Positions 1-64,000 of a DNA stretch of 64,000 nt are shown here, piece after piece. Position 1 is the first letter of the stretch. Every line of letters begins with the position of its first letter. This stretch comes from Meyerozyma guilliermondii (Eukaryota). The notes under the pieces are model-generated. The model was not told the DNA's origin and ran no database searches. It saw nothing but the letters and a program-made list of their open reading frames with translations. The DNA is taken from assembly GCA_051546255.1 (NCBI GenBank), contig CP128816.1:992001-1056000 (forward strand), in the 5' to 3' direction. Made by a program: the position numbers and the translations under genes.

Positions 1-1383
1 AGTCATCGTCCATCTCAAGTTATCAAATCCCAAAAGCGACCTGAGCGCTCTATAAGGTCCATAATCATCCATTTCGTGGTTACGTCCGTCGGCACCATCA
101 TGCTGTGATTGCTGGTCAAGTTTGTGATTTATGATCTCTGTGATTTTTCTAGAGTTGGGAGATGTTAAAACGGCAGACTTTATCAAAGATTCCATCCTTG
201 TCAATACTCTGGGAACAAGCGACATATAAGTTGGCTTGAAGATTCTCAAATCCTCTAGTAGCAGCTCAAAGCTATCCCTGGCAGGCTTTTTTTTGTTCAC
301 CGTAAGCTGAGGAAACCCTAAATAGTATCCACTGGTAAAAGCAAAAGCACTGGTTTCCCGCTCGTATATGTGAGTCAAAGGAAGAAATATGAATGCCTTT
401 CCATCTTTGACCTGAGATATTCTGCTGGCTAAAAATGCCACAGCGGCAGCAGCGTTCCCCTGAGTCAATACTCCACCCTTGGGTTTCGAACCTGTGGTTC
501 CTGAAGTGAAAGATACCGTATACACTGTCTTTGGTGTAGGTGGAAGCTCCTTTAATCCAGAAGAGCTTCCGATTTTCTCCACCTCATTTATGCTGTGAAT
601 CGATACTTTGAGCTTTTCTGCTCTGGTCCGCAAACCAGGCAATTCGGCTCCAAAGTACTCGTCTAGCGGGTCCATACTGACTATGCTGATCAAACTCGCC
701 AACCCAGACAGCTTTTTTAAGGTTAACAAATGTTTCACCTGATCAGCAGAGCACACCACCACGGGACTTTCAGTAGACTCGAGAATGTAGCTTGTTACTT
801 CCAGTCCCAAAGTATCGTAAAGTGCAGTGTTCGTAAGTGAAAAGGCTGAACATGCCAAGTCGGTAAGAATCCACTCATAGCGATTTGGAGCGTAGATGGA
901 GACAATAAATGAACAATTGTCTTCTTGCTTGATTCCGTCTAAAGTTTGACCATACTTTTGGTAGTCTCTATAGTGGTTATCGATCTTTCTATGGCTAGCA
1001 GATTCCGTTTTGTATGGTGAATTCTGGAGCACCGACAAGATACCGGCACCCAAGTTTGTCTTTCTTTCGTTCACTTGCTTGTATGTCAAAGATTCGTAGA
1101 CATTGCTAGAATTTCCACTTCCATAATTGTATCGACGATACCCGAAACATGGCTGGTCACTATAGTGTTTAGCAGCGTTCTGGAAAAGTTTGTAGTGGGT
1201 GTTCAAGTCAGGGTGAATACACGAGTAGATCTCATTCGGAAACAATTTGTTCCGGTAAATCGGACTCAATGTGTCGTCCACTTCGGTACCACGAAGAGGC
1301 ACAGATTCATCAATGGCACTATCTGTGAATGGTAGCCGCTTCAACGCCTCGTGGGCGTCTATATGACTATCGAATATACTCAT
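1..1383 (-). CDS. FAA2: Long-chain fatty acyl-CoA synthetase (FAA2-like), 5' part; runs off the window start
   Basis: Not in the ORF track because there is no stop inside the window. Manual translation from ATG 1383 gives MSIFDSHIDAHEALKRLPF..., with the AMP-binding motif TVSFTSGTTGSKPKG (~475-525) and FIFLPLTHIYERE (~355-395). Confidence 0.85.
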   Translation of the reverse strand, partial: MSIFDSHIDAHEALKRLPFTDSAIDESVPLRGTEVDDTLSPIYRNKLFPNEIYSCIHPDLNTHYKLFQNAAKHYSDQPCFGYRRYNYGSGNSSNVYESLTYKQVNERKTNLGAGILSVLQNSPYKTESASHRKIDNHYRDYQKYGQTLDGIKQEDNCSFIVSIYAPNRYEWILTDLACSAFSLTNTALYDTLGLEVTSYILESTESPVVVCSADQVKHLLTLKKLSGLASLISIVSMDPLDEYFGAELPGLRTRAEKLKVSIHSINEVEKIGSSSGLKELPPTPKTVYTVSFTSGTTGSKPKGGVLTQGNAAAAVAFLASRISQVKDGKAFIFLPLTHIYERETSAFAFTSGYYLGFPQLTVNKKKPARDSFELLLEDLRIFKPTYMSLVPRVLTRMESLIKSAVLTSPNSRKITEIINHKLDQQSQHDGADGRNHEMDDYGPYRALRSLLGFDNLRWTMT

Positions 1384-1728
1384 GGTGGACAAAAATTTTG
1401 TCTGTTTAAATCCCATTGCTCGGAACGGAACTGGGTGGGGAAAGAATGCGGGGTGCTTTGTGTAAGGCACTGCTCGGGTAGATCCGCAATACAAACGTAA
1501 GGAAGAACGGAAGAAAACCTATGTGGAGCTTTTGATTCCAATGGCGAATTGTGCGATATGAGACCAAGCAGATTTGTTTTTCATATTTTCATTTGATTGG
1601 TTTGGTTCACTTGTCGCGACGGTTGAAGACGATTCATTTTAGACGAAATCAATTAGACGGTTTCATATTCACTGCTCAATTCCTCTTTTTCTATTAGCCA
1701 ATTAGCTAGCACTTCCCCTTTTTTTTGT

Positions 1729-2094
1729 CTACTTTCTCTTTCTCTCTAAACACTTGTTCAAATGCTGTGCAAACCGGCCTCCGGCTATCTTTCGTCCACA
1801 ATTATCACACTCAAAATAGCGGGAGGACTCGGCAGTTTTTAATTTCTGCTTGTCCTGACCATATATGTCTTTGCTGGAGGTGAGTTCCAGATTTATAAAT
1901 ACTCCTACGGGCTCCTTGGTGTTGGATATAGATTGAAGGCATCGATATCGAGACATCTTGTTCAACGTTTGCTGGCGAATGGCGTTCTCTATCATGTCTT
2001 GGAACACAGAATCGGCCTATATTAGTAAATAGAAGCATCTACGTGGCTCCGGAACACTTACAACATCGTCAAACGTCACAGATTGTTCTGTCAT
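1729..2094 (-). CDS. SGF11: SAGA deubiquitination module subunit Sgf11; two exons (2094-2062, 2016-1729)
   Basis: C-terminal zinc finger YFECDNCGRKIAGGRFAQHLNKCL. Splicing joins exon 1 (MTEQSVTFDDV) in frame to ADSVFQDMIEN. Confidence 0.9.
2017..2061 (-). other. 45-nt spliceosomal intron in SGF11
   Basis: GTAAGT 5' splice site at 2061 and TACTAAT branch point followed by ATAG ending at 2017. Removal restores the ATG start, while the unspliced frame ends at TAG. Confidence 0.85.
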
Positions 2095-2164
2095 AATTGC
2101 CTGTCTCAGGTTTCTGTCGCGAACATTTTTGGCGATCGCACCAATTTCGCGATGACTTGATTCA

Positions 2165-3442
2165 ATGCTGCAAGACCTCATCGATGAAGATGAAGATCAA
2201 CTACAAGATTGGAACTCGGTGCTAGGAGGAAAGTCCCTTCCGAAGCGGGGAGAAAAGGAATTTGGGCCCGATGGAACAGAAACACAATCTGATAATCTCA
2301 GCCATGCCAGAAATGCAATGTATCGTGCTCTTGAAACTCCTAGAGGACACTACTTAAAGCACAAATTGGAAGCCATATGGATGCCAGACCGCCAAATGGC
2401 CATTATTACTGCTGCTAAGGGAGGATACTTCAAGGATTTGGGCCGGCAAACAAGTTTTGGTCACCGACAGGTGATATGGCTCACTGGCGTGGAAGTCACC
2501 TATCTCGTAGAAAGAGGTTCTATGATGATATATTTGAACGATGGACAAGTCGAAGAGTACCTAGCAGGTCACGCTGACTCAATTGACTATGGAAAGCTTT
2601 TTCCCTTGAGTTTACAACACCTTTACAGTGTGGCTCTCACCGAGCCCGAATCGTTGGACAAGTACCTTGTTTACTCATATTTGAAGAGACATGGCTACCT
2701 TATCCAGGAGTTTAAGACTTTAACTGCTCCACAGTCAGAACAGCTTCAGCTGCAAAGAAAAACTCAGTTATGGGGACCATGTTCTTCATACGTAAAATCG
2801 TTCGTCCAAGGCACACACCTATTTGGAACATATCGACCTTTAAGCTTTCAAAATAAGCACATATTCAGCTACCTACTGGTTTATCGGGCTCTCAACATTG
2901 TTCCCGCTACCAGCTCTTATGACAGTTTGAGAACACTTTCGGACAGTAGCTACACTATCCACTTCAACGTCTGGAAACCACAGCCTAATTTCTCCAAGAA
3001 GAATCCACCACTACCAGACTTTCATGTTTCTGTCATTAATACCAAGAACAAGTCATTTCCTTCGTTGAAAGACATACAGCATTTGCATAACACACTCAAC
3101 CATACCATCTCCGAATCGATCAATCAGGAACCAGTTCAAATCAAGCAAACTTCAAATAAAAACCAAAGCGCTAAAAAACTACAAAGAGCACAAAAGGCCC
3201 AAGACAAGCTCTCCAAAATGAGTCTAGATGTACAGCGGAATGTCCAGTACCAAAAAGTACGCCTGAGCATGCTTAGGAACGGTCCCACTGGCAGGTCCAT
3301 AGTGCTTGCTACCATTGACGATGGCATCATTAATTTCATTACTTTGAGTGAAGCAGATTTCACATTGAGAGGAAATGCTGCTACAAAGCTCAACAGCATC
3401 AAGTACCTGGATTCTCATGGTATTATATACACAGGTACGTAA
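2165..3442 (+). CDS. SEN54: tRNA splicing endonuclease subunit Sen54
   Basis: N-terminal LPKRGEKEFGPDGT, KGGYFKDLG, EVTYLVERGSM, YLVYSYLKRHGY and FNVWKPQPNFSKKNPPLPDF motifs are typical of Sen54. Confidence 0.9.
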   Translation: MLQDLIDEDEDQLQDWNSVLGGKSLPKRGEKEFGPDGTETQSDNLSHARNAMYRALETPRGHYLKHKLEAIWMPDRQMAIITAAKGGYFKDLGRQTSFGHRQVIWLTGVEVTYLVERGSMMIYLNDGQVEEYLAGHADSIDYGKLFPLSLQHLYSVALTEPESLDKYLVYSYLKRHGYLIQEFKTLTAPQSEQLQLQRKTQLWGPCSSYVKSFVQGTHLFGTYRPLSFQNKHIFSYLLVYRALNIVPATSSYDSLRTLSDSSYTIHFNVWKPQPNFSKKNPPLPDFHVSVINTKNKSFPSLKDIQHLHNTLNHTISESINQEPVQIKQTSNKNQSAKKLQRAQKAQDKLSKMSLDVQRNVQYQKVRLSMLRNGPTGRSIVLATIDDGIINFITLSEADFTLRGNAATKLNSIKYLDSHGIIYTGT

Positions 3443-3446
3443 TAAA

Positions 3447-4694
3447 CTACCGTTTCGTCCACCTGAGTTTGTTTGTCATTAATGAACTCTGCTCCCTTAT
3501 GTCACTGAAGTAGTCAACGCATTCTTTCGACGCTTCTTTGTCAACTACCGGAGTCATAGAACAGTGTGCTAGTAACCTGTTTAGCCATGCATCGGCATCA
3601 GCCGCATTGATGCGATAATATAAAGCAAAGAATCGGTCGAATTGCTTCGCCATGAACTCTATCACCTGTGCCTCATCGGTAATCTTATACAACGAGCTGT
3701 TTGAAAGCGAGATTTTGTAGTTGTTCAAACTGAAAAGTCGAGAGAGGAGCTTGCTTCGTTCAGTCACCACTGCTTTAAGAGACTCGTTATCAAAAAGAAA
3801 CTTGTCCAAGACAATCGGTGAGTCGCCGTTATCACGGGTTATAGCACTCGCACGAGTGAGGACCTCGAAGAGAAGTTTACCCTCCAACTCATACGCCAGC
3901 ATTATGTTGTGTAAAAGGGCGATAGGTATGACTTGATTACCGTTCAATTTTTGATACCGAGTGATGAAACTTTTGAGAAATCCCTCGTCATTTGGGAGGA
4001 AACTCAATATGTTGTACTTTCCCTTGTTATTGAGAGCTTTTCCAATGGTAAATGGATTATCGATGTCAAATTTGTGTGGTTGTGGAAGCTTGATATCAGG
4101 AAACAAGTGAGTATCACGCTTTGACGATGGAGGAGTGCTAAACTCTTTTGTAACGTATCTTATATCTTTGTATAGGCGTCTCAAGCAGTGTGACTTATCC
4201 TCAAGAAAGTACAGTGCAATTGCCTGGTAGCGACCGAGGGTATTGTTTCGGTTAATGTATGGTCTTTGAAAAAAAGAGTTTTCCATGTTCATGTATGATT
4301 CGGAAGCTCGCTTGTGGAGTGCGTTGTATGATGTCTGGGGATCTTTGTGTTCATAACGAAAGAATTCTCGATCGTTCATATGTCGTATTAAAGCATAGTC
4401 AAACAAACTTTTTCCTAAAAGCTCGTAAGCGGGATCTATACTTGTTTCATCCTTTTTAGGTACAATCCTGGCGGGCGCTTTATCCGAATTAGATTCAGCA
4501 TCGTGTAAAATAGACAAGATTTTCTCCATAGTTTGGATGGAGGAATAGTCTGGAGGATCCACTATATCATTCGATACATTCTTGGAGCTGGAAAATGGTT
4601 TCTTGTATGAGTATAAGCGAGCAGAAATGAATATGGCGGGTGAAATGACGGGTGAATGGCCTAGAGGCCCTCTTGCCCAAAAAATGGGTCTCAT
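3447..4694 (-). CDS. Uncharacterised protein with a probable mitochondrial presequence and degenerate RNase III-like motifs
   Basis: 415-codon ORF from ATG 4694 (the track starts further upstream, inside UPF3). The N-terminus MRPIFWARGPLGHSPVISPAIFISARLYS is Arg/Ser-rich and acid-free. See findings. Confidence 0.7.
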   Translation of the reverse strand: MRPIFWARGPLGHSPVISPAIFISARLYSYKKPFSSSKNVSNDIVDPPDYSSIQTMEKILSILHDAESNSDKAPARIVPKKDETSIDPAYELLGKSLFDYALIRHMNDREFFRYEHKDPQTSYNALHKRASESYMNMENSFFQRPYINRNNTLGRYQAIALYFLEDKSHCLRRLYKDIRYVTKEFSTPPSSKRDTHLFPDIKLPQPHKFDIDNPFTIGKALNNKGKYNILSFLPNDEGFLKSFITRYQKLNGNQVIPIALLHNIMLAYELEGKLLFEVLTRASAITRDNGDSPIVLDKFLFDNESLKAVVTERSKLLSRLFSLNNYKISLSNSSLYKITDEAQVIEFMAKQFDRFFALYYRINAADADAWLNRLLAHCSMTPVVDKEASKECVDYFSDIREQSSLMTNKLRWTKR

Positions 4695-4764
4695 ATATCC
4701 TTCACAATTCTCAGTGGTGAGACTTGAGCATATTATAACCTGCAGGATGAAAAAGAGGAAGAGT

Positions 4765-5697
4765 TCAGGAAGTAGCATTGGTTGGTTGAGTTTGCGACCC
4801 AGCAGGTCCTTGTGGGTTCGATGGAGAGCTTGCGGGTGGTTTACCCTTTGGCTTCTTTTTGGGTGGTTTTGGTTTTTTTTTCTGGTTAATTTTGGGTGCT
4901 TTTACATCGTTCTCACCTTTATGAGAATTCTGGTTGGATTGTTGGCCGGATTGCTCACCAGAAACCAGGTCTTTGTTGGGTTGCGGTGCTTTGTTTCCTT
5001 GCTTAGCAGTTCCTGGAGCATTTTGAGGAGCCTTGGGTTTCTTTTTCTTCTTCTTTTTCTCGACAATTTTTGGATCGTTAGGTTCTTTCAGTACATCTTT
5101 GTCTTTTGGAGTTTTTGGTTTCTTGGATTTCTTTTTGGGCTTCTTGGTGGTTTCCTTTGTATCCTTGTCCTTCTCGGAGCTCTTATTTTTAGCCTTTTGG
5201 TCGGTGTTTTGGTTTTTAGCTTTGGGTTTCTTTTGCTTCTTGGGTGCTTTAAACAGATACGACTCAGTCTTTCCATCCAAAAACGCCACAAACCGCTGAA
5301 ACTGTGCAAGCTGCTCAATTGTCTTCTTCTTCTTCCTCTCCTTGAGTATCGTTCGAGGAACAGCAGCATACTCTTTATTCTCGTACAATGCCTTTCCTAT
5401 TATTGGAACACTTGCACCGTTCAGTTCCCCGTCTGAAAAAGCCTTTGCACGCAACTCCGCTTGTACCTTGGTTGCCGTATCGGCGTCTGGAACCACAAAA
5501 TACGCTCTGGAGTACGTAGGGAGTTCATATGGCTTTTCTGGATACGCTCCAGCCACATAATAGTAGTTGTTCACAAGATGCCATTGGGTAGTATATTGGG
5601 TGATTTGGGCCTCAAACTGGTCCTGGGTTAACCCTGGGGGAAGCAAACGTATTACGAGACGCACGGCTTCCGTGTGCTTGTTTGAGGGTGAACTCAT
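4765..5697 (-). CDS. UPF3: Nonsense-mediated decay factor Upf3 (Smg4/UPF3 RRM-like domain, Lys-rich tail)
   Basis: RLVIRLLPPGLTQDQF...YYYVAG...PTYSRAYF is the Upf3 N-terminal domain signature. First ATG is at 5697. Confidence 0.88.
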   Translation of the reverse strand: MSSPSNKHTEAVRLVIRLLPPGLTQDQFEAQITQYTTQWHLVNNYYYVAGAYPEKPYELPTYSRAYFVVPDADTATKVQAELRAKAFSDGELNGASVPIIGKALYENKEYAAVPRTILKERKKKKTIEQLAQFQRFVAFLDGKTESYLFKAPKKQKKPKAKNQNTDQKAKNKSSEKDKDTKETTKKPKKKSKKPKTPKDKDVLKEPNDPKIVEKKKKKKKPKAPQNAPGTAKQGNKAPQPNKDLVSGEQSGQQSNQNSHKGENDVKAPKINQKKKPKPPKKKPKGKPPASSPSNPQGPAGSQTQPTNATS

Positions 5698-5771
5698 TTT
5701 CACAAGTGTCTGCAGCTATCGCAAAACGCACTTGAGTTGAAAATTGAGATGCGAACTTCTTTCTTAGCACT

Positions 5772-7166
5772 ATGGATCCTCTCAATGACTTTCTCTTTGA
5801 GGTGGAACGAAGCCTTAAGGGCTCGCCAGAACTGGTTCTGGTGCATTTGGCTCGACTATTGACCCCGCTGGTGACCAACAAACAGATTATCAACTTGAAT
5901 AATCTTCCTCAATTGGCGTCCGATCGATACAATCAGGCTGTAGATTCACGGCATTTTTACAACAACGAGTGGCTAGCGTTCAACGAAGTGGTGTGTTCGT
6001 TCGTAAGACTTGGAAACCAGCTTAACCCCTGGTCGGCTTTGGATTCTTTTGATCTATATTCTGGGTTTATCAACGACTTACTGGTGGCCTTCAACAATAA
6101 TGTCAGGGGCCATCTTTTGACTAATCTTGTTCGAGAAACCATATCAATTGTCGTTCCTATGGCTACTAGGCTCGACAGGCAGATGTACTACAAGGAAAAC
6201 TGTGCCAATCCTCGGTTGACATACCTAGCTTCGGTGCTCTTGCGAATCTTCAATAATATCAGATCGCAGCTTTCGGCAGATCCACACGATAATTCTCCCA
6301 AACGACAAATCATTTTGCTGGTGGGCGTAACGCTATGTCAAGTTTACTTTAAGCTAGGAAACCCGCTTCTTTGTCGCAATATTTTCTCCAACATGAACAA
6401 TGCTGGACTTCGATTCAGTCGCTATTCGGTTGCAGAACAGGTTCAATATCGCTTCTACCTCAGTCGGTTCTACCTCATCAAGGACCAACTTCCTGATGCC
6501 TACGTGCACCTCATGTGGTGCTATGAAACATGTGCCGCTGCAACTTCGGTGTTGGGTGAGAAACTCAACTCACATCTTACCGTCATCCTCAAGTATTTGT
6601 TAGTGGTGGGAATGATGATAGGTAAAAATCCCAGTTTCAACACAATATCCCAAACCATCTATAATGGAAACAGTCCACCATTCCTCACCATATACAACGA
6701 GATCTCGCTCCAAATCAAAGCTGGAAATTATACACAACTCGTCGCTGTGATTTCGCAACCTCAATGCTATGAGTTTCTCCACAAAAATGGGCTCCTTTTG
6801 CTTGTGGTCAACAAAGCCAAACTCATAACCGTTCGCAACCTACTCAAAAGAATCTGGCTACTTTCTGGAAAACCTACAAGATTGAATTACTCTTCCGTCA
6901 GAGCAGGACTTCAGGTTTCAATCAATGTCAATGCTCCACTTGACATGTACAAATTAATCAGTGGCGTCGACGATACAACCATAGAAAACGTGTTGGTGAC
7001 TCTTATTGACCAAAACATGCTCAAGGGCAAAATAGCGTCTGTGGCTAGAGCCGTTTCTCTTAGTAAGTCTGAAACGTTTCCTACCATCTCGGAGATTAAC
7101 TTCCGGCGGTTTGGAAATGGCGCCTCAACGGCGCTAAACAAGGAGGATCAATGGATGCTCACGTAA
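5772..7166 (+). CDS. THP1: PCI-domain TREX-2 mRNA export subunit Thp1 (Thp1/Csn12/PCID2 family)
   Basis: NPWSALDSFDL, LASVLLRIFNNIR, YFKLGNPLLCRNIFSNM, QVQYRFYLSRFYL and the C-terminal winged helix ENVLVTLIDQNMLKGKI match Thp1. Confidence 0.8.
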   Translation: MDPLNDFLFEVERSLKGSPELVLVHLARLLTPLVTNKQIINLNNLPQLASDRYNQAVDSRHFYNNEWLAFNEVVCSFVRLGNQLNPWSALDSFDLYSGFINDLLVAFNNNVRGHLLTNLVRETISIVVPMATRLDRQMYYKENCANPRLTYLASVLLRIFNNIRSQLSADPHDNSPKRQIILLVGVTLCQVYFKLGNPLLCRNIFSNMNNAGLRFSRYSVAEQVQYRFYLSRFYLIKDQLPDAYVHLMWCYETCAAATSVLGEKLNSHLTVILKYLLVVGMMIGKNPSFNTISQTIYNGNSPPFLTIYNEISLQIKAGNYTQLVAVISQPQCYEFLHKNGLLLLVVNKAKLITVRNLLKRIWLLSGKPTRLNYSSVRAGLQVSINVNAPLDMYKLISGVDDTTIENVLVTLIDQNMLKGKIASVARAVSLSKSETFPTISEINFRRFGNGASTALNKEDQWMLT

Positions 7167-7607
7167 CACTGGAGTGAACGAGTGAACTGAACTGAAGTGA
7201 AAAGAACAGAAAGTGGTCGTCATGTTTCATTGGTAGTGTTCATTGGTATTGTCATTTGCACCCTTCCTGTTGCGCAACTGTGTGTTAGTTTATGCAGGTG
7301 TTGGGCGGTAGGTCTTGGCACCTTAGAATGCCGGTCATCCGGTGCTGCAAAATATCCTGGCTCCCAATCCAAACCGGCAATAATGTTCTAAACTGTACAT
7401 AATGCGCGGTGGTGGTTAGTTTTTTTCCGCTTATGCGGTACTTATTTCCAGGCTAGAATCGCTAAGGGCATCGCCTCGTGACGTCTGTGCGGCATTCGGC
7501 GCGCAGCTGTGGCACACAAAATCCGGGGTATATAGGAGGGGTACCACTACACGAAAACAAAGAATATTTAATCCCCAACTTTCTGTGTTTTATCCCTGAG
7601 TTGTGCT

Positions 7608-9281
7608 ATGCTGCTGTTGAACCTGTTACCCACCAACGTTCTCGAGCGTATCATTGGTGAGTTGGGCCAAAGTGACAAGGTCCGTTTGGGTGCAACTTGT
7701 TCAGAAATTCTTCATTTGGTCAACTGTCAGTTGTACTACAAAATCTTGATTATTTCCCGATACGAGTCTCCAGGTGCCAGGCTGTACTCTAACTGTTCTA
7801 CGCTCGATGTTGAACGCCTTTCACAGTTTGTTCAGGGTTTAACCACACACAATTTCAACTACATTGACAAGATTCTGATTCATGCTCAATCAAATCTTAT
7901 TGAGTACGATTACGCTCCTCTTTACGAGAAGATTCTGAGGTTGTGGGATAGACTGAACCACAAGATCTACTTTTCCAATTATGACATCCAGAACTTGCGC
8001 AGACGTGAATCGCTTACTACCTATGCTTTGCAAAAATCCACAACTTATGTGGAAAACGAGGAAGAACAATTTTGCGAGCACCGCATGAGTCAGAGGGTCC
8101 CAAAGGTAAATAATTTGAAAAGTTGGGTTGCTCTCGATGTTCAGGAACTAATGGAGCTTCCGTTCAATCCTAATCTTGTTAGCTTGAATGTGTTTATCGA
8201 GCGCAGGATGTTGTCTCCGCCTTCATCAGTCGACACAAGATCACTTTTCCGCAATCTTTTGCAACTCCGCTCACTTTATTTGAGCCTGCCTACCTCGACC
8301 TATGCTTTTTTTAGACTATTAGAACGCGGCCCTAGATTGGAGAATCTTCATCAACTATCGATTTCCAATTCTCACACCCTCAAGAATAGCACCATCTTGA
8401 CGTTCGGTGGTCTCAATCGCATTTTCAACCTCAATGGCCTTCAAGCTTTGGAATTGAAGGTTAATTGTGTGCATGAGTTCTGTGGGTCCCAGTGCATCCC
8501 AGCTATCTTTGCTGACTGGGCAGCATATAACAGAATGACGGGCGAAACTCCTAGCTTGAAGAAACTTGCGGTGATAAATTTCAAATCTTGCAACACGAAA
8601 AAGAATATCCAGGAGTTTGGGAACCTAGTGACTACTTCTTTATTTTCACCCAACTTTGAAAACTTGGAAGAATTGTATTTGAACATCGAAGACTACCAAA
8701 ACCTTACCCTTTCCGAAACATCTACCAGGTTTGACTTCTCCAAGTTTGCAGCCGGTTTGAACCAGCATTATAATTTAAAGAAGTTGATCATTCCAGACTT
8801 TTTCAACGCCTGGATTTCTGCCATTCCATCCATTTTAAAGCTCGATTGCAACTTCTTTGATGCTTTGGTAAACCAATGCCATTGCTCCCAATGTCATGAA
8901 ACGAGGTGTATGTTCTTGGCAATGGCCAAGTCTGATGCTCGAAACCATTATACTCATGATTTCCTGGCACTTGCATACGATCATGACGGAGGTGAGATTT
9001 ACATTGACACTATCAAGGATGAAAACCTCAAGTTTCTCAACTACTTGGTACTTATCTTACAGCGCCAATTCGTGTACTTGCACCAAAACCTCTTTTCAAT
9101 CAACTCCATACTTCAAGCCTCTGATGAGCCTTTTGTCGTGGATGAGTCGCTCGTGCCATTCAACCAGTTATTCCATCATTCGTGCCTTGACAAACTCATG
9201 GGTATCGTTCAAAAGTACAGCGATGTGAAGTCTGTTAATTTGGGAGGCATCCCCATCGACCTTACAAAGGTTGCTAATTAG
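7608..9281 (+). CDS. F-box-like / LRR-like protein (possibly ROY1/YMR258C-like)
   Basis: F-box-like N-terminus LPTNVLERIIGELGQSDKVRLGATCSEILHLVNCQLY, Leu-rich repeats such as LENLHQLSI and FENLEELYL, and a CHCSQC motif. Confidence 0.6.
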   Translation: MLLLNLLPTNVLERIIGELGQSDKVRLGATCSEILHLVNCQLYYKILIISRYESPGARLYSNCSTLDVERLSQFVQGLTTHNFNYIDKILIHAQSNLIEYDYAPLYEKILRLWDRLNHKIYFSNYDIQNLRRRESLTTYALQKSTTYVENEEEQFCEHRMSQRVPKVNNLKSWVALDVQELMELPFNPNLVSLNVFIERRMLSPPSSVDTRSLFRNLLQLRSLYLSLPTSTYAFFRLLERGPRLENLHQLSISNSHTLKNSTILTFGGLNRIFNLNGLQALELKVNCVHEFCGSQCIPAIFADWAAYNRMTGETPSLKKLAVINFKSCNTKKNIQEFGNLVTTSLFSPNFENLEELYLNIEDYQNLTLSETSTRFDFSKFAAGLNQHYNLKKLIIPDFFNAWISAIPSILKLDCNFFDALVNQCHCSQCHETRCMFLAMAKSDARNHYTHDFLALAYDHDGGEIYIDTIKDENLKFLNYLVLILQRQFVYLHQNLFSINSILQASDEPFVVDESLVPFNQLFHHSCLDKLMGIVQKYSDVKSVNLGGIPIDLTKVAN

Positions 9282-9390
9282 AAAACCTAGAATTGCATCT
9301 GCACTAGAATTGCATTATTCTGCACTAATCACTGCATTGACCAATTGCTACCAATTGATCTAAAAATCGCATGAATCAACTGCAATCATT

Positions 9391-9436
9391 GCTTATCGTA
9401 TACGCTTATCGCATACTGCTTATCGTATACTTATCA
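9391..9436. repeat. Tandem ~13-nt repeat GCTTATCGYATAC carrying four CTTATC (GATAAG) motifs
   Basis: gcttatcgtatac gcttatcgcatact gcttatcgtata cttatcat, read directly. Confidence 0.8.
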
Positions 9437-9515
9437 TATATTGCTATATCGTCTAATGCCCTATTGTCTTTTTTCGCACGCGATGCTTTCGCAATTGTGG
9501 GGAGCTCAAACAAGT

Positions 9516-9824
9516 ATGCCTCTGAACGAACAGCTTGAATCGCTCAACAAGCAGCTATGGAACGCTGGAATCATCGGGGCTCTTAGAGGCACGTTGGTGG
9601 GTCTTGTTTCTGGCTTATATCTCAACTACAAGTACAACAATGGTCCCAATGTTCGATTTTTCAATACCCCATACAAGTTTCTATATCTTATCAGTTGGAA
9701 CGTAGCAGGAATAATCTTCACCACGGACATTGCCAAGACGAAACTCAGGCACCAGATTGCAATTGAGGATGAGATTAAGCGTGATACGTTTTTGCAACAA
9801 GAATTGGCGCAATCAAGACGATGA
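9516..9824 (+). CDS. RCF3: Small two-TM mitochondrial protein, Rcf3-like (respiratory supercomplex factor)
   Basis: LNKQLWNAGIIGALRGTLVGLVSGLYL...FLYLISWNVAGIIFTTD...EDEIKR resembles recalled Rcf3 (LTKEITVASCIGAAQGAL...FYHCSWISMGAVFRAD). ATG 9516 chosen as the likely start. Confidence 0.6.
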   Translation: MPLNEQLESLNKQLWNAGIIGALRGTLVGLVSGLYLNYKYNNGPNVRFFNTPYKFLYLISWNVAGIIFTTDIAKTKLRHQIAIEDEIKRDTFLQQELAQSRR

Positions 9825-9857
9825 ACTATGTATGAGAATGAATTAACGATTTACTAT

Positions 9858-11942
9858 TTAAACGTAGAAAGCTTCTTCGTGGAAATTCAACCCGTTTTCG
9901 TTTGCCCATACCTTGACGTTGTTCACGAGTGCTTTGGGTCCGGCCGAAATTACCCATACATCTTTACGGTCTGTGATAGGAACATGGGCTCTGGGAAGAT
10001 CGCGGCAACAAACTACATTGGACCCATCTTTAACGGGACCAGAGCACTGTGTGAAACCCTCGTTGATACACCAATTGTAATATTTGTGGTTTATAGTGGG
10101 CCTGCCCTCGTAGATTTTGTTTTCGATATTCAATCTTTTCACTGTTTCCGAGTAAGTTGAGTGGGCTTGTCTAGTGGAAAATGATGCGCTATGGTTTAAT
10201 GTAGGGGTGAAGTGTTCACTGGTACTTGCATAGCTTGTTCTGCGTCCCAAAGATGTATTTCCTTGATCTTCATGGATGGACAGAGCACTTCCACCATCGT
10301 CATCTTCGTGCTCGGTGACTTCAAGCCCGGTGCATTCTTCATCGTCGTCGGTTTCTTCCATGTCTCCAACTTCGATGTTAACGTCTTCTCGTTCAATTCC
10401 ACTTTCATGTTCGTCGTCTTCATCTTGGTCGAGTAATGGCATCTCTTCATTCTCTTCATCGTAGGTGAACGAGTGATGGACCAGACTTCGGTTCGAGTTA
10501 TTTTCACTTCTTGTGACAAAGATCTCGAAATCGTCGCCGTGAATAAAGCCATCAAAGTGTCGAAGAATGCTGATATCTCGGTAGTCTCTTATCACCCATA
10601 CAACTTTGGTAGGGACTCCATGGTAGTTCATCGTACGCAAAAGTGGTAATGCAAATGAGATAGCTGAGCCACCTATAATTACAAGAACTCTCTTCGCATT
10701 CACCTGGAGCCTAGATAAGAGAAAGTTGTCCTGACCTTTTTTAGGCTTTGTAGAAACAAAGAGAAGATGAGGTTCGAAGGCTCCTGTGAAGATATATCTT
10801 CGTTTTTCCTTGAATTTGAAGTTGCTCTTTCGTACAATTAGACGTTGTGTGGCATCCAGCGGAAGTGATACCAATGTGTAAGGATGGTAGTTTGGCACAA
10901 TTTGCTTGAACGCACGTACCAACCAGTTGGGATGATAATCGGTGCACCTTATGTGTGCTCCGGGCTGAGTGGGAGCGTTCGCTATAAGTTTTCTGGGAAT
11001 TTCAATGAGCAGCATATTGGGAGAAACGTCAATAATTTGAACCTCGCTCGAGTTCTGGGATGTCCTAGAAGCCCTGAGACGATAGACTATCTGTGAGCAC
11101 AATATCGCTATATTGCAGGCAGTATATAAGGTTGCCTTAGTTGGTCGGACATGAAATTGAAGTGTTATAACGATGATCCAGGACCAAGTGTAGTGTTCGA
11201 AAAAAAATACCTTGTAGAACCGATTGCGGAAGCTCAGTAAGGAGGTTATTGTCATCATGATGAAGCCAGTGAATGCTGCCCATCCGTAGAGATTTTCAGG
11301 TTTAATGGCCTTTCCCCAAGTGTGGTTGCGATAAAAAAAACCACAATATAGAATCACATGAAGAACCGTTTGAAGAACTATAAGTCTGGAAAGCCACTTG
11401 TGGATGGGTAAAAGTGCAAGGTACAAAGTATTGGGAAGTGGCGATGGTCTCAAGGTGAGAAAAAGTACCGTTGGAAGACACACGGTTGCAATACGTCCAA
11501 GTCTCTTGGCGAGAAAGATGAGATCACCATGATATAGTTCCGATAACGAAAGAACGGAAAGCACAAAAAGCCAGAAAAACACTTGCACTATGGTCGACCC
11601 GTGCAAATATAATTTAAATGCACCAATACGAATGCTTTCAAGAACAAATCCAACCCAGGTGAGCGTTCGACCTTGATGATCTCGAGGTATAAATCGATTT
11701 ATCCACAGACTAAACCCTCGAAACAAATGCCTACTACGACCACGGAAATATCCATGCCGTATTAACGTATTAGCAAACGGAATGAATAAGAGAAATGCAA
11801 CTAAAAATCCAGTGGTGATTGCTCCATACTTGTCGGTGGTGTTTTGACGGTAATCCTTGTACTGTGGAGATTTCTGATCGGGATAATGGAACTCGAAGTC
11901 TATTAGGTTGTAGAATGACTTGGTAAATTGGGCCACCCTCAT
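9858..11942 (-). CDS. FRE8: Ferric reductase-like transmembrane protein (Fre8/Aim14 family)
   Basis: LAKRLGRI, LLPIHKWLSR, HPYT (FAD), IIGGSAISF (NADPH) and SAGPKALV...FHEEAF motifs, with an acidic insert. Confidence 0.8.
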   Translation of the reverse strand: MRVAQFTKSFYNLIDFEFHYPDQKSPQYKDYRQNTTDKYGAITTGFLVAFLLFIPFANTLIRHGYFRGRSRHLFRGFSLWINRFIPRDHQGRTLTWVGFVLESIRIGAFKLYLHGSTIVQVFFWLFVLSVLSLSELYHGDLIFLAKRLGRIATVCLPTVLFLTLRPSPLPNTLYLALLPIHKWLSRLIVLQTVLHVILYCGFFYRNHTWGKAIKPENLYGWAAFTGFIMMTITSLLSFRNRFYKVFFFEHYTWSWIIVITLQFHVRPTKATLYTACNIAILCSQIVYRLRASRTSQNSSEVQIIDVSPNMLLIEIPRKLIANAPTQPGAHIRCTDYHPNWLVRAFKQIVPNYHPYTLVSLPLDATQRLIVRKSNFKFKEKRRYIFTGAFEPHLLFVSTKPKKGQDNFLLSRLQVNAKRVLVIIGGSAISFALPLLRTMNYHGVPTKVVWVIRDYRDISILRHFDGFIHGDDFEIFVTRSENNSNRSLVHHSFTYDEENEEMPLLDQDEDDEHESGIEREDVNIEVGDMEETDDDEECTGLEVTEHEDDDGGSALSIHEDQGNTSLGRRTSYASTSEHFTPTLNHSASFSTRQAHSTYSETVKRLNIENKIYEGRPTINHKYYNWCINEGFTQCSGPVKDGSNVVCCRDLPRAHVPITDRKDVWVISAGPKALVNNVKVWANENGLNFHEEAFYV

Positions 11943-12047
11943 TGTAATCTATCAACAAGGTTGTATGAAATACTGTGGATCACTCAACACTGATCGAATA
12001 GATAATTTGTATGCAGTCCTATGTGTCCTATATAATGTTCCATACAA

Positions 12048-13106
12048 TTACCTTCTTTTGTCTATACGACCACTTCTGGTTGGTTTTGTGACTTTTTTCT
12101 TTGACTCGATAAAGCCGGATCTTGTTGGTTGTTGTCTTAATTTGGAGAGATTTTTGGAATTTTGTTTGCCCTTTCTCGGCAATACGACTCCAGATCTTGA
12201 TGGGTTTGGGGCATTTTTTGAAAAATCTTTTCTTGATGGTGGTTTTTGAGGAGCAAAATGAGCCACTCCGCGCGAGGGACGAGGTCTGGCTCCGCGTATG
12301 CGATCAAAGTATTTTGCACGTAAATGACGGGGGAGATTCGAACCGCTGAATGCGGTGCCGGTGATATTTGGTACACGCAGTGTTCTTGGTTCTGGGCATT
12401 CGTCACCGTAGTGTACGTCCAGACCACAGTTGTAGCAGTACACCTGAGGAAGCGTGTTTGAAACTGGTGCGTCTGTAGTTCCTGTCAAGTAAGACCGCCA
12501 TATACTTGGACAACGGTCATCTCCGTGACTGAAGGTGTCACATGTTTTACAGTATTGTCTCTTTTTGGCTTTGTTGGTGCATCCGGCAGCCATATGTCCC
12601 TTTTGACCACATCTGGAACACACCATAGTGGTGGGACATTGGGTTTCGTAGTGGTCTCCAACTACACCACATTTATGGCACACCACCGTTTTACATTTGG
12701 CTCTTATGTGACCCCTTCTGTGACAGTTTGCGCAAAGAGGACCGAGGCTCTGGAGAGCGTTGATAGTGTCTCCTGAGGAAGGGTCTGTGACGCCGAAATA
12801 TCGCCCTTCACCACGTAATTCTATAAGCTCATCTGCATCATTATTGACTTGGTCATAGGATAAGGATGTGGTGGGGGCATTGGCGAAGTTTGTTTCTGGC
12901 GTTTCTGTGGGCTTTTTGGGGTCAGGGTTGTTGGAAGCTTGTTTTTCAGAAGTTTGTAAGACGTTATTTGATTTATGTGTTCCATTCTTGGACGGTTCTT
13001 TTGAATTTTTGGAGCCATTTGGAACCTCAGCATGTATAATGGATCGCTCCGGTGGCTTTTCTGTGCTTTTATCACGGCCAGAGGGCTCTGACACTGGTCC
13101 TGGCAT
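12048..13106 (-). CDS. AIR2: TRAMP complex zinc-knuckle protein Air1/Air2
   Basis: LRGEGRYFG, five CCHC knuckles and the CPSIWRSY motif. First ATG at 13106. Confidence 0.88.
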   Translation of the reverse strand: MPGPVSEPSGRDKSTEKPPERSIIHAEVPNGSKNSKEPSKNGTHKSNNVLQTSEKQASNNPDPKKPTETPETNFANAPTTSLSYDQVNNDADELIELRGEGRYFGVTDPSSGDTINALQSLGPLCANCHRRGHIRAKCKTVVCHKCGVVGDHYETQCPTTMVCSRCGQKGHMAAGCTNKAKKRQYCKTCDTFSHGDDRCPSIWRSYLTGTTDAPVSNTLPQVYCYNCGLDVHYGDECPEPRTLRVPNITGTAFSGSNLPRHLRAKYFDRIRGARPRPSRGVAHFAPQKPPSRKDFSKNAPNPSRSGVVLPRKGKQNSKNLSKLRQQPTRSGFIESKKKVTKPTRSGRIDKRR

Positions 13107-13289
13107 CGGTTTGGTGGATGGTGACAATGAAGATTTGAGTTCGCGAAACGCACGATGAGATGTATGGTGGGATGGGTAGAGACCAAAAAAAAATCAGATA
13201 AGAAAATAGGATAAGAAAATAAAATAAGAAATATTGACTACATTGAACAGCTAGAATGTGGGATTTTCTGATCAGACTCGTTATTCATA

Positions 13290-13808
13290 CTACAAAACAT
13301 TTCTCACAACGTGCTCTCCCACCTGGGCCTCTAATGAGCCCTGTTCACCTGCAACATTGAACGATGTCTTCAAGTACTCTTGGTGCTTGATAGCAGCCAA
13401 TGCGTAGCATGCGCTCGCCAAAGCGAAAAATACGGCAACCACAATCAAGCTGGTGGTCTGAAGAGTGAGTGACAACCATTGAATTACACTCATCAACAAG
13501 TAGAACCCGCATCTTGGCCAGTTTTCATCAAAGTTTTTAATGAAGCTGGTGAACTTGTCTGTCAATGGGCAGATTCTCAAGAGGAACGGAACCTCCACAA
13601 ACACCACTACAAGGCCCTGGACAATACATATGATGGAAAAAATGATCACCAAGGAAGCATGGAAGATGTTGGCGATTCCGAGAGCCAAACATAAGATGAT
13701 GGTAAAAAGGCCAATCCATTGTCCATACAAGGAGAAGTTTTTCTTTTTAAAGTCTGCGGAAAAGCCGCCGAAGACGTTGCTCATTACCGTCAGGATACTC
13801 AATGCCAT
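13290..13808 (-). CDS. TVP18: Golgi membrane protein Tvp18
   Basis: KKNFSLYGQWIG...CLALGIANIFH...FVEVPFLLRICP motif; 172 aa. Confidence 0.93.
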   Translation of the reverse strand: MALSILTVMSNVFGGFSADFKKKNFSLYGQWIGLFTIILCLALGIANIFHASLVIIFSIICIVQGLVVVFVEVPFLLRICPLTDKFTSFIKNFDENWPRCGFYLLMSVIQWLSLTLQTTSLIVVAVFFALASACYALAAIKHQEYLKTSFNVAGEQGSLEAQVGEHVVRNVL

Positions 13809-14160
13809 GATATGGAGTAATTGCCGTGACTTGTTATAAACGCAATCGGGTGCTGCGAAGGAGTGTGCAGGAACGAGCTAGGCGAAGAATACGAAGATGG
13901 TGCAAATGTTAGGGTTGACGAAAATGTATGGTGAATGTGAATGGATCTAGAAGATTCGGGTTAATTGGGTTCTCGAAAATAGTTTTTTGATTTTTTGCAA
14001 GTTTTTCATATTTCGTTCTTCGTTTTTTTGAAAGCATCTCAAATTTGCAGCAATGAGATAGCAGTGAGCTAATTGGAAATGTAAGAGTAGTATATATACG
14101 AAATATCCAAAAACAAAATATGATTCTGTTGTTGTTCTCTTCTTCAGAGCATAACTTCTA

Positions 14161-14227
14161 CTCCATTATACTTCTCCATTATACCTCTCCATTCTGCTCT
14201 CCATTATACCTCTCCATTCTGCTCTCC
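14161..14227. repeat. Degenerate 12-13-nt tandem repeat CTCCATT(ATAC/CTG)
   Basis: Five CTCCATT cores just upstream of the GTPase ATG. Confidence 0.75.
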
Positions 14228-14263
14228 TGCATCGTATCTCATCTCTCATTTCTTCTTTTCTTT

Positions 14264-15499
14264 ATGGCCAGAGAAACTGTCATAGCCCTCGTTGGCAAAC
14301 CGTCGTCTGGAAAATCCACCACTTTGAATGCTCTCACAGATGCAAATGCAAAGGTAGGGGCTTTTCCTTTTACCACAATCGATCCTAACAAGGCTACTGG
14401 GTACTTGGAGGTGGAGTGTGCTTGTTCCAGATTTGGAAAACAAAAGTTATGCAAACCCAATTATGGATATTGTCGTAATGGTAAGAGAGGTGTGCCTGTA
14501 ATGCTTCTAGATGTAGCTGGGTTGGTTCCTAATGCCCATTTGGGAAGAGGTTTGGGTAACAAATTTTTGGGTGATTTGACAGAAGCCGATTGTTTGATCC
14601 ATATTGTAGATGCCAGTGGAACCACCGATGCTGAAGGAAAGGCAACCAGGGGCTATGATCCCATCAATGATATCGAATGGTTACAGGATGAGATTTTTCG
14701 CTGGATTTTGGGCAATCTAATGGAGAGATGGGGGTCGGTGGTGAGAAGACATGTAGCCACCAAGTCGACTGCGTTGGAGACTTTGAGAGCCCAGCTCGGT
14801 GGATACTCGGCAAATAGTCAGCTTATAGCTAGGGCACTAGACCTGCTTCCTGGCTTGCCTCCTTTACAAGATTGGGACAATGCTACGGTTGAAAAAGTGG
14901 TTAGAGCATTTATGGAAACCAAGTTTCCTACTGTTCTTGCTCTCAACAAGATGGACCATCCTGATGCCGATAAAAACGTTTCGAAAATCATCCTCAAGTA
15001 TCCCAAGCAAAAAGCTGTGCTCACATCCTCCATCACTGAGGTGCTTCTTAGAAAGTTGGCAAACCAGAACTATATCCAGTATGATCTGGGAACGGAATTT
15101 GTAGATACCATTGAGGATTTGGGACCTGAAAGTGGCTTGAAACCCATGGACGAAAAACTCAAGAACCGGATCGAGAATATTAGAGACTTGGTACTCTATC
15201 GTTTTGGCTCCACAGGGGTGGTTCAGCTATTGCAGGCAGCAGCTGACGTGCTTGAGCTAGTACCAGTATTCCCTGTTCGCAACATGAACAATTTTACTGG
15301 AGGTTCTGGAGACAATGTATTCAGAGACTGTGTGTTGGTGAAAAGAGGTACTCCTGTCATCAACGTTGCAAGAAAAATCATGGGAGATGTTACAATTGCA
15401 CTGATAGAAGGTGTAGGAGGCATGCGAGTAGGTGAGGAAGATTTAGTTGACCGAGGCAAAAATGATATTTTGAGCTTCAAGTTGGTGCCTGGGCATTAG
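14264..15499 (+). CDS. OBG/YchF-family GTPase (YGR210C-like)
   Basis: G1 [10 protein letters not shown]2 [10 protein letters not shown]3 [16 protein letters not shown] and G4 NKMD. Start ATG 14264. Confidence 0.9.
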
Positions 15500-15645
15500 T
15501 GTATAAAGGTTATAGAGAGCATAGAGCATAGACCCCAATGGTGTAAACTAGAGAATTTAATTAGAGCGACTGTGTATAGACTTCTGGCTTATCGCATTTC
15601 CGATCGGAGATCACAGGATAACTGCGAAATCTTTGGCGCACTGTA

Positions 15646-16656
15646 ATGTCAGAACCCATTGAAAAGCCCGTTGAAAAACCTGGTGTAGAACCAGTTTCTG
15701 ATGTCAAGGATACAGATCCAGCTAAAAAAGACCAGCCTGTATTGGTATCCACTACAAAACTCACCAAAACTCAGCTGGAAACATTGAAAAAGCTCATTGA
15801 TGAGTTACCCCAAATTCTCGAAGAAACAGGTGATTCTTCGTATGACGAGATATATGGATACCGCATCAACAAGAGTGGTTTGGAGCATGTTCATGATGAG
15901 ATTCGTAATGAAATTGTGTTGAAATTTTTGATTGCCGAAGAGTACAAGTTTGAAGAAGCAAGAACCAGGTTGATTAATACCTTCAAATGGCGTAAAAAGT
16001 TCCAGCCATTGCTGGCTGCGTACAGCGAGACGTTTGACAAAGAATTGGACGATTTGGGAGTCATTACCAAGTACGATGGTACCAATGAAAATTTGCATGT
16101 GGTGACTTGGAACTTGTATGGAAACTTGAAGTCGCCGAAAAAGTTGTTTCAGAAATTCGGTCAAGACGACAAAGCAGAAAAAGAAGGATCTCCATTCCTC
16201 AGGTGGAGAATTGGACTCATGGAGCGTGCTTTGCTGTTGATAGACTTCACTGACAAGTCGAACTCAAAGATAGCCCAAGTCCATGATTACAATAATGTTT
16301 CCATGTTTCGCATGGATCCAGGAATGAAGGCTGCTACCAAAGAAATCATCAAGATCTTTGGTGATAATTATCCTGAGCTCTTGTCCACAAAGTTCTTTAT
16401 TAATGTGCCCACGATCATGAGCTGGGTGTTCACCTTTTTCAGAACAATTGGCCTCGTGAGTGAAGATACATGGAAGAAGTTTCAGGTCCTTAACAGTGGC
16501 AATCTTGCGACATGGTTTGGTGAAAAAAATTTGCCAAAAGCTTATAATGGGCTGAACGACTCTACAGTGGAGCTGTTATTTGCTTCTGAAGCGAAAACAG
16601 AAGCCCCGGAATATGCCAAAATAATGATACATAAAGCTGCGCTTGACATAGACTAA
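15646..16656 (+). CDS. SFH5: Phosphatidylinositol transfer protein Sfh5 (CRAL-TRIO)
   Basis: YDEIYGY, VVTWNLYG, FLRWRIGLME, QVHDYNNVS and NYPELLSTKFFINVP. Confidence 0.93.
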   Translation: MSEPIEKPVEKPGVEPVSDVKDTDPAKKDQPVLVSTTKLTKTQLETLKKLIDELPQILEETGDSSYDEIYGYRINKSGLEHVHDEIRNEIVLKFLIAEEYKFEEARTRLINTFKWRKKFQPLLAAYSETFDKELDDLGVITKYDGTNENLHVVTWNLYGNLKSPKKLFQKFGQDDKAEKEGSPFLRWRIGLMERALLLIDFTDKSNSKIAQVHDYNNVSMFRMDPGMKAATKEIIKIFGDNYPELLSTKFFINVPTIMSWVFTFFRTIGLVSEDTWKKFQVLNSGNLATWFGEKNLPKAYNGLNDSTVELLFASEAKTEAPEYAKIMIHKAALDID

Positions 16657-16830
16657 ACGATGTACAGCCTATATGACCTAATCTACATACTTATATTCTC
16701 ATCCTTGTTTGATTATCCTTGTCTTTATCTTCTGTCATTACATAATTTGTAGTGAGCTTTTCGCTTTTCGCAGCTAATCGCGAAAATACATCTATTTACG
16801 TTGTGATCCATTACTTTTTGCCGCTTAGCC

Positions 16831-18414
16831 ATGTCGGCCGTGCAAGATTACTACCAAACGTTGGGACTTAGACACGGAGCCAGTGATGAAGATATTAAAA
16901 AAGCCTTCAAAAAACTTGCTATTAAGTACCATCCCGATAAAACTGATGATAAACAACACCATGCCATGTTCATCAAGATCAACGAAGCATACGAAACATT
17001 GAAAGGACCCGATACACGACGAGAATACGATAAAACACACGGATTCTCCTCGAGTTATACTGCTGCTCCATCTTATACACCTTTTGCTACACAGAACACA
17101 ACCTCATCCACATCATCTACTTTCACATATTCATACGGCAGTTCATTCCGTGATAGTTATTATGGGATGTACCAGCATTACTACCGCAGTCCCTTCTCCA
17201 ACATATTTGCCAGGGCAAGGCCAGATAATCAGGAACAGGAAAAGAAGAAGAAACCATTTGATAGTCGGTACAAAAGCGAACTAGAAGAGTTCAATGAACG
17301 ACTCCGTCGTGCACGGAAGGACAACTATAACCAGCATTCAAACGTCAGCAATCCCGGCGAAGGCACAACCACTGATGAATCTGAAGAGAAGGAGTATGCT
17401 GACAGGAAACATGAAGAGATGCGACGCCAATGGGAGTCACCGTTCCGTCAATATGACCCCGACAAAGTGGATCAAGAATTTGTCAAGACCAGCCGCAATG
17501 GACACCACGAGTCTCCCACGCCGACGAACAAAGGCGAGGACAAAAGTGACCCCATTGTTGTCGAAGAAGCATCTGGCGAATCCGAGGATGAATTTGTGAC
17601 CGTGGTGGAGGATTTGGATGAAACCAATCCCCCTTCAGCCAAACCTTCGCCCTTGTTTCAGGCTCGTACAACTCTGCACTCGCCAGAGAAACCGTCTACC
17701 CAGTTCAAAACGAATGCTCGTACAAGTTTCATGAGAAATGACCCTCCGAAACGACCCAAAACAGGTGGCTTTGAATTTGACGATCTCAAGAGCAGTTTAG
17801 GAACGAACATCAATGATGTAGATCTCAATGAGATCCTCGATAGCCTACCAGATCAAAAGCGTCAACGAAGCACGAGCGGTCAGCAGACCGGTCTTGACAC
17901 TAAGCGACCCAAATACGAATACCTTGATGGGACGAGCAAAGCTGATACACTCCACAAACCTGTCAACAAGAAAACATATAGCAGTTTTCTGGCTGCGTCA
18001 CAAGAGCCCAAGACTGGTCTGTCACAGGAGCCCTTGACAATGCTTGATCTTCATGCCTCAGACAAAATCCACCAATACGAACCACCAGTGCCTCCAAATG
18101 TCATCGTTGAACCTCAAATGACCAAAGAGACTTGGGAGATATACGTATCAGACATACAGAAATACGAGCGCCAGTTCCTCGACTATAAGCAGCACATTGT
18201 GCAATATCAATTTGAGAGGTCCAAGAAGGATGCACAGTATTACGAAGTCATTAACAGCCAGACCCAAAGCTTTGAAACTTATCAGCAATGCTTGAATCAA
18301 GACGTTGAAGTCCTCCAAAAGTACTTGGACCTGCTACGCATATACACCACAACTATGGAAGTTTACAAACAGAATTGCAAATGGATGCAACTGCGACAGG
18401 TTCAGGAAGAGTAA
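16831..18414 (+). CDS. JJJ2: J-domain protein (Jjj2-like)
   Basis: N-terminal J domain DYYQTLGL...KYHPDK...INEAYETL, a long disordered middle and a C-terminal helical region. Confidence 0.7.
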   Translation: MSAVQDYYQTLGLRHGASDEDIKKAFKKLAIKYHPDKTDDKQHHAMFIKINEAYETLKGPDTRREYDKTHGFSSSYTAAPSYTPFATQNTTSSTSSTFTYSYGSSFRDSYYGMYQHYYRSPFSNIFARARPDNQEQEKKKKPFDSRYKSELEEFNERLRRARKDNYNQHSNVSNPGEGTTTDESEEKEYADRKHEEMRRQWESPFRQYDPDKVDQEFVKTSRNGHHESPTPTNKGEDKSDPIVVEEASGESEDEFVTVVEDLDETNPPSAKPSPLFQARTTLHSPEKPSTQFKTNARTSFMRNDPPKRPKTGGFEFDDLKSSLGTNINDVDLNEILDSLPDQKRQRSTSGQQTGLDTKRPKYEYLDGTSKADTLHKPVNKKTYSSFLAASQEPKTGLSQEPLTMLDLHASDKIHQYEPPVPPNVIVEPQMTKETWEIYVSDIQKYERQFLDYKQHIVQYQFERSKKDAQYYEVINSQTQSFETYQQCLNQDVEVLQKYLDLLRIYTTTMEVYKQNCKWMQLRQVQEE

Positions 18415-18491
18415 TGCTCAAAATGAACCATAACATCCAAGTCATAAAACAAAGTCATAAAGCACAACATATCATCAAACAGCCTTAATAG

Positions 18492-18570
18492 GTGATCTCT
18501 GCAATATTTGTGATCTCTACAATATTAGTGATCTCTGCAGTTCTACACAAATATTAATAAATCTCTGCAT
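18492..18570. repeat. 18-nt imperfect tandem repeat GTGATCTCTRCAATATTW (about 3-4 copies)
   Basis: gtgatctctgcaatattt gtgatctctacaatatta gtgatctctgcagttct ... atctctgca, between JJJ2 and MCD4. Confidence 0.75.
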
Positions 18571-18671
18571 ACATCTCAATCTCATCATAACCACCAAGTC
18601 TCCACGTGAACGCGACGCGATATAACTTCCACGAGCACTTTATTCAACTTCCATTCTTCCCCTTCTCGACC

Positions 18672-21656
18672 ATGCGTGATAGACAGCTCCTTATCATCGT
18701 AGGGGTTCTTTTTCACTTCTTCTACCTATGGTCCATATTCGATATCTACTTCGTGCTGCCATTGGTTCATGGTATGAAAAATCACAAATCCACAGATTCA
18801 CCTCCAGCGAAGCGTTTATTCTTGATTGTGGGAGATGGACTTCGAGCAGACAAGACTTTTCAAAAGCTTACGCACCCACGGACTGGAGAATACAAATACT
18901 TGGCTCCTTACCTCAGAAGCCTTGCTCTTGAGCAAGGAACTTGGGGCATCTCCAATACCAGAATGCCTACAGAATCGCGTCCGGGCCACGTTGCTATGAT
19001 TGCCGGGTTCTACGAAGATGTCTCTGCTGTTACCAAGGGCTGGAAAGAAAATCCCGTTGACTTTGACCTGTTTTTCAACCAGTCGACCCATACCTATTCG
19101 TTTGGTTCTCCCGATATCCTTCCCATGTTTGCATACGGCGACAACGTGGTTCCAGGAAGAATTGATTGTCATATGTACGGGCATGAATTCGAAGATTTTA
19201 CCCAAAGTTCAATTGAGTTGGACTCGTTCGTATTCAGACATTTTGACGAACTCATGGCAAATCTGACCACCAATAGCACATTGCACGACGAATTGCACCA
19301 AGAAGGTAACGTCTTTTTCCTTCATTTGTTAGGTCCTGATACTGCTGGTCATGCCTATAGACCATATTCCGCCGAATACTACGACAACATCGAGTATATC
19401 GACGGTATGTTGCAAAAATTAGTTCCTAAAATTCATGAATTTTTTGGAGACGAGGAAAGCGCTTTCGTTTTTACAGCCGACCATGGAATGTCGGATTTCG
19501 GCTCTCATGGTGATGGGCATCCTGACAATACTCGTACGCCTCTTATTGCTTGGGGAGCTGGAATCAATAAGCCAAAACGAGTCGACGATCTTTCAGACCC
19601 AGCTGCTCAACTTGAAAAACAGCACCCTTCTAACAGTGGTTACGAAGACACTTACTTTGATACGTGGGAACTTGACCATCTTGTAAGAAATGATGTTAAA
19701 CAGGCCGATATTGCCCCATTGATGGCATACCTCATTGGAGCTAATTACCCTGCCAACTCAGTAGGCGAGTTACCTCTTGCATACCTTGACTCGAAGCCAG
19801 TGGAAAAAGCAAAGGCGCTCTATGCCAACGCATTGGGTATCATCGAGCAGTATCATGTCAAAGAATCTGAGGTCTATGAACATCAGCTTGGATTCAAACC
19901 ATATGCTCCATTCGAGCAAAAGTCAGTGGACGAATATCGCCTTCAAATCGAGCTCCTCATCAATTCAATCGAAGGGGGAACTACCTCTGAAGTTGAAGCC
20001 AACCTTAAAGAGGCGATAGAACTCTCCGAAGAATTAATGAAAATGGCCTTGGAGGGATTAATTTACCTTCAAACTTACAATTGGCTCATGTTGCGCTCGA
20101 TTGTGACCCTAGGCTTCCTTGGATGGATCGTCTATTCTTTCATCATCTTCTTGAAGCTCTTTATTCTTGACGAGGCAACCATTACTTCCACCACGGCGTC
20201 GCCAATTCTCAACTTTGTCTTTGGGTCTTTGGCTGCTGGTATCAATTACCTTCTCTTTTTCCAAGACTCTCCATTCAATTACTACATGTATGCTGCGTTT
20301 CCGTTGTACTTCTGGTACACGATTTTGCATGAGAAAGACAACTTGGTGAATGGACTCAATATCTTGTTGAATGGAATCAGTGCGACCACGAGAGTATTAC
20401 TTTCTGTTGCTTTTGTGGGCATGTATGAAGGAATTGTGTACGGGTTTTTCAAGAGGATCATGTTCTCTATCTTGTTCATGTTTGTCGGATTATATCCATT
20501 TGGTTTCAGCGAAAAGCAAGTTAAGATACATGAAAAGGTTTTGTGGCTCATGAGTTGCTCGGCTATGTGTGTATTCACTAACTTAGACCCTGTCAAAACA
20601 GAAAGTTTGGCACAGATAAATTGTGGAGCAGCTGCTGCCTTCTTAACAGGAGTTAGTGGAACTTTAAAGGTTTTGAAGAACAGACCAGCTCCCTTGATTA
20701 AAGCATTGATTGTTTGTCAACTTCTTGCTATAGTCGTGATAACATACGCAACCAATGTGTCCGTTGTGTCGCTTCAAGCCAGAGATGGTTTACCTTTGAG
20801 CTCACAAGTGATCGGTTGGGTGACTTTTGTCGTTTCGTTGGTGGTGATTCCTCCCTTGTACGCATTGTCTCCTTCTAAGGACTATCAAATTAGACTTTTG
20901 ACAATCTTTTTGGCATTCGCTCCAACCTTTATCATTTTAACCATCTCGTTCGAAACCTTGTTCTACGTTGGATATTCCTTGGTCCTCTTGCAATGGTTAA
21001 TGATAGAGCAGAAGGTGTCTCGGAAGAACAACAAAACACAAAATGGTGCTTTACCAGAAGGATACTGGATCCAAGTGCTCAGGATCTCTATTGTGGGATT
21101 CTTCTTTTTACAATTTGCATTTTTTGGCACTGGAAATATCGCATCCATTTCATCATTCTCATTGGATTCGGTATATCGCTTGATTCCAATCTTTGATCCT
21201 TTTCCTATGGGAGCTTTGTTGATGTTGAAACTCATCATACCATATGTTCTTCTCTCCATCTGCTTGGGAATAATGAACCATCGTTTGGAGATAAGAAAAT
21301 TCACCATTTCAACTTTAATTATTTCCACAAGCGATGTTGTTTCACTCAACTTTTTCTTCCTTGTGAGAACCGAAGGATCATGGCTCGATATAGGGGTCAG
21401 TATTTCAAACTACTGTTTGGCGGTTTTATCATCTTTATTCATGTTGATTTTAGAGGGTGTGAGCTCCATTTTATTACGTGGAGTAGAATTGGAAACTGAA
21501 GAAACAGCACCAAAAGTTGAAAGCAAAAATGAAAACAAGAGTGGTACAAAAATTGAAAAGAAAGCTGTTAAAGGCGTGCAAAGAGATGTGAAGCAACAGG
21601 CTGCAAACGGGTCTCCTATCAGTAGCCGTGTTAAGCGGAGACATCTTAAAACATAG
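18672..21656 (+). CDS. MCD4: GPI ethanolamine phosphate transferase 1
   Basis: [67 protein letters not shown] and a multi-TM C-terminus. Confidence 0.96.
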
Positions 21657-21693
21657 ACTTAAAACATATAATATGGGTGTATAGATGTTATGT

Positions 21694-21700
21694 ATGACTC
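21694..21700 (+). promoter_or_regulatory. Gcn4-type site ATGACTC upstream of TRP3
   Basis: Lies about 45 bp before the TRP3 ATG; TRP genes are established Gcn4 targets. Confidence 0.55.
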
Positions 21701-21743
21701 TACGATATTTTTCTTTTGGTGTAGAATATCTCACCAAGTAAAG

Positions 21744-23279
21744 ATGGTAGACGAGTTGGTTAAGAAGCATGTGTTGATGATAGACAACTATGACTCGTTC
21801 ACATGGAACCTCTACCAGTACTTATGCCAGAGTCGTTTTTGCAGAAAGGTGGATGTTTATAGAAATGACCAAATTTCCATTGAAACCGTTGAGAATGAAA
21901 TCAAGCCGGATATAATATTCATTTCTCCTGGTCCCGGTCATCCTTCTACCGACTCGGGTATATCTAGAGAACTTATAGACCACTTCAAAGGCAAACTTCC
22001 TATATTTGGAGTCTGTATGGGCCAACAGTGTATCTTTGAAGTCTTTGGAGGTGAAGTTGCATACGCTGGAGAAATCGTTCATGGCAAAACTACTACAATT
22101 AAACATGATGGAAAGGGAATGTTTCTGAACGTTCCGCAATCTGTTGCTGTCACGAGGTATCATTCTTTGGCTGGAAGCTTAAAGTCCTTGCCTGACTGTT
22201 TAGAAGTCACCGCCACAACTGAAACGGAACCACTGGTTATTATGGGTGTTCGTCACAAGACGTATGCCATTGAAGGTGTGCAGTTCCATCCTGAGTCTAT
22301 TCTTACCGAATCGGGTCGTATTATGATCGATAATTTGCTTTCATTGTCTGGTGCTACCTGGGCCGAATGTGACCAGATGGGAAGTGGTGCGGTAAAAAAA
22401 GAGAATATTCTCACCAAAATCTACAAGCAGCGCCAAGCGGATTACGAGGCAATTGAGGTCATTCCTGGACGATCGTTTGCAGATTTGGAGATGACATACT
22501 CTCTTTCCGTGGCACCAACATTGATAGACTTTTATGAACGAATGGTATCAACTAAGAATGCCCATCAAAACGTGATACTTTCGGAATTCAAGAGAGCTTC
22601 CCCATCCAAGGGAAACATCAACATAAGGGCTCATCCCGGTAAACAGGCTCTCACATATGCTCGGCATGGATGCTCGGCCATATCTGTGTTGACAGAACCA
22701 ACATGGTTCAAGGGAAGTATTGAAGATATGAGCTTGATGAGACGAGTCATTGATACTATACCCTCAGTTGACGGTTATAAACGTCCTGCCGTGCTTCGTA
22801 AAGAATTCATCTTCAGCAAGTACCAGATACTTGAGGCACGTTTAGCAGGGGCAGACACTGTTCTTCTCATTGTCAAGATGCTTAACAATGTAGAGTTGCT
22901 TTCTGAACTTTACAAGTTTTCCTGGAGCTTAGGTATGGTGCCCTTGGTTGAAGTCAACGATAAAAAAGAGCTAGAAATCGCTTTAAGCTTGTCGCATAAA
23001 GAAAGCACAGAACCTTTGGTTATTGGAGTCAACAACCGTAACCTCACTACCTTTGAAGTGGATTTGGGAACCACAACTTCTTTGGTAGAGTACGCCAAAA
23101 GTGGCAGCGAGAGAAAAGGACCAGTTTTGGTGTTGGCATTATCCGGCATCAGCAGCACCAATGACGTTACAAAATATAAAAAGGAAGCCGTAGATGGCTT
23201 TTTGATTGGTGAAAGCTTGATGAGAGCAGAAGAAGCCGGTAAAGCTGGAGACTTTTTGCAGCAATTGATCGAGGCATAA
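21744..23279 (+). CDS. TRP3: Anthranilate synthase component II / indole-3-glycerol phosphate synthase (bifunctional)
   Basis: [33 protein letters not shown], followed by [16 protein letters not shown] and GVNNRNL. Confidence 0.97.
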
Positions 23280-23404
23280 TCGCGGGTGCAATGGGTGCAT
23301 CAGCCTGAAAGTTAAGACGCTGCGAAATGCGAAATCCAAAGTACCTTCTTGTCAAATAGTGATTCATTATACAATTTTCCTCACAACAATAGTCGTAATA
23401 TAAA

Positions 23405-23722
23405 ATGGACACCGCCAGTATAAGGATAGATGCTTCGTTGTTGCAAGAGAACGAAGGCAAGATAGTTCGCATTATGGGCAATTGTCAGTCTTTTGACGCG
23501 CCAGCAAGACACGCGTTACTTGAAGCAAATGGAACTGTCAACTTGAAGTTGGTGTCTGACGAGACCTTGAGTGTTGGAAAAAACTACGAAATTATCGGCA
23601 AAGTCGGAGATGGCCAGCTGGTTCAAACGTATTCGGTGGTTGAATTATCGGACAATGTCAACTTGCAAATGGCTTCAAAACTAGTACAATATATGAAGAA
23701 GGTGCCTGAGTTATATATATAA
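23405..23722 (+). CDS. RFA3: Replication protein A 14-kDa subunit
   Basis: 105-aa OB fold: RIDASLL...GKIVRIMG...YEIIGKV...PELY. Confidence 0.8.
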   Translation: MDTASIRIDASLLQENEGKIVRIMGNCQSFDAPARHALLEANGTVNLKLVSDETLSVGKNYEIIGKVGDGQLVQTYSVVELSDNVNLQMASKLVQYMKKVPELYI

Positions 23723-23737
23723 TGCGATGAACGAAGA

Positions 23738-26017
23738 CTATAAATTTTTGATATCTTCAAGTAGGATGCGGAAACGCGATTCAGAACCATATAACTTACT
23801 AGCTGCTTCTAACCACTTTGGTTCCGCCTGGTACGCATGTACGAATCGATAATTACCATAGGCGATGCACAAGCGGTAAGCAGATTCAGCTCCAGAGGCC
23901 ACGAGTGCATCTCCGACACCGTTAGCAAAAGAAGTAATGGGTTGAGCGGTTTTGGGGTTTGAACTGAAGGATTGGGTCAGAATTTGATATACTGAAAAAT
24001 TGTAGATGAGTGTACTCAAGCTTGTCGATGTTGTTTGGTAGTGCTTCAGTTGCGTAATTGAAGGTTGGGAGCCGAGACCTTCATACTTTCTCCTCACTTT
24101 GTCCAATATTGCTACCAAGTGCTCACTGAACTGAGTAGAGCCATCTTCATCGGCAGTCATGAACAATTGAGCAAATAGAGCTGTACCAATCAAGTTGTTC
24201 AACACCTTTAATATCATCATGAAGAGGGCGACATTATCTTCAACGGTGTCTAATCCCGAGGAAATTGAGTCAAATACGATTTGAGCAGCATCAAGCGAGC
24301 GGAGGAAATCGACCGCTGTTATACGTGGAACGCAAACTCTCATTAAATCAAAGCCAATCAAATGTGCCTTCGGATCCCACTTCAGAAGTATCTGAGGTAT
24401 TGTTACAGTCAACAAGGATAATGACTCCGCGGAAGTCAAGTTCTTCAACTTCAAAAGAATCTCATTGGTTTCGCTCTCGGAGAAGCTGTGAGATTGTTCC
24501 TTGTTGAACTTTACAAATCCTCTGCTGAGTTGTTCTTCCTTGTACTCTTTGAAATGGTAGTAAGTTTTCTCGGGAATGACCTTGACTGCGGCCGCCGTTG
24601 AAGTCTGTTGGTTGTCGCTATAAGGATTAGTAACAGGAGCAGGTGCCAGGTCTAACTGGGCGCCACCTGTATTTTGGAGTATGAATCGTACCACTTCTTC
24701 TCTATACGAAGCAGGAAGCTCATTTGCAGCCAAAAATTTATCGGCAGCTTCGTAAGGATTATCGTTGTGATTGAAGGGCAACTTGAGAGGAGGAGCACCA
24801 TCTTCGACATCAACATCAAACACATAATCGTATTCTTCCCCGTCAAAGGCCTTTTTCTCTGTGCTTCCAGTTGAACCAACAACATCGCCAATTTTAACCC
24901 ATTCACCTCCAGACCATTGATGAGCCTCTATGGTTCCAGCATGATTTTTCACCATGATCGTTGAGCCCTCCTGCTTTCCAGGTTTCTCTAATGCTTCATA
25001 ACCTGGGATATCTGTCTTTTTCAAATCGTTGACCGATTGTTCAGCAATGGCAGATTGTTGAACTGTTTCTAAAAATTGATCGAGCTCTGCCTGTGGTGCT
25101 GTTCTTGATTGTTCTCTTGTGAATATGCGCAAGAGTTTGTCAGAGCCTCCCACTACAAAATCGCCGTTGTCGAATGTGGCCAAACACCACACAGACACAC
25201 AGGGCAAGGTAATTGCCTGGATTATGGCATTATCTCTCCACACTCTGACACTTCTGTCTTCACCGCAGGAGACTAGGTCGCCATTGGGCAATAATCCCAA
25301 ATCATAGATGAAGGATGTGTGTCCTGCGAGCCTTTGTTTGATGTTTCCAGACTCAAGGTCCCAAATCACGATGGTAGCATCATTGGAACATGAAGCAAAC
25401 GACTTTCCATCGGGAAAAAGCAACAACTTCCTCACAACATCCTGGTGTCCCTTGTACTGTTTTACTTCCTTGTCGCCCTTCCATTTGCGTATGGTGCCAT
25501 CAGCAGATGCTGTCAAGTATATGTCATTCTTGGCATCTAGTATCTTCACATCCCATACAGAAGCCGTGTGTCCTCGTAAAACATACTTTGTCTGCATCGA
25601 TTCGAGATCCCATACACGGGCAGTGGCATCCCACGACCCCGATATCAAGTTGTTGTCGGCGTAAGAAAGAGCACAAACATTATTCTCGTGGCCGATAAGG
25701 TTGTACTTAGCCATGTCTTGAGCAGATGGATCGATTGCAATTGGTGAAAGAAATACAATACAGTCCTTTCCTCCGCTTGCAACCAATGGTTCTCCTGTAC
25801 AATTGACCTCGTCTATGTAAGCAACAGCATTGATAAATGAGTTTTCCGGAGAATGGAAAACTACGAGAGAATCGTCCAGACTCAGATTAGAAGCTGTGGG
25901 AGTCCAGCTTCGAAGCGTAGCATCTCTCAGTCCGGAAATGATCGTTTTCGTGCCTGCAATTGCCACACAACGAACATCCAGCTCGTGGCCAGTTAATGTA
26001 GAACTGAGCTTGAACAT
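23738..26017 (-). CDS. DOA1: Ubiquitin homeostasis protein Doa1/Ufd3 (WD40-PFU-PUL)
   Basis: WD40 repeats, PFU domain YDYVFDVDVEDGAPPLKLPFN...NPYEAADKFL and a C-terminal PUL region. Confidence 0.95.
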   Translation of the reverse strand: MFKLSSTLTGHELDVRCVAIAGTKTIISGLRDATLRSWTPTASNLSLDDSLVVFHSPENSFINAVAYIDEVNCTGEPLVASGGKDCIVFLSPIAIDPSAQDMAKYNLIGHENNVCALSYADNNLISGSWDATARVWDLESMQTKYVLRGHTASVWDVKILDAKNDIYLTASADGTIRKWKGDKEVKQYKGHQDVVRKLLLFPDGKSFASCSNDATIVIWDLESGNIKQRLAGHTSFIYDLGLLPNGDLVSCGEDRSVRVWRDNAIIQAITLPCVSVWCLATFDNGDFVVGGSDKLLRIFTREQSRTAPQAELDQFLETVQQSAIAEQSVNDLKKTDIPGYEALEKPGKQEGSTIMVKNHAGTIEAHQWSGGEWVKIGDVVGSTGSTEKKAFDGEEYDYVFDVDVEDGAPPLKLPFNHNDNPYEAADKFLAANELPASYREEVVRFILQNTGGAQLDLAPAPVTNPYSDNQQTSTAAAVKVIPEKTYYHFKEYKEEQLSRGFVKFNKEQSHSFSESETNEILLKLKNLTSAESLSLLTVTIPQILLKWDPKAHLIGFDLMRVCVPRITAVDFLRSLDAAQIVFDSISSGLDTVEDNVALFMMILKVLNNLIGTALFAQLFMTADEDGSTQFSEHLVAILDKVRRKYEGLGSQPSITQLKHYQTTSTSLSTLIYNFSVYQILTQSFSSNPKTAQPITSFANGVGDALVASGAESAYRLCIAYGNYRFVHAYQAEPKWLEAASKLYGSESRFRILLEDIKNL

Positions 26018-26420
26018 GGTGAAGTGGCAAGCGTGGTGCGACCTACTTGGTATCAGTGGTGTATGGATGTGTAAGTCCTGTATGAAACATAAGGTCTACC
26101 ACAGTTATGTAGAATTCAACTAACCACTAGTGATAAGCATTTTTACCATAGTTGGTGACTCTTCCTTAGAACCGAAAGATCTATATACGTGGGATTATTC
26201 TTCATTTAGCCGAGATGCATCAACCCCAAGATGAAGAGCTTATCTAATCGGACTATTTTCCATGCAACTAGAGTCCTAAATATTTGCAGTTATATAGACG
26301 TTATGTACCCCAAACATCACTCCTGAGTCATTTGAGCCCCGAGTATTTCAACACAAGAAAAAAATTTCTTCTCTAGTCTTTCGGCAGCTAGAAAATATTC
26401 CCCATTCATCTTCAAAGCAC

Positions 26421-28304
26421 ATGGGTCCTGCACAGACACCCGGGGAATCTCTTGACAATCCCAACAAGATTCGTGAGCACCATATGTCATTCTATCACAG
26501 TATTGCCCGAGACGGCACCCATGTTTTCCGCAGTGCTGAGGGAAAGTATCTCCTTCTCAACGGTAACAATGGCGTCGAAGTTCAGGACTCAGTTCCTGCT
26601 GCTTTTCAGGAAAAAGGCACTGCCATTTCGTGTATTTTAGGAACGATTCAACTCAAATTGAACAAGTATGTGATCATCGTGACCAAGCACACTATCACCG
26701 GAAGTGTCATGGGCAAAGAAATCGCCAAAGTGGACGAGTACAAGATCTTACCTTTGGGCCAACATACAAGAAAAAGCAGTGAGGAGTCCAGCTACTTGGA
26801 CCTTCTCCACCTCCATTTGAACAATGCCACGTTGTACTTTTCGCCTGGAAACAAGTACGATGTCACCAACTCGCTTCAAAACCAGTATACCAGGCGTCCT
26901 TCTTATGACCTTCGTTTCTGGTGGAACCACTATATCAGTCAGGATCTTATCGAAAATGGGGCCGAGGCATTCGTTACTCCTGTGATCTACGGATACTTCA
27001 AGTCCCACTCGGCGTCCTTCAACGGCGGCCAGCCATTGGAATTTGCTTTGTTAACTCGTCGTGCTACCCAGCGTGCTGGTACAAGATATTTGCGTAGAGG
27101 TATCGATGAGGACGGTAATGTTGCCAACTTTAACGAGACAGAGCAGATATTTACTGCCAGCAACGGCCAGATTTACTCCTTCTTGCAAACTAGAGGCTCG
27201 GTTCCTGTCTATTGGTCGGAGATCAACAACCTCAAGTATCGACCCAACTTGGCCATTTCTTCGAGATCTTCAGCTGACGCTTCCGCTAAACACTTCCGTG
27301 ACCTAGTCTCACGTTATGGAGGAGTTTACTGTGTAAACTTGGTCAATCAAAGCGGCTATGAAGAGCCTGTCAAAGCTGCCTTTGAGTCAGCTATAGAAAC
27401 CTTACCATCTGATTTGGTTGATAAGGTGACTTATATTTATTTCGATTTCCATCATGAGTGCCGGAATATGCGTTGGGACAGGGTGAAACTCCTTCTTGAC
27501 TACCTCATAAAGCTCAATTTCACCTCGGACAACTACTTCCACTATGATCTTACTAACAATAAGATCATCTCCATCCAGGATAAGGTTATACGTACAAATT
27601 GTATGGACTGTTTGGATAGAACCAATGTGGTGCAATCGACCTTGGGTCGCTGGGTGCTTCAGAACCAATTGACTAACTCCAATTATCTTTCTGATCTGAA
27701 CACAACTCCATGGGAGCTACTCGACCGCCACTTCAATCTTTTCTTTATGAACTTTTGGGCAGACAATGCCAATGCAGTTTCGTGTGCCTATTCTGGAACT
27801 GGTGCCCTCAAAACAGATTTCACAAGAACTGGTAACCGGACCAAGAAAGGAGCTTTCAATGATCTCTTGAACTCGATTACGCGATACTATAAGAACAATT
27901 GCAGCGATGGAACCCGCCAGGATTCCTACGATTTGATTTTGGGTAAGTACAAGCCTTACCAAGATTCGGTAAATTCTCCCTTCATCGATCGTCGCCCTGC
28001 CTACGTACAATTGTTGCCGTACTTTCTCGGTACCTCAATTTTGGTTATGCTCGCTGTATTCTGGTTCCCTCGCGGCTCCATCGCAGACTGGAAGAATTTG
28101 TTGGTTATTGGTGGTTGCATGTACATCAATGCCCGGGTGTTGCTTTACTACAATAGAAACGGGTACCAATTTGTCAATTGGCCCAAACTTGTTGCTCTTG
28201 ATTTCTTGAAAAAAGTGGAAGTTTTCGACGGAGACGGTAAGCTCACTGGTATCAGATATGAGGAACATTCAGACTTCAGACCCGTAGGTAAAAAACGGTC
28301 TTAA
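26421..28304 (+). CDS. SAC1: Phosphoinositide phosphatase Sac1 (alternative start at 26484)
   Basis: RAGTRYLRRG, QTRGSVPVYW, catalytic RTNCMDCLDRTNVVQ and two C-terminal TM helices. Confidence 0.96.
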   Translation: MGPAQTPGESLDNPNKIREHHMSFYHSIARDGTHVFRSAEGKYLLLNGNNGVEVQDSVPAAFQEKGTAISCILGTIQLKLNKYVIIVTKHTITGSVMGKEIAKVDEYKILPLGQHTRKSSEESSYLDLLHLHLNNATLYFSPGNKYDVTNSLQNQYTRRPSYDLRFWWNHYISQDLIENGAEAFVTPVIYGYFKSHSASFNGGQPLEFALLTRRATQRAGTRYLRRGIDEDGNVANFNETEQIFTASNGQIYSFLQTRGSVPVYWSEINNLKYRPNLAISSRSSADASAKHFRDLVSRYGGVYCVNLVNQSGYEEPVKAAFESAIETLPSDLVDKVTYIYFDFHHECRNMRWDRVKLLLDYLIKLNFTSDNYFHYDLTNNKIISIQDKVIRTNCMDCLDRTNVVQSTLGRWVLQNQLTNSNYLSDLNTTPWELLDRHFNLFFMNFWADNANAVSCAYSGTGALKTDFTRTGNRTKKGAFNDLLNSITRYYKNNCSDGTRQDSYDLILGKYKPYQDSVNSPFIDRRPAYVQLLPYFLGTSILVMLAVFWFPRGSIADWKNLLVIGGCMYINARVLLYYNRNGYQFVNWPKLVALDFLKKVEVFDGDGKLTGIRYEEHSDFRPVGKKRS

Positions 28305-28378
28305 TATACCTTGTTCTTCGATTTTGTGTAACGTAATCTCAGATAAAATCGCGAAAATTATCATTACATTTTTAGAGC

Positions 28379-29153
28379 ATGTCTGGATTGGAGAAGTCAT
28401 TAGATAGCATCATAGGTGATACTCCGCAACCAAGACGTGAAGGACGAGGTCCTAGAGCCCCAAGGGGTCCCAGAGGTCCAAAATCGTTAACCTCTCGCAT
28501 TGGAAAAGTATGTATGGTCAGCAAAATGTCTTCCATAAAAAGTGTCACACTAACACTAGAATCGCGAGTCTCGGCCACCAAGGCATGATGCTGGCATCCC
28601 AAGACAAATCGTAGCTGCTGCAGGGTCGAGACAGCTTCTCAGAGTCAAAAACATTCATCCAGATCTCGATGGTCAAGATCTTTCAAAGTTGTTCGAAGCA
28701 GTTGCCCCGGTTGACTTTGTCAAGTTTGATCCTAGAAACGAGTCAATTGCCTATGTTTGTTTCCAGAGCAATAATGCCCGTAATAATGGCTTGGCTGTAT
28801 CAAAGTATGACGGCAGAAAGGCTATGGGAGAAACTTTGGTGGTGGAAAATGCTGTGTCTTTGGCGGACCGAATTACGGCGGCTGCTAGACCTCTTCCAAG
28901 GTCTTCCAATAACGGAGATATAAGACCAAGCAAGGGTCAGAGACAACAAAAGCCACAAAAGCAACGTACGGCTGCAAAGCCCAAGCCCCAAAAGAAGTCG
29001 GTTGATGACTTGGACTCTGAGCTTGAAGCCTATATGAGTGGAAAGTCTACAGAAGCTGCCAAGACTGAAGCAAAGCTTGACAATGAAATGGACGAATACT
29101 GGAAATCCAAGGACCAGGACCAACCAAAAGGTGACGATGTTGCCATGGAGTAG
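28379..29153 (+). CDS. YRA2: REF/Aly-family mRNA export adaptor (Yra2/Yra1-like); exons 28379-28507 and 28560-29153
   Basis: N-box LEKSLDSII, RG-rich region, RRM (LRVKNIHPDL...YDGRKAMG) and C-box DDLDSELEAYM. The two track ORFs join in frame after splicing. Confidence 0.75.
28508..28559 (+). other. 52-nt spliceosomal intron in the YRA-like gene
   Basis: GTATGT ... CACTAAC ACTAG; phase 0, joining ...IGK to NRESRPP... Confidence 0.88.
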
Positions 29154-29181
29154 AGTTAAAAATGTATTAGTATCAATTATA

Positions 29182-30858
29182 TTAACCCATACCTTGGGTG
29201 AGTTCGACCAACTCGACGTAGAGTTTCTTAGTATTTCTTCTCCAGGACTTTCCCCAGATCAACGTAGGAACAATAAACGCAATCGACACGAAATCAATCA
29301 CAGCTAGAACAATGTATGTGTTTGCAGTTCCAGCACCATCTAACCAATATGAACAAACGAACGTGAACACACATGCGAGTGTGTTGTTAATGATGGAAAC
29401 CCCAACCATGCCTTGGATGACAATTTCAGGATAAGCGTCCATGAGATATGACATAGCAGTGTCACCAATTGAACCCCAACCAACACCGATGAATCCAAGG
29501 CCAACGTAGACCGCTTGCCAAGGCCAAGTCTTGTCTGCTCCAACACCAAACATAATTAATCCAAGTGGAGAAATGACGAGGGTTATAAATAAAAGGTATA
29601 ATCTGAACTCAGGCTCCATTCTTCCGTTGTTTCTCCTTGCTAGCCACAAAACGTGATAGTCGGACAAGATACCTGACATTATGCATCCTATTATAGCCCC
29701 GATTAAGGTGGCTACGTTCATGATTGCAACACCTGTCTCACTCTTGTTCCACGGAGCGTCATAAAAGTAGGTGTCTTGAGTTGTCAAGAAAAACGTCATG
29801 TATGCGTCCTGTAAACCCCAGAGAATACCAGAGATCCAAACGGCAGGTAGGGTAAATACTTTGAAGTAAACGACAAATCTCTTCAAGTACTGCTTGAATC
29901 CGTATCCTTCGATGTAAGGGGATGGTGTGATAATTGCAATTCTCTTCCAGTACGATGCTGGAGGATCTGGAACTACTTCAGATTCAACATTGGCCCTTTC
30001 CACCATCGTGGTGGTGGTTTGCGTTTGAGATGGAGGGTGTTTCTCGCCCTTTTCATCATCAAGAACCAAATCTTGGTCGTCGTTGCTAGAGGCTTCATAA
30101 ACTGGAAAGTACTTTGACCTGTCGAAGACGGTTTCCTCGCAGCCAAATATCACCACAAGAAGTGCTGCGGCGGATATGATGGCACCCCACCAACCGACCC
30201 ATCTAAAAGTCTGTGATTGAGCAATCAAGTGAGCGATAAGTGGACCGAGGAATGTTCCCACGGAAGTTGCAAGAATGTAAACCGTCAAGACAGATCCTAA
30301 CTGGTGCTGGAAAAAGATGTCTGAAAGCGACTGTTGAACCTGTGCTTCTGCACATGCCTCCGACATTCCCACGAATGCTTGGGACCAGATCGTGTCGGCG
30401 GTTTTCTTAGACAATGCAAACCAAACGGAGCCTAAACAGCCAGCCAATAAACAGATGATGTACGTGATCCGACGCCCGTACAATGATGAGGCGGGGGCAA
30501 AGAAAATACAAGACCAACCAATGAAAAGAAACAACACACCGGCTCCGGTATTCATTGCGTCATAAGTGATGCCATAGAAAGAATTGAGTGACTCCTGAGC
30601 GGCACCAGCATCGTTAGAGGTGGCAGCTGTGAGCGCCGTGATGAATGAAAGCACAGCAAAATGCCAGGTTTTTCTGGAAAAAGACCAATTTAAAGGATCA
30701 TTGGGCGAATCAGATGGCTGGGGAAGTAAGACAACTCCATTCTTGCTTCTTTTGATCTTTCTGGTTGAGTTTGAATCGACAGAACTTGTCTCTTTCGATA
30801 CGTATATGTTGCTTGTTCCAGGAACAAAGTCTTCGTCAAAGTAGTTGGCGCTAGACAT
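29182..30858 (-). CDS. HOL1: MFS/DHA1 transporter of the Hol1 family (polyamine/histidinol uptake)
   Basis: FVPGTSNIY, PQPSDSPNDPLNWS, TAATSNDAG, GRMEPEFRL and 12 TM helices. First ATG at 30858. Confidence 0.85.
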   Translation of the reverse strand: MSSANYFDEDFVPGTSNIYVSKETSSVDSNSTRKIKRSKNGVVLLPQPSDSPNDPLNWSFSRKTWHFAVLSFITALTAATSNDAGAAQESLNSFYGITYDAMNTGAGVLFLFIGWSCIFFAPASSLYGRRITYIICLLAGCLGSVWFALSKKTADTIWSQAFVGMSEACAEAQVQQSLSDIFFQHQLGSVLTVYILATSVGTFLGPLIAHLIAQSQTFRWVGWWGAIISAAALLVVIFGCEETVFDRSKYFPVYEASSNDDQDLVLDDEKGEKHPPSQTQTTTTMVERANVESEVVPDPPASYWKRIAIITPSPYIEGYGFKQYLKRFVVYFKVFTLPAVWISGILWGLQDAYMTFFLTTQDTYFYDAPWNKSETGVAIMNVATLIGAIIGCIMSGILSDYHVLWLARRNNGRMEPEFRLYLLFITLVISPLGLIMFGVGADKTWPWQAVYVGLGFIGVGWGSIGDTAMSYLMDAYPEIVIQGMVGVSIINNTLACVFTFVCSYWLDGAGTANTYIVLAVIDFVSIAFIVPTLIWGKSWRRNTKKLYVELVELTQGMG

Positions 30859-30936
30859 GGAGAAAATCTCTCTTAAATGCAATTATTAACAAGTAGTGGA
30901 GAACGTCAGCAAGCCATTGTAATTTATATATTAGTA

Positions 30937-30943
30937 TGAGTCA
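30937..30943 (-). promoter_or_regulatory. Perfect Gcn4/AP-1 site TGACTCA next to the TATA box of the HOL1-family gene (second copy at 31215-31221)
   Basis: TGAGTCA at 30937, TATATAAA (minus strand) at ~30923-30930 and TGACTCA at 31215. Confidence 0.5.
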
Positions 30944-31378
30944 AGTATAATTCCTTAAAGTGAAGAATTATTACTTGAACGGTGTATCTGTCACGGAAGC
31001 ACTCTAGATTGGAGCCAGTTAGACTTGATTAATGGGGGTCTTTGAAGGACAAAAGGTTGCTGAAGAAAAGATTAAAAAAAAACTTCGCGAGAGAAATTTG
31101 CAGCCGTGCGGAAAAAGAAATTAGTGACAGCTTTTGCGGCGGAAAATGACATGTCAATTTACTGATTTCTGTAGGGTCTGCTAAACAACCTTGGGCGTCA
31201 AATAGCCCCCGAATTGACTCATTTACGTTGCTCTGACCAAATTGAACCTAGTTGACAATAGTCGCTTGTATGCAGTACCGGGATTCACGAAATTTTGAGG
31301 TTCATTCTCTCGACAAAACCCGTCTTTAACCCATCTCTCTTTCTTTTTTCTGATTCATTTTGTTGGACCATACTCCTA

Positions 31379-33232
31379 ATGAGTAAGGACCTTCTTGCCT
31401 GGTGTGAGGATTTATATCCTCTCAAGGGCAATGTTTCACAACTTCAGGCCACACTTGGACTGATTCTTGCTCGGGCCCCAACTGTAGAAGAGTATAACCA
31501 GCTTCAAGCGGCACTTGACGAGCCATTGGACCACGACCACAGGCCCATGGAGTCTCGCTTGCGAACACTTATTACCCTGCCGCAACTCAAAGTAGCAGTC
31601 AGGCTCCGCACATTGTATGCCAACGGCAATTTACCGTTCTTATTGATGCTACTGAAAATCAATTTTAAGGCACCAAAAGCCGACAGGTTTGTGGGATATT
31701 TGCTTGATTATGTTCCGAAATCGACAGTCGAGGGGTTGCCGGATGCGGTGAAGAAGGGTGTCTTGAAGAAAAAGGTAAAGAGTGTTGCAAAATTCATTGC
31801 AACCTATCCTCCAACACTTCCAGTGATCATGAATACTAATCTCAGAAAACGAGTGTTTACTCACAAATCCTACCGTCAAATTTCCGACTTTTTAGAGGCC
31901 GATAGTGCTGAAGAGTTTGCCCAAGCACATAATGAAAAGCTCGTGCTTCATGGACGAAGTTTGTTGAATGTCGCCCTTTTACATTTGTTGGACAAGAAGT
32001 TCCCTAAAGCACAGGCTGAGGACATTGAGCTGATGAAGGTAAGGCTCTCTTCGTCTGTGGTTTTGACCAAAATGGCCATGGGGTACAACTTGTCACAGCA
32101 TTTGAAGCATAATATCTCGAAAGAGCTCAGTAACGAGGGAAAGGTGTTAGTGTTGCTGACAGTATTTTTAGCATACTTGGGAGCCCTTTTCTCGGAGGGC
32201 TACTCTATGGACGAAATTTGTCTCTGGATCGAAAAACTTTACGACCCAATTGTCGCTGAATTTGATTCGGAGCATATGCATTCGGCCAGACCACTTGCAT
32301 ATTCAGAACTCAAGTTTCTCCTCGATCCTCATCTCAAGTTCAAGCAGAGTGGTCACGACCCTTTTACATTCAAAGCGTATTACAGAGACACCGTGATTGG
32401 AATTGGATCTCACTCGGACAAAATGATGGCGAGGATTGTGACGCTGGAAAATGCGCTTGCCGATAAGGCACTTCTTGACGCCCTTTTGGAGCCTGAGCTA
32501 GAGTGCAAACCTAGCGATGAAAAGCATCACAAGGAGCAAAAGGAACCAACTTCTCCAGAACAGGAGCCGCCATACTCGCCGCTGCTTGAGCCCGAAACCA
32601 TGGAAAGTGTTCTTAATATTCCGGCGATAGATCAAGCACCAAGATTGCAGTCAAAGCCGCAATCGCCTCATTCACACGCTGTGCCGGAGGTGAACGCTGC
32701 GCTGAATCTAACGCGGCGTCAGGATGCTTATGAATCGCAGCCACTTAATCCAATGAATCTGCTGGTTAATTCTCAGGTCAATTCTTTGGTCAATTCCTTG
32801 GCTTATTCACAAGCCAGTCCGCATTTCCAGGCTGGTCAGACACAACTGCAAGGACTTTTTCATCAAGGACATCCTACGATTCCATCGTCGCTTCCAGCCA
32901 TTCCTCTGGTTGCACCCAATTCTTATCGGTCTCCCACTATCCCCAATCAACCATTATCCTTGCCAGGGGTTCCCAACATGACACCAAACCAATCCGGACA
33001 GGAAGCTCAAAACTCAGACTTGGTTTTAAAGAACAGTCTTCAAACAACTCTAGCTGCAAATAATCTCACACCGGAATATAACTACGAAGAAATTGGGTCA
33101 CAGTTCAAAGTTACCATTACGGTGAACGGTATAGTTCTAGCACAGTGCCAAGACTCCAACAAATCCAGAGCGACAAGAAGAGCAATACGGGGTGCGTTGA
33201 ATGCATTGAATCAAGTGACATCAAATACCTAA
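31379..33232 (+). CDS. CDL1: Catalytically degenerate RNase III / dsRBD protein (Candida Dicer-like, CDL1-type)
   Basis: Rnt1/Dcr1-like layout: PPTLPVI..RKRVFTHKSY, HNEKLVLHGRS (vs HNERLEFLGDS), LSTVFLAYLGAL (vs YADIFEAYIGAL), a degenerate dsRBD, a P/Q linker and a C-terminal dsRBD (KNSLQ...PEY...FKVTITVNG...NKSRATRRA). Confidence 0.75.
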   Translation: MSKDLLAWCEDLYPLKGNVSQLQATLGLILARAPTVEEYNQLQAALDEPLDHDHRPMESRLRTLITLPQLKVAVRLRTLYANGNLPFLLMLLKINFKAPKADRFVGYLLDYVPKSTVEGLPDAVKKGVLKKKVKSVAKFIATYPPTLPVIMNTNLRKRVFTHKSYRQISDFLEADSAEEFAQAHNEKLVLHGRSLLNVALLHLLDKKFPKAQAEDIELMKVRLSSSVVLTKMAMGYNLSQHLKHNISKELSNEGKVLVLLTVFLAYLGALFSEGYSMDEICLWIEKLYDPIVAEFDSEHMHSARPLAYSELKFLLDPHLKFKQSGHDPFTFKAYYRDTVIGIGSHSDKMMARIVTLENALADKALLDALLEPELECKPSDEKHHKEQKEPTSPEQEPPYSPLLEPETMESVLNIPAIDQAPRLQSKPQSPHSHAVPEVNAALNLTRRQDAYESQPLNPMNLLVNSQVNSLVNSLAYSQASPHFQAGQTQLQGLFHQGHPTIPSSLPAIPLVAPNSYRSPTIPNQPLSLPGVPNMTPNQSGQEAQNSDLVLKNSLQTTLAANNLTPEYNYEEIGSQFKVTITVNGIVLAQCQDSNKSRATRRAIRGALNALNQVTSNT

Positions 33233-33255
33233 TCAAGATGTTGCAAAAATCGGTG

Positions 33256-33343
33256 CACGTGAGCGAGCACGGGGGCCGACGTTATCTCCGTGTGTTGTCG
33301 TCCGCTGCACCGAGATCCTGCATGGGTCTTGGCGTCGGCCAAT
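33256..33343 (+). promoter_or_regulatory. MIR1 promoter: CACGTG E-box (33256-33261) and CCAAT box (33339-33343)
   Basis: Motifs read directly. The CCAAT/Hap complex is an established regulator of respiratory genes; CACGTG is the Cbf1/Pho4 site. Confidence 0.45.
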
Positions 33344-33448
33344 CACAGCTCCGGTAAGTTCCGGGGCCAAAAAAGAAATGCCCCGATCGGTGAAAATCTT
33401 TTGAATAAATACTGCGAACTTCGCATTTCTAATTAGTTTACTCGCATA

Positions 33449-34372
33449 ATGGCCACTCAATCATCTTCCCCATTGCCTGCATTCAGCGTCAAGGACTACG
33501 CTTCATTCGCCGCCGCTGGTGCCGTCGGTTGTGGTGTCACCCATGGTGCCATGACTCCAATTGATGTCGTCAAAACCAGAATTCAATTGGAACCAACCGT
33601 GTACAACAAGGGTATGCTTGGATCGTTCAGACAAGTTGTGAGCACAGAGGGTGCTGGCGCCTTATTGACTGGTTTGGGACCAACCATTCTTGGTTACTCG
33701 ATGCAAGGTGCTTTCAAGTTTGGAGGTTACGAATTATTTAAGAAGCAATTCATTGAATTTTTGGGTTACGAAAAGGCCAAGAACTACAAGAACTCCATTT
33801 ACATTGGATCTGCTGCTCTTGCTGAGTTCTTCGCTGACATTGCTTTGTGTCCATTGGAGGCTACCCGTATCAGATTGGTGTCTCAACCAACCTTTGCTAA
33901 CGGATTGGTTTCTGGTTTCTCCAGAATCTTGAAGGAAGAAGGTGCTGGATCGTTCTACAACGGTTTCACTCCAATCTTGTTCAAGCAAATTCCTTACAAC
34001 ATTGCCAAGTTTTTGGTTTTCGAAAGAGCTGCTGAGGCTATTTTCGGATTCGTCAAGACTCCTAAATCGGAATTGTCTCAATCCACTTTGACCACCATCA
34101 ACTTGGGTGCCGGTGTTATTGCCGGATGTGCTGCTGCTATTGTTTCTCAACCTGCTGACACTTTGTTGTCCAAGGTTAACAAGACCAAGAAGGCTCCAGG
34201 TCAATCTACTGTCGGTTTGTTGGTTCAATTGGCCAAGCAATTGGGTTTCACCGGTTCTTTCGCCGGTTTGCCAACCAGATTGGTCATGGTCGGTACTTTG
34301 ACTTCTTTGCAATTCACCATCTACGGCTCCTTGAAGCAAGCTTTGGGTTGTCCAAAGGCCATTGAATTGTAA
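33449..34372 (+). CDS. MIR1: Mitochondrial phosphate carrier
   Basis: [42 protein letters not shown] and QPADTLLSK; strong codon bias. Confidence 0.97.
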
Positions 34373-34523
34373 ACCCAGTAGGTTCTACACATTAGATATG
34401 GTCATTACTTATAGATAGGCTTCCAATGTTTTATATATTAATGTCATAGACATCACACCCATACATCGAGTCTAGAAATCGAATCTCGACAAGCAATGAA
34501 TAGATCGAACCGCTAGGGTTTGG

Positions 34524-34543
34524 TCACGTGCAGTATGACGTCA
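34524..34543 (+). promoter_or_regulatory. Adjacent TCACGTG (Cbf1-type) and TGACGTCA (ATF/CRE, Sko1-type) sites
   Basis: Read directly, upstream of the secreted-protein gene. Confidence 0.4.
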
Positions 34544-35178
34544 CACTGCTGATGGCAGGGGCTATGGAATCAAATGCAAAAGCTTTTTTTCGCTTGATTA
34601 GTCTATTGCATCTGTATTCGTGTATGCAACGGCTATGTACGTATGTTGCTGCTGTCATACATTCCATAGCTGTGCCTTGTAATACACAGGTATTTTCGGC
34701 CCGAACAATAAAACCGTAGAACCGCAGAAAGCGCAATCATCGCGCATGGAACCTCAAATGGAAACCCTAATGATCCAGTGATCTAAAACGAATCGGATAT
34801 ATGAACGGCCATAATCACTCTATTGAAAGAATGACATTTACTCTTTAGCTTCTCCAACTTCATACAGCCACTTAGACGGCAGACTACTATAATACCATAG
34901 TGGTCCTTGTCTTTTGAGTATAAGGCTAGGCACCCCTGGCGCAGTTGCTATTAAAATTTTGAGCACATACTCATTTAGGAATAAAAATGTCCCGATCTCT
35001 GGTGTCTATTTTTAACGTTAGGCCATTCGAACGCAACCATTGCCGCATTAGGCAAATTACGTGCAGCAAGGTGCGTCCAAATGCGGCAATCATCACTCTT
35101 TGGCCGTCATTGACGGATGGCCGCTCCGGTTTTGCAGACGATATATAAATTGTAAACCGGCACCAAACCATCCCAAAT

Positions 35179-35802
35179 ATGAAATTTGCAGCATTATTCT
35201 TTTTCATATTTGTAGGCCATGTGTGTGCGTTAGCACTTCCAAAGAGGTTCTATCAACCTACTTCGCCCATGTTCTCGATGATTGCACTCCATAATGGATC
35301 AGTTTTTCAGTACAATTTGGTTAAATATGATGGCACAGATTTGCTCCTCCATGCGGACGACAAAGCCTTTTTCGGCAGAATCAAGGCTAACAACGGATAT
35401 GTGTTGAACATCCCCGGCGCTACCGGAAATTCCAATAACACAAATTCCACCTCTTCAGTTCCACCTTCGAACGTGAATGTTCGCGTCGATAAAAACAACA
35501 AGTTGACCACCACCACCAGAGCCAACCAGTCGACTACACACTTTGGAGTCAGAAGATCGCTTCTTACCTACAAAAACTCCACTCACTTTAAGGCTTGCCC
35601 ATTAACAAATTACCGGGGAGAATACGAAATCTACGCTAATAATCTTAACAAAACCAGATGTCCAAGGAATGCTACTGGCTACGACATTTCTCTCTTGGTG
35701 CAAATCGACGCTACGCTTAATTATGATAGCTCCACCAATACTCGCAACAGCACATTGCCTTTCAAAAAAAGAAAAAGAAGTCTTCCATTCTTCATGAAGT
35801 GA
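35179..35802 (+). CDS. Secreted cell-wall-type protein (PhiA/Cwp1-like beta fold)
   Basis: Signal peptide MKFAALFFFIFVGHVCALA, KR site, FSMIALH...FKACP...YEIY...CP...ISL pattern and several N-glycosylation sites. Confidence 0.65.
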   Translation: MKFAALFFFIFVGHVCALALPKRFYQPTSPMFSMIALHNGSVFQYNLVKYDGTDLLLHADDKAFFGRIKANNGYVLNIPGATGNSNNTNSTSSVPPSNVNVRVDKNNKLTTTTRANQSTTHFGVRRSLLTYKNSTHFKACPLTNYRGEYEIYANNLNKTRCPRNATGYDISLLVQIDATLNYDSSTNTRNSTLPFKKRKRSLPFFMK

Positions 35803-35964
35803 TCAGTTGATCTCTAGCAAGTTCTTTCCACGTTTTTATCTTTCGTACGCCTCTATAGAAGGAAATATTGAATATCCGTTAATTTTGCAACTTTGTAGTC
35901 GTCACTTTGTGTGGGTGCATGGGTGTGAGTTCTGCTCATCACCAAAAAAATTCGATATCTGGAG

Positions 35965-36684
35965 ATGTCAATGTCGGCTACAAAGTCAGATAAGTACGTC
36001 AATGACTCGGGTTCAGACCTGGAGGGTGAAGAAGAGACTTATGTAGCACCCAAGAATTACCACAAATACGATTTAAGGTCCAAGTTCGAGCCTCGGGACA
36101 ATCGAGAAATATGGTTGATAAAGACCCCAAAGGGCTTTCCCATTGAAAAATTGCAGACTTTACCGGTATCGTTTGGTTTGACATCTAAAAATGGACTCAA
36201 TACCTCTGCTGCCACATTCAAGGTTGAGAACCGGTCTTTTCAACTTTATGAAGAATCATTTGCAGCAGAAAGCGAGGCACACAAGTACTCTATATTGGGC
36301 CATAAAGGGGAGAACCAATTGGAGCCTGTGGAAAAAACAATAGACAGATTCTACAACATTAGTGAGAAGATTGCTATTCCTGATATTAACTATGAAAAAG
36401 TTGTCATTCCAAGAAAAGATGTGGAGAAGATTGACGGTTTGGTGATGAAGCATTATCCTACTGGTTACGGAGCCAGCGACTTTGAGGAGGCACGGGCTCC
36501 GAAACGGACAGCATCTCACTCTGAGAACGGGACCCATAAAAAGAGAAAGACTGAAAGTGAAAGCGGCGAAAAGGAGAAGAAGGAAAAGAAAGACAAGAAA
36601 GAGAAGAAGGAAAAGAAAGAAAAGAAGGAAAAGAAGGAAAAGAAAGATAAAAAGGATAAGAAGGAGAAGAAAGAGAAGAATTAA
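35965..36684 (+). CDS. RPA34: RNA polymerase I subunit A34.5
   Basis: EIWLIKTPKGFP, IPDINYEKV..PR.DV..IDGL.MKHYPTGY and a (KEK)n tail. Confidence 0.9.
   Translation: MSMSATKSDKYVNDSGSDLEGEEETYVAPKNYHKYDLRSKFEPRDNREIWLIKTPKGFPIEKLQTLPVSFGLTSKNGLNTSAATFKVENRSFQLYEESFAAESEAHKYSILGHKGENQLEPVEKTIDRFYNISEKIAIPDINYEKVVIPRKDVEKIDGLVMKHYPTGYGASDFEEARAPKRTASHSENGTHKKRKTESESGEKEKKEKKDKKEKKEKKEKKEKKEKKDKKDKKEKKEKN
36568..36678 (+). repeat. Coding 9-nt purine-rich repeat encoding (EKK/DKK)n in RPA34
   Basis: gagaagaag/gaaaagaaa/gacaagaaa units, about 12 copies. Confidence 0.85.
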
Positions 36685-36976
36685 AGCTCTTTTCTTGTCA
36701 TATCCTTTGGCATCGATGTCTAGATTCAGCATCTCTATAGCATATATGTACATTACATGAGATGAAATATAAGTGTGTAGGCAACTAGATGAGTAGAGAG
36801 CCAATGGTCCAAATACTATATATTTGACATCAGTTTTTTGGTATACGACGATAATGTTGGGTTTCAAATGTTAAATAGTACTTTCAAATCTTGAATCATC
36901 TCATCTTTGCTTCAGCGCGATAACGAAAAAATCTAATACATAGGACTTATTTTCGATACTCAGCTACATTCACATT

Positions 36977-37855
36977 ATGGGTTCCAGAGTATCTACGAGA
37001 AGGTTGCCTGAAACCGCCTCTAAGGCAGTGAATGCGAAGAAATCTTCAATAGTTAATCAACTTCCAACTCAATCATTAAAAAACAGCTATGAAAAGCACT
37101 CGCAAGAGGAAATGCAAAGACAAGCATTTTTGGATCCCAAGCAAGAAGGACACCTGAAGAATGATGAAACTTCAAAGAAAGAGACGTCAGAAGGCGGAAG
37201 CACACAGCTGCATAGTCAATTATCGCAAAATAACACTCAAAGTTTCGGAAGTTCGGGTCGTCGAACAGACATTGCAACAAGTTCGAATAACGTTCCGGAA
37301 GGCAAAGATGGGTATGACCCTCAAGTGTCACCAGAGCAGGAGAAGTATTTCATTGATTCTATAACCCAGCTTGGAAAGCAAGTTCATTCTACGTCGCAAA
37401 CAGCAAGGTCCAGACCAGATTCAATGGCATTAAAGCAACTCCAATTCCGCAAAAGTCTCTTTCAAAAGGGCCAAAAAGAGCTCGAACAGCAAAAAGATCC
37501 ACAAGGACCCATGATGAGCGGCGGAGCCAACGGTGGTGGTTCGGTCGAACGTACCATGATTCATCCAAGAACATTGGGAGCAATATTGAAAGATCTCGAA
37601 GATCCCCGGACGACCAAATCCATGATTTTGGAGGACTATCAGCTTGCTCCTGGCTTTCTCAGTGGTTTAGAACGGTTTAGAGTTGCATCTACTGTTTATA
37701 TTGAACCAAAGGAAGATAAAGAGGGTGAAATTGCTCCGGCCGTAGGTGAACCAGAAAGGACTTTATTAGACTACGACGGAGCTGGAGAGGTGGGCGAAAA
37801 AATGGACCAACAGAGAGTCGAAAAACTCAAGAGCAGGCTCGGTATGGATGAGTAA
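36977..37855 (+). CDS. Uncharacterised protein, weak resemblance to NDUFAF4
   Basis: 292-aa ORF with an MGS N-terminus. See findings. Confidence 0.7.
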   Translation: MGSRVSTRRLPETASKAVNAKKSSIVNQLPTQSLKNSYEKHSQEEMQRQAFLDPKQEGHLKNDETSKKETSEGGSTQLHSQLSQNNTQSFGSSGRRTDIATSSNNVPEGKDGYDPQVSPEQEKYFIDSITQLGKQVHSTSQTARSRPDSMALKQLQFRKSLFQKGQKELEQQKDPQGPMMSGGANGGGSVERTMIHPRTLGAILKDLEDPRTTKSMILEDYQLAPGFLSGLERFRVASTVYIEPKEDKEGEIAPAVGEPERTLLDYDGAGEVGEKMDQQRVEKLKSRLGMDE

Positions 37856-37958
37856 GAGGTCGGTGATTGGTGTTTTCTTGTATATAGTGCGGTTTTCTGG
37901 TGCCGATGCGGCGCCGTTTGCGGAGACTCTTTTCACGTTGGTTCATTGATTCACAAGT

Positions 37959-38702
37959 ATGAAAGCGGCTAAGGACATTATATCAATTCTTTCAAAGTAT
38001 ACCCCATGTGACGTTTCAGACGCATTGGTTCAATTTGGGGTCAAGAATGGAGGCTACATTCCTAATCTTATTCAGAGATCACCTGCGTTGGCTACTGATC
38101 AAACCCACTCAGCAGCAGGAACTGCCTATACTGTTCTCTATGCTCCACTTTCTGATCCGAGACCAGCAGTGAAAACGCTGTATATCGATGAAATTCCTGA
38201 GGGAAGCATGTTGGTAATGGGACTTCCTCTCAGTTGCCAGACGACAAACTCACCGTTCGTCAAGGTGAACAATGCACTCTATGGCGGGCTCATGTCGACC
38301 AGGGCAAAGTACAGAGGTGCTAGCGGCTCGGTAGTACTTGGAAGAATCAGAGATTTGGATGAACATAATGAATTGGGTTATCCAGTGTGGTCCTATGGCG
38401 TAGGAAGTACGGCGCCAGGACCTGTGGTGAAGGTGGTTGGAATTAATGTGCCCATAGAAATTAAGGTTTCAAGTATTGAAGAAGAGCATTCGGTCTTAGT
38501 TGTCCAGCCAAACGACTACATTATTGCTGATAAAAATGGTGTGGTTCGTCTTCCAGTCAACCATGAAACGGAACACATTGATGTGGAAAAAGTACTTGAG
38601 TATATTCCCAAGAGAGTCGCCGCCGACCAGAAGGTCAGTGAGGACATCAAGAATGGCCGTCCAGCAGCAGAGGCCCAGAAATTCTGGCGAAGTAAAATAT
38701 AA
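37959..38702 (+). CDS. RraA-like / HMG aldolase family protein (YER010C-like)
   Basis: CDVSDAL, ALYGGLMSTRA..RGA.G.VV.GRIRDLDEH and DYIIADKNGVV. Confidence 0.9.
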   Translation: MKAAKDIISILSKYTPCDVSDALVQFGVKNGGYIPNLIQRSPALATDQTHSAAGTAYTVLYAPLSDPRPAVKTLYIDEIPEGSMLVMGLPLSCQTTNSPFVKVNNALYGGLMSTRAKYRGASGSVVLGRIRDLDEHNELGYPVWSYGVGSTAPGPVVKVVGINVPIEIKVSSIEEEHSVLVVQPNDYIIADKNGVVRLPVNHETEHIDVEKVLEYIPKRVAADQKVSEDIKNGRPAAEAQKFWRSKI

Positions 38703-38929
38703 GTGTACCGCAAGGTAGTTGCAAAAGATAGTTGCAAATCTGAATGTATGGACCAGTATTTAGAATTATAGGAGATTGAGTATTTTGCAGGGTCAAGGAC
38801 CCCTTTATTCTCTGTTTCGTCCTTCTGGCTATAGTCTTCAGCCATTGTGCCGTTATCGGCTTCCGACTGCATGTACGCTATCACCACCCCGGATTGCGCA
38901 CAGAACATCTCAATCCACATTCAGTCACC

Positions 38930-41900
38930 ATGTCAACGCCACAAACTACATCGATGCCAATAGATTTAGCGTCGAAAGATGTGTCGGCTATGGACTTGCG
39001 AAGCTCGTTGATAGGAAATAGGGATCTAAAGTTTCGCGTATTGAGCGATACTAGACTTACTCTGCAACTAGTAGACACATTTCGGGAGTCAGTTCACAGC
39101 CTAACCACCAGCACCAGGGCTATTGGCGGTGAGGGAAACTTTGAAATACTACAGCAGGTAGAGGAGAATGTGGTTGTCATTCAAATTTTGGTATCTTTTA
39201 TTCTGGAATTAAAACAACTTCAAATGCTTCCCTTGGAATTCTCACCAGATGTGGTAAAACCACTTAGCTCGTCATTGATGGAATTCCTCAATTTCCACAT
39301 CAAGGCGCTCGCCAGCTCCAATAACATGATCAATGATGCACACATGAAAACCATAGAAACATGTGCAATCAGCTCCCTTGAAATTCTAATGATACTTGCC
39401 AACTTAACAGGCGCAGGCCCTCATGAATATTCCCAACCATTATGGAGGTACATTCTCTCTTCTGCATTGACTGCCATGGACTCTTGGACTGACACGTCCA
39501 GCTATTTCGATAGCATCCTTCAACTAGTACCCCTGTGCTTGGCCACCTTCACGATATCCTCCACCGATTTCCACTTAGTAGCAGTTCTACTAAATACTTT
39601 GTTGGTTCGCTTGGGCAAACAATGTTCGGTTGATTCCGAAAAGGCTCGGGATTCCACGTCGCTTTCGTCTATCACGACTTGCGCTGCTCAAATATTCGGT
39701 TTCTTTGAGTCCAAAAGCTTTCTGCCCGGTGGGCTAGATATGGTCTTTCCTCTTTTGCCCAATATCTTCAAATTCTTGCTGGTATGCATCAAATCCAGTG
39801 ATCATGCCTCGGTTCTTGCATCATTAAACTTGTATTTCTTCTTGGTGAAGGCTCAGGAAGCACACCAATCTAGCGGAGAACTTCATGGCCGGGTTGAATC
39901 TTTTGAGTTAATCGTTCCCAAGGCCACAGAAATGCTGATTCATGAATCTGTCAGTTCTAATATCAAGCGCCTCTATTTGTTGTCCCCGACAAGAATATTG
40001 TCCAACATATGCCTCCAGTACCCGCGTGTAACTGACGATATTCGAAAGACCAGCTTGGATATTGAAATCATGAAAAAGCTTGAGGCAAATTATGTCAGTA
40101 ATCAAACGTTCAAGCTCTTCTCTAGCCTTAAAAAGAAGTCTAATGGCGGAACAAAGATAGTGGATTTTTCGCCATTTTTGGAGCTTGATTCAACCAACGT
40201 TCAAGAGATTTCAGACTTTTTACTTTTTTTGAGTGTTTTCACTAGTGAAAAAGAAGAACACAGAGAAAGAGTTCTCAGTTATGGTAATGATGAGAAGCAG
40301 AAGAGCCAGATCCTTCCAAAGCTCTTATTCGAGACAGTGGACAACTTTAGGTTTCTTTTGCTTCAGTTCCATCTAGTACACTCAGTCATGAACTCACAAG
40401 ACAGCAACAATTGCATCCAGGGTCCTGATCTTCCATTTTTCGGAAACAATATGGGTATAATAACCAGGTTGTTAGCTAGTTCATGCTTCACTAACAATTT
40501 TTACCTTATCAGGTCCTTATCTAGATCGGTTTCGCTCCTCAGGACTTTCTTCGTCGAATGCAACGCTCTCATCAGCCTTATAGGTTCCAAGCCCCAAAGG
40601 AACTCCGATCCTTTCATTGATAGATTCGACACTCCCCATCATTCAGGGGGCTTAATTTCGAACATTTTGTTTTCTCTTCGTGACACAGAAGCTGGCGGCG
40701 ATTTGATGGAGCTGTATTCTCGTATGAGTTCACCTGTGAGTTTCATGCGCTCTTGTCGAAAGATTCAAATGCTAAACAAGTCTATTGTCTTGGGCATCAT
40801 TGCAAACTTTGTGCTCGATTTCAGCTCTTTCAGATATGATATTGTTAACGACCAAGAATTTATTGAGCACCTAGAGTACATTTACACTCGAGCCACTCTG
40901 CACAGTGTTGAGTCTCTGTCTGGAGATGACTTGGAGGGCGAAGAGAACATTTTGCAAATGGAAACAATTCAGTTGAACGTTTTGCAGATCATCAAGAACT
41001 ACATGTACAACGAAAATCAAGAAAACAAGATTGAGATGTTGTCTTATTTTAAGCTTTCCACCATCTTTGATAAAACACTCATTGGAGTAACCAACGAATG
41101 GAAGAACAAGAAAATATCTGCAGAAGTGAGACAATTGTTATTAAAGCAAAAGATTGTGGCCTTTGACATCTTGAGAAATTTGACCGCTGGCTCTCCCCAT
41201 TTCAGTGAGCACCTAACAGAGGTATTTGAGAGAGATTACTTGACCTCGATTCCTTCACTGTCTGGAGCTCCTCGTGATTGGACCGAATACTTAATACGAA
41301 ATATTGTGAACTACGACCTTTTCGATCCTAATGCTGGAGATGGAGACGATTTTAAGAACGACGAGGTATTATTGAGCCGGATGAACGATGGAGATTATGT
41401 CTCCCTTCTTTTAGCTGTCAATTACATTGAAGACCATCGCTTCACTAATATGGAAAGCTTCGTTGGCTATGATCTTCCTCGTGATGAGTTGTTGCACATA
41501 TGGTTGCGGTTCTTGAAACTATATGTCAATACCGACGCTGAAGGTGATCTTGATTTGAACACAAGGGTAGCCATAAGTAATGGTTTGAATTCTATCAAGC
41601 TCCTGATAGTATGGATCATAATCAATTTGACCTGGAAAGATGATATGGTGGGCTATCAATACCCTTCGGAAACTTCTTACAGGCTATACGATACAGTTCA
41701 AGGTGGAAGACATGGAGGCGGAGCGGCAGCCCCAATCGACACAATAGAGATAGATGTCGATGATACAGAAGAGGGTAAACCGAAGGATAGCAACAGCAAT
41801 CAGCATGTCATGAGTTCTCCGCTTCAGCGAGCTCGCTATCTCAGACGATTTGGATTTGCTAAGGCACTTGAAATGCTAAACGACAGTTTGACTCGCGGGA

Positions 41901-42289
41901 CTAAGAAGGCAAAAGATGCTAATGGTGGAAATTCAGCAGGCCGATCTGTTTCTCCTGGGCAGAGATTTGACGATTTTGTCAGCAATGATTTGCTTGAAAA
42001 GGTCAAGACTGCTCAATTTCAGCTCCAGCTGGTAAAAGTCAACAACGGCACCAAGCTGGCCTCTGAAAAAAGTTCCTACAAGAGTTTACCGGCGGCTACC
42101 TCAGGACATACTCATCGGCCAGATGTAAATAGAGGAGGCGAAGGTTTTGGCTACGGATCGGATGAAGAGTATGCTGATGCCTACGAGCACTCTCGTGGCA
42201 GCGACCATGACGTCAGTGACAATCAAAGCGATGAAGTACGCATGGAAAGTGCTGCTGAAGATTCCGAGGACGAGCCGTGGATTCGTTAG
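38930..42289 (+). CDS. VID28: GID complex ARM-repeat subunit Vid28/Gid5
   Basis: LIRSLSRSVSLLRTFF, LGIIANFVLDFSSFR, AFDILRNLT and WIIINLTW. ATG at 38930. Confidence 0.75.
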   Translation: MSTPQTTSMPIDLASKDVSAMDLRSSLIGNRDLKFRVLSDTRLTLQLVDTFRESVHSLTTSTRAIGGEGNFEILQQVEENVVVIQILVSFILELKQLQMLPLEFSPDVVKPLSSSLMEFLNFHIKALASSNNMINDAHMKTIETCAISSLEILMILANLTGAGPHEYSQPLWRYILSSALTAMDSWTDTSSYFDSILQLVPLCLATFTISSTDFHLVAVLLNTLLVRLGKQCSVDSEKARDSTSLSSITTCAAQIFGFFESKSFLPGGLDMVFPLLPNIFKFLLVCIKSSDHASVLASLNLYFFLVKAQEAHQSSGELHGRVESFELIVPKATEMLIHESVSSNIKRLYLLSPTRILSNICLQYPRVTDDIRKTSLDIEIMKKLEANYVSNQTFKLFSSLKKKSNGGTKIVDFSPFLELDSTNVQEISDFLLFLSVFTSEKEEHRERVLSYGNDEKQKSQILPKLLFETVDNFRFLLLQFHLVHSVMNSQDSNNCIQGPDLPFFGNNMGIITRLLASSCFTNNFYLIRSLSRSVSLLRTFFVECNALISLIGSKPQRNSDPFIDRFDTPHHSGGLISNILFSLRDTEAGGDLMELYSRMSSPVSFMRSCRKIQMLNKSIVLGIIANFVLDFSSFRYDIVNDQEFIEHLEYIYTRATLHSVESLSGDDLEGEENILQMETIQLNVLQIIKNYMYNENQENKIEMLSYFKLSTIFDKTLIGVTNEWKNKKISAEVRQLLLKQKIVAFDILRNLTAGSPHFSEHLTEVFERDYLTSIPSLSGAPRDWTEYLIRNIVNYDLFDPNAGDGDDFKNDEVLLSRMNDGDYVSLLLAVNYIEDHRFTNMESFVGYDLPRDELLHIWLRFLKLYVNTDAEGDLDLNTRVAISNGLNSIKLLIVWIIINLTWKDDMVGYQYPSETSYRLYDTVQGGRHGGGAAAPIDTIEIDVDDTEEGKPKDSNSNQHVMSSPLQRARYLRRFGFAKALEMLNDSLTRGTKKAKDANGGNSAGRSVSPGQRFDDFVSNDLLEKVKTAQFQLQLVKVNNGTKLASEKSSYKSLPAATSGHTHRPDVNRGGEGFGYGSDEEYADAYEHSRGSDHDVSDNQSDEVRMESAAEDSEDEPWIR

Positions 42290-42940
42290 TGTCGAAGCAG
42301 GATAACAACAATGCATTGAGATTCATCATGATGGGGCTATGCATCTTGTTTCGGACTGTATGGACCCGCCACTGTTGACGCAGGTTACTTGCCATTAGCA
42401 AAATAAAAATAAAATAATCGAAAACGCCGCAAGATTTTGCAGAAATTTGAGTTTAATTAGCAAGTTTAACCTATACGCGACTGTGAAAGCAACATAATAA
42501 CAAGGAAAATACGGGCTAGTCCTGCGTAGTACATCTCATCGCCATTTTTTAGTGCCTCAGCATTGACATCATTGGTGTATAGTTGCAGCCAAAGATCTCT
42601 GACGTAAATGTCGAGATTGTTCGCGGTAGTCGTGGCGTATGCAGTACATGTTGGGACGTATTTTAACAATTCTCAAATATCCGCTAAGGTCTTGAAAAGG
42701 GTAGTCGTCAACGAAAATACTTAACGCGGAGTAGCACGACCCTTTACGCCTCGTACATATCTCGCATAACCACGAGGTTTAGTTTTGTTGATTGATCTTA
42801 TTCGCAATTAGAAATTACTTACAAACTTGCCCCTTGAAGCAAGGAAACGTCAAAAACTAGACCACGTTGAAATTTATTTAAACGACCATATTAGACACAA
42901 AAGCGATTTAATAACGCAAGCTTTTTCACTTAACTCCAAT

Positions 42941-44116
42941 ATGACGTCGATGGAATACTCAGAGACTAGCAAACATTCGTTAAACGATATCTCGCTCGAG
43001 GAGATGGCCCAGAGCCAACAACAACATAATATTTATGTTGGTGGACAGGAGACACACGGAGCGCCTGATCAACCTAGTATTGATGCTAAAAATCTGTCTA
43101 CGTCGTTAACTAAAAGTACATCTCGCCATCTTCACAAAGACACCACCACGAAGGGCAAGTATACCTTGAATGACTTTCAAATTCTAAGAACATTGGGAAC
43201 CGGATCATTCGGGCGAGTGCATTTGGCCAGGTCAATACATAACGGTCGATTTTACGCTATGAAAACCCTCAAGAAGGAGAGAGTAGTCAACATGAAGCAA
43301 GTGGAACATACTAACGATGAAAGAAGAATGTTGAAGCTTGCACAGCATCCATTCATTATTCGAATGTGGGGAACATTCCAAGATTGCCACAATCTCTTCA
43401 TGATAATGGACTACATAGAAGGTGGTGAGTTGTTCTCTTTGCTACGCAAGTCTCAGCGATTTCCGACACCAGTAGCAAAGTTCTACGCAGCTGAAGTATT
43501 TCTCGCCATAGAATATTTGCACAAGCTCGACATAATCTACCGTGATTTGAAACCAGAAAACATTCTTTTGGATAAAAATGGCCACATAAAGTTAACCGAT
43601 TTTGGTTTCGCCAAAGAAGTGGCTGATGTAACATACACTTTATGTGGTACTCCAGATTATATTGCTCCAGAGGTGGTTGCTACAAAGCCGTATAATAAAT
43701 CCGTTGATTGGTGGTCGTTCGGAATATTGATCTTTGAGATGCTAACTGGATACACCCCGTTTTATGATCCAACGCCAATGAAAACATATGAGAATATTTT
43801 AAACGGTACAATCACTTACCCTGACTACTTACCTCCTGACATTCTAGATTTGTTGCAAAAGTTGATCGTCAAGGACTTGTCCCAACGATTGGGAAATTTG
43901 CAAAATGGCTCGGACGACATCAAGAATCATCCATGGTTCAAGGAAGTGATATGGGAACGTCTATTGTCGAGAGATATCGAAACCCCTTATGAGCCTCCAA
44001 TCACTTCTGGTGTAGGCGACACATCTCAATTTGACAGGTATCCCGAAGACAAAGATTTAGATTATGGTATCAGTGGTGTTAACGATCCATTCGGGGAACT
44101 GTTCCCTGATTTCTAG
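42941..44116 (+). CDS. TPK1: cAMP-dependent protein kinase catalytic subunit
   Basis: [27 protein letters not shown] and a C-terminal FPDF. The N-terminus MTSME...SLNDI resembles Candida Tpk1. Confidence 0.93.
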
Positions 44117-44242
44117 ACGCATGCTAGTCATATGGCTACGATAATGAACATTATTCTCATTCTTCTCTGCTTCAAGAGATGCTCTTACAGTAAAATTTTC
44201 AATTATTGATATAATGAACCTAATAATACATAATTTGATGTT

Positions 44243-46180
44243 CTAAATGCAAGTGTCTATAGACTTCATCCAATCGCTTTTTAGGAATTTGTCGACGGTG
44301 AGTCTTGTCGATGGGTTGATATCGAGTAGCGAGTATAGGAGCATTTTTCTTAACTCGCAAAACTCTTTTTCATCTTCATCATCAGAAGAGTCGTCGTCTT
44401 CTTCGCTCAGATAACCGAAAAGAGTTTCAACAGGAGGAAAGGTTCCTTTTCGGTGAACGAGCCACTCTTTCGTATTATGGTCATAGTCGGCAATCATACG
44501 CTGCTTGACGTATTCATCAAAAACCTTGTCCTTGTATCTCACTTCTCCTTTAAGTTTACCTTTTGACTCTGTGCTATGCCAAACGTAGCCGTTTCCAAAC
44601 TGTTCAAGAACTGATGCCCCAGGGGTGTCAGCGCTCATGTACAAGCTCTTTTGAATATTGAAAAGTGTCAAGATTAGCACTCCAAGCGCCCAGTTATCCT
44701 TCTTCTTGGCAGAATAACCAGAACTTTCTTTATTTCCGCTCCCATATTCTTCAGGAGCAATGTATGGTTCGGATCCTATTGGTCCAGTACTGTAAGGAAT
44801 AAGTTGCTCGGCCTTATCCCACTTAGTTTGCACTACATTTGACTTGCCAAAGTCTGACAACTTCAATGTGATACTCGTATGTGTTGGAGAATCTTTTGGA
44901 GCCGGCTCGTAACTCACGAGAACATTTTCAAGCTTCAAATCGCAATGTGCCACTCCATGTTGATGCATGTACCATAAGCCGCGTGATATTTGTTTCACGA
45001 AACAGTCGTTCTCGTCGACTGAGACGTGCCTTATGCTTTGATTATTGATGTCTGTTTTTGTCGTAACGTACGTGAATAGATCGCCTCCTGGTGTGCATTC
45101 CATGATTTGACTAATTTTGGAGTACTCTCCTACTTCAGCCCAGTATTTCTTCACGTTCTCCACTGGAGGTAGAGTATACATCAAGTCTATGGTCTTGACA
45201 ATATGACGACTGTTCAATGTGGACGATATGATAAACTCTGAAAGAATTCTCTCAATGAACTTTTCCTTGGTTTCCCTATCCCTCGAATCGTTATTCGGTC
45301 TTTTTTGTAACTCCTTTACAGCATAAAGCCGGTGGCTTGGTGGGAACTGAGGTAATTCGTTTTTACGGTCCGGGTCTATGATCTTTATGAGACCGTAGGC
45401 GCCTCGTCCAATAACTTTGCTCACAGTGCCGTATTTATCATAGAGAGTCCTGCTTTTGGAAAGGATCTCTTCCTGATCCTTGATGCTTTCCTTGTGTTCT
45501 AGGATTTTGGACAATTTGCTTGTCAAATGGTTGAGCTGTGCCACTTGATCGTCACCAATTGCGGAGACAAAGAGACGAGGGTCGTCCTTTTTAGTAGTGC
45601 ATGATAATGGGTGAATTTTCAGTTCATTGTCAAGCAAGGAGAATGTCCTTTTGGATTCCTCATTGGCTGCTTGTGTCAAGGATGCTTGATTCACCGTTCC
45701 CAAACCACAATAGCCCATCAAAGTCGAAAGCTGAGACTTTTGCTCCAAACCTTTGCCGTGCTTTTTTATTGCATGAGTGTGTATCTCCTCCAACTCGCTA
45801 TCATCCGTATCAGAAACCAGTCCGTCCCCATCCAGCAGATCTGACTCAAAGTCTGACTCAAACTCACCGTCGTCGTCATCATCAATGTTCTCCACGATCG
45901 TACTTACTGGACGGCTACTCGGTTTGCGTCGAGAATCTACTGGCTCATCGATAGAGAGACCCTTTGTATGCTTCGTTAATTTCTCTACATCGTCGTTTCC
46001 ATGGCCCTTGCCCGCTTTGTTGCTTTTGAAAAGGGTCTTGAATTTACTATGGGATCCAGCAGACTGAATTGATGCCGCCGATTCCACCCTGTGTAAAGAA
46101 TCTCTTCTGTCGCTTCCTTCCCCGGACGAGTCGTGAGTTGGCGACAACTCTTTCTTCCGGGAAAGCTTTATTAATGCCAT
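44243..46180 (-). CDS. HAL5: Hal4/Hal5/Kkq8-family Ser/Thr kinase
   Basis: IGRGAYG, YAVKEL, SEFIISSTL, HCDLKLEN, SDFG and GSEPYIAPEE. Adjacent to TPK1, as recalled for S. cerevisiae TPK1-HAL5. Confidence 0.7.
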   Translation of the reverse strand: MALIKLSRKKELSPTHDSSGEGSDRRDSLHRVESAASIQSAGSHSKFKTLFKSNKAGKGHGNDDVEKLTKHTKGLSIDEPVDSRRKPSSRPVSTIVENIDDDDDGEFESDFESDLLDGDGLVSDTDDSELEEIHTHAIKKHGKGLEQKSQLSTLMGYCGLGTVNQASLTQAANEESKRTFSLLDNELKIHPLSCTTKKDDPRLFVSAIGDDQVAQLNHLTSKLSKILEHKESIKDQEEILSKSRTLYDKYGTVSKVIGRGAYGLIKIIDPDRKNELPQFPPSHRLYAVKELQKRPNNDSRDRETKEKFIERILSEFIISSTLNSRHIVKTIDLMYTLPPVENVKKYWAEVGEYSKISQIMECTPGGDLFTYVTTKTDINNQSIRHVSVDENDCFVKQISRGLWYMHQHGVAHCDLKLENVLVSYEPAPKDSPTHTSITLKLSDFGKSNVVQTKWDKAEQLIPYSTGPIGSEPYIAPEEYGSGNKESSGYSAKKKDNWALGVLILTLFNIQKSLYMSADTPGASVLEQFGNGYVWHSTESKGKLKGEVRYKDKVFDEYVKQRMIADYDHNTKEWLVHRKGTFPPVETLFGYLSEEDDDSSDDEDEKEFCELRKMLLYSLLDINPSTRLTVDKFLKSDWMKSIDTCI

Positions 46181-46498
46181 TGGTAGTTGGAGGAACCCTC
46201 AGGCAGATCTCAAATCTAAATTGAAGCCGTGAGGGGTCTGCATACGAGTTTGGCCGATATTCTGTTATGTAAGCGGAATATGATGTAGAGTTCACCGAAG
46301 TTCTAGGCACGTGTGGATTCGCGTGATTGTGTGGCAGATGTAAGGCGGAATGTGACACAAAACGCGTGGTTCCATTTCAGGACACTCGGTACCTCGCCTA
46401 GGTTTTTATCGTGTCGCAGAAAAATTGCGAGGAACAACTAATTAGGGGAAGCTCAAAAACTTGATTTTGCAAATTCTACATCGCAGCTGTGGTTGGCA

Positions 46499-48892
46499 AT
46501 GACGAGTATCTACACTGCAGACATTAGAAACCATCGTCGTGCACCTCCTCCGCCTACTCAGGCGTCGGCTAACGATTTGGCGGCAGGTGGTCTGACGCAG
46601 TTCAACGGCTCTCACGTAGCATCGAATAGTAATGGAAGCTCGGGGTCCAATAAGAGTATCCAATTGAACATCAACTCGAAGAAGCGCCAGTTTGGCTGGG
46701 TTCATCTCAAGGATGATGGAATATTTACTTCATTTCGTTGGAATAGACGGTTCATGGTGATCAACGACAAGACGCTCAATTTCTACAAGAATGAACCTCC
46801 GGCGCCATCTAACCTGTACTCGGCTGATCAGGCTACTATGGCATCAAATACGCCAGATATGTCATTTCCCTTGAATTTGGTGAGTGCCATAAACTTGAAA
46901 CCAAACTCGGGTTATAGCAAAACGTCTCACACGTTTGAAATTGTGCCCAAGAACAATGGACGGTCGATGTTTATTTCGGTCAAATCTAACAACGACTATA
47001 TGGATTGGCTTGATGCATTCACCACTAAATGTCCTCTTATCAACATCGGCAATGCAAACGCAACAAACATGTTGAGCGGCAACGCGGGTGTTTCAAACCC
47101 TATCAATTTCACTCACAAGGTTCATGTTGGGTTCGATCCAGCAAGTGGTAACTTCACCGGACTTCCTGATACATGGAAAAACTTGTTACAACATTCCAAA
47201 ATTACCAACGAAGATTGGAAGAAAGACCCGGTTGCAGTTATCGAGGTGTTGGAATTCTACTCTGACATCAATGGCGGAAACTCCTCCACGTCCACCCCCG
47301 TTGGTCTGCCAGCGGTCAACAATATGGCCAACGAACTGAAAATGAACGCTAACTTGCAAGAGTGGACAAAGCATCCCACTAAAAATCAACATGAACATCA
47401 GTTCAATCCTACGAGGGCCGCCCCAAGACCACCACCCTCGACCACCCAGAAGTCGAGCTCAAATATATCTCCTTTGAATAATTTGTTGAACAACTCGCAT
47501 CTGGCCGCTAACACACAGGTAACTGGCGATTTGGTACCTGCAAGAAGGGCTCCACCTCCACCCCTGGCAAATAATGAATCCACCCATGCTCCAACCCAGC
47601 GTCTGAAACCATTTAATTCAAATCAGCCTACTGGATTAGGCTTATCATCGGCGAACACCACCACCATCCCCAAACAAAGTCCTCCTTCATTGCCCAAGCA
47701 TCAAACAGTAGACTCAAAGCCTGCTCAATTACCTTACCCCAAAAAATACCCAGAAAATGATGATGGTCATGAATATGTTAAGCCCTTTGCAACAACGAGC
47801 AAGTTACAATTGGGTACGCGCAATGAAGAGCCGAAGGAAATCAAGAAACCTGTGGCTCAAGATGCCATTAAGCCGTTACGTATTGCACCAAAGGCTCAAC
47901 AAGCTACCAGCGGCAAAACGTCGTCGCCAGCCATTGGCCCTGCGCCTGTGAAAACAGCTAAACAGCTCAAACGTGAAAGAGAAAAACTTAACGAGATGCA
48001 AATTATTGCCAAGCTTAAGACTGTTGTCAACAACAATGACCCTACCCCATTATTTAAAATCATAGAGAAGGCTGGTCAAGGTGCATCCGGAGCAGTCTAC
48101 TTGGCTGAATCTTTGGCCAAAGGTGGAAGTAAAGTTGCGATCAAGCAAATGGACTTGAACCTTCAACCAAGAAAAGAACTCATCATAAATGAGATCTTAG
48201 TCATGAAGGATTCCCAACATAAAAACATTGTGAATTTCTTAGATTCTTACTTACGCGGAACATCCGACTTATGGGTGATTATGGAGTACATGGAAGGTGG
48301 ATCGCTAACTGAAGTCATCGAAAATAACGATTGTCGCTTATCAGAAAAGCAAATCTCCATTATATGTTTCGAGACATTGAAAGGTCTACAACATTTGCAC
48401 AAAAAGCACATTATTCACAGGGATATTAAGTCGGACAATGTATTGTTGGATGCCAAAGGTAATGTCAAAATTACAGATTTTGGTTTCTGTGCCAAATTGA
48501 CGGATCAGAGGAATAAGCGTGCAACAATGGTAGGCACTCCGTACTGGATGGCGCCAGAGGTTGTCAAGCAGAAAGAATACGATGAAAAAGTTGACGTATG
48601 GTCTCTTGGTATCATGACGATTGAGATGATTGAGGGAGAACCTCCATACTTGAACGAAGAGCCTTTGAAAGCTTTGTACTTGATTGCTACCAATGGTACG
48701 CCCAAGTTAAAGAAGCCTGAGCTTCTTTCCAACTCGATCAAGAAGTTTTTGTCAATTTGTTTGTGCGTTGATGTTAAATACAGAGCGCTGACGGACGAGT
48801 TGATTCAGCATTCGTTTATTCAACACAAAGCAGGCAAAGTCGACGAACTTGCACCATTGCTCGAATGGAAGAGGAATATCTCTCGCGAATGA
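46499..48892 (+). CDS. CLA4: PAK kinase Cla4 (PH-CRIB-kinase)
   Basis: RRAPPPP, PH domain, CRIB VSNPINFTHKVHVGFD, GQGASGAV and KRATMVGTPYWMAPE. Confidence 0.96.
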   Translation: MTSIYTADIRNHRRAPPPPTQASANDLAAGGLTQFNGSHVASNSNGSSGSNKSIQLNINSKKRQFGWVHLKDDGIFTSFRWNRRFMVINDKTLNFYKNEPPAPSNLYSADQATMASNTPDMSFPLNLVSAINLKPNSGYSKTSHTFEIVPKNNGRSMFISVKSNNDYMDWLDAFTTKCPLINIGNANATNMLSGNAGVSNPINFTHKVHVGFDPASGNFTGLPDTWKNLLQHSKITNEDWKKDPVAVIEVLEFYSDINGGNSSTSTPVGLPAVNNMANELKMNANLQEWTKHPTKNQHEHQFNPTRAAPRPPPSTTQKSSSNISPLNNLLNNSHLAANTQVTGDLVPARRAPPPPLANNESTHAPTQRLKPFNSNQPTGLGLSSANTTTIPKQSPPSLPKHQTVDSKPAQLPYPKKYPENDDGHEYVKPFATTSKLQLGTRNEEPKEIKKPVAQDAIKPLRIAPKAQQATSGKTSSPAIGPAPVKTAKQLKREREKLNEMQIIAKLKTVVNNNDPTPLFKIIEKAGQGASGAVYLAESLAKGGSKVAIKQMDLNLQPRKELIINEILVMKDSQHKNIVNFLDSYLRGTSDLWVIMEYMEGGSLTEVIENNDCRLSEKQISIICFETLKGLQHLHKKHIIHRDIKSDNVLLDAKGNVKITDFGFCAKLTDQRNKRATMVGTPYWMAPEVVKQKEYDEKVDVWSLGIMTIEMIEGEPPYLNEEPLKALYLIATNGTPKLKKPELLSNSIKKFLSICLCVDVKYRALTDELIQHSFIQHKAGKVDELAPLLEWKRNISRE

Positions 48893-49095
48893 GTATGTAT
48901 GTACGTATATTATAGCATGATTCTTAGAAAGTTTTGTAGTGGTTCGCTTAAACTTTTCGTGTGCGTTTACAACCGACGTACAAAAGGATGGAAAAATTAA
49001 ATTAATTGATATAAATACACGAGAAAGAGAGACCAACTTTTGCAACACTCTGAACTCTAAACGAAAGGAGCGATTAAACAACCCATTATTTGCCG

Positions 49096-50631
49096 CTAGT
49101 TCGAACTAGCATAGTTAGATGGGTTGAACGAGCTGGTGATTTGTTCTTCACCAGGAAGGTTAGGTACCGCCTGTGGGCCAATCGACGGCTGTGCGGTTTG
49201 TGGGCTGTTGTGCAGCTGTCCACCTCCATGTGTTAAGTGACCAGGGACTGGGAATGTTGGGTAATTCCCTAACAGATGGCCATTACCAGCACCTTGGGTC
49301 CTTGATTTATTTGTTAAATTTTTTTGCGACTGGTTATAGTTCGATGAAATACTATTCATCGTAGGAAGAGAGCCCGATTCAGTTGAAGGAACCACATAGT
49401 TATAAGAAGGGTGCAGCAGCAGAGTTTGAGGCGCCAGAAATTGTTGCTGTGGTCCTTGGTAATAACTCTCCAACGGTTGTGGATATAAATACAACGGATG
49501 GTTCAAACCTTGCAATGAAGACCCGCTGTCGTACAGGTATGACTTTACCTGTGGAGGAATCATGTAACTGTTATAATAGGAGCCAGGTTGGCCCGAATTG
49601 TTGGTTGTGGATCCGCCGTGGATAGCTCCATATGGACCACCAAAATTAACGTCAGATATGGCTGAGCCCACGATAGGTGGACCAGACCCATGATTGCCTT
49701 CTGAGCTTTCCTTCCGTGGAACCCGGTACGGTTGATACGGGATATTTTCGTCTTTATGATTGTTGTACATGAAGGAAGGGGTCTGGATTGGAATGGGCAA
49801 CATATGAAGTCCTTGTGGGCCACTCGAACCTTGTGGAATAAATTTTTGTTGCTGAGGTACATTATAGTGCAGCTGAGGGGACTGATCTTGCCTTTCGCTA
49901 TGGGAAGACTTTGCATGGTCGATGTCCTCAAGGGCCGACATGTTTTGCAACTGGTAATTTGTGTCCAAGAAATAGTAAGCTTCGTCTTCAATAGGAATTT
50001 TTCCTACTAATTGAGTGTCCTTTACTGCATTCCAGAGGCCTTCTGAGATGGTCAAGTCTTTCAAATCATCCTCCGAGGGTCTCGTTAAAAAGCCATTTAA
50101 AACGTCATCGACGTTATAATAGCAAATCAAGTGAATGGTCATCTTTTGATTCTTGGTTTCGAGGTTTAAGTCATTCGAATTTGTTGCAATACTCATGGTT
50201 TTCTTGATGAGTCCCAGATCTCTTGACATATATGGCTTTGGTTCGGTCGCATTGGAACTCCAGGTACCGGAGATATTGTACGGTGAGTTGGTTTTAGGGT
50301 CAGAAACGTCTATGCTGACCTTCCTTTTCTTCTTCTTCTTGTCGTCCTTTTCATTCAAACTGTGTTTGTCCAACTCTCGGTAAACTAAGAATCGGCCTAG
50401 AATGCGCAGTGGTGACCATGCAATTCCATCTGTCCATCTTTTAATGCCAGAGTATTCTTCTATGAATACAAACACGTTTCCAGATTTTATAAACTGGGGT
50501 CGTTCTTTTTCGAGCGGACGCCGTGGTATCAAGCTTAGTTGCTGATTTAGGACAGCTTGTGTGACGAGTAAAGCATCCTTCGTGGACCCGACATACCCAC
50601 GATACGTTTCACTGATCTTTTCTGTCGACAT
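49096..50631 (-). CDS. WOR1: WOPR (Gti1/Pac2) transcription factor, Wor1/Mit1 orthologue
   Basis: TYRGYVGSTKDAL, RRP..KER, GIKRWTDGIAWSP(S)RI.GRFLVY.ELDK...KKKKKRK, GLIKKT, HLICYY and a Q/P/N-rich C-terminus. Confidence 0.85.
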   Translation of the reverse strand: MSTEKISETYRGYVGSTKDALLVTQAVLNQQLSLIPRRPLEKERPQFIKSGNVFVFIEEYSGIKRWTDGIAWSPLRILGRFLVYRELDKHSLNEKDDKKKKKRKVSIDVSDPKTNSPYNISGTWSSNATEPKPYMSRDLGLIKKTMSIATNSNDLNLETKNQKMTIHLICYYNVDDVLNGFLTRPSEDDLKDLTISEGLWNAVKDTQLVGKIPIEDEAYYFLDTNYQLQNMSALEDIDHAKSSHSERQDQSPQLHYNVPQQQKFIPQGSSGPQGLHMLPIPIQTPSFMYNNHKDENIPYQPYRVPRKESSEGNHGSGPPIVGSAISDVNFGGPYGAIHGGSTTNNSGQPGSYYNSYMIPPQVKSYLYDSGSSLQGLNHPLYLYPQPLESYYQGPQQQFLAPQTLLLHPSYNYVVPSTESGSLPTMNSISSNYNQSQKNLTNKSRTQGAGNGHLLGNYPTFPVPGHLTHGGGQLHNSPQTAQPSIGPQAVPNLPGEEQITSSFNPSNYASSN

Positions 50632-52155
50632 AGATCAAATCGTATCAAGGAACGAATCTTGAAACAAAGCTTCAAAAATAATATATGTACACCGTGATCT
50701 ACCAGGGTATTCTTGATCGATTAAATATTGTCTTGGAAAACAATTGCGCACTTTTGTGCTCGTAAGCGTTACCTAGGTAGGGAATATTGTTCCAGAAATA
50801 CGAAACAATGAACGAAATCCTCGGCAGTAACAATCCAAAAACCACTTCGGTGTTAAATGAATATCTTAAATCAGGAGACAAAGAAGCAACTTTAAATCAA
50901 CAGTATAACACTAAACGAAAATAGAGCAAAAAATGAAAATTGCACTGTCGCTCGGTATGTAGGTACGGTGACGCAAATGTCTATGCATATGCACGTCTAC
51001 GTCGAATATGCAAGGAAAATCGATTCGAAATCCGAGAACATCACTATAGTGGTGCTAATAACACTCAGAATCTTAAAGAAACTATCGGAATGCCTGTGTA
51101 TTTCGAAATTTATACATTGTACAAAATTGCTCTCTTTTATCTTTAAGAAATCACACATTAGCGAGAATACGCGATTTCCTAATTAAGTAAGCGAGCCTTC
51201 CACGCCCTGCAAGACATGGATCCCTGCATTTGTTTCAAAAATTTAACTTTGGTCAGTTGCTCAATACATACTAGATTACGATTGCTAAAAGCATAGACCT
51301 GCTTGTAGGTTAAACGGACGGTTTTCATGTTAATATTGCCGGCCGTTCGCTGAATTGGGGAGAAGTGAAACGCGAGTGACCAATTGAAATTGTGAATTCT
51401 GTCCGGAGGATAACGTGCGACCCGCACCGTATGAGGCAAATTTCCGCATACAATTGCTCACCTGCATTCGCCTTGCGAATTATTAGGCAATGGTTTGCGC
51501 CGGGTGAGAAGGACCCTTGCTGCAAGATCTCTGCAAAGTATAAACAGTTAGGGTGTCAATACCAGTGGGTTCGGCAGGTCTACGACAATTTCAAGGAAGG
51601 GCTATCGTATCCTGATGGCTACACATCTCCAAAGATAGTCGTTTGTTATCAATTTTGCGACAAAATCTTCATTAGCACACTCACAGCGCGAAAATTTGGT
51701 GAAAGGTATGAACTAAAAAATGCAAAAATACAAAATTCTGCATTTTGAAAAAAATCACAACCACACTAACAAGACTTGGCATATGAGCAATATGAATTTA
51801 CGTACTATGGCTGCAAATCTCCTTCACTACCCCTTGTTTATGACCTTGCCTTTTCATCACGTATGTCGGCCTTCGTAAGTCGAGTACCAAAGCAAGCTCA
51901 CTCACGTCCCCGCCAATTCGCTTATTCTTGCAAACAAAGTGAGTGCTGATCCTTCCTAATCAAGCTACCATAAAATATTTGATTACGTTAAAAGTCAGAC
52001 GCAGCTCACCGTCCCGCCCCGCAAAACAACGTCAATTAGGTAAGCACCCAAGTTTTGCTCGCGATTCCGCCCCACACGATACGATAAGACGTTTGTCTGA
52101 AAATTGCAAATTGCTAATTCTGCACACAAAAAATCAATCATCGAAGACGGCGTTC

Positions 52156-53982
52156 ATGCTAAAAAGTGAATCAATCGACTTCCATTCACACTTGCCTCCA
52201 TATAGATCGCTCTTGTCCCCTAATGCCCGCTATGATTACAAAACGCATTCGCTTATCCCCATTTCCGAAACTGAGCTTAATGCAATCCACATCGGTAGGG
52301 GCAATAGCGTGAAGGCAACAAGCAAGATCAAGATGAAGTACAAGTCTCTATTGAGTGACGTTAGCCGGAAAACTTCTATCTTGTCTATGCGTATTGGAAG
52401 TACCTCAACTATCCCCAGATCACTTCCTCCCTGTACTTTCTCGTCATTACCAGTGGAGGTGATTGACCGCATATTGCTGCTACTAGACTTTGACGATCAT
52501 AAGTCTTGTATGCTTGTCAACAAGCAGCTATACCGCTTGACTAAGCCACATCTTTATCGGCGTATCAGATTTACATCCCCTTATCGGTTAGCTCAATTTG
52601 TGACCTATTTGAGATATAATCCTCAAGTAGGTACTTACGTTCAGGGAATAGACTTATCGGGTCTCAAACCTGGAGTTGGTGACAGCAATACCGAAGACGT
52701 GTTTGCATTTTTTGATCTCAGTGATCATGAAATAACTGCTGCAGAAGTTCTTGCAGGTTGGAGAGACTGGAAATTTCTCAAGAACCCACTCTATTCTCTT
52801 CATTCGCATTCAAACCTCTGGAAGGTGTCATCTAATTCGGTTCTTCTGAATTCGACCAAAACAGTTAACTCCCGAAGAACATCTTCATCTTCCTCCAGCA
52901 ACCCCGGCAAATTCCGCAAGCTTTCACACAGCTTGAAATACTTCAAACCCAAGAAGAGCTCTGAGTCCAGCACGAGAAAGAGAAAAATTCCTCCTGTGAG
53001 CGAAGTGTTGGAGTTAAAGGGTCAAGGTAGTCATCGCCAACAGCATCCCAGAATTAACAAGTTTCTCCTAGAGTATGCCACACTGCGAGACATCCCCGTG
53101 GGGTATATTTTACACATTGTTAACTTGTGTCCTAATTTGATATCACTCAATTTGGCCAACATTTCATTATCGGCTGATTATGAGATTACATCGCCCATGG
53201 TATATAAATACCGCACAGTTGATTTGATGAGTAATTATCCCAAAGATTTATTGTCAAGGGTTAACGACTTGATGACGATGCCAGAAACCATTCTCGCTAA
53301 GTTTGATTCTGAAAGGCCAAGTGACCCTGAATCAACATTCTCACTCTTTTCCAGTGCGTCTGGCGCTGCAAACATCGTGAAGGGTCCTATGGACCTCGTA
53401 AGCCATACATTGACATCGCCACCGAACAGGAAATACAACAGCCTTCTTCCACCTTTGCCACAAAATATCTTTGATGTGTCATATGTCAAGAGTGGAGACG
53501 GGAAAGTGTTTTTGAGCGACCTAAATCTCAAATCAATCAACAGCAACTACCTAACTCGAATTAATGAGCAGGAGATTCTACTGGCAATATCCTCCCGGTA
53601 TGCAACTAATTGCCACAGAAAGAGTTGTCGCCAATATCTAAACATATCGTCCATGGTATGGCTTGATCTCGCAAAGGTTCGAGGGTTCTTGATTGCCCTT
53701 CTAGGATCTGAAGTAGAATTGCTCAAGTCAAGTTGTGAGGACTCAGAAAATCATATACTGGGATCTAAAAAGGAACGCTATAAGCGGAATTTAGTGATTG
53801 ATTTATCGAACTCTGGCATGTATAAGGTACTACACTGGGCAAAAGTAATAGATTTTTCTGAGCCTAGTGGAGTAAACCTTGCCAAGAAAATTGTCAAGGG
53901 CGAGTCGCTTGATAGTCTCGAGGAGTACATTGAGAGAGATAGGATAAGGAGAGGTAGGATAGCAGAGAACTACTTAGTATGA
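52156..53982 (+). CDS. COS111: F-box protein Cos111
   Basis: HLPPYRSLL.PNARYDY.THSLIP, F-box LPVEVIDRIL, FTSPYRLAQFVTYL, AGWRDWK and YLSD-like FLSDLNL. Confidence 0.88.
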   Translation: MLKSESIDFHSHLPPYRSLLSPNARYDYKTHSLIPISETELNAIHIGRGNSVKATSKIKMKYKSLLSDVSRKTSILSMRIGSTSTIPRSLPPCTFSSLPVEVIDRILLLLDFDDHKSCMLVNKQLYRLTKPHLYRRIRFTSPYRLAQFVTYLRYNPQVGTYVQGIDLSGLKPGVGDSNTEDVFAFFDLSDHEITAAEVLAGWRDWKFLKNPLYSLHSHSNLWKVSSNSVLLNSTKTVNSRRTSSSSSSNPGKFRKLSHSLKYFKPKKSSESSTRKRKIPPVSEVLELKGQGSHRQQHPRINKFLLEYATLRDIPVGYILHIVNLCPNLISLNLANISLSADYEITSPMVYKYRTVDLMSNYPKDLLSRVNDLMTMPETILAKFDSERPSDPESTFSLFSSASGAANIVKGPMDLVSHTLTSPPNRKYNSLLPPLPQNIFDVSYVKSGDGKVFLSDLNLKSINSNYLTRINEQEILLAISSRYATNCHRKSCRQYLNISSMVWLDLAKVRGFLIALLGSEVELLKSSCEDSENHILGSKKERYKRNLVIDLSNSGMYKVLHWAKVIDFSEPSGVNLAKKIVKGESLDSLEEYIERDRIRRGRIAENYLV

Positions 53983-54268
53983 ATATTATGAATGTACCAG
54001 ACTTCAGGTCATCACCATTTCATGGGTCAGCCTGACCTACAAGTAGCGGCGACCTCCAACAGCGATGGTTTTAAAGCTGGGTAATATTAATATGACGCAG
54101 TGTGAACGTAGCATGAATTCAGGCTCTGAATGTTAATGCCTATTTGCATCCATGGACGTTCACCAGCGATTGTAAAGAAGAAATTTCCCATCTCACCTCT
54201 CAATAGTCTGCGTGCGGGTAACACTTTTTGGTGCCTTTGAGGAAATTTGTAGCGTCATCTGCTGTAGC

Positions 54269-55078
54269 ATGTCTGAGTTATCGGCACAGCTTTCAGCTTT
54301 CAAAAACAAGATCAGAAGCGGGCCTTCTGTTCCTGTTGCTAGAAGGACTGTGCCTCAGAAACCAGCACCGGCTGACAACTCAAATTCCGTAAAGAGGGTC
54401 GCTGATCCTTATGATGAAGCGGCAAAGAGGCAACGGACTACGGGACCTGCAGGTTCAAGATGGTCTACACAACTACATCTTGCAGTAGAATACATCAAGG
54501 AACAGAATGCGCCTGTGCCCGTACCTAAACTTCAAAGCTACTTGTCATTTGACATTACACCGACTCTTCTACCTCTCCTTAAAGAAGTCAATCGAATTAA
54601 ATATAATCCAAACAACAATACCTTGGAATACACTTCGCTTCATAATATAAACACTCCAGAGGCACTTCTTGAATTCTTAAGGACCCAGCCAACTTTTAAG
54701 GGTACTCCGGTGAAAGATTTGAAAGATGGATGGCCCGGATACCTACAGGCTATTTTGGACCTCGAGGAAGAGGGGAAAGTCATAGTCTTACGCACGAAAA
54801 AAGAAAATATGCCACGGCTCGTCTGGGCAAATTTGGGTGGAATCATAGGGGCCATAGACGAAGACTTTAAAGAACGTTGGGGAAAGATCAAGTTACCTCA
54901 TCCGGATGATATGTATCAGTCCTTGATCGATCAAAGTATCAAGCCTACTGGTGCCGATCCTCTGCTGCTCAACAAGAAACCACAGCAGCAAGAGAAGAAA
55001 AAGAAAAAGACTAGAAAGGGTAAGATTACTAACACCCATATGAAGGGCAAGTTAAAGGATTACTCTCAAATGGTTTAG
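54269..55078 (+). CDS. TFA2: Transcription initiation factor TFIIE small (beta) subunit
   Basis: STQLHLAVEYIK, TFKG.PVKDLKDGW and KITNTHMKG.LKDY. Confidence 0.95.
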   Translation: MSELSAQLSAFKNKIRSGPSVPVARRTVPQKPAPADNSNSVKRVADPYDEAAKRQRTTGPAGSRWSTQLHLAVEYIKEQNAPVPVPKLQSYLSFDITPTLLPLLKEVNRIKYNPNNNTLEYTSLHNINTPEALLEFLRTQPTFKGTPVKDLKDGWPGYLQAILDLEEEGKVIVLRTKKENMPRLVWANLGGIIGAIDEDFKERWGKIKLPHPDDMYQSLIDQSIKPTGADPLLLNKKPQQQEKKKKKTRKGKITNTHMKGKLKDYSQMV

Positions 55079-55176
55079 ACTGCATTTATAGAATACATTG
55101 CGCGTAAATTTGAGTACACCACACTCTCGCCTCTGCGAGCACGATATTAGATTCACGAAGGAACGAATACTACACG

Positions 55177-55708
55177 ATGTCTGGTATGTACTTTGATAAA
55201 TCAATGGCATTTCATGTCCCGTTGTAGACGTGCTTCTTTTCCTAGATGAATCGTTTATGAACAGAGCATTATTTACCATTATGAATACGCCTAAATGAAT
55301 GGTGATTCTTGAAAGGAACAAAAATCATTGCTAACAACAGTGGACTTTAACACCGTTGCAACTGAATTCTGTAACTTTTACTACCAACAGTTCGATTCTG
55401 ACAGAACTCAATTGGGAAACTTGTACAGGGAACAATCTATGTTGACGTTCGAGACCTCGCAATTACAAGGAGCGAAGGATATCGTTGAAAAGTTGGTTTC
55501 TTTACCTTTCCAAAAAGTGGCGCACAGAATTTCAACATTGGATGCCCAACCAGCTTCCCCAAGCGGTGACATTTTGGTTATGGTCACTGGTGAGTTATTG
55601 ATTGATGAAGAGCAAAATGCTCAGAGATACTCCCAAGTATTCCATTTGATCCCAGATGGCAACTCATACTACGTTTTCAATGATATCTTCAGATTAAATT
55701 ATTCTTGA
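55177..55708 (+). CDS. NTF2: Nuclear transport factor 2; exons 55177-55183 and 55341-55708
   Basis: Spliced product [24 protein letters not shown]...[13 protein letters not shown]. Confidence 0.95.
55184..55340 (+). other. 157-nt spliceosomal intron in NTF2
   Basis: ATGTCTG|GTATGT ... TGCTAAC AACAG|TGGAC; phase 1. Confidence 0.9.
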
Positions 55709-55836
55709 GCTAAACGTTGAGCTGCATTTTTCCTTTCACGTATAGATAATGGGTTTCGTCCCAGTCATGGTATTTTAGTAATTATGCAGGAATAAATATC
55801 GTCTATCTGCTTTGACGTGGGAAAGTCTTTCCAGCA

Positions 55837-57339
55837 ATGAATACTCAAACGCCCGAAATTCCCCAACGACCAAACAAACAATCAACTGAAACTGCTGATG
55901 CAGAGCTGACTCCATTGGTTATCTTCGAGGATTCCAACTCGATCCAGGAAGATGAACAAAGTAAATCCCTCCCCGTGTTGTCAGCTGCAGAACTTCCGAC
56001 TATTCCACCCAGACCCTCTATTTCCAAACGACCTTCGAAGACCAAATCGCAAACAAGCCTGCCACTGATGGAGAGACTACCATCAATTCCAAAACGGCCG
56101 ACCTCCAAGAAGCATCCGTCACAATCCATAGACGAGACGAGTATGAACGAGCCAGAGCTAAATAAGACCGTTGATCTTAATTCACATAATTCTGGCTTCG
56201 ATTTACCACTCTTTGTGAACAGTGACTTAAAACCTTCCGATGAACTACTCATTTCAGAGCTAAATGATTCGGACGGAGAGGATATCAACAAGACTCCATC
56301 TAATAGCCGTACTAAGGTGAGTCTCAAAGATGATCTGGATAATTTTGGTAGTGGTGCAAGTGACACCGATTCTCTGGTTTTCAATGACGATGCGGAGACA
56401 ATGCTTCAAGAAGTCGAGGATTCTGGTACGTCAACGCAGGTTTTGGAGAGTACGATCAAAGAGCAGCCCTCTTCTCTGACCTCTGGGGTAATGAATAATG
56501 ACGAGGATGAACAGGAACCAGCCATAGTACGAGATACCAATCCCGGACTAACGAGTACCAGCGGAGCAAAGAGCTCGGTCATTCTGGAGACTAAGGTAGA
56601 TCCTGTGTTGAGTGATCTCGACCATCAAATCAATAAAAAGGAAGAAGAAAAAGAAGACGAAGAAGAAGAAGGAGAAGTGAAGTTACAAACTAAAGGCAGC
56701 AAGTCCGAGCAGAGCATGCTTAAAGAAGAGTCAGGGCATATAACGCACGTAAAACCTACGATACCAAAGCGGCCATCTAGACCCCTGAGTGAAGGACAGG
56801 CGGATGAACCGAATAAGTCAGGTCACAAACCCTTGCGTGATGAAACGAAGAAACCCCCACCAAGGCCCAAGCCTCTCTCATCAAAAATAGCTGCTTTTCA
56901 GACTATGTTCGAGAGCGGAGACCTGTCACTCCTGGGCACGAAGGCAATCCCACCTCGCCCTGTAAGGAAATCTGTGGTGACAGATCCCAACCACTCCGAA
57001 GAACCAGTTGACTCTAATCAAAATCGAGCAAAGCTATCTGAGAAGCATAAAGCTTTCGCTCAAAATTTGAAAGGAATGGTTGGCCACGGTATCCCATTAC
57101 CAGGATTAGCTACGCCTCTGGCTCTTGCTGCTGCATCAAAAGAGAAGAATGAAGATAACAGCGATCCACCTACGAAAGAGTTGGAACCATTGGCACGTCC
57201 TGGAAAGGGAGCCAGAAATAGAATATCAAAAAGCAGAAAACTACCTGCTAATTTGAAATCCGCTGCGCTTGTCGAACCAGACGAAAGTAACACACTCTCC
57301 ATTCTGAATCCCTGGGTGATTGATTTAGCCCTGCATTGA
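55837..57339 (+). CDS. AIM21: Aim21 actin-regulating Pro-rich protein
   Basis: Repeated PxIPxRP motifs, KPPPRPKPLSSKIAAFQTMF, FAQNLKGM..GIPLPG and RKLP. Confidence 0.8.
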   Translation: MNTQTPEIPQRPNKQSTETADAELTPLVIFEDSNSIQEDEQSKSLPVLSAAELPTIPPRPSISKRPSKTKSQTSLPLMERLPSIPKRPTSKKHPSQSIDETSMNEPELNKTVDLNSHNSGFDLPLFVNSDLKPSDELLISELNDSDGEDINKTPSNSRTKVSLKDDLDNFGSGASDTDSLVFNDDAETMLQEVEDSGTSTQVLESTIKEQPSSLTSGVMNNDEDEQEPAIVRDTNPGLTSTSGAKSSVILETKVDPVLSDLDHQINKKEEEKEDEEEEGEVKLQTKGSKSEQSMLKEESGHITHVKPTIPKRPSRPLSEGQADEPNKSGHKPLRDETKKPPPRPKPLSSKIAAFQTMFESGDLSLLGTKAIPPRPVRKSVVTDPNHSEEPVDSNQNRAKLSEKHKAFAQNLKGMVGHGIPLPGLATPLALAAASKEKNEDNSDPPTKELEPLARPGKGARNRISKSRKLPANLKSAALVEPDESNTLSILNPWVIDLALH

Positions 57340-57419
57340 GCCAAGAAGTTGGATACCATCACTCTACTGTTGTTGCAAATCTTATCTATATTTTCCATTG
57401 ATTTCAATATTTTACATAT

Positions 57420-57887
57420 TCACCGTCTCTTGATTCTACCTTCGGTATGGCGAGGAACATAATTAGTAGATGCAATGTCCCTCGGTTCTGGTACCTCCTC
57501 TCGTTCAGTGCTGGACGTAACTTCGACTTCGCAGCTTCGCTGAGGAATGGAATATTGCTCACTGAGCAATACTCGGTAGGAGTCGACCTGCTCGTCGATT
57601 TCCTTTTCATTAAGACCCGCATCCTCCAATTCTATTCGCCGCTCAGCGCACTTAACTTCGACCGCCCGTTTATTCTTATGGTCCTTAAGAGATTCCTTGG
57701 CCATCTGTTGACGGTATTTGCTGACATTGGTGGTTTCCTGTTCATGATTCTTTTTTCCATGTGCTCTAGAATGGCGGTCAGAATTTCTGTTTTTGACGGT
57801 TGAGTCCAGTGTAGAGAGGTTCTTTTCGACTCGTCCAGAGGTGGAAGAACCCTTGGCGCTCAGAAGTCCTATGCCGTTGTACAGCAT
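57420..57887 (-). CDS. CWC21: Splicing factor Cwc21
   Basis: M(S)YNGIGL(S)SAKGSSTSG and H..KRAVEVKCAE.R.ELED.G...EIDEQV..YR. Confidence 0.92.
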   Translation of the reverse strand: MLYNGIGLLSAKGSSTSGRVEKNLSTLDSTVKNRNSDRHSRAHGKKNHEQETTNVSKYRQQMAKESLKDHKNKRAVEVKCAERRIELEDAGLNEKEIDEQVDSYRVLLSEQYSIPQRSCEVEVTSSTEREEVPEPRDIASTNYVPRHTEGRIKRR

Positions 57888-57959
57888 ATCAAGGTCATCA
57901 AGTCGCGTTAATAAATATGCGTTCGCGAATCTTTTCGCATATTAGGTTTCACTCAATAA

Positions 57960-59678
57960 ATGGTTCTCCGATCAGGGAGATTTAAGCTTCGGGTCTTAGC
58001 CACGGCGGGCATAATAGCTCTAGTGATATTAACATTTCACAACATTGAAACCTTATCGCTGTATTCTCTGTCACAGTATGATTCTCTTAGGGCTGGGTGG
58101 AAAGACTACATGAGAATTGCCGATTCAATCGAGTCGCCTTTATCCACTGAAGACTTACGACTGAGGCACCTTTACTGGTCAAATGTGTTCCAGATATTCT
58201 CTCAAAACCAACCCAACATTACTGGATACGACAATGGGGAGATAGTCCGGTATATCGATAAATCACAACAAAAAGGTGGCCCTAACAGCAAAGACACGTT
58301 ATTATCTAAAGCCTTTGTGTCAGATGAAGTTATCGAAGAATTCAGAGGTAAGCATATGAGCTTGATCAAGGCTCTACCCCATAAGTCTTTTTCCAAGACG
58401 TATAAGAAAAACTCCAGAGGAATAGTAATGGTAGGCGGTGGAAGGTTTTCATGGCTATCATATCTCTCCATTCGTACCCTCAGAAACACGGGACTGAGCC
58501 TACCAGTTGAGGTCATGATACCAAAGTTCGAAGATTTTGAGAAGGAGATTGAATTTTGCTCCATAATTTTACCTAAAGTGAACGCTCGATGCTTGATCAT
58601 GCCTCAGATTCTTGGCCTATCAGTCATGAGGGACTGGTCTTCGAAGTTATCTTCATATCAACTAAAAGCCTTAGCTTTAATGACTTCTCTGTTCCAGCAC
58701 GTTTTGCTATTGGATTCAGATAATGTCGTGATCCTGGATCCAGATACGGTATTTGAAAGTGACTTATACAAGAAAAACGGAATGATTACTTGGCCCGACT
58801 ATTGGGAAAGAACGATATCCCCAGTATACTACAAAATATCAGGTATTAAGGTAGATGAGAGGCGCCGCGTGCGATATAATCGATTACCGCTTCGGGTTGA
58901 TCCAGGTGCCAACATTGGTGCAGATGAGGTTGAATCCGTGCCGTACCATGATCTTGATGGAGCTGTTCCTAATTTATCCACCGAGTCGGGACAAATGTTC
59001 GTAGATAAGGGCCTGCACGGCAAGACACTTCTCCTTTCCCTTTACTATAATGTTTTTGGTCCCAACCTTTACTATAAGTTGTTTTCGTTGGGTGAACAAG
59101 GTGAAGGCGACAAAGATACTTTTGTATCGGCTGCCACTGCGGTAGGAGAATCATACTATCAAGTGAAATCATTCATAAAGACGCTTGGTTATTTTGACTC
59201 GAACAACAAGTTCCAGGGGGTTGCCATGGGCCAGAAGAATCCAATATTAGATGCTGCATTATTTGATAAGTATTTCTCTATGAAGACTCCTTTGCCGAAA
59301 GAATTACCCAAACAAATTGAGCATATTGAGAAGCTAATCAAGTCCGATTTTGATGCTCACAATGAGATTCCGGTGATGTTCTTGCATTGTAATTACCCAA
59401 AGTGGGATCCCACAGATTTGCAAGAACGCGAAGAGATTTATGACAGCAAAGAAAACAAACTTAAATATCGACTTTACAATGACTACAAGTACGAGAAAGT
59501 CGTGTATTTGAATGGCATGAAGAGTATCACCGAAAAGGATTTTGAATTTGATCAGTGGCTGCTCGTTCAGCAGATTTTGTGCACTGAAAAGCTCTCTTTC
59601 ACGCATTTTCAAGATAAGGATATTGGATTGATTTGCAGATTCATCGGCAATCAAGTCAACTGGCTACGTAAAACATAG
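57960..59678 (+). CDS. Alpha-1,2-mannosyltransferase, MNN2 family (GT71; probably the MNN23 type)
   Basis: N-terminal TM, GIVMVGGG, LLLDSDN, TWPDYW, STESGQ, GEGDKDTF and FLHCNYPK. Confidence 0.9.
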   Translation: MVLRSGRFKLRVLATAGIIALVILTFHNIETLSLYSLSQYDSLRAGWKDYMRIADSIESPLSTEDLRLRHLYWSNVFQIFSQNQPNITGYDNGEIVRYIDKSQQKGGPNSKDTLLSKAFVSDEVIEEFRGKHMSLIKALPHKSFSKTYKKNSRGIVMVGGGRFSWLSYLSIRTLRNTGLSLPVEVMIPKFEDFEKEIEFCSIILPKVNARCLIMPQILGLSVMRDWSSKLSSYQLKALALMTSLFQHVLLLDSDNVVILDPDTVFESDLYKKNGMITWPDYWERTISPVYYKISGIKVDERRRVRYNRLPLRVDPGANIGADEVESVPYHDLDGAVPNLSTESGQMFVDKGLHGKTLLLSLYYNVFGPNLYYKLFSLGEQGEGDKDTFVSAATAVGESYYQVKSFIKTLGYFDSNNKFQGVAMGQKNPILDAALFDKYFSMKTPLPKELPKQIEHIEKLIKSDFDAHNEIPVMFLHCNYPKWDPTDLQEREEIYDSKENKLKYRLYNDYKYEKVVYLNGMKSITEKDFEFDQWLLVQQILCTEKLSFTHFQDKDIGLICRFIGNQVNWLRKT

Positions 59679-62339
59679 AACTTTTTCAACAAATATTCGG
59701 AATGGGTATATAATACAAATGAAGCCTATGAAATAATACACAGCTATTAATTGAACCCTAGAGCGTATGGTTCTTCATCGAGTATTCTGTGATATAGATT
59801 CGAACGACATACTCGATGTACTAGAAATGTAAACTACAGAGGGTACAAAATCGAGCGGTAATTGTACTCCTATATGTTACTACCGAGCAGTCGCTTTCAT
59901 AAGCTCTGGTGGTTAACGCTCAACATTAAACCATACACTTCGGAGCCATAATAGCGAAAGCTTGCTCATAAAACTAGGTCATTTGCACCGCGGTAAGTAC
60001 ATCTGCAGAGCATGTAGCAAACTTCCCGAAGAGTGGTCGAGTAAATTTCGTCCGGGTCTTGAAAAAGGGAAATAATTGCATGAGTACACAGCTGGAGTCT
60101 AAGTCATCAATAGCAAATCACAGATAAGGGCGATCTCGGCGAAGATCTCGCGAGGATTATCAGATTTCAGACCAAATAGAAGAACTTTTTACCTCAAACC
60201 AAGGCTACGACATACCACATAGAGAAAAAATGATACGCAACTTTGCTTTAAGTTGTAATACTCCGATACTTTAGTAATAGACCAAACTCGTTACCAGCAT
60301 TAGAAACATGATGAAAATAATCGTTGAACGTCTGTGAAATATATCCATTGAGATTTCCCCTCATAAAGTTGAATATCAAGTCTGGCACAATACATTATCT
60401 CTAGCATCAACCATTTCAAACCAAGCCACCAGTAATTATATAGAGAACTGCAATCCATAGACAATAGATCAACTTTGTATGATGCATATGGATTTCGTTC
60501 CCCTAGCATGAAACTAGTAGCGTTTATAATACAAATGCTCTGAGTTTAATGGTACGTCTTAGAAATTTCATTCATCCTCGCTATATAACCTCAAGATGAC
60601 TTCTGTAATATTACACTCTCCATGGAATGTTAAGTTTCTCAAAAGCTATAGAAGTAATCTATAAAACAAGTTCGTATATAGGGCTTTTATATTACACGCT
60701 ATATTAAACGCTACACGAACGATTCCCAGAGTGACTTTCCATAATAAGTCTCGTTCCTAGCTGGTAGTATACTACTACCAACTTCAGTCACATAGCTTTC
60801 CAGACGGGATCAAAGTCACAAAACTTGAAAATTATGAGTAACACTGTTCTCCAGAGTGAGTCTTAGTTCCTGGCAAAGTAGATCGGTACTACCTAATCGA
60901 GATCGTATGTTACACTAATAAAAACCCAAGAACATGTATTTGAATCGATTAACATAATCGTAGCACTAAGTTAACGCATGTAAAATTGTTTCTTCTTTAC
61001 TCCAGTGTGAGCACATAACTTGTTATAAAACTTTTAACTAAACCAGTTATGTATAACACAGAAAAGTATATATAATAGTTCATACATACTTCTAATTCCT
61101 CGCGGGAGGATATAAGCTCATTGATGGTGGGAGTAGTCATATATATGGATAATATTATAAGGTCCTCGCTACGTCGAATGATATTTTTATCATTATATGA
61201 GACGTGTGAACTATCGTGCAATCTGCTACCGCGTATGTACATATATTCTGTCCTTGCGTCATCCCAACGGTAGAAGGTCATAAGGGGTTCATCTTTAGGC
61301 ATTGATTTGGTTTACATTCATCGCAATATTTTACCACTTCTGTTGCAAGTTCTAAAGAAACAATTGGTTACTGCTGACGAAATATGACTGAAAGTGTTCA
61401 ACAAGCTTCTTTCCATACCTATTGAGACCCAGCAGAGAGTTATCAAAATAATATGGAGAAAATTGAAAATGAATAGTATTCGGCCTCATTAGTATGATAT
61501 GTACAATTCATAACATTACACGGTTGTGGTCATGAACAATGTCCCAGCTTAGCTACTCTTGAAAACTTCAATTTATCATACCGTATCATCGAACATACGA
61601 TTTACCTCTGATCGTATATTTTTTTTAGTTGACCTAAGGCACAACCTTCTAGCAACGTTGACCATAATTGAATACAGTGCCCTTGAAACACACTCTAATA
61701 AAGCACCCCCTAATCATTTTGAGTGATCAAAATGCGAGGCTGATGTTTTGGGTTCGAAGTTTTGCTATCAAGCTACTTGAAAAGCTTAGTATGATTGGGG
61801 AGGTTTTCTCGTAAGCGTGCAATTCTCTCGGAATGAATGCGACGACTATACTCTCAACTTCAAGGCCATTTGTCTGAACAGAAAGGTCTATTCATGCTCA
61901 ACCTCGCATTCAAGTCTTAGCTCTATAAATTCTGCATTTGCCATCTTCTGGTATGCTTCGAGTTGCTTCTTTATATGTATTTGAAAGGCTGACTATCACC
62001 TACGTGGCATCCAATTCATGATCTAAAACGGGGATACTATTTGCAACCTGCTAGAGAAAAGGGCGGATTTATAGCAATACTTTGTTGTCTACGAATTTGT
62101 ATCCCGGAATTAATATATACAATGCTAGTAATTATCAAGCTCTGTAAGTATCGTCGATTTGGTGGCAATGCTGTGTATTGAGTATCGTCATTAACATGAT
62201 CTCTCGTTCTGTGTTTTGAAGAGCTCATGTGAAGTTACTTCAAAAACAAGGTTGTGCAGTTTGCTGTGAATAAGCATGTGGGAACATATAACGATGTAAC
62301 AATTATACTTCAAAAGTGTATTCGCTATACATACTTAGT
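59679..62339. other. 2.66-kb AT-rich gene-free interval between convergent genes (candidate centromere or ncRNA locus)
   Basis: Only short non-conserved ORFs. Spot-counted 60-nt lines give 20% (61021), 30% (60601) and 48% (60001) GC. The other convergent gaps in the window are 4-203 bp. Confidence 0.4.
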
Positions 62340-63326
62340 TCAATCTTCGATCTTGCTGAGAGTGTCACCCTTCCACCACTTGAATCCGATTCCGTAACCC
62401 CATGGATCGTTAACATACCTAACAGGGTGGCCCTCCCCAATTTTATAAAGGGCGCTTAATTCCTCCTTATTCAATTTTGGCAATCTGACCATATTCTTAA
62501 TCCTATCGTAATTGGACGATCTGGGAATAGCAATCCTACCCTCGCATATGTGATATGCATTGACGATTTCATTGACTGTAACTCCATATTTGTCGGCCAA
62601 CTCTTTAACGTATGGAATCTTCAAAACAGGAGCACCAGTGCCTCCAACAGGACTATAAGCCTCGATAAGAATTTTGTGTTCAGCGCAGAAATCAACCAAA
62701 TCCTGTTGAGGCAATTGAGGGTGATACTCAATTTGATTAACAACAGGCACGAAATGCTTAACCTTGGGAAGAAGTTGCTTAAGTTTGGTAATTGAGTAAT
62801 TTGACACGCCAACTGATCTCACCTTATTCGTATTCGCTTTAATGTCTTCAATGGCATTGTATACGTCGATGAACTTGGTCCCTGTAACGGGGTCGTCATC
62901 GTATTTCACATTTTCATCATCGGCCATAGGTTTCGAAGGAGTTCCGTCAGGTCCACCCTTCAGACAAATGGGCCAATGCTGCAAAAATAAGTCAACGTAA
63001 TCAATTCCTAAATCGGAAAGGGACGTATCTAACGACTTCTCAGGACTATGCCAAAATGAATGCCAAACTTTAGTTGTGATGAAGAGGTCCTCTCTCTTAA
63101 CAACACCTTCATCAAACAATTCCTTGAGAGCTTCACCGATATACTTCTCCGTACCATAATACCACGCAGTGTCAATCAAACGAAAGCCAGCTTTCACAGC
63201 GGTAATAATAATATCCTTGACTTGACTTGGATCATCAGGGGGTACAGTTCCAATACCGAGAGCTGGAATTTTTGATCCGTCATTCAAGTCAAACGTAATT
63301 TCCGTTGCGAATTTGTTCTGCGCCAT
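62340..63326 (-). CDS. ARA1: Aldo-keto reductase, D-arabinose dehydrogenase Ara1-like
   Basis: IPALGIGT, IDTAWYYGTE, DLFITTKVW, LFLQHWP, GVSNYS, VNQIEYHP and the C-terminal DPWGYGIGFKWWKGDTLSK typical of Candida Ara1. Confidence 0.88.
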   Translation of the reverse strand: MAQNKFATEITFDLNDGSKIPALGIGTVPPDDPSQVKDIIITAVKAGFRLIDTAWYYGTEKYIGEALKELFDEGVVKREDLFITTKVWHSFWHSPEKSLDTSLSDLGIDYVDLFLQHWPICLKGGPDGTPSKPMADDENVKYDDDPVTGTKFIDVYNAIEDIKANTNKVRSVGVSNYSITKLKQLLPKVKHFVPVVNQIEYHPQLPQQDLVDFCAEHKILIEAYSPVGGTGAPVLKIPYVKELADKYGVTVNEIVNAYHICEGRIAIPRSSNYDRIKNMVRLPKLNKEELSALYKIGEGHPVRYVNDPWGYGIGFKWWKGDTLSKIED

Positions 63327-64000
63327 TATCGGTTGATTGAAAAATGTGTCTTGACTACTTTATATACTCCGAAAGATGCTCCGGTATACTATAGTCCGTT
63401 GCTTGCTTTACCCCGCTTGCTTGCTTTCGTTTTGTATGATTGAATTTGACTCAATGGGTTCTAAATAGTTGTCAATTAGGTTAAATCATACAACTCCCGA
63501 TGAGCTATACTTCCACTTCTAATAGTCTTTAATTCCGTATGAAATCTCTACTTTCTAGTCGTTCAACATCCACGTTCAGTAGCTTAGTCATCCACAGTTT
63601 AGTTAAGAGAGAACTTGGTGGGAAGAGAGTCAAGAATATCTTGATGTAGGCAACCTCTCTTTTGGGTGTGGTTCGTGTTAGAACGGTTTCCGACGACTTA
63701 CTGAGCCATTTGGTATGGTTCTTGCTACTGCAGGTTTCTTACAATAAGGTGAAACATCCTCTCGACAGTGAATTGCAACCGATTAAGTAAGCTTACTCTG
63801 GGAAGCTGGATAACGTAGTCCCGATAGCAATATAGACGCTGTTAGTATTTCCTGTGTTCAATACATGATAAGCATCGCTACCCTTATTACCAATAGATTA
63901 TAACCATATCACCTGAAGAATAAGGTGTCAACTATTTGGAATCAACAATTAGTAGGACACCTACGCCGAAACGAATACGAAACAACGATAAAGATAAAAG

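What the first reader, a model, noticed from the sequence alone, without database searches (positions are those of the whole stretch)
3447..4694. Orphan, probably mitochondrial, protein with tandem degenerate RNase III-like domains
The C-terminal half follows the RNase III helix order by eye. LPNDEGFLKSFITRYQ resembles '..D..LL..ALTH.SY', and HNIM(S)AYELEGKLLFEVL (~3858-3910) resembles NERLEFLGDAVLEL. FLFDNESLKAVV resembles 'ALVSNESLAEIA', and FMAKQFDRFFALYYRINAADADAWLNRLL resembles 'ILADVFEALIGAIYLD.G...AREFIERLL'. A second signature-like copy, PAYELLGKSLFDYAL (~4390-4435), lies N-terminally, so a single-chain pseudo-dimer is possible. The GD aspartate is K in both copies, implying no catalysis. 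With its presequence-like N-terminus it may be a lineage-specific mitochondrial dsRNA-binding, RNA-maturation or mitoribosome-associated factor distinct from mL44/mL57. I do not recognise a named gene.
Basis: inference. Interest (0 to 1): 0.7.

Follow-up and report, generated by a model that had tools for sequence, protein, structure and literature searches.

The report
Hidden dead double-RNase III yeast protein
A yeast gene with no database family folds, in prediction, like the two-domain RNA-cutting core of Dicer but lacks the cutting residues and probably goes to mitochondria, so it is a candidate new kind of helper for mitochondrial RNA in Candida-related yeasts.

Summary
ORF 3447-4694 (-) encodes a conserved 415-aa protein of CUG-Ser yeasts. 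No family member tested has a meaningful Pfam, NCBIfam or PDB sequence hit. An AlphaFold model (pLDDT 82) matches RNase III structures ahead of all else: Drosha Z 14.4, 256 residues across both halves; the top 18 rows are all RNase III, Dicer or Drosha. The N-terminal half folded alone also ranks RNase IIIs first (Z 9.2, weaker). Foldseek found nothing at E<=0.001. No homolog keeps all four catalytic acids in either domain (0 of 41, 0 of 43), and the model has no dsRBD. N-termini look like presequences in 25 of 33 homologs versus 4 of 32 controls; this protein itself fails that crude test. mL44, mL57, Dcr1 and Cdl1 are separate genes in this genome. Gene order is conserved in a second yeast family. 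Best reading: a single-chain, catalytically dead RNase III pseudo-dimer that binds structured mitochondrial RNA, like plant RNC1. Location and RNA binding are inferred, not shown. No C. albicans ortholog was identified, so a named gene is not excluded. A second RNase III-like gene that keeps its acids lies elsewhere in the genome.

The parts
3447..4694 (-). ORF, 415 aa under table 12 (P0001); single copy found in the genome
   Evidence: own-genome search gave 1 match from 1 candidate; 41 hits at E<=0.001 among 1.84 billion representatives, 2 of them repeat proteins judged spurious
4560..4694 (-). Disordered N-terminal leader, residues 1-45; candidate mitochondrial presequence
   Evidence: pLDDT<50 for residues 1-50; 25 of 33 homologs pass a basic/no-acid test versus 4 of 32 window ORFs; P0001 has 2 Arg and 0 acids in 25 residues and fails the threshold
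4491..4559 (-). Conserved amphipathic helix, residues 46-68, outside the RNase III match; probable docking element (inference)
   Evidence: mean pairwise identity 0.495 versus 0.204 (domain a) and 0.272 (domain b); M56 in 41 of 41; helix 51-68 in the model
4140..4445 (-). RNase III-like domain a, residues about 84-185; begins at the signature helix; catalytic acids absent
   Evidence: folded alone pLDDT 85; best match Mini-III 4oun Z 9.2, rmsd 3.3, 97 aligned; 13 of the top 17 rows named RNase III/Dicer; matches start at residue 34-35 of the E. coli and Aquifex enzymes; G94 in 41 of 41
3540..4109 (-). RNase III-like domain b, residues about 196-385; full-length nuclease fold, catalytic set incomplete
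   Evidence: T. maritima RNase III Z 10.9, rmsd 3.4, 156 aligned; hhalign 71% to the Dcr1/Cdl1/L006 profile; G272 43 of 43, K307 44 of 44, W370 44 of 44
3870..3902 (-). Degenerate signature of domain b (residues 265-275); catalytic Asp position is K273
3636..3650 (-). Second acidic cluster of domain b (residues 349-353), in register with Dcr1 ADLFE; D107 site is K, E110 site is D
   Evidence: D 30, N 12, E 0 of 44 at position 353
3453..3539 (-). C-terminal helix, residues 386-414; no dsRBD follows
   Evidence: all-helical model with no strands; 30 residues after domain b here, 20-116 in the 44 rows
2165..3442 (+). SEN54, convergent neighbour; the two stop codons are 4 nt apart
   Evidence: PF12928 E 1.9e-19; same arrangement in L011
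4765..5697 (-). UPF3, upstream neighbour on the same strand, ending 70 nt before the ATG
   Evidence: PF03467 E 1.5e-18; same arrangement in L011

Best explanation
A nuclear-encoded mitochondrial matrix pseudoenzyme of CUG-Ser (Serinales) yeasts. After import, two RNase III-like domains in one chain fold into an intramolecular dimer like the Dicer/Drosha core. The metal-binding acids are lost, so it does not cut. It most likely grips a structured stretch of a mitochondrial RNA (intron, UTR or duplex) with the basic residues it has kept. It would then hand that RNA to splicing, stabilising or translation partners through its conserved N-terminal helix, so that one or a few respiratory-chain genes are expressed. 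Shown computationally: gene, family, fold, loss of acids. Inferred: location (likely). Inferred more weakly: RNA binding and a role in mitochondrial gene expression.
For: Fold. No canonical catalysis: 0 of 43 rows have 4 acids in domain b (6 have 3) and 0 of 41 in domain a (2 have 2; 0 of 39 have more than 1 in the alternative register), while own Dcr1 has all four. Targeting: 25 of 33 versus 4 of 32. Conserved basic sites in domain b: K/R at 281 (93%), 307 (100%), 319 (98%), 354 (82%), 361 (80%); net charge of residues 84-385 is positive in 30 of 42 rows. Precedent: maize RNC1 has two inactive RNase III domains, binds RNA and promotes chloroplast group II intron splicing (PMC9275481, passages). 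CUG-clade yeasts have clade-specific, low-abundance, non-structural expression factors for complexes I, III and IV (PMC6593398). tRNA punctuation explains all cleavages of C. albicans mitochondrial transcripts, so no further endonuclease is needed there (PMC4618339, passages).
Against: No experiment or expression data. Foldseek gave no hit at E<=0.001 (best Dicer-family row E 0.39), and the tool warns that Z under about 13 can be a common arrangement for helical proteins; the best values are 14.4-14.8 at rmsd 4.6-4.7. P0001 itself fails the presequence test, and related rows are not independent. There is no dsRBD, domain a is truncated and poorly conserved (20%), and net charge is zero or negative in 12 of 42 rows, all of which weaken RNA binding. 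I could not see whether the basic residues line the RNA valley, because no coordinates were available. Domains a and b show no sequence similarity to each other (probability 1.6%).
Confidence: 0.5

Rival explanations
1. The RNase III fold is only a scaffold: the protein binds other proteins, not RNA, for example as an assembly factor of a respiratory complex.
For: The best-conserved part is a helix outside the RNase III match. No dsRBD; net charge is not positive in 12 of 42 rows. A chain of a Toxoplasma pre-conoid ring (9ya0_DA, Z 6.6) ranks among the RNase IIIs, a hint that this fold can be used structurally.
Against: Several basic positions are nearly invariant. The dead organellar RNase IIIs I know of contact RNA (RNC1; mL44/mL57 and KREPB proteins recalled).
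Confidence: 0.2
2. A clade-specific mitoribosomal subunit or mitoribosome assembly factor that binds rRNA helices, acting alongside the mL44/mL57 pair.
For: Mitoribosome chains match both halves (3j6b_5 Z 7.7 for domain b and Z 8.4 at rmsd 11.3 for domain a). The domain a signature aligns in register with that of mL44, without significance.
Against: mL44 and mL57 are present as separate genes (L003, L005), and the family profile does not recognise them (E 230 and 500). Within one order, domain a is only 20% and domain b 27% identical on average, fast for a ribosomal subunit (inference).
Confidence: 0.15
3. An active but non-canonical nuclease: domain b cuts or nicks RNA using a remodelled site (E271, D353, D236, K307).
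For: E271 is kept in 40 of 43, D/N353 in 42 of 44 and D236 in 36 of 43; 6 of 43 rows have three acids at canonical sites.
Against: The essential signature Asp is D in 1 of 43; position 353 is N in 12 of 44 and never E; the E40-equivalent is E in only 19 of 43. E271 sits at the normally buried Leu position (recalled).
Confidence: 0.07
4. The RNase III match is an artefact of a helical-bundle prediction and the protein is unrelated.
For: No Pfam RNase III hit among 38 members at E<=1, no PDB sequence hit with the profile, no Foldseek hit at E<=0.001.
Against: The ranking is coherent for the whole protein and for domain a alone. In one search ranks 1-25 are all RNase III family (Z 14.8-8.3) and the next row is Z 4.5. 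The invariant glycines fall on the signature glycine, and the profile match beats 60 of 60 shuffles.
Confidence: 0.05

Closest known systems
Drosha/Dicer RNase IIIa-IIIb core (9asm, 5b16, 2ffl)
   Same: Two RNase III domains in one chain forming an intramolecular dimer; Z 12-14.8 over 220-260 residues.
   Different: No PAZ, helicase or dsRBD; catalytic acids lost; domain a truncated; about 10% identity; presequence-like leader.
Plant chloroplast RNC1
   Same: Organellar protein with two RNase III domains that lack catalytic residues (PMC9275481, passages); closest functional model.
   Different: Chloroplast and plant-specific, works with WTF1. No homology to this family was tested; probably an independent invention (inference).
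Mitoribosomal mL44 (Mrpl3) and mL57 (Mrpl15)
   Same: Mitochondrial, catalytically dead RNase III folds; structural matches Z 7.5-8.5 (chain identities recalled).
   Different: Each has one RNase III domain and a Pfam hit, and both have their own genes in this genome.
Candida Dcr1 and Cdl1
   Same: Domain b aligns end to end with their nuclease domain, including the N-terminal LP..I.D segment. Cdl1 is also inactive (PMC3579876).
   Different: They have one RNase III domain plus an N-terminal domain and dsRBDs, and no presequence-like start; both are separate genes here (L002, L004).
CTG-clade-specific mitochondrial expression factors (GOA1, NUE1, QCE1, COE1, COE2)
   Same: Clade-restricted, predicted mitochondrial, no recognised family when described (PMC6593398).
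   Different: No sequence link could be made. None carries the orf19 number next after SEN54 (orf19.7361). Orthology after a gene move is not excluded.

Membership tests
RNase III superfamily (fold) | All-helical endonuclease-domain fold | tested here: met
   On predicted models: domain b Z up to 10.9, domain a alone Z up to 9.2; Foldseek not significant
RNase III superfamily (fold) | Signature glycine helix followed by the later ADxFE helix in register | tested here: met
   G94 41 of 41, G272 43 of 43, F352 43 of 44; register of domain b from hhalign; register of domain a's second cluster uncertain by one residue
RNase III superfamily (fold) | Pfam PF00636 or PF14622 match | tested here: not met
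   0 of 38 members at E<=1; the own-genome family searches did not list this gene
Active RNase III enzymes | Four metal-binding acids (E40, D44, D107, E110; Aquifex numbering recalled) | tested here: not met
   0 of 41 (domain a) and 0 of 43 (domain b) have all four; own Dcr1 has them
Active RNase III enzymes | dsRNA cleavage | not testable with these tools
   needs an assay
Dicer/Drosha | Tandem RNase III domains in one chain | tested here: met
   single alignments span residues 74-388 across both domains
Dicer/Drosha | dsRBD and PAZ/platform or helicase domains | tested here: not met
   415 aa, no beta strands in the model; no Pfam hit
mL44 / mL57 | Orthology: being the genome's PF22935/PF14622 gene | tested here: not met
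   those hits are L003 and L005; the family profile scores them at E 230 and 500
mL44 / mL57 | Presence in the mitoribosome | not testable with these tools
   needs fractionation or cryo-EM
Cdl1 / Dcr1 / Rnt1 | RNase_3_N domain, one RNase III domain and dsRBDs | tested here: not met
   L002 and L004 have these; P0001 has none by Pfam; its N-helix profile scores at most 3.3% against them
Plant RNC1 | Sequence homology to RNC1 and group II intron binding | not tested
   no RNC1 sequence was in hand; compared from the review text only
Named CTG-specific mitochondrial genes of C. albicans (GOA1 and others) | Orthology to one of the 29 genes in Table 1 of PMC6593398 | tested here: inconclusive
   no C. 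albicans-labelled member in 30 clusters looked up; DEHA2B11770 not found in main texts or in the supplements searched for it

The most novel reading that the evidence does not exclude
Budding yeasts lost canonical Dicer, yet the CUG-Ser lineage holds, or rebuilt, minimal single-chain Dicer-core proteins and sent them to mitochondria. This gene is the fully dead RNA-binding form. The 474-aa gene at L006, whose C-terminal domain keeps all four acids while its N-terminal copy looks dead, is a half-active, strand-nicking form. Together they would be an unrecognised system that handles double-stranded or structured mitochondrial RNA in the Candida-related yeasts.
Probability: 0.15. Interest if true: 0.8.

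Novelty: new variant of a known kind. Interest (0 to 1): 0.55.

Why it matters
The two papers I read on Candida-clade RNase III genes count only Dcr1 and Cdl1 (PMC3579876, PMC11047096; passages). A conserved family invisible to Pfam, with the Dicer/Drosha core fold, would add a non-PPR class of mitochondrial RNA factor to a clade whose respiration depends on clade-specific genes. It would be a fungal parallel to plant RNC1, that is, repeated co-option of dead tandem RNase III domains in organelles. It gives a direct test (deletion, mitochondrial RNA-seq, CLIP) and a fold to look for among the unexplained clade-specific mitochondrial genes. It would matter less if the gene proves dispensable or is an already named gene.

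Tried and rejected
Sequence-level naming failed: Pfam 0 families for P0001; for 38 members only single-member noise in Pfam (best E 0.0038) and NCBIfam (best E 0.0016); PDB sequences best E 0.45, 0.84 and none. Foldseek: 0 matches at E<=0.001. GOA1/NUE identity: primer translations from a supplement of PMC6593398 were compared by eye with homologs and gave no convincing match; this is not a real test. orf19.5274 was checked as a possible syntenic ortholog and rejected: 1,021 aa, PH domain, Skg3-like. A paper search for UPF3 with orf19 found nothing. Profile searches of the word-indexed database were insensitive: 6 hits among 8,000 capped candidates and 5 among 4,587. Paralogy with L006 is not shown: whole-protein probability 12.6% on 31 columns, global 0.4%, domain b alone 37%. 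An a-versus-b internal repeat was not detected (1.6%). A relic of the Rnt1 N-terminal domain in the conserved helix was not supported. The tree is the quick version only, with 15 of 40 inner branches open; no origin was read from it. Earlier scan notes: nothing returned. No expression data and no language-model look-alike search are part of this report, so the transcript start and distant relatives stay open. No complex prediction was run.

Full report
1. The gene. Window 3447-4694 (-) is an uninterrupted ORF of 415 codons; under table 12 two CTG codons read Ser. It lies between SEN54 (convergent, stops 4 nt apart) and UPF3 (same strand, ending 70 nt upstream), named by Pfam. An in-frame ATG at 4778 gives 443 aa but overlaps the end of UPF3 and starts without basic residues; the closest relative starts at the 4694 Met. 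The genome (10.66 Mb, 8 contigs) gave one match to the protein. The nearest named relative is Meyerozyma sp. JA9, in a cluster whose representative is 85% identical, so the host is probably a Meyerozyma (inference).

2. The family. phmmer over 1.84 billion representatives returned 41 proteins at E<=0.001. I dropped two repeat proteins (P0035, P0037), one fragment (P0036) and the near-identical P0002. With relatives this gave 38 rows in A2 and 44 rows in the script alignment. Of 30 clusters looked up, 7 carry an organism name: Debaryomyces, Millerozyma, Candidozyma haemuli, Sungouiella intermedia, [Candida] anglica, Suhomyces and Meyerozyma. All are Serinales, from two families. The other 23 are unlabelled, and the searches are not sensitive enough to prove absence elsewhere. 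L011 carries a 27%-identical homolog matching the S. intermedia cluster, in the same order as here: F-box-like, PCI, UPF3-like, this gene, SEN54-like, then a PQ-loop-like gene also seen in L012 (L011 and L012 neighbours named by eye). This supports orthology across two families.

3. The fold. No family or PDB sequence search names it. AlphaFold2 with A2 gave mean pLDDT 82.4 and pTM 0.77, all helical, with residues 1-50 disordered. Foldseek found 0 matches at E<=0.001, though its highest-probability rows were Dicers (0.41-0.87). VIA-align against 48,161 chains ranked Drosha first (9asm, Z 14.4, rmsd 4.6, 256 aligned, residues 74-382). Of the top 30 rows, 23 are named RNase III/Dicer/Drosha/ribonuclease, 5 are mitoribosome or editosome chains (RNase III folds by my recall) and 2 are not named by fold; rank 31 is Sld7 at Z 6.1. 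Single-domain RNase IIIs cover residues 196-385, tandem enzymes cover both halves. The second look at 990 Foldseek-ranked chains gave 25 RNase III-family rows at Z 14.8-8.3 and then a drop to 4.5. Residues 46-195 folded alone (pLDDT 85) matched Mini-III best (Z 9.2, rmsd 3.3, 97 aligned), with 13 of the top 17 rows named RNase III/Dicer and the first clearly unrelated row at Z 6.2. That Z is inside the range the tool calls common, so domain a rests on the coherent ranking. It lacks the first 33 or so residues of a bacterial nuclease domain. A sequence-level check on domain b gave hhalign probability 71% over 138 colinear columns against a profile of this genome's Dcr1, Cdl1 and L006 domains; 0 of 60 column shuffles reached the score. 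I chose those templates and boundaries after forming the hypothesis.

4. Catalysis. With the register, the four canonical acid sites of domain b are 269, 273, 350 and 353. Rows with 0, 1, 2, 3 and 4 acids number 3, 19, 15, 6 and 0 of 43. For domain a the counts are 20, 19, 2, 0 and 0 of 41; in the alternative register they are 27 and 12 of 39 with 0 or 1. The signature Asp is kept in 1 of 41 and 1 of 43. Own Dcr1 has all four. Against a purely dead reading, E271 (40 of 43) and D/N353 (42 of 44) are strongly conserved. Residue roles and Aquifex numbering are recalled.

5. Location. In the first 25 residues, 25 of 33 members with a full leader have net charge >=3 and at most one acid, against 4 of 32 other window ORFs (Fisher p 2.6e-7; rows are related and the threshold is mine). 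P0001 fails with 2 Arg and no acid, own mL57 passes, and own mL44 read from its first ATG fails. This is suggestive only.

6. Not one of the known ones. PF00636 and PF14622 searches of the genome listed five genes: L002 Dcr1-like, L003 mL44, L004 Cdl1-like (inside this window), L005 mL57-like and L006 (names inferred from the Pfam domains). The family profile recognises none (best E 0.73 for L006).

7. Residues 46-68 are the best-conserved part (0.495 mean identity, against 0.204 and 0.272 for the domains) and lie outside the RNase III match, joined by a low-confidence linker. I read them as a partner-docking helix (inference). The NESL resemblance is chance; the true counterpart is the invariant K307 helix. 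No dsRBD is present.

8. Mechanism. Most likely (0.5) it is imported, folds as a one-chain pseudo-dimer, binds a structured mitochondrial RNA without cutting, and recruits a partner, as RNC1 does for chloroplast introns (PMC9275481, six passages). Context: clade-specific non-structural expression factors are known in C. albicans (PMC6593398; I read parts 1-3 of 8, search passages and one supplement), and tRNA punctuation accounts for transcript cleavage there (PMC4618339, passages). Rivals are a protein scaffold (0.2), a mitoribosome factor (0.15), a non-canonical nuclease (0.07) and an artefact (0.05). Whether the ancestor was a duplicated Rnt1/Dcr1-type domain or a remnant of canonical Dicer cannot be told. 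Domain b aligns end to end with the Dcr1 type, but no Dicer profile was compared.

9. Is it in print? Searches for RNase III with mitochondria and Candida and for the D. hansenii locus tag returned no paper describing such a protein, judged from the listings. PMC3579876 (part 1 of 3, plus a term search with no hit for 'mitochond' or 'tandem') and PMC11047096 (passages) list only Dcr1 and Cdl1. The library lacks most subscription journals. In C. albicans SGF11 is orf19.7360 and SEN54 is orf19.7361 (supplement rows); orf19.7362 is not in the Sun table. Supplement searches found no DEHA2B11770 in PMC6593398, PMC8966029, PMC12542653, PMC6212825 or PMC8586148, and none of the neighbour gene names in PMC12862490. 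Several of these held only small files and one PDF was unreadable, so whole-genome tables that I could not see may name the ortholog. PMC9575988, PMC12135193 and PMC3851762 were seen as passages.

10. Verdict. A real, conserved, apparently lineage-restricted RNase III pseudoenzyme with a Dicer/Drosha-like tandem core that sequence methods miss. It works like an RNC1-type factor by inference, and it is not a member of the active RNase III, Dicer, mL44/mL57 or Cdl1 families. New variant of a known kind; interest 0.55.

Noticed in passing
L006:574-1998 (+) (= L013:5835-7259): A 474-aa ORF with a weak PF00636 hit (E 0.01). Its C-terminal RNase III domain keeps acids at all four catalytic sites (LDGLGD, ADYFEQ), and an N-terminal signature-like copy (LYLLGS) looks dead by eye. 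It may be a second single-chain tandem RNase III, half active. It lies between a cyclin-like and a NET1-like ORF (by eye). By recall this is the C. albicans orf19.265 ortholog, a clade-specific predicted mitochondrial gene not among those needed on glycerol and listed as RNA-binding. The orthology was not tested.
   Followed up: partly
window 31379-33232 (+): CDL1-like inactive RNase III gene (RNase_3_N, degenerate HNEKLVLHGR signature, dsRBD) in the same window, about 27 kb from the finding.
   Followed up: partly
window 4695-4778 (-): Public sources hold a 443-aa version starting at ATG 4778, overlapping the UPF3 stop; this would hide the presequence-like leader from predictors.
   Followed up: yes
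window 3442-3447 and 4694-4765: Very tight packing: 4 nt between the convergent stops with SEN54 and 70 nt after UPF3, so 3' UTRs must overlap and the promoter probably lies within UPF3. In L011 the homolog overlaps the end of the SEN54-like ORF by about 50 nt.
   Followed up: no
window 4627-5436 (+): A 269-codon hydrophobic ORF antisense to the Lys-rich part of UPF3; probably a shadow frame.
   Followed up: no
window 36977-37855 (+): A 292-aa ORF with a basic, presequence-like start beside an RPA34-like gene; by recalled gene order it could be the ortholog of clade-specific orf19.4895.
   Followed up: no
P0015, P0019, P0020, P0029, P0033, P0042: One clade of the family, including Suhomyces, carries a long insertion (about 70-150 aa in the five rows of A2) between the signature helix and the K307 helix of domain b.
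   Followed up: no
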